Part shown: positions 1 through 16,368 of the stretch, in pieces
How positions within the stretch are numbered: position 1 is the first letter of the stretch
Layout of the letters: each line of letters starts with the position of its first letter
IMG/VR virus record: IMGVR_UViG_3300031087_000010
Span: 1-16,368 of that record
Direction: 5' to 3' (one strand)
DNA length: 16,368 bases
DNA from: a virus
The notes under the pieces: model-generated
Databases searched by the model: none
Seen by the model: the letters and a program-made list of their open reading frames with translations, nothing else
What the model was told of the DNA's origin: nothing
Program-made: the position numbers and the translations under genes

Positions 1-127
1 GGGGGGGGGTGTCCGCTGGGACACCCCCCCCGGTGTCCGCCAGGACAGGGGGTGTCCGCTGGGACACCCGGTGCTGTGCGGAACGGTCACAGTCGGCCGG
101 GCACTTGACGAGGATCTCGTAACGGTT
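1..127. repeat. Terminal overlap, copy 1 (identical to 16242-16368)
   Basis: Base-by-base comparison: the G9 run, three TGTCC-N4-GGACA sites and the following 60 nt are identical at both window ends. Unit length is 16,241 bp. Confidence 0.97.
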
Positions 128-364
128 CGGGCGGCTGTAGTCGTTCATGTTCCGCGTGCCCCCGCCTTGGATCTCTCGGGATACCTCGCCGAGCGCGATC
201 AGGCGCTGCAGCGACTTCTGGATCGCCCGAGGCTCGACGTTGCAGTACTTCGCCAGGGTGGACACCGCAGGCCACGCCCCGCCGTCGCCGTCGTGGTTCG
301 CGATGCCGACGAGGACGAGCTTGTCGCCCGCCTGCGCCCGCGAGTGGTGCAGAACGATCGCCAT
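2..364 (-). CDS. Winged-helix replication-initiator-like DNA-binding protein, N-terminal part (gene continues across the junction at 16241)
   Basis: ATG at 364-362; an alternative GTG at 379-377 is preceded by AAGGGGG. My translation: MAIVLHHSRAQAGDKLVLVGIANHDGDGGAWPAVSTLAKYCNVEPRAIQKSLQRLIALGEVSREIQGGGTRNMNDYSRPNRYEILVKCPADCDRSAQHRVSQRTPP... There is no stop before position 1. It is in frame (99 codons) with track ORF 15976-16308 through the 127-bp identity. It is absent from the supplied ORF track because it runs off the edge. The pattern (..ANHDGDGG.WP.V.TLA..C.V..R.IQ..L..L...G.V......NRYE) resembles the HTH_36/DnaD-like winged-helix class of plasmid and phage initiators. Confidence 0.8.
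   Translation of the reverse strand, partial: MAIVLHHSRAQAGDKLVLVGIANHDGDGGAWPAVSTLAKYCNVEPRAIQKSLQRLIALGEVSREIQGGGTRNMNDYSRPNRYEILVKCPADCDRSAQHRVSQRTPPVLADTGGGVPADTPP
10..66. repeat. Three TGTCC-N4-GGACA palindromes (10-23, 34-47, 53-66), duplicate image of 16251-16307
   Basis: TGTCCGCTGGGACA, TGTCCGCCAGGACA and TGTCCGCTGGGACA read directly. They lie inside the terminal overlap, so they are the same physical sites as at the window end. Confidence 0.9.
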
Positions 365-458
365 ACTCTCAACACTCACGCCTGCCCCCTTCTAGCGTCG
401 ATCCGGGCCTGCCATAAGGCCAGGGCCACCCACGCCCCCGCGAGGCGCTCAGCGGCGC

Positions 459-848
459 TCACAGCTCCCCCCAGCTACCCTCGGCGCGGGTGCTGCCGTC
501 GGGGTTTATTACTCGATACGTTGCCCCGCGTGATCCGGTGGCGACGGCGATCGCCTCGGCCTGCAGCTGCGCCTCGCGCTCGTCGCTGAGCCGTTTCGTT
601 TCCGCCCGCTCTGCTGCCAGCACGTAAGCGTCGTGATCGGCCTTGCGAGCCTCGCGACGAGCGATCAGTTCACGGCCGGTCATGTAGGCGTTGTTATCCT
701 CGCCGCCGTCGTTGTAGGCGCATTCCCAGCCCTCGTGCCACGCCTCGGCGAGCATCAGGCGCAGCATCTTCTCGCGGTCCTGTGCATAGGGCAGGGCCTC
801 GATCAGTTCGAGCTGCTCGCGGGCGGTGAGCTTGTTGTCGTTTTCCAT
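459..848 (-). CDS. Hypothetical protein, 129 aa
   Basis: Internal ATG (848-846) of track ORF 459-1226; it overlaps the upstream TAA by 1 nt (TAATG). Sequence MENDNKLTAREQLELIEALPYAQDREKMLRL... The longer N-terminal extension overlaps the XRE gene in another frame and is Arg/Pro-rich. Confidence 0.75.
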   Translation of the reverse strand: MENDNKLTAREQLELIEALPYAQDREKMLRLMLAEAWHEGWECAYNDGGEDNNAYMTGRELIARREARKADHDAYVLAAERAETKRLSDEREAQLQAEAIAVATGSRGATYRVINPDGSTRAEGSWGEL

Positions 849-1081
849 TACAGACCTTTCGTGAATAGCACGGCCTCGGCGAGCAGCTCGCCGGGGGTGC
901 ATTGAAAATGGTTTGCCAGTGTCGCGAGATCCGCGACATTGAACCGGGTCCGGCCGAGCAGCCGATCGGATACTTTCTGCTGAGGTATGCCCAGCAGTTC
1001 GGCGACTTGCGCCTGCGTCATGTTTCGTTCGCGCATCGCCTCGGCGACTCGCTCGGGTAACACTTTCTCGGTGTAGATCAC
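848..1081 (-). CDS. XRE/Cro-CI-type helix-turn-helix transcriptional regulator, 77 aa
   Basis: NMTQAQVAELLGIPQQKVSDRLLGRTRFNVADLATLANHF is a classic XRE HTH layout. GTG start at 1081-1079. It is the first gene after a 161-bp gap. Confidence 0.85.
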   Translation of the reverse strand: MIYTEKVLPERVAEAMRERNMTQAQVAELLGIPQQKVSDRLLGRTRFNVADLATLANHFQCTPGELLAEAVLFTKGL

Positions 1082-1087
1082 GAGAAC

Positions 1088-1096
1088 AATCTAACA
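1088..1096 (-). promoter_or_regulatory. Candidate extended -10 element (TGT-TAGATT) for a leaderless XRE-gene transcript
   Basis: Minus strand reads ..GAGTGTTAGATTGTTCTCGTG. TAGATT fits TANNNT and is preceded by TGn. Exactly 6 nt separate it from the GTG start, which puts the predicted +1 on the start codon. No convincing -35. Confidence 0.3.
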
Positions 1097-1146
1097 CTCT
1101 TTGGGTGTGGCTAGTGACCATTCCGGGCACCCTCTTAACTGTTTGT

Positions 1147-1189
1147 AGGATCTCTACAACCGGGCGCGGTGCCCGGCTGCAGAGATCCT
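1147..1189 (-). promoter_or_regulatory. 43-bp near-perfect palindrome (19-nt arms, 5-nt loop): operator, or terminator-like hairpin at the end of the late block
   Basis: AGGATCTCTACAACCGGGC-GCGGT-GCCCGGCTGCAGAGATCCT. The two arm mismatches (1156/1180 and 1159/1177) are A-C on the plus strand but G-U wobbles in the minus-strand (sense) RNA. Confidence 0.6.
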
Positions 1190-1206
1190 TGATTTCTAGG
1201 GGTTTT

Positions 1207-1229
1207 TGTCGGCCGCGGGCCGGCATTTT
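1207..1229 (+). terminator. Plus-strand-oriented intrinsic-terminator-like hairpin plus T4
   Basis: TGTCGGCC-GCG-GGCCGGCA followed by TTTTC. The single imperfect pair (1209/1223) is U-G on the plus strand and A-C on the minus strand. No supported plus-strand gene lies upstream. Confidence 0.3.
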
Positions 1230-1242
1230 CGTAGTAGGTTCC

Positions 1243-1593
1243 CTACATACCGGCGGCCACGCTGCCCCAAGGGATCTTGGTCGCGACGGTGAACACGACG
1301 CCGAACGCTGCCAGGATAAAGCCGCCGATCGCGAGATTCTTCGAGCCTGCGTTCTCCTGCTGCTTTTCGAGGTCCTCGATCCGGTCGTGATTGGACTGGA
1401 TACGCTCGGTGTGGGTCGCGAGCAGTTTGCCCTTGTCCCCGAGGCGGCCGTGAACCGTCGTCATGTCGGCCTCTAGCTTGGTGATCCGCTGCCCCTGATC
1501 GCTGAGAGCTTGGTGCAGCATCCCTTTCATTTCCGCGACGGCTACCTGCAGCCCGACGATGCCCGGCGGCTGCATCTGCTGTTCATCGCTCAT
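1243..1593 (-). CDS. Lysis-cassette membrane protein, coiled-coil N-terminus plus C-terminal TM anchor (XhlA-like architecture), 116 aa
   Basis: Internal ATG 1593-1591, preceded by GCGGGG, overlaps the holin end by 11 nt. Sequence MSDEQQMQPPGIVGLQVAVAEMKGML...HDRIEDLEKQQENAGSKNLAIGGFILAAFGVVFTVATKIPW has a heptad-like region followed by one hydrophobic helix. Confidence 0.7.
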   Translation of the reverse strand: MSDEQQMQPPGIVGLQVAVAEMKGMLHQALSDQGQRITKLEADMTTVHGRLGDKGKLLATHTERIQSNHDRIEDLEKQQENAGSKNLAIGGFILAAFGVVFTVATKIPWGSVAAGM

Positions 1594-1801
1594 ATCGGCC
1601 CCGCTTGCGCTTGAACAGGCGCAGCCAGCCGGTGCCCTCGGTCTTGATCCAGGCACCGGCCCCGGCGATCAGCAGCGTGATCGACGCCGACACGAGCGGG
1701 GGCAGGTTCCCTTGTGGATCGAGCAGGTACAGGACGAGGATCGCTGCAGCGCCCGCGTACCCGCCCGCTTGGACTTTTTCTGTCGGTGTGAGGTTACCCA
1801 T
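1583..1801 (-). CDS. Holin, 72 aa, two predicted TM helices and a basic C-terminus
   Basis: GGYAGAAAILVLYLL and PLVSASITLLIAGAGAWI hydrophobic segments, then the LFKRKRGRYER tail. It lies downstream of the endolysin. Confidence 0.8.
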   Translation of the reverse strand: MGNLTPTEKVQAGGYAGAAAILVLYLLDPQGNLPPLVSASITLLIAGAGAWIKTEGTGWLRLFKRKRGRYER

Positions 1802-1854
1802 TTGAGAGTCTTTCTAGGATGTCGAGCAGCAGCGAACCGGCGAGGAAACCCTGC

Positions 1855-1888
1855 GCCGCGAGCCATAAGCTCGCGGCTGCAGAGATCC
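1855..1888 (-). promoter_or_regulatory. 9-bp-stem hairpin fused to the second copy of the CGGCTGCAGAGATCC motif
   Basis: GCCGCGAGC-CATAA-GCTCGCGGC (1855-1877). The 15-mer CGGCTGCAGAGATCC at 1874-1888 is identical to 1174-1188, exactly 700 bp away. Both copies are in non-coding gaps and each abuts a GC hairpin in the same register. Confidence 0.5.
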
Positions 1889-1921
1889 AGGCCGTGACCG
1901 TGAGTAGGGAGCAGCACAGGC

Positions 1922-2584
1922 TTAGGGCAGGTTCAGGATCTGCCCGACGTGAATCACGTTCGGGTCCGGGATCTGCGGGTTCGCCGCGATCAGCGCGTTC
2001 ACGTCCACGCCGAACTGCAGGGCGATCAGGCCCATCGTGTCGCCCTGCTCGACGATGCACCGCTGCCGTACGTCGATCCGGGCCGCTGCCCCGGTGTCGA
2101 GAATGTTCTCGGCCCGCAGGCGCAGCCAGCCGAGCAGCGGGCCGGTGCCGGGCTGGGACCAGCCGAGCCGGGCGCGGTGCATGGGCTTGGCTGAGTACCA
2201 GCCACCATCGACAAACTGCCGGGGTTCGGCGTAGCCGTCCTGCTGCAGCACGTCGGCCCCGGCCACGTCCACGGACAGGGCCGCGCAGACGTGGCCGTGC
2301 GGGTTGATCCCGTCCCCGCCATAGACGAGCCAGTCGCCCCGCTGCGGCAGGTGGTTCGGGTCGTTGGGGTTGTTGTCGTGCCGCTCCCAGAACCGATCGG
2401 GCACCCGATCGAGCAGCTCGCGGGCACCGTTCACGCCGCCCACTGATTCCGGCCAGGGAACGCCGGTCAGGACTTGGGCGAACTCGTCGATCGGATCGAC
2501 GCATTGCAGCCCGAACCGGCCGTCGGGGTTCATCTTGATCCCCTCGGCGGTGCGCAGCCATTCTTCTTCCTCGGGATGGGTCAT
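1922..2584 (-). CDS. Endolysin: N-terminal CHAP-type cysteine peptidase/amidase plus C-terminal LysM, 220 aa
   Basis: ATG 2584-2582 preceded by AGGAG (AATCTAGGAGAACAAAAATG). FGLQCVDPIDEF (Cys), HGHVCAAL (His) and VLQQDG fit a CHAP triad. The C-terminal IVEQGDTMGLIALQFGVDVNALIAANPQIPDPNVIHVGQILNLP is LysM-like. Confidence 0.88.
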   Translation of the reverse strand: MTHPEEEEWLRTAEGIKMNPDGRFGLQCVDPIDEFAQVLTGVPWPESVGGVNGARELLDRVPDRFWERHDNNPNDPNHLPQRGDWLVYGGDGINPHGHVCAALSVDVAGADVLQQDGYAEPRQFVDGGWYSAKPMHRARLGWSQPGTGPLLGWLRLRAENILDTGAAARIDVRQRCIVEQGDTMGLIALQFGVDVNALIAANPQIPDPNVIHVGQILNLP

Positions 2585-2621
2585 TTTTGTTCTCCTAGAT
2601 TGATCGTGCGGGTTGTTGGGT

Positions 2622-4583
2622 TCAGGGCAGGTAGCTGAGTGAGTCGAAATGGCTGTTACTGACGGCCGCCCACACGTCATCGCCCTCGCCGGGGCCGTGG
2701 GTCAGGTGTACGCCGTCGGCCTGAATCAGCGCGGACCATTCGGCGCGGCGCCGGGTGAACTCCTCGAATACCGGGATATAGCCGAATTTCATCGCGTCCG
2801 CGTAGGCCCTGAGTTCGAGGTTGCGGGCCGCGTGCAGCGTCCGGCCGGTGACGGGCCGGGGCGATGCCTCGGGGTTCTGTGAGGACACGATGAGTCCCGC
2901 CTTGGGGAACGCCGTGCGTACCTTGTCGATGTACGCCTGAAAGATCGGCATAAAGTCGGCGACGGTGACGCCGTTGTAGTTGTGCCCCATCGCGACAATC
3001 ATCAGATCCGGGGCGGTGGGGAACATCGAGGTAAACCAGGTGGTGTGATAGGCGAGGTTCGCGCCGGGCATCGTGCCGTTGAGGATGGTCAGGGTCTGCA
3101 GGGTCGCGGCCTCGGGGGCGCGGACCTGAAACAGGCGGATCTCATCGCCTACGGTGTCGGCGCTGATCGCCCCGAAACCGTGCCGGGTGTACGGGGCGAG
3201 GATCGCGTCGTCGGCGTCGGTGATCGCCGCCGTGAGCGTCACGCCGTTGATCGTGGCGGTGACGGCCGCGCCGGGGCCGGGCTTGTAGTGGATCTCGATC
3301 GCGTAGATCCCGTCGGCCGGTATCGCGGTGTTCCCGGTGGTGGCGATCTGCGCCCCGACGCCGTTGATCGTCTTGTTGATGGTCGCGGTCCAGGTCGAGG
3401 CCCCCCGGATCAGGCGCAGCTCGACGATGCTGTCACTGAAAAACAGGCCGGACTTGACATAGAACCGCATCTGCGCCGTTGTCGCGGGCACCGCTACGGC
3501 CTTATAGGTGTATTTGGTGTAGGTCTGCCCGCCCTGCCCGCTGCTGATAAGGACTTTGCCGTAGCCGCTGCCTGCCGTGGCTTTCGCGGCCGTGCCGGTC
3601 ACGTCCCAGTTATCGGCCCCGGACTGGTATTCCCAGGCCGACAGGCCGAGGGTGGGGGCGGTGCCCTTGATGTCGGCGGCCGTCCGGTCGAACCTGTCGT
3701 CGATCATCGTCGAGAGTTCGGTGTTCGGCGTCCCGGCTTGCACCGTGGTATCGACGAGGGCCTTGGACGAGTCGCTCCATCGCCGGTACAGCACGCGCAG
3801 CGCGGGATGCTTGGCAGCGAAATGATCGGCGAGCTTGCGCACCCATGCGGTGTTGTCGTAGCCGGTTGAGTCGGTGGTGACCGCGAGAACCGCGTCGCCC
3901 TGCCCGTTGTCAAGTTTGGCCATGAGCCGCTGCCCCTGATCGACGGCGTCGAGCTTCGAGGCCGCCGCAGCGGTCGCGGCCGCCGTCGCCTCGGCGGGGG
4001 TCGCGAACTGCTCGCCGAGGGCCGCAGCGAACGGGTTCGGGCCGCTGGACTGGTTCACGAAATCGGCGAGGGCCTGCGCGTCCTCGGCCGCGCCGGTCGC
4101 GTTGTATCCGGTCGGGCCGCGCAGGTTCGCTTTGTAGGCCCAGCCCTGCCCGTCGAACTCGGACAGGTCCCCGGTGTCCGGGTCGATCCACCACGTACCG
4201 GCCGAGGCGAGGATCGGCGGCTGCGTCCCGGTCCACACGAGGCCGGGGTTAGCCGGTACCCGCAGCAGGTCCCCGAGCGCCCCGCCCTCGGGCGGTACCA
4301 GCAGCTTCCAGGGCAGCAGCTCGGAAACCATCATGCGGGTGTCCTGATCCCGGTAACGGATCTCGACGGTGTAGTGCGTCGTTTCGGGGGCGATCAGCGT
4401 CGTCGAGACGAGATCAACCTCGAAAAAACCGTTGGCGGCCGGGACCACCTCGACGGCTTTACGGGCCGAGAGAATGTTCAGCCCGGCGAGGCCGGTCGAG
4501 CTGGCACGAAAGAGCAGCGCGGGGCTTTCGTAGAGCAGCGGGTCGAGGCCGAAATCTGTGAGTGTTCCATTGACGAGCGGCAT
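2622..4583 (-). CDS. Minor tail / receptor-binding protein with C-terminal SGNH (GDSL-like) hydrolase signature, 653 aa
   Basis: ATG overlaps the upstream TAA by 1 nt. It is the last tail gene before lysis. Candidate SGNH blocks: LAVTTDSTG (I), LNGTMPGAN (II), VAMGHNY (III), ADGVHLT (V). About 220 aa lie between blocks I and II. Confidence 0.8.
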   Translation of the reverse strand: MPLVNGTLTDFGLDPLLYESPALLFRASSTGLAGLNILSARKAVEVVPAANGFFEVDLVSTTLIAPETTHYTVEIRYRDQDTRMMVSELLPWKLLVPPEGGALGDLLRVPANPGLVWTGTQPPILASAGTWWIDPDTGDLSEFDGQGWAYKANLRGPTGYNATGAAEDAQALADFVNQSSGPNPFAAALGEQFATPAEATAAATAAAASKLDAVDQGQRLMAKLDNGQGDAVLAVTTDSTGYDNTAWVRKLADHFAAKHPALRVLYRRWSDSSKALVDTTVQAGTPNTELSTMIDDRFDRTAADIKGTAPTLGLSAWEYQSGADNWDVTGTAAKATAGSGYGKVLISSGQGGQTYTKYTYKAVAVPATTAQMRFYVKSGLFFSDSIVELRLIRGASTWTATINKTINGVGAQIATTGNTAIPADGIYAIEIHYKPGPGAAVTATINGVTLTAAITDADDAILAPYTRHGFGAISADTVGDEIRLFQVRAPEAATLQTLTILNGTMPGANLAYHTTWFTSMFPTAPDLMIVAMGHNYNGVTVADFMPIFQAYIDKVRTAFPKAGLIVSSQNPEASPRPVTGRTLHAARNLELRAYADAMKFGYIPVFEEFTRRRAEWSALIQADGVHLTHGPGEGDDVWAAVSNSHFDSLSYLP

Positions 4584-4936
4584 TAGCGTTTAGTCCTTTC
4601 GATGGTGGCGACTTTGAGGCGCAGCTCGTCGAGCTGCTGCTGCTTTTCCGGGGGCAGCACGGCGGGTTTGTCCGCGAGGTCCCGCAGGCCCTGTTCGAGG
4701 TCGTCGAGCCGGGCCGCGAGCCGGGCCGCGTTGCCCTCGGGTGAGGCCGCCGCTGCCAGCGCGTCGAGGATCTCGGCGAGCCGGATCTCGGCCGCGTCGA
4801 GCCGGGGGCCGAGGTCGGGGATCGCCCGCAGCGCAGCCTCGGCCGCGAGCCGGGCGACGGTTTCGAGGGTGGTCGGTTCGGGGGCGGCCGGTTCGGGCAC
4901 CGGGGGCAGCTCGGCCTCGGGGGTGGGTTCGGTCAT
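4583..4936 (-). CDS. Hypothetical tail-module protein, Pro/Ala-rich N-terminus plus coiled coil, 117 aa
   Basis: Internal ATG 4936-4934 forms an ATGA overlap with the upstream stop. Sequence MTEPTPEAELPPVPEPAAPEPTTLETVARLAAEA...QQQLDELRLKVATIERTKR. The longer track ORF extension overlaps the upstream gene. Confidence 0.7.
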   Translation of the reverse strand: MTEPTPEAELPPVPEPAAPEPTTLETVARLAAEAALRAIPDLGPRLDAAEIRLAEILDALAAAASPEGNAARLAARLDDLEQGLRDLADKPAVLPPEKQQQLDELRLKVATIERTKR

Positions 4937-6138
4937 AGTGTCCTGCCTAGGGTGATGTCGGTTGACCATTTTTTGCCGGTCCAGGTGGCACGCCCCGCCA
5001 TGACAAACGAGCGGATCAGGCCGGGGGCGAGGGTTGTCGCTGCGGGCACGCTCAGGGCGGCCGTGCCCCGCGTATCGACGGCGAGCAGGTTCAGCAGCGG
5101 GGCGGTGTCCAGGGCGCGGGAATCGGGCAGCTGCAGATCCGTCGGCCGCCACTTGTTCGCGGTGTCGAGCCAGTAGTTGACCACGGACCGCAACTGAGCG
5201 CCGAACGCCGCCTGATCCGCGCCGCCGAGCGATGTTTCGATCTCTACCTGCCGGAAACCGTAGGCATCCTGCAGGGCCGAGTTATCCACGAAAACGGGGG
5301 TCAGGTTCATGCGGACCTCGAACCGGGTCGAGTCCCGGTTCGCGTCCGTTTCGATCGCGTTGAACGAGGCGATCTGAACATCGGTAATCATGTCCTCGGG
5401 GGACTTCTCCCAGTCGATCCCGCGCCGCACGGCCGAGGTTGGCAGCACGGCCATACCCGAGGCACCGGCCGGGGCGGTGCCGGTCCACACGCCCCGGCTG
5501 CCGGGGCCGGGCACGCTGCCGGGGTACGTCTTGCCCCGCTCGGGACTGAACGTGAGCCGTTTTGACAGGCCCGCGCCGGGGGTGTAGTAGCTCGTGTCGT
5601 GATACCGGTAAAGGTAGGACCTGCAGAACCGCTCGGCGAGTTTGAGCCACTCGATCGACTTGTACTGCTGTTTGGTCTGCGCCACGCTGCCCCCGGTGCT
5701 GCCGGTGAGCTGCCAGCCTCGGGGCAGTTCCGAGGCCAGGGTGTTGAACCGGATCGAGGCTGCGGTGTTCGCGTCGTAGTTGACGTCGATCGCCTTGTGC
5801 TTCTGCAGCTCGGCCAGGGGCGAGGCGGCCGTGAACGAGACACGCATCGCCCCGCGTACCGAGTCGTCGGGGGTGGCTTTGAGCGGGGCGAGGTTGCCCG
5901 CGAACAGGCACCGGGACGATACCGGATCGACGAGGCCCACAGGTGCCCCGACTTCCAGCCACGCGGGCATCGCGCCCCGGATCAGGAACTGCCCCGAGAG
6001 TTTGCTCGGCGGGTCCATTTCGAGGCGTGAGTCGTTGCCCCAGCCGATCGACAGCCCGGCCAGGGCAGGCCGGGGATCGGCTGCTGCGGTTTGCATCAGT
6101 TGCCCGGCGATGTAGAGATCCGGTTTCCCGAGGCTCAT
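4933..6138 (-). CDS. Minor tail protein in the distal-tail (Dit) position, 401 aa
   Basis: Immediately follows the tape measure with an ATGA overlap (6135-6138). Function is assigned by synteny only. Confidence 0.75.
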   Translation of the reverse strand: MSLGKPDLYIAGQLMQTAAADPRPALAGLSIGWGNDSRLEMDPPSKLSGQFLIRGAMPAWLEVGAPVGLVDPVSSRCLFAGNLAPLKATPDDSVRGAMRVSFTAASPLAELQKHKAIDVNYDANTAASIRFNTLASELPRGWQLTGSTGGSVAQTKQQYKSIEWLKLAERFCRSYLYRYHDTSYYTPGAGLSKRLTFSPERGKTYPGSVPGPGSRGVWTGTAPAGASGMAVLPTSAVRRGIDWEKSPEDMITDVQIASFNAIETDANRDSTRFEVRMNLTPVFVDNSALQDAYGFRQVEIETSLGGADQAAFGAQLRSVVNYWLDTANKWRPTDLQLPDSRALDTAPLLNLLAVDTRGTAALSVPAATTLAPGLIRSFVMAGRATWTGKKWSTDITLGRTL

Positions 6139-8012
6139 ATCGTCGCCAGCTTCGGGCTGCCCTGAGACACGAGCGCCTTGTTGATCGTGCGGACGAGCTG
6201 CTTGCCCAGCTCCACGCCGTCCGTTGTCGCGTCGGCCTTGACCGTGATGTTCACTACCGTCCCGGCCGTGCGCAGGCTGCTACCGGACAGGCTGCCCAGG
6301 CTCGCCGACGTGCTCGCAAGTGAGGCTGTGCCGGTGAGTGACTGCGTACCGGCGAGGGGCTGCGCCGTGAATGACTGGACACCCATCAGGGGGGCCGCCA
6401 TGAGCGGGGCGAGGGAACCGCCGTCAGCGTTGCCCACGACGCCGCTGCCGCCGCCGCCCTTGCCCTGCACCGCTTGGAACGCTTTCAGGACGGCGATCGC
6501 GGTATTGATCCAGCCGATTGTTTCCTTGATCTGCGCGGTGATCCCGATCATCGCGTTCACGCCCACGTTTTGCAGGATCTTGAACGCGCCCTCGACGCCG
6601 CCGATCGGGGCGAGCATCTTATCGAGCCAGGCGATCACGTCGTCGATCTTGTCTTGAATGATCTTGAACGCTACCTGCGCCGTGGCTGCGGTGTTGTCCA
6701 CTGCCTCACGGAACCAGCCGACATTCTCGTACGCCCAGATCAGGCCCGCAGCGATCAGCCCGAGGGCGATAATCACGATGCCGATCGGGTTCGCTGCCAT
6801 GGCAATATTCCAGAGCCACTGAGCGACGGTCACAGCCGCGATCAGCCCGGCCATAGGCCCGAGATAGTCCGAGTACTGGATCGCCCAGTCGAGGACGGGC
6901 TGCAGGTAGGGGATCGCCTGCGCCGCGAACGTCTGCAGTTGCCCCTGCGCCTCGCGGCTGAACTTCTCGATCGCCACGCCCGGCCCCTCGCCGACGGTCC
7001 TGCCGAGTTCGTCGGCCTTGCCTGCCAGGGAATCGAACGAGTCGCCCATCGGGTCGATAGCGTTCAGGAAGTCGGGGATCTTGGCGGTGCCGAGATCTTC
7101 CAGGGGTGTCCCGAACAGGGCGAGGGCGGCCGTTGCGCGGGCCTGCGGGTCCTCGATGTTTGACAGGCCGGTGACGATTTTCCCGAACGCTACCTCGGCG
7201 TCGTCGCCGCCCGCGAGGATCTTCTGCGCCATTTCGTCGGAATTGACGCCGATCGCCTTGTAGGCATCGACGGTGGTTTTGCTGCCGTCGGTCGCCCGGA
7301 TCGTGAACTCTTTGAGCGCATCGCCCATCTTGTCCATGCCGATCGCGCCGTCTTTGGAGGCGTTGACGATGATCCCGAAAGCGGTTGAACCGTCGATGCC
7401 GAGATCCGCGAAATGCTTGCTGTACTCGTCCATGACGGGCAGCAGCTCGGCCTGCATCGCCTTGGGCATCTTCTGCATGGAACCGACGAGCAGATCGAAC
7501 GCCTCGTCGCCGTCCTTGGCGAGGCCGGTTTTCATCAGGATCCCGGCCGTGTTCACCGCTGCGGGCACGTCGAGTTCAAACGTGCTGGCCAGATCCATCG
7601 CCTTCCGGGTGAGCCGTTCCACGTCGGCCCCGCCGTTATCGGACATCTTCGCCAGGGACGAGGCGACGGCCGACACCGCGCCCTCAACCTCGGCCAGTGA
7701 CTCGCCGTAGGCATCCCGGTAGAGCTTGCCCGATACCTCGCCCGCTTTCTTGGCGTCCTCCCCTGTCAGGCCGAGCTGCCCTGCGAGTTTGCGGCTGCCC
7801 TTGTCCGCCTCGATCGCGTCGACGAAACCCTTGGTCAGGGCAGCGCCTGCGCCCACCCCGGCGAGCTTGCCCGCGAGTTCCATGCCGGAATTGATCTTGG
7901 ACATTTTCGAGCCGTATTTCTCGGCCGCGCCCTCGGCGTCTTTGTAGGCTTTCTCTGCTCCCTTGGCATCGCCGATAATGCGCACTGACAGGATCGCGGA
8001 TTTACCGGCCAT
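6135..8012 (-). CDS. Tail tape measure protein, 625 aa
   Basis: Longest tail gene, directly after the chaperone pair. Ala/Gly-rich helical sequence with an internal hydrophobic block (GLIAAVTVAQWLWNIAMAANPIGIVIIALGLIAAGLIWAY). ATG 8012-8010 is preceded by AGGGG. Confidence 0.9.
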   Translation of the reverse strand: MAGKSAILSVRIIGDAKGAEKAYKDAEGAAEKYGSKMSKINSGMELAGKLAGVGAGAALTKGFVDAIEADKGSRKLAGQLGLTGEDAKKAGEVSGKLYRDAYGESLAEVEGAVSAVASSLAKMSDNGGADVERLTRKAMDLASTFELDVPAAVNTAGILMKTGLAKDGDEAFDLLVGSMQKMPKAMQAELLPVMDEYSKHFADLGIDGSTAFGIIVNASKDGAIGMDKMGDALKEFTIRATDGSKTTVDAYKAIGVNSDEMAQKILAGGDDAEVAFGKIVTGLSNIEDPQARATAALALFGTPLEDLGTAKIPDFLNAIDPMGDSFDSLAGKADELGRTVGEGPGVAIEKFSREAQGQLQTFAAQAIPYLQPVLDWAIQYSDYLGPMAGLIAAVTVAQWLWNIAMAANPIGIVIIALGLIAAGLIWAYENVGWFREAVDNTAATAQVAFKIIQDKIDDVIAWLDKMLAPIGGVEGAFKILQNVGVNAMIGITAQIKETIGWINTAIAVLKAFQAVQGKGGGGSGVVGNADGGSLAPLMAAPLMGVQSFTAQPLAGTQSLTGTASLASTSASLGSLSGSSLRTAGTVVNITVKADATTDGVELGKQLVRTINKALVSQGSPKLATI

Positions 8013-8453
8013 GCTTGCCCCTGCTCTCTGCTTGTTCTTCGAGGATTGAAATTGCCGTGAGTATGTTCTCGGGCGACTCGTCCGCCCAGGCCGAGGGCAT
8101 CGTGTTTGTTGCCAGGGCCAGGGCGACGAGCAGGGAACTTACAGAGTCGGCGGGGTGTCTAAACCCAGGCCGAGTACCTCATCCTCGTGCTGCTCGTCCT
8201 CGTCGGCGGGGATGACCATCAGCGCCCCGGTGTTCGGGTCGGTGAACTCTTCCCAGGTCTGATCGATCAGGCCCGCCCGCTTGGCAGCGGACCAGCCGCG
8301 AAAGCTCTGCAGCTTCATCGTGTTTTCGGAGATCGTGCCGAGCCTCGGGTTGGCTTTGAGCATCTTCTCGAAAGCGAACGTATCGAACAGGTTCGGGGTG
8401 ACGGTGATCTCGGAACCGTCGGCCTGCGTAATGGTGAGCTTGGGAATTGCCAT
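8002..8453 (-). CDS. Tail assembly chaperone -1 frameshift product (GT-like), about 150 aa
   Basis: After a slip at G_GGT_TTA (8166-8160), the -1 frame stays open for 52 codons (RHPADSVSSLLVALALATNTMPSAWADESPENILTAISILEEQAESRGKHGR). It stops at TAA 8004-8002, 8 nt inside the tape measure gene, and so fills the otherwise empty 126-bp gap. Confidence 0.7.
8139..8453 (-). CDS. Tail assembly chaperone (G-like, zero-frame product), 104 aa
   Basis: Lies immediately upstream of the tape measure. Acidic C-terminus (PADEDEQHEDEVLGLGLD) and a slippery heptamer near the 3' end. Confidence 0.8.
   Translation of the reverse strand: MAIPKLTITQADGSEITVTPNLFDTFAFEKMLKANPRLGTISENTMKLQSFRGWSAAKRAGLIDQTWEEFTDPNTGALMVIPADEDEQHEDEVLGLGLDTPPTL
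8160..8166 (-). other. Programmed -1 ribosomal frameshift slippery heptamer G_GGT_TTA
   Basis: Minus strand reads CTG GGT TTA GAC in the zero frame, i.e. X_XXY_YYZ phased correctly, 6 codons before the zero-frame stop. Confidence 0.65.
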
Positions 8454-8457
8454 GGTC

Positions 8458-8874
8458 TTAGATGCCTTTGACTAGTTGGATTGAATCATCGAGAGCCCGC
8501 TCGTAGACGGGCAGCCAGCGCCCCTCACTGGACCGGGCACCCTCGGAAATAAACAGGGCACCCCGGACCACTGAGCGGGTACGGCGGGGGTGGGTTTTGT
8601 TCGGCCAGTACCGCCTGCCCCAATGGATCGCGGCCGCGTACGGGGCGGCCTTGTTCCCGGCCCGGACGATGCCAGCGGTTTTCGTGCCAGCGCCCCGGAT
8701 CGTTCGGGACAGGCGGCCGGTGACGCGGGGGGCGAGGTCGGCCGAGGCGCGGGCCGCGATGTTCGCGGCCGCCTTGTGCGAGTCTTTGAGATCCGCCAGG
8801 GAATGCCCGGCCGCCGTCAGCGTCTTGCGGAGCTGCTTGACGCCCTCAACCTTGATCCCCGCGTCTTGTGCCAC
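8458..8874 (-). CDS. HK97 gp10-like neck/tail-completion protein, 138 aa
   Basis: GTG start 8874-8872. The pattern ..LAPRVTGRLSRTIRGAG...AGIVRAGNKAAPYAAAIHWG matches the remembered gp10-family pattern (P..TG.L..SI....YA..vE.G). Confidence 0.7.
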   Translation of the reverse strand: MAQDAGIKVEGVKQLRKTLTAAGHSLADLKDSHKAAANIAARASADLAPRVTGRLSRTIRGAGTKTAGIVRAGNKAAPYAAAIHWGRRYWPNKTHPRRTRSVVRGALFISEGARSSEGRWLPVYERALDDSIQLVKGI

Positions 8875-8877
8875 GGT

Positions 8878-9291
8878 CTAGGCGATCAGGCCGAGGTTGT
8901 AATCCCCGACGATCGGGAACGTGAACTCGGACTCGTTGCGGGTCTTGACATCGCCGCCGATCCGCAGCCTGCGGACCTTGACAATGCCGGTGACCTGCAG
9001 CGCCCCGTCGTTGTTCGGAATGAATGTAAACGGCAGTTCCTCGCCCCGGTGTTCGTGGCTCCACAGGATCAGGGACTGCGCATCGTAGGACTGCAGGACG
9101 GTCCCGGTCAGCTCGGCCGTGTCGGTGTCGTCCCCGCCGATCTCCTCGCCGGACAGGACCGGGATCGAGTCCTCGGTATCGGTGGATGGTTCCACGCTGC
9201 AGGCCCTGAGCTGTGAGGCCCACTGCTCGGCGCTGCCGGTCGCGCCGATCGAGAGTGTGCCGGGGCCGAGCTTGTCTGATTTGACGGGCAT
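8878..9291 (-). CDS. Major tail (tube) protein candidate, 137 aa
   Basis: ATG overlaps the upstream TAA by 1 nt. Assigned by size and position in the tail module, and because it is the only unassigned structural ORF that could be the tube. No diagnostic motif. Confidence 0.6.
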   Translation of the reverse strand: MPVKSDKLGPGTLSIGATGSAEQWASQLRACSVEPSTDTEDSIPVLSGEEIGGDDTDTAELTGTVLQSYDAQSLILWSHEHRGEELPFTFIPNNDGALQVTGIVKVRRLRIGGDVKTRNESEFTFPIVGDYNLGLIA

Positions 9292-9638
9292 TAGGTCGCC
9301 TCTACTTTCACGCTAAGGGGGATCTTGAACGCGGGCAGGATGCCCGAGCTTGTCTGTACGCCCTCGTCGAGCTGGATCTCGCCGTCGGGGGTTACTGCTT
9401 TGAGGGCCTGCTGCAGCAGGCCCTGCAGGGTTTCGATCGCCGCCATGTAGCCCAGATCCGGGGATATGAGATAGATGCTCAGATCCAGGCGGCCGCCGCC
9501 GTCGAGCGTTTCCTGCTCGATCGTGTCGGCCGCGATCCAGGCGCAGGGCGGGATCAGTTTGTCGGTGTCGGTGTCTGCGGTGAGGCCCGCGCCCTGCAGA
9601 GCGTCGGTGACGCTCTGCAGGGCCTCGGTGATCCTCAC
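9291..9638 (-). CDS. Head-tail joining protein, tail-terminator-like, 115 aa
   Basis: GTGA overlap with the adaptor gene (9635-9638). Position between adaptor and tube; function is from synteny only. Confidence 0.6.
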   Translation of the reverse strand: MRITEALQSVTDALQGAGLTADTDTDKLIPPCAWIAADTIEQETLDGGGRLDLSIYLISPDLGYMAAIETLQGLLQQALKAVTPDGEIQLDEGVQTSSGILPAFKIPLSVKVEAT

Positions 9639-9982
9639 CCGATCTCGGGCGGTGAGAACCGCCCGATCCGCAGGAGCTGCTCGATCAGGACATCGGTAAC
9701 ACGCCGGAACGCCGAGTCGGGGATCTGCCCGCCCAGGCCGTTATCGGTGATGCCCGGTTTGTTCTGATCCCGGTACAGCCCGGCCGCGAGCCGGGCCGCG
9801 CCGAGGCGCTTGTCGTCCGGCCACTCGACGGGCAGCCCGGCCCCGTCTACCGGGTCCGTGTGGTACCGGCGTATGTAGGCGTTGGTCGCCTTGACGAGTG
9901 ACTGCAGCCGCACGTCGTTCTCGGGGATGTTCGGCATCCCGAGTTCGAGCTTGACCGCTGCGGCCGTGGTGGGATCGGCCAT
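9635..9982 (-). CDS. Head-to-tail adaptor (gp6-like connector), 115 aa
   Basis: First gene after the capsid gene. The N-terminus AAVKLELGMPNIPENDVRLQSLVKATNAYIRRY is typical of gp6-like connectors. Confidence 0.7.
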   Translation of the reverse strand: MADPTTAAAVKLELGMPNIPENDVRLQSLVKATNAYIRRYHTDPVDGAGLPVEWPDDKRLGAARLAAGLYRDQNKPGITDNGLGGQIPDSAFRRVTDVLIEQLLRIGRFSPPEIG

Positions 9983-9984
9983 GG

Positions 9985-11607
9985 TTAGACGGCCGGGGTA
10001 ACGGTGCGCTTGACGATCGCTCGGGGGTCGTTCACGACGAGGCCGCCGTAACTGAAGAAACCGAGATCCACGCCGCCGCGTGCGATGTCCTGCGCCTGCA
10101 GCTTGATCGGGGTTTTCTCGTGAACGTCGGCCGCCCGCTTGTCGAAACCGACAACCTGCCCGAGGTCGAGCTGCCCGTCGGCCTCGATCCGCAGATCCGC
10201 GACGGTGGCCTCGGCGTTGGCCAGTGAGATCCCGGTCGCGTTGGCGAGCCAGAACGGAACCTCGGACTGCTTGAGGTTGCCGTAATCCTCGAACACGTCC
10301 TCGGCCAGGAAGATCTGCGAAACGGTCGCGCCTACCTGCCGCAGGTCGGTCGCGATCGAGGCGATCGCTGCCAGGGCCGTGGGGCTTGCGCCCTTGTCCG
10401 TGGCTGCTGTCAGGAGCTGCGTGGCGATGTCCTCGTTCGAGGCGATGTCATACTCGGCCGCCGCTGCGGTCCAGAACGAGATCAGGAAATCGGCGTTCCC
10501 CAGGTCGATGAAAATACGGTCGATGTCCCAGCCACCGGCCCAGCGCCCGGCCGTGCCAGTGATCGGCTTGGTTTTGGGCTTATTGCTCGGCACGTCGGTT
10601 TTGTTGCCCGAGTACTTGGCTACCTTCGGGCGCACGTCCCAGGCCCAGCCGCGCAGCTCCATCGAGGTCAGCGGCTTGACCGGGCCGAGGGCCTCGATCC
10701 AGGGGCGGCCGGTGTTCGCGGCCTGCCATACCTCGCCCATCCATCCCTCGCGCAGGCCCCAGCCCTCGCCGAGGTCGTCGGCGGGCAGCACGTCCTGCAG
10801 GGCGAGCCGGATCTGCGTCGGGTCCTGCGTCGCGACGGCGGCCGAGACTTTGCGGGCCACGCTCAGCAGCGACTGCGGGCGGGGCTTGGTGGTCACGCTG
10901 CCTGCCTGCGGGAAACCATCGGCCTGCAGGCGCTGCTCGGGGGCCGGTGCCTGCTGCCCCTCGGGGGCGGCCGGGGCGAGCGGTGCCTGCTGCTGCCCGC
11001 CGAGGGCCTGCTGCCCGAGCGGGGACTCGGGGGCGGCCTGCCCGCTGGCACCGGGGGCGGTGCCGAGGGTGGCGATCTGCGCGTCGGTGAGGCCCGCTGC
11101 CTTGAGTGCTGCGATCTGTTCGGGGGTCATTGTGGCTGCTTTCTTTCGGGCCGCAGACAGTGCTACGGACTCAACTTGTGCATCTTGGAAATCGGGAACG
11201 GCGACGAGCGATGTCTCGAACCATTCGGCCGCGTGAACGATGAGATTGAACTCGTCGTCGAACTCGTATTTGTTGGCGATAAAACCGACGCTGAAACCAT
11301 CGCGCAGGCCCTGCTCGGCATCGTCGAGGGCCTTGTCGCCGTCCGCGCCGTCCGCGACTTTGTACGTCGCCTTGATCGACTCGGGGCCGGGGGTGTACTC
11401 GGTCATGTAGCCGACGGGCTGCCCGAGGTCGTGATCGCGGAGCAGCTTCACACGCTTGATCGGTTGGCGGGGGGTGAGGCTGCCGGGCATGAGCTTGACG
11501 CCCTGAGAGCTGCTGTGCTTGTTGAAAACAGTTACGGTCCCGGTGATCGTCCGGCCCGCGCGATCTACCGCGCACGCGCCCGAGATCGAGAGCTTGATCG
11601 GGTCCAT
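9985..11607 (-). CDS. Prohead (HK97-type S78) protease fused to major capsid protein, 540 aa
   Basis: N-terminal ~160 aa carry LLRDHD (His), DGFSVGF (Ser) and ETSLVAVPDF, as in HK97-family prohead proteases. An Ala/Pro/Gln-rich linker follows (APGASGQAAPESPLGQQALGGQQQAPLAPAAPEGQQAPAPEQ), then a ~300-aa C-terminal domain in the capsid position. No separate capsid or scaffold gene is present. Confidence 0.85.
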   Translation of the reverse strand: MDPIKLSISGACAVDRAGRTITGTVTVFNKHSSSQGVKLMPGSLTPRQPIKRVKLLRDHDLGQPVGYMTEYTPGPESIKATYKVADGADGDKALDDAEQGLRDGFSVGFIANKYEFDDEFNLIVHAAEWFETSLVAVPDFQDAQVESVALSAARKKAATMTPEQIAALKAAGLTDAQIATLGTAPGASGQAAPESPLGQQALGGQQQAPLAPAAPEGQQAPAPEQRLQADGFPQAGSVTTKPRPQSLLSVARKVSAAVATQDPTQIRLALQDVLPADDLGEGWGLREGWMGEVWQAANTGRPWIEALGPVKPLTSMELRGWAWDVRPKVAKYSGNKTDVPSNKPKTKPITGTAGRWAGGWDIDRIFIDLGNADFLISFWTAAAAEYDIASNEDIATQLLTAATDKGASPTALAAIASIATDLRQVGATVSQIFLAEDVFEDYGNLKQSEVPFWLANATGISLANAEATVADLRIEADGQLDLGQVVGFDKRAADVHEKTPIKLQAQDIARGGVDLGFFSYGGLVVNDPRAIVKRTVTPAV

Positions 11608-12710
11608 TATTTTTTGCCCTCGGCTTTCTTGATGTCCTCGGTGGTCATGAGTTCCAGCTCTTTGGCGAGCTTGTAGTTTCCGTACCGGGTGGCGGTGTCC
11701 TCTCGGGTCAGTACGTCGGTGTCAAACCGGCGATAGCGGCCGTGAGCGCAGAGATCATCCATGCTCAGGCGGTCCTCAAACGCGGTCATGTAGGGGGCCA
11801 GGAAGTTATCGATCAGCGCCGCCTCGCGGCTTGCCTTGTTCGAGTAGCTCAGGGACGTGCCCTCGGCTGCGGCCGCCGCGATCTCGGGGTTCGAGGCTGC
11901 GCCCATATGCCGCAGCAGTTCCAGGGTGATCGCCTTGCGGCCGTCGATCATGAGCTGCTCGGCGGCCTGCCCGAGGCTCGTTACCTTGACCTGCTTCGAG
12001 CTGTACCCGACGCCGTGAACCTCGCGGGCCTTGATCCAGCGGTTGAGCAGAGCGTCGATCTCGTCCTTGTTCAGATCCTCGCCCTCGTTGTGGATATCCA
12101 GCGAGGGAACCGGGTTGTTCTCAGCTTTCGCGGCTGCCCGGTTGAGCCGGATCGCCCGCCTGATCGTGTCGGCCCCGCGCAGCAGCAGGCCCTCGTGAGG
12201 CCCGTCGATCCTGATCGAGTCTTTCGCGGGCACGTCCTCGCCGAACGCCTTGACCATCTGCCCGGCGTCGTTGGTTTCGGCCTGATCCTCGGGCACGAGC
12301 CGGAACCGTGAGGGCCTGCCCTCGTTGTCGCGGTCCATTACCTGCCAGAACGCCCGGCCGTGAAAGAACATGTTGTCGATCGTCCACAGGACAGTCTGTG
12401 AGCGGGTCCGCCCTGCCTCGGGCTGCACAAGGGAACGGGGCTGAGTCGGGACGGGCAGCCCGTTCGTGCCGTACTCGACGAGGGGGCAGCGGGAGATCCG
12501 GCCCACGAGGACATCGCGCCCGGCCGCTACCGTGGCGATCCCGATCGCCGCGTTCCGGCCGACAGCACCGGACACCCCGACGCCGTAGAGCATGTCGAAC
12601 GTCACGGTTTCCAGGTGCGAGCCGTCGGACCAGGGCGAGAGCAGGACATTCTGCGCAGCGGACAGGCCCCGAGGCATGAAAGCTTGGGAAATACGTTCGA
12701 GTAGTTTCAC
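11607..12710 (-). CDS. Portal protein (HK97-family-like), 367 aa
   Basis: Lies between the terminase region and the protease/capsid gene. GTG start 12710-12708; its stop overlaps the next ATG by 1 nt. Confidence 0.85.
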   Translation of the reverse strand: MKLLERISQAFMPRGLSAAQNVLLSPWSDGSHLETVTFDMLYGVGVSGAVGRNAAIGIATVAAGRDVLVGRISRCPLVEYGTNGLPVPTQPRSLVQPEAGRTRSQTVLWTIDNMFFHGRAFWQVMDRDNEGRPSRFRLVPEDQAETNDAGQMVKAFGEDVPAKDSIRIDGPHEGLLLRGADTIRRAIRLNRAAAKAENNPVPSLDIHNEGEDLNKDEIDALLNRWIKAREVHGVGYSSKQVKVTSLGQAAEQLMIDGRKAITLELLRHMGAASNPEIAAAAAEGTSLSYSNKASREAALIDNFLAPYMTAFEDRLSMDDLCAHGRYRRFDTDVLTREDTATRYGNYKLAKELELMTTEDIKKAEGKK

Positions 12711-12760
12711 GGTTGTAACTCTGCGGGCACCGTATAACGCACGAAAGCCAGAGACGCGAA

Positions 12761-12807
12761 AAGGCCCCGCCTGATCTTCCGGGGGGGGAAAGATCAGGCG
12801 GGGCCTT
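12761..12807 (-). terminator. Strong hairpin: perfect 18-bp stem, 11-nt C/G homopolymer loop, short U-tract on the minus strand
   Basis: AAGGCCCCGCCTGATCTT (12761-12778) pairs with AAGATCAGGCGGGGCCTT (12790-12807). The minus-strand RNA ends ..GGCGGGGCCUUUUCG. It sits in the 111-bp gap between the 79-aa ORF and the portal gene. Confidence 0.65.
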
Positions 12808-12821
12808 CGCTAGCTGCTCGG

Positions 12822-13061
12822 CTATGTACTCACGTACGGAGAGAGTTTAGCAGCTTCTTTCTTGAGGTTGTCCTGCAGCTCGCGCATCCTTGCCATGCCG
12901 TAGGCGAGTGTCGCCTGCTTTTCCCCGTCGTGCGCCGCCCGCTCGTGATCGGCTGCGGCCGCCCAGGCGGGCACCCTGCCCACCCTCACGGCCCGATATG
13001 ACGGGCACTTGTCGCAAACGATCACCACTGATTCAGACGTGAAATCCAGTTTTATTGCCAT
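12822..13061 (-). CDS. Hypothetical protein, 79 aa, with CxxC...HxxxxH cluster
   Basis: ATG preceded by GGGGAG at 9-nt spacing. Sequence MAIKLDFTSESVVIVCDKCPSYRAV...ADHERAAHDGE. Confidence 0.7.
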   Translation of the reverse strand: MAIKLDFTSESVVIVCDKCPSYRAVRVGRVPAWAAAADHERAAHDGEKQATLAYGMARMRELQDNLKKEAAKLSPYVST

Positions 13062-13103
13062 GTTGAGCAGCTCCCCAGCTTTGTTGCTTTTTAGTGATAA
13101 GGC

Positions 13104-14543
13104 TCACCAATCGATCATTGGCTTGCCCAGTGATTCCTCTCGATGGTCATACGCCCACAGCCCGACGGCCGAGGCGATGATCGAGGGGATCGGCGCGGTG
13201 CTGTGTTCCCGAGAGAACGTCACACCGCCCGACATCTTGCGCAGCACCGCGTTAGCGACGGCGGCCGCGAGGCTGCGGCTGCCGTCCCAGCGGAGCGTCT
13301 TGTCGTCGCGTGCCCAGGTCAGCCACGCATCGCAAGCAGTGCCGTGATCCCGAGCGCCGACGGTGAAAACCTCGACGGGCTTGTGATCCTTGCTCGTGGG
13401 GTTCCGCAGCTCGTCGGTGACGCGCCGGGTCGCCCCGCCGTCGTCGGCCCCGATTACAGCCGGTTTCCACTCGCGGTCAATCATGCGGATAAACGGGACC
13501 ACCCACGCCGTTCCCGGTGCCGCGTGAACAACGGCCGTGCAGGGCATCCCGGTATCGTCGCGCCAATTCGCCATGACAGCGGCGCAGGTGTTGTTCCAGC
13601 CGATCTCGTAACTGATCGCCACTTTCGAGCGCAGCGGCGCGTCCTCGGGGCCGATCGTGGCGAGCTGCCGGAAATCATCGGTACCGATCAGCGGGTCGGC
13701 CGCCTCGGTCAGCCGGTTCATGTAGGCACGCATCCACTCGCCGGGATTATCGAGGTAGTTGTGTGCCTCGATCGCCATTGATTCCTGCGTGATCGTGATC
13801 CCGTAGGCCGGGTGGAACGAGGCCCAGGTGTCCGGGTCGTACGGGTCCGCGCCCTCGGGCATTGACCACTCGAAATAGGCGATGCCCGGCTCCCCGGCCC
13901 GGCCCCGCTTGACAAGCTTGTTCATGAATACCGATTGCGCCGTGCCCATTGTGGACACGAGCCAGATCTGCCGGTTGTGGATCGTGATCTGCGCCGGGCC
14001 GATCGCGCCCATCAGCTCATTGCCGCGCAGCTCGTCATGCTTCCAGATCTCGTCGAGGGTGACGATCAGCGGGGTTTCGCCGTGCAGCGCCGAGGGGCCG
14101 GGCGCGAAAATGTTCAAGCTCGAACGGTTCGGCAGGGACATCGACTCGGAACCGGCCGCGTACCGCAGGGCGAACAGTTCCTCGATCGGTGACTCTTGAA
14201 CGAGGGCCACGAGATCCGCGAACCGGGCGCGGGCATCCTTGCCCGTTTGGGCGGTGTAGAACCCTTTGCAGCCGTGGTTCATCATCAGCCGGGTCAGGTT
14301 CACCGGGCCGACGAGAGTCGTCTTTCCGGACTGCCGGGGCACGGTCACGAGAACGATCGGGTACTTGTAGCGGCCGTCGGGGTAGTACTCGGTGGCGATG
14401 TCGGCGACGTGCCGCTGCCAGGGCATCAGCGGTTTGCCGAGGGCCGCCGCAACATGAGCGATGTCTGCGCCCTCGGACGGCAGGGACAGATCCCGCTCGG
14501 GGCTGTAGGCGGGCCTCGGCATCGCCGGGGCGATCACGCTCAC
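13104..14543 (-). CDS. terL: Terminase large subunit, 479 aa
   Basis: Walker A VPRQSGKTTL, Walker B LIVTLDEIW and an STMGT coupling-like motif, with a C-terminal nuclease-sized domain. Adjacent to the HNH and portal genes. Confidence 0.92.
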   Translation of the reverse strand: MSVIAPAMPRPAYSPERDLSLPSEGADIAHVAAALGKPLMPWQRHVADIATEYYPDGRYKYPIVLVTVPRQSGKTTLVGPVNLTRLMMNHGCKGFYTAQTGKDARARFADLVALVQESPIEELFALRYAAGSESMSLPNRSSLNIFAPGPSALHGETPLIVTLDEIWKHDELRGNELMGAIGPAQITIHNRQIWLVSTMGTAQSVFMNKLVKRGRAGEPGIAYFEWSMPEGADPYDPDTWASFHPAYGITITQESMAIEAHNYLDNPGEWMRAYMNRLTEAADPLIGTDDFRQLATIGPEDAPLRSKVAISYEIGWNNTCAAVMANWRDDTGMPCTAVVHAAPGTAWVVPFIRMIDREWKPAVIGADDGGATRRVTDELRNPTSKDHKPVEVFTVGARDHGTACDAWLTWARDDKTLRWDGSRSLAAAVANAVLRKMSGGVTFSREHSTAPIPSIIASAVGLWAYDHREESLGKPMIDW

Positions 14544-14740
14544 TAGTAGCCCTTAGTTGCCCGCAGCATCGCCCGGCCCCAGCTTGCCCAGCTCGTGACG
14601 AAACCCTCGGCCGAGACGGTGAGCCAGTGCGCCTCGGCAGGGTTGCAGTCGGTGTCCTCGCCGTCGCAGCGGAACACGAGGGCCTTTGAGGGCCGGGCTG
14701 CCTGCCCGCCCTCGGTCGTGAGTTGAAAACCGTTGTTCAT
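14543..14740 (-). CDS. Hypothetical protein, 65 aa
   Basis: ATGA overlap upstream (14737-14740) and a 1-nt overlap with the terL GTG downstream, so it is translationally coupled on both sides. Confidence 0.6.
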   Translation of the reverse strand: MNNGFQLTTEGGQAARPSKALVFRCDGEDTDCNPAEAHWLTVSAEGFVTSWASWGRAMLRATKGY

Positions 14741-15105
14741 GATGTCTCCTGTCGGCTCGGGAACGTTTCGAGGAACGCCTCGAACTTGCCCCGGTTGGCT
14801 ACTTCCGGTTGCGGCAGGGCCGCCATTGTGTCGCGGTACGAGTCCATCAGGCCGGTAATCGCGGTGATCCGTACCCTCGGATCTCCCAGGGCTTTCTGCA
14901 GCATCCGGGCCTGATCGAGGGCGAGCTGGCAGATCGCCAGATGCCGCGCCTCGATCAGTTGCTGCTTGTTCAGATCCTCGATCGAGAGCTGAGTCGCCCT
15001 AACGATATCGGTATCCTGCCCGGTGCCGAGGGGTTGCACTTCGAGGCCGGGCAGTTCGGTTTGGATCTCTAACAACTCGGCCGCCTTTCGGTGCGATCCC
15101 GGCAA
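14737..15105 (-). CDS. Hypothetical protein; positional candidate for the small terminase subunit (up to 122 aa)
   Basis: Lies between HNH and terL. The start is uncertain: TTG at 15105 has no SD, while TTG at 15075 is preceded by AAAGG at 8-nt spacing. I recognise no motif. Confidence 0.55.
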   Translation of the reverse strand: MPGSHRKAAELLEIQTELPGLEVQPLGTGQDTDIVRATQLSIEDLNKQQLIEARHLAICQLALDQARMLQKALGDPRVRITAITGLMDSYRDTMAALPQPEVANRGKFEAFLETFPSRQETS

Positions 15106-15166
15106 AACCGGTTTTTTTTCTGAGCGATTCGGGGGAAATGGAAGGGTAGGCGCGGGGTGTCCAGAG

Positions 15167-15436
15167 CTACCCGATTCTAAAAAACTGCTGTTGATCCTCG
15201 ACGATCGCGGCCGGGCCTTCGAGTATCCGCGTGCCCTTGCTGCTGTTGCACGGACCGTGAGCGGGCCGCAGGTTGTCGAGGTCGAACATCAGCTCGGGAT
15301 ACTGGGACTTGGGCAGGACGTGATCGGCGGTGGTCGCGCCGGGCAGGTGACAGATCCAGCATTTGTCGCCATATGCTTCGAGTGTAAGCCTTGTGAACTC
15401 TTGGGCTTTACGCCCTCCCCAGCTCGGGGCACTCAT
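15167..15436 (-). CDS. HNH endonuclease, 89 aa
   Basis: CWICHLPGATTADHVLPKSQYPELMFDLDNLRPAHGPCNSSKG carries the Cys pair plus H-N-H residues. ATGA overlap with the upstream gene. The position next to the terminase genes is typical of cos-type phages. Confidence 0.9.
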   Translation of the reverse strand: MSAPSWGGRKAQEFTRLTLEAYGDKCWICHLPGATTADHVLPKSQYPELMFDLDNLRPAHGPCNSSKGTRILEGPAAIVEDQQQFFRIG

Positions 15437-15648
15437 GCCGCGATGGGTTTGCTGCAGAGTGCGCAGTCGCCGATCGTGAGCCGGATCGGTTCGGGGCAGC
15501 AGCAGTGAGTGATCCCGAGGCGTACGCCCTGCAGCGTGAGATCCCCGCTGATCGGCATCGGCCAGCCCATCCGCTCATAGGCGACTGCCTCGCGTACCCG
15601 TTCGTCGGTAGCGGGTACGGCGTGCCGTTCCCAGTCCTCGTACGTCAT
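15433..15648 (-). CDS. Hypothetical Cys-cluster protein, 71 aa
   Basis: Internal ATG 15648-15646 of track ORF 15433-15882; an alternative GTG lies at 15669. Sequence MTYEDWERHAVPATDERVREAVAYERMGWPMPISGDLTLQGVRLGITHCCCPEPIRLTIGDCALCSKPIAA. Confidence 0.6.
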   Translation of the reverse strand: MTYEDWERHAVPATDERVREAVAYERMGWPMPISGDLTLQGVRLGITHCCCPEPIRLTIGDCALCSKPIAA

Positions 15649-15655
15649 GCCCCAG

Positions 15656-15979
15656 TTAGAGTGAGCCACGGTATTCCCCCCATTGTTTGTTGACTGCCTG
15701 CTGCCAGGCGTGGTGTTGGTGTTTCGGGCAGGGTGCCATGTTGTTGCACCCCTCGGCCGAGCAAGCCTGAAACTCAAACCCTTGGATCTTAACAGGCTTG
15801 TTCGGTGCATCCTCCAGCGGTGCATCGAACGTTTCGGCGGGTCGGCGGTTGAACTTGCGTATTGTCTCCTGCTGTGCTGCATAGGCCCCTGCGGTGCTGC
15901 GGGAGCCTGCAGCCTCGGCCTCGGCGATCGTGATCTCGTTCTCGTCGAACAGGGCCTGCAGGTGTTCCGGCTCGATCAT
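15656..15979 (-). CDS. Hypothetical Cys/His-cluster protein, 107 aa
   Basis: ATG 15979-15977 forms an ATGA overlap with the stop of the initiator-like gene. The C-terminal region contains CSAEGCNNMAPCPKHQHH. Confidence 0.7.
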   Translation of the reverse strand: MIEPEHLQALFDENEITIAEAEAAGSRSTAGAYAAQQETIRKFNRRPAETFDAPLEDAPNKPVKIQGFEFQACSAEGCNNMAPCPKHQHHAWQQAVNKQWGEYRGSL

Positions 15980-16368
15980 CGATGCTCCCTGCACTTGATG
16001 TAGTCCTGCCCAGGGTAGGACCGCCTGCCGACAACGCTGCAGCCCTCGGCGTGCTTCCAGCAGTTGAGCATCGGATTATCGTTGCCCGAGGATCTGCAGG
16101 GGATGCAATACCGGCCGCGCAGCTCGCGGACTTTTCCACAGGCGAAACACTTGCCCTCGTTCTCTGGTGAGGTACTTGTGAAACTGGATTCATCAGAGTT
16201 ACTAGGGTGGTTTATGGATGGTTTGGGTGTCCGCTGGGACAGGGGGGGGGTGTCCGCTGGGACACCCCCCCCGGTGTCCGCCAGGACAGGGGGTGTCCGC
16301 TGGGACACCCGGTGCTGTGCGGAACGGTCACAGTCGGCCGGGCACTTGACGAGGATCTCGTAACGGTT
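15976..16368 (-). CDS. Winged-helix initiator-like protein, C-terminal part (linker plus CxxC-x10-CxxC zinc-ribbon-like domain); 5' end continues at 127 -> 364 of the circular map
   Basis: Track ORF 15976-16308 begins at an internal GTG. The frame stays open to the window end (393 nt = 131 codons). Joined to 2-364 it gives 209 aa. C-terminus: ENEGKCFACGKVRELRGRYCIPCRSSGNDNPMLNCWKHAEGCSVVGRRSYPGQDYIKCREHR. Confidence 0.8.
   Translation of the reverse strand, partial: NRYEILVKCPADCDRSAQHRVSQRTPPVLADTGGGVPADTPPLSQRTPKPSINHPSNSDESSFTSTSPENEGKCFACGKVRELRGRYCIPCRSSGNDNPMLNCWKHAEGCSVVGRRSYPGQDYIKCREHR
16228..16307. repeat. Iteron-like array: four 14-bp TGTCC-N4-GGACA palindromes separated by G/C homopolymers
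   Basis: Sites at 16228-16241, 16251-16264, 16275-16288 and 16294-16307, with start-to-start spacing of 23, 24 and 19 bp. Spacers are G9, C8GG and G5. All lie inside the coding linker of the initiator-like gene. Confidence 0.85.
16242..16368. repeat. Terminal overlap, copy 2 (identical to 1-127)
   Basis: Same comparison. 127 nt equals a commonly used maximum assembler k-mer, which fits a circular-contig closure artefact rather than a biological repeat. Confidence 0.97.

Follow-up and report, generated by a model that had tools for sequence, protein, structure and literature searches.

A probable lambda-type replication origin within the initiator-like gene of a small actinobacterial phage

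Genome content and the initiator-like gene

The window (the whole 16,368-nucleotide stretch of viral DNA analysed here) carries a minus-strand gene for an initiator-like protein, in which the coding sequence for an N-terminal domain is followed, in gene orientation, by four palindromes (iterons), an AT-richer patch and the coding sequence for a C-terminal domain. The gene crosses the junction of the assembly. Its 5' part (128-379, minus strand) encodes a winged-helix HTH_36 domain, and its 3' two-thirds (15976-16368, minus strand) encode the end of the N-domain, a disordered linker, the C-domain and the stop codon (15976-15978). Two start codons are candidates, namely a GTG at 379 (MSVESMAIV..., like the N-termini of relatives) and an ATG at 364, such that the gene covers 15976-16368 followed by either 128-379 or 128-364. 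The form starting at ATG-364 is 209 aa long and identical to database protein P0001; residue numbering follows this form throughout.

Bases 1-127 of the window are identical to 16242-16368, and this exact 127-nt terminal overlap, the length of which would be that of an assembler k-mer, identifies the window as a circular or concatemeric assembly with a genome unit length of 16241 bp (window minus overlap) and four copies of the palindromic motif per genome. The contig ends fall within the palindrome array. Mis-assembly at this point is unlikely because the overlap exceeds the array in length and a protein database search found the identical initiator-like sequence on record from two contigs.

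The G+C content of the window is 65.4%, and all of its large open reading frames (ORFs) lie on the minus strand. A PHROG scan identified genes for the terminase large subunit, portal and a capsid-protease fusion, for a head-tail connector, neck, major tail and minor tail proteins and an endolysin, and for an XRE-type HTH protein (848-1081, minus strand) and an HNH endonuclease (15167-15436, minus strand). The set scanned excluded a 625-aa ORF with a tape-measure-like placement (6135-8012), and the remaining unassigned gene products are all smaller than 130 aa. Among the scanned genes, there were none for a polymerase, helicase, primase or loader, none for an HUH/Rep nickase, and none for ParA/ParB. 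This agrees with an earlier note on this DNA, which had described a genome lacking polymerase, helicase and primase. Downstream of the initiator-like gene lie small unknowns and then the HNH gene; a P/DnaC-type loader gene was not found there. Cumulative GC skew, which the earlier note had proposed as a check, displayed no interpretable extremum and no origin signal, and is uninformative here because all genes share one strand.

Profile searches place the initiator-like protein near phage replication proteins. Pfam HTH_36 (PF13730) matches residues 14-59 with 39.5 bits (gathering cut-off 25), and PHROG 8540, whose family name 'replication initiation O-like' is an annotation label, matches residues 1-200 over profile positions 6-193 of 196 (E = 3.2e-45), with weaker N-terminal matches to PHROGs 678 (1.4e-7) and 345 (4.7e-4). 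Neither Pfam Phage_rep_O (PF04492) nor a Rep_3-type Pfam family matched the protein, and DnaD_N (PF21984) scored 15.8 bits, below its cut-off of 27. A PLSDB protein search revealed no plasmid Rep homologue, its one weak match covering 60 residues only.

An AlphaFold2 model (32-sequence alignment) predicts a winged helix over residues 1-96, the third helix of which (residues 45-58; 191-232, minus strand) is the predicted recognition helix. Residues 97-148, covering the repeats and most of the patch, have a pLDDT below 50. These results bear out the earlier placement of a candidate origin module in the disordered linker of a winged-helix gene. The Cys-rich C-domain (residues 150-209; 15979-16158, minus strand) is predicted to be zinc-ribbon-like with a pLDDT of 78-93; a single-sequence AlphaFold model of this domain, with a pLDDT of 53, was of too low quality for structure searching. 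The C-domain matched nothing in PHROG or Pfam, and a marginal PDB sequence-profile match to a nuclear-receptor zinc finger (E = 0.008) was not built on.

Palindromes, AT-richer patch and 9-mer repeats

Four TGTCC-N4-GGACA palindromes start at 16228, 16251, 16275 and 16294, with start-to-start spacings of 23, 24 and 19 along the plus strand (19/24/23 in gene orientation). In gene orientation these are (i) iteron 1 (16294-16307, TGTCCGCTGGGACA), which on the minus strand forms the extended dyad GGGTGTCC-CAGC-GGACACCC, (ii) iteron 2 (16275-16288, TGTCCGCCAGGACA), (iii) iteron 3 (16251-16264, TGTCCGCTGGGACA), which together with G8 and C8 flanks makes up a 30-nt palindrome at 16243-16272, and (iv) iteron 4 (16228-16241, TGTCCGCTGGGACA), which adjoins the AT-rich patch. 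The number of copies, the split into three of one sequence and one of the other, their positions and their spacing are all as previously claimed. When one mismatch is allowed, the pattern has 7 matches in the window as opposed to 0.45 expected, a number reached by 0/200 shuffles; of these the matches at 10, 34 and 53 are not independent, given that 1-127 duplicates 16242-16368 and repeats iterons 1-3 at 53-66, 34-47 and 10-23. No site within two mismatches of the 16-mer GTGTCC-N4-GGACAC occurs elsewhere in the genome, and Rfam, promoter, terminator and tRNA scans of the array region were empty.

The palindromes encode residues 100-127 as VSQRTP, VLADT, VPADTP and LSQRTP, which agrees with the SQRTP/PADTP-type peptides noted earlier. 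Since neither 19 nor 23 is divisible by three, the copies are read in different frames: iterons 1 and 4 share one and iterons 2 and 3 another, such that one DNA motif yields two unrelated peptides.

The AT-richer patch, a candidate DNA-unwinding element, extends over 16168-16227 (G+C 0.43) and encodes residues 127-147. An estimate of about 44% G+C for 16171-16227 against roughly 66% overall had been given before; the measured values are 43.9% and 65.4%. Although the patch is only moderately AT-rich (56% A+T), its 57-nt portion at 16168-16224 (G+C 0.40) is the minimum of the genome, tied with an intergenic spot near 13042. The shift is pronounced at third codon positions, where G+C (GC3) is 0.40 in the patch, compared with 0.84 in the rest of the gene and 0.85 in 13 other genes.

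The patch is headed by a 9-mer, AAACCATCC on the minus strand (GGATGGTTT on the plus strand; 16216-16224), located directly after iteron 4. A second, slightly divergent copy, AAACCACCC (16205-16213, minus strand), follows 11 nt downstream, and the whole stretch at 16205-16227 reads cccAAACCATCCatAAACCACCC on the minus strand. By analogy of position, the 9-mer resembles the repeated elements of oriC and of iteron-plasmid unwinding regions.

Conservation and covariation in related loci

Given that megablast of the whole genome against 50,697 phage records gave no nucleotide match, relatives were sought via the protein. The search returned 861 relatives of the initiator-like protein, and a scan of IMG/VR confirmed at least 232 loci, most of them on 15-18 kb contigs, 80 of which were fetched for comparison. 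The closest cultured relatives by protein are 42 Arthrobacter phages of cluster AN (Decurrovirus, ~15.5 kb, 54% identity) and 2 Curtobacterium phages.

The homologous gene part of each locus was scanned for exact 5+N+5 palindromes with shared arms and loop length. At least three copies were found in 34 of the 80 loci and at least two in 62, compared with 1 and 44, respectively, of 857 control windows from the same loci; the lone control window with three or more copies is an ordinary in-frame 15-nt coding tandem repeat. Arrays in relatives consist of 3-5 palindromes, the usual layouts being four at 19/24/23 or three at 19/23-24, and here too the copies are read in different frames. The half-sites differ between lineages. 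GGTGTCC-N4-GGACACC is shared by the window and four of the loci (L007-L009 and L076), and other lineages carry GGTGAC-N6-GTCACC, GGTGTCG-N4-CGACACC, GGATGC..GCATCC, AGTGCTG..CAGCACT, GGCGGTG..CACCGCC and others. Host DnaA boxes (TTGTCCACA, at most one mismatch) are not enriched (4 matches against 1.7 expected, with 21/200 shuffles reaching 4), and a reading of the repeats as such boxes was dropped because the partial likeness of TGTCC to the box core is lost in relatives with other half-sites.

Conservation at the DNA level is evident in L008, whose N-domain is 62% identical in amino acid sequence: the TGTCC/GGACA arms are identical in 4/4 copies at the same spacing, while only 10/22 four-fold degenerate sites are identical, which is near saturation. 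The earlier note had held that loss of the palindromes in relatives that conserve the protein would speak against an origin; across relatives at 40-73% identity the array is kept, at the same position and with the same spacing.

The AT shift and the 9-mer are likewise recurrent. GC3 is 0.46 in the 60 nt after the array compared with 0.73 in the rest of the gene, a drop seen in 38/38 loci (Wilcoxon 8e-8). Nearly all relatives have CCC(A/G)AACC(A/G)TC(C/A) immediately behind the last palindrome, a sequence that usually recurs 11-12 nt further on and is present in three copies in some loci. The 8-mer core of the 9-mer consensus, (A/G)AACC(A/G)TCC, is found in the linker region of 57/80 loci, against a background of 0.1 per kb (both strands) elsewhere in these loci, and the 9-mer is independent of both palindrome class and C-domain type. 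It is used in all three frames, encoding K/E-P-S, T-R/Q-T-I or N-H-P/Q. In the P-K/E-P-S frame, and with shared ancestry among loci uncorrected in these counts, the K codon is AAA in 20/20 cases (23% elsewhere in these genes), the E codon is GAA in 15/15 (29% elsewhere), and the second P codon is CCA in 24, CCG in 11 and CCC or CCT in 0 (the latter two making up 50% elsewhere). Judged from these comparisons, selection acts on the DNA of the repeats, the AT patch and the 9-mer and not on the peptide, given that the repeats use two frames, the GC3 of the patch is low, and the 9-mer occurs in three frames with fixed rare codons.

The half-site class also covaries with the protein. Mutual information between half-site class and N-domain columns peaks at residue 47 (1.49 bits), followed by residues 44, 50 and 51, and these four positions lie on one face of the recognition helix predicted by AlphaFold2. 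In a comparison that is matched for divergence outside the helix and not fully corrected for shared ancestry, residues 44/47/50/51 are shared by 56-85% in same-class pairs and by 14-37% in different-class pairs. N47/K50 is paired with TGTCG in 15/18 cases, S/T47/R50 with GTGAC in 10/13, and R47/E50 with AGTGC in 4/4. A protein and its cognate sites would be expected to vary together in this way.

Domain fusions give the strongest reason to regard the N-domain as an origin-binding domain. One relative (L040) has the same N-domain, a GIANHDGDGG motif and AACCATCC repeats, combined with a C-domain that hits PHROG 277, the lambda O family itself (2.5e-12), and PHROG 2514, 'DnaD-like helicase loader' (2e-23); the C-domain of another (L073) matches 'replication initiation protein' PHROGs. 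By their profile matches, these fusions are an exchange of modules of the kind seen among lambdoid O proteins. No Pfam family matched any of the alternative C-domains in relatives, and no obvious helicase loader was seen when translations of the ORFs downstream in L040 were read by eye.

An intragenic origin compared with known systems and alternatives

Taken together, 16168-16307 is probably a lambda-type origin which, paired with the initiator encoded around it, would recruit the host replisome. A lambda-like origin inside the initiator gene had been the central proposal of the earlier note, and it is now backed by conservation, the PHROG 8540 match, helix/half-site covariation and DNA-level selection. 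The prediction is sound but unsurprising, because a large family of small actinobacterial phages conserves the same layout.

The anatomy of the lambda origin inside gene O, whose iterons are inverted repeats, has been described (PMC7466680). In the lambda record, four 18-bp iterons start at 39034, 39054, 39078 and 39101 in gene O, span codons 117-145 of 299 and are followed by an AT-rich stretch of 32% G+C. As in lambda, the window has four dyad-symmetric repeats in the initiator's own ORF, between an N-domain and a putative C-terminal recruiting domain, at a spacing of 19/24/23 (20/24/23 in lambda) in codons 100-127 of 209, with the AT-rich region directly downstream of the last repeat. Iteron and N-domain vary together between relatives in both systems, and C-domains are swapped as modules. 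At the protein level, the N-domain of lambda O matches PHROGs 678 (1.7e-35) and 345 (5e-17), as the window protein does, and PHROG 391 matches the window protein by its N-terminal half and lambda O by its C-terminal half.

There are also differences from lambda. The N-domain of the window protein belongs to HTH_36, whereas lambda O is Phage_rep_O (5.7e-36), and an hhalign comparison of the two proteins was not significant (probability 0.2%). The C-domain is a small Cys-rich, zinc-ribbon-like module, whereas that of lambda binds P, and the window has no P/DnaC-type loader gene downstream. The spacers consist of G/C homopolymer runs in place of the A-rich spacers of lambda, the AT patch starts with direct repeats of a conserved 9-mer, and the host is a high-GC actinobacterium.

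Other systems share parts of this layout. In Bacillus phage SPP1, oriL lies inside gene 38, which encodes the replisome organizer gp38, and comprises repeats and an AT-rich unwinding element (PMC6316719). An origin within the gene of the origin-binding protein is thus common to both phages; SPP1 differs in that its repeats are direct, that it has a further origin (oriR) and that it encodes both a loader (gp39) and a DnaB-type helicase (gp40) of its own; the window genome shows none of these. Iteron plasmids (RepA/RepE/pi/TrfA, WH1-WH2) likewise combine a winged-helix initiator with clustered sites and an adjacent unwinding element that has its own repeats, one strand of which plasmid Rep proteins can bind (PMC10602881). 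Their iterons, in contrast, are direct, monomer-bound and outside rep, whereas the sites in the window are palindromic and intragenic.

The closest cultured relatives are exemplified by Arthrobacter phage Decurro (cluster AN), whose gp23 is 54% identical in amino acid sequence over the whole protein and whose ~15.5 kb genome has a similar gene order (capsid-protease fusion, HNH next to terminase, HTH genes). Its gp23 gene (14084-14752 of a 15524-bp linear record) carries palindromes, G/C-run spacers, AAACCATC repeats and an AT patch at the same place, although there is no nucleotide similarity with the window genome and the palindromes are more degenerate, with GGTGTCG and GGTATC half-sites. 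RefSeq labels this protein 'replication initiation O-like', while cluster AN gp23 was described only as a DNA-binding protein, in genomes without DNA-metabolism genes, by Klyczek et al. 2017 (PMC5513430).

From these comparisons we infer the following sequence of events. The minus-strand gene would be transcribed early and give a protein of 209-214 aa, dimers of which would bind the four GGTGTCC-N4-GGACACC dyads through the recognition helix of their N-terminal winged helices. With sites about two helical turns apart, an O-some-like nucleoprotein complex may form, and strain from this complex would open the adjacent AT-richer patch. The 9-mers AAACCATCC and AAACCACCC heading the patch may act like the repeats of oriC or plasmid unwinding regions, or may be a host-factor site. 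The zinc-ribbon-like C-domain would then bring in the host helicase or primosome, a step that is a guess since this domain has no informative match, and the host replisome would copy the genome. Relatives have other putative recruiting modules in place of this C-domain, including one of the lambda-O type.

A more specific version of this scheme, which we put forward tentatively and regard as possible though doubtful, is a one-protein, loader-free module. The small zinc-ribbon C-domain would bring in the host helicase or primosome without an intermediary, and the 9-mers would constitute either a new generic loading or unwinding element for the Micrococcales replisome or the target of the initiator's invariant GIANHDGDGGAWP loop. 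If this were true, the pairs N47/K50-TGTCG, S/T47/R50-GTGAC and R47/E50-AGTGC would amount to a natural 'recognition code'.

The alternative that survives best, though we think it improbable, is that the protein is a transcription regulator and the palindromes are operators within its own gene, where they would take no part in replication and instead form an autoregulatory roadblock or a timing switch. The fold is compatible with such a role: Foldseek against the PDB returned generic winged-helix matches only (E of 5e-3 or worse), including many MarR/SlyA-type regulators among the best and, among the weak ones, the DnaD N-domain (2v79, E = 7e-3). Structurally, MarR-type regulators match the N-domain no less closely than DnaD or RepA_N do. 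Because all these matches are generic, they cannot separate a regulator from an initiator; a BFVD structure search, in which a single 'putative replication protein O' (1.2e-4) came up among many viral HTH proteins without a name, lends weak support to the latter. Palindromic sites bound by dimers are also typical of operators. However, the intergenic and promoter regions of the genome are free of palindrome sites, in relatives the same N-domain is found joined to C-domains of the lambda-O and other 'replication initiation' types, and regulation would leave the AT-shifted synonymous sites, the 9-mers and the lambda-like spacing unexplained and the phage with no initiator at all.

It is considerably less likely that the palindromes act as single-stranded hairpins or cruciforms, i.e. 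as a single-strand initiation or priming signal or a rolling-circle-type origin. As single-stranded DNA the array segment folds far better than shuffled sequences (-37.9 kcal/mol, z = -4.97), and one copy is embedded in the 30-nt G8...C8 palindrome, but any palindrome array folds well and the iterons of lambda are also inverted repeats (PMC7466680). The genes scanned include none for an HUH/Rep nickase or primase, and the covariation of half-site and recognition helix argues for sequence-specific recognition of duplex DNA by the protein.

Highly improbable is the suggestion that the repeats are a by-product of a proline-rich, low-complexity linker grown by slippage, with functionless DNA symmetry and AT patch. 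The region does encode a disordered, repetitive peptide; yet the same motif in two frames gives two peptides, all copies are palindromic at spacings of which 19 and 23 are not multiples of three, control windows are without such arrays, and the array is kept in relatives at 40-73% identity in which synonymous sites are saturated. Finally, a packaging (cos/pac) or partition-type site can practically be dismissed: repeated protein-binding sites do occur inside genes at some pac sites and the assembly breakpoint falls in the array, but in related cos phages the physical ends are located beyond the HNH gene, at a distance of ~770 bp from the homologous array, an exact 127-nt terminal duplicate is of the kind left by circular assembly, and the genes scanned include none for ParA/ParB.

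The lambda-type origin remains the preferred reading, and its concept is not new: the arrangement of lambda and SPP1 is extended to another protein family and host phylum, and the 'O-like' label of the protein family is already known from PHROGs and RefSeq. The earlier impression that such an arrangement was undescribed for phages this small therefore stands in part. The arrangement is classical and the Decurro homologue already bears its label, whereas the literature searched appears to hold no description of the origin itself, of its conservation, of the helix/half-site covariation or of the 9-mer.

Actinobacterial siphoviruses of 15-17 kb are among the smallest tailed phages, and the statement that they have no DNA-metabolism genes (PMC5513430) left open how their replication starts. 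A single gene carrying its own origin would answer this in principle, and would show how far a replication module can shrink. As a candidate minimal replicon, the gene-plus-origin cassette may be of use in vectors for Arthrobacter, Microbacterium and related genera. The natural pairs of iteron and recognition helix offer a data set on winged-helix specificity and on the origin incompatibility of co-infecting relatives, and the search for the host factor involved could start from the conserved 9-mer as a defined target.

A conserved element beside the palindrome array

Directly adjacent to the four palindromic iterons of the proposed lambda-type origin, the DNA motif CCC(A/G)AACC(A/G)TC(C/A) (window 16205-16227, minus strand) is kept family-wide, occupying the homologous position in the related loci (L001-L083), mostly as two to three direct copies spaced 11-12 nt apart. 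It is retained across all three reading frames, with fixed rare codons, and its conservation is the same whichever class of palindrome accompanies it. Across the whole window we found the 8-mer RAACCRTC nine times (at 1452, 4325, 4856, 7387, 8413, 9185, 10913, 11294, and 16217; six of the nine on the plus strand) versus 1.96 expected from shuffled sequences, none of the 200 shuffles reaching nine. This excess may reflect either coding bias or copies of the origin motif dispersed over the genome.

A DnaA-box-like 9-mer, TTTTCCACA, with one mismatch, lies at 16132-16140, approximately 30 nt past the AT patch (16168-16227); such 9-mers are not enriched across the genome (4 versus 1.7 expected).

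Iteron spacing, spacers, and degenerate arrays

Start-to-start spacing of the iterons is 20/24/23 in phage lambda (39034-39118), compared with 19/24/23 in the window (16228-16307) and in many of its relatives, a lambda-like arrangement found despite the lack of significant direct protein similarity between lambda and the window. The spacers between palindromes are homopolymer runs within the coding region (G9 at 16242-16250, C8 at 16265-16272, and G5 at 16289-16293), and runs of this kind are likely sites of slippage and sequencing error. In one relative (L039), the homologous ORF terminates at the spacer/array region, with stops falling in the 9-mer repeats, which could represent a frameshift or a truncated form.

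The array of Arthrobacter cluster AN phages is degenerate. In Decurro (locus L001, 2811-2905), a single good dyad, GGTGTCG-TCAA-CGACACC, is followed by mixed GGTGTCG, GGTATC, and GGGTAC half-sites with C5G7 runs between them; because of this degeneracy and C5G7 separation, a simple repeat finder returns the spacers (GATACCCCCGGGGGGGTAC, twice) and not the sites. The sole control window to score in the palindrome scan was a tandem-repeat stretch on a related contig (L070, 5044-5150); there, seven copies of the 15-nt unit CCGGCCGACGAGCTG in a gene nearby encode DELPA-type repeats.

Positions 1-127 of the window are identical to 16242-16368, so that its two ends carry a perfect direct repeat of 127 nt. 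The window represents a genome of 16,241 bp assembled as a closed circle, with the assembly break located within the palindrome array.

Domains of the initiator-like protein

Upstream of the linker that holds the repeats, the motif GIANHDGDGGAWP (residues 20-32; window 269-307, minus strand) is invariant in 32 relatives sharing 45-73% identity, a conservation that is unusually strict for a winged-helix domain. It is positioned in the loop preceding the HTH, which is of low confidence in the predicted structure. The Cys-rich C-domain (residues 150-209; window 15979-16158, minus strand), patterned CxxC...CxxC...C...C...C, matched none of the PHROG and Pfam families searched; in a profile search, nuclear-receptor C4 zinc fingers were a marginal hit (E = 0.008).

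Relatives and other genome features

A prophage-like member of this small-phage family adjoins host genes on the chromosome of Arthrobacter sp. GMC3 (contig PJIO01000002.1, 532739-553443), with no integrase in the 10 kb upstream. It opens with XRE (reverse strand), a MerR-like gene, an unknown gene, and HTH_36. Small genes and HNH come next, then a large ORF with no Pfam match where the terminase would be expected, then portal, and finally, at the place of the capsid-protease gene, a protein with an S78 peptidase domain. Protein searches identified further homologues in Paeniglutamicibacter, Paenarthrobacter, and Microbacterium genomes.

A possible promoter or regulatory region is the genome's other lowest-G+C spot (13021-13100; 0.35-0.41), in the gap that separates the ORF at 12822-13061 from the gene for the terminase large subunit. 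A single gene encodes the head-maturation protease fused to the major capsid protein (9985-11607, minus strand; PHROG 2263, protease families 94 and 80), as likewise reported in cluster AN and Rhodococcus phage RRH1.
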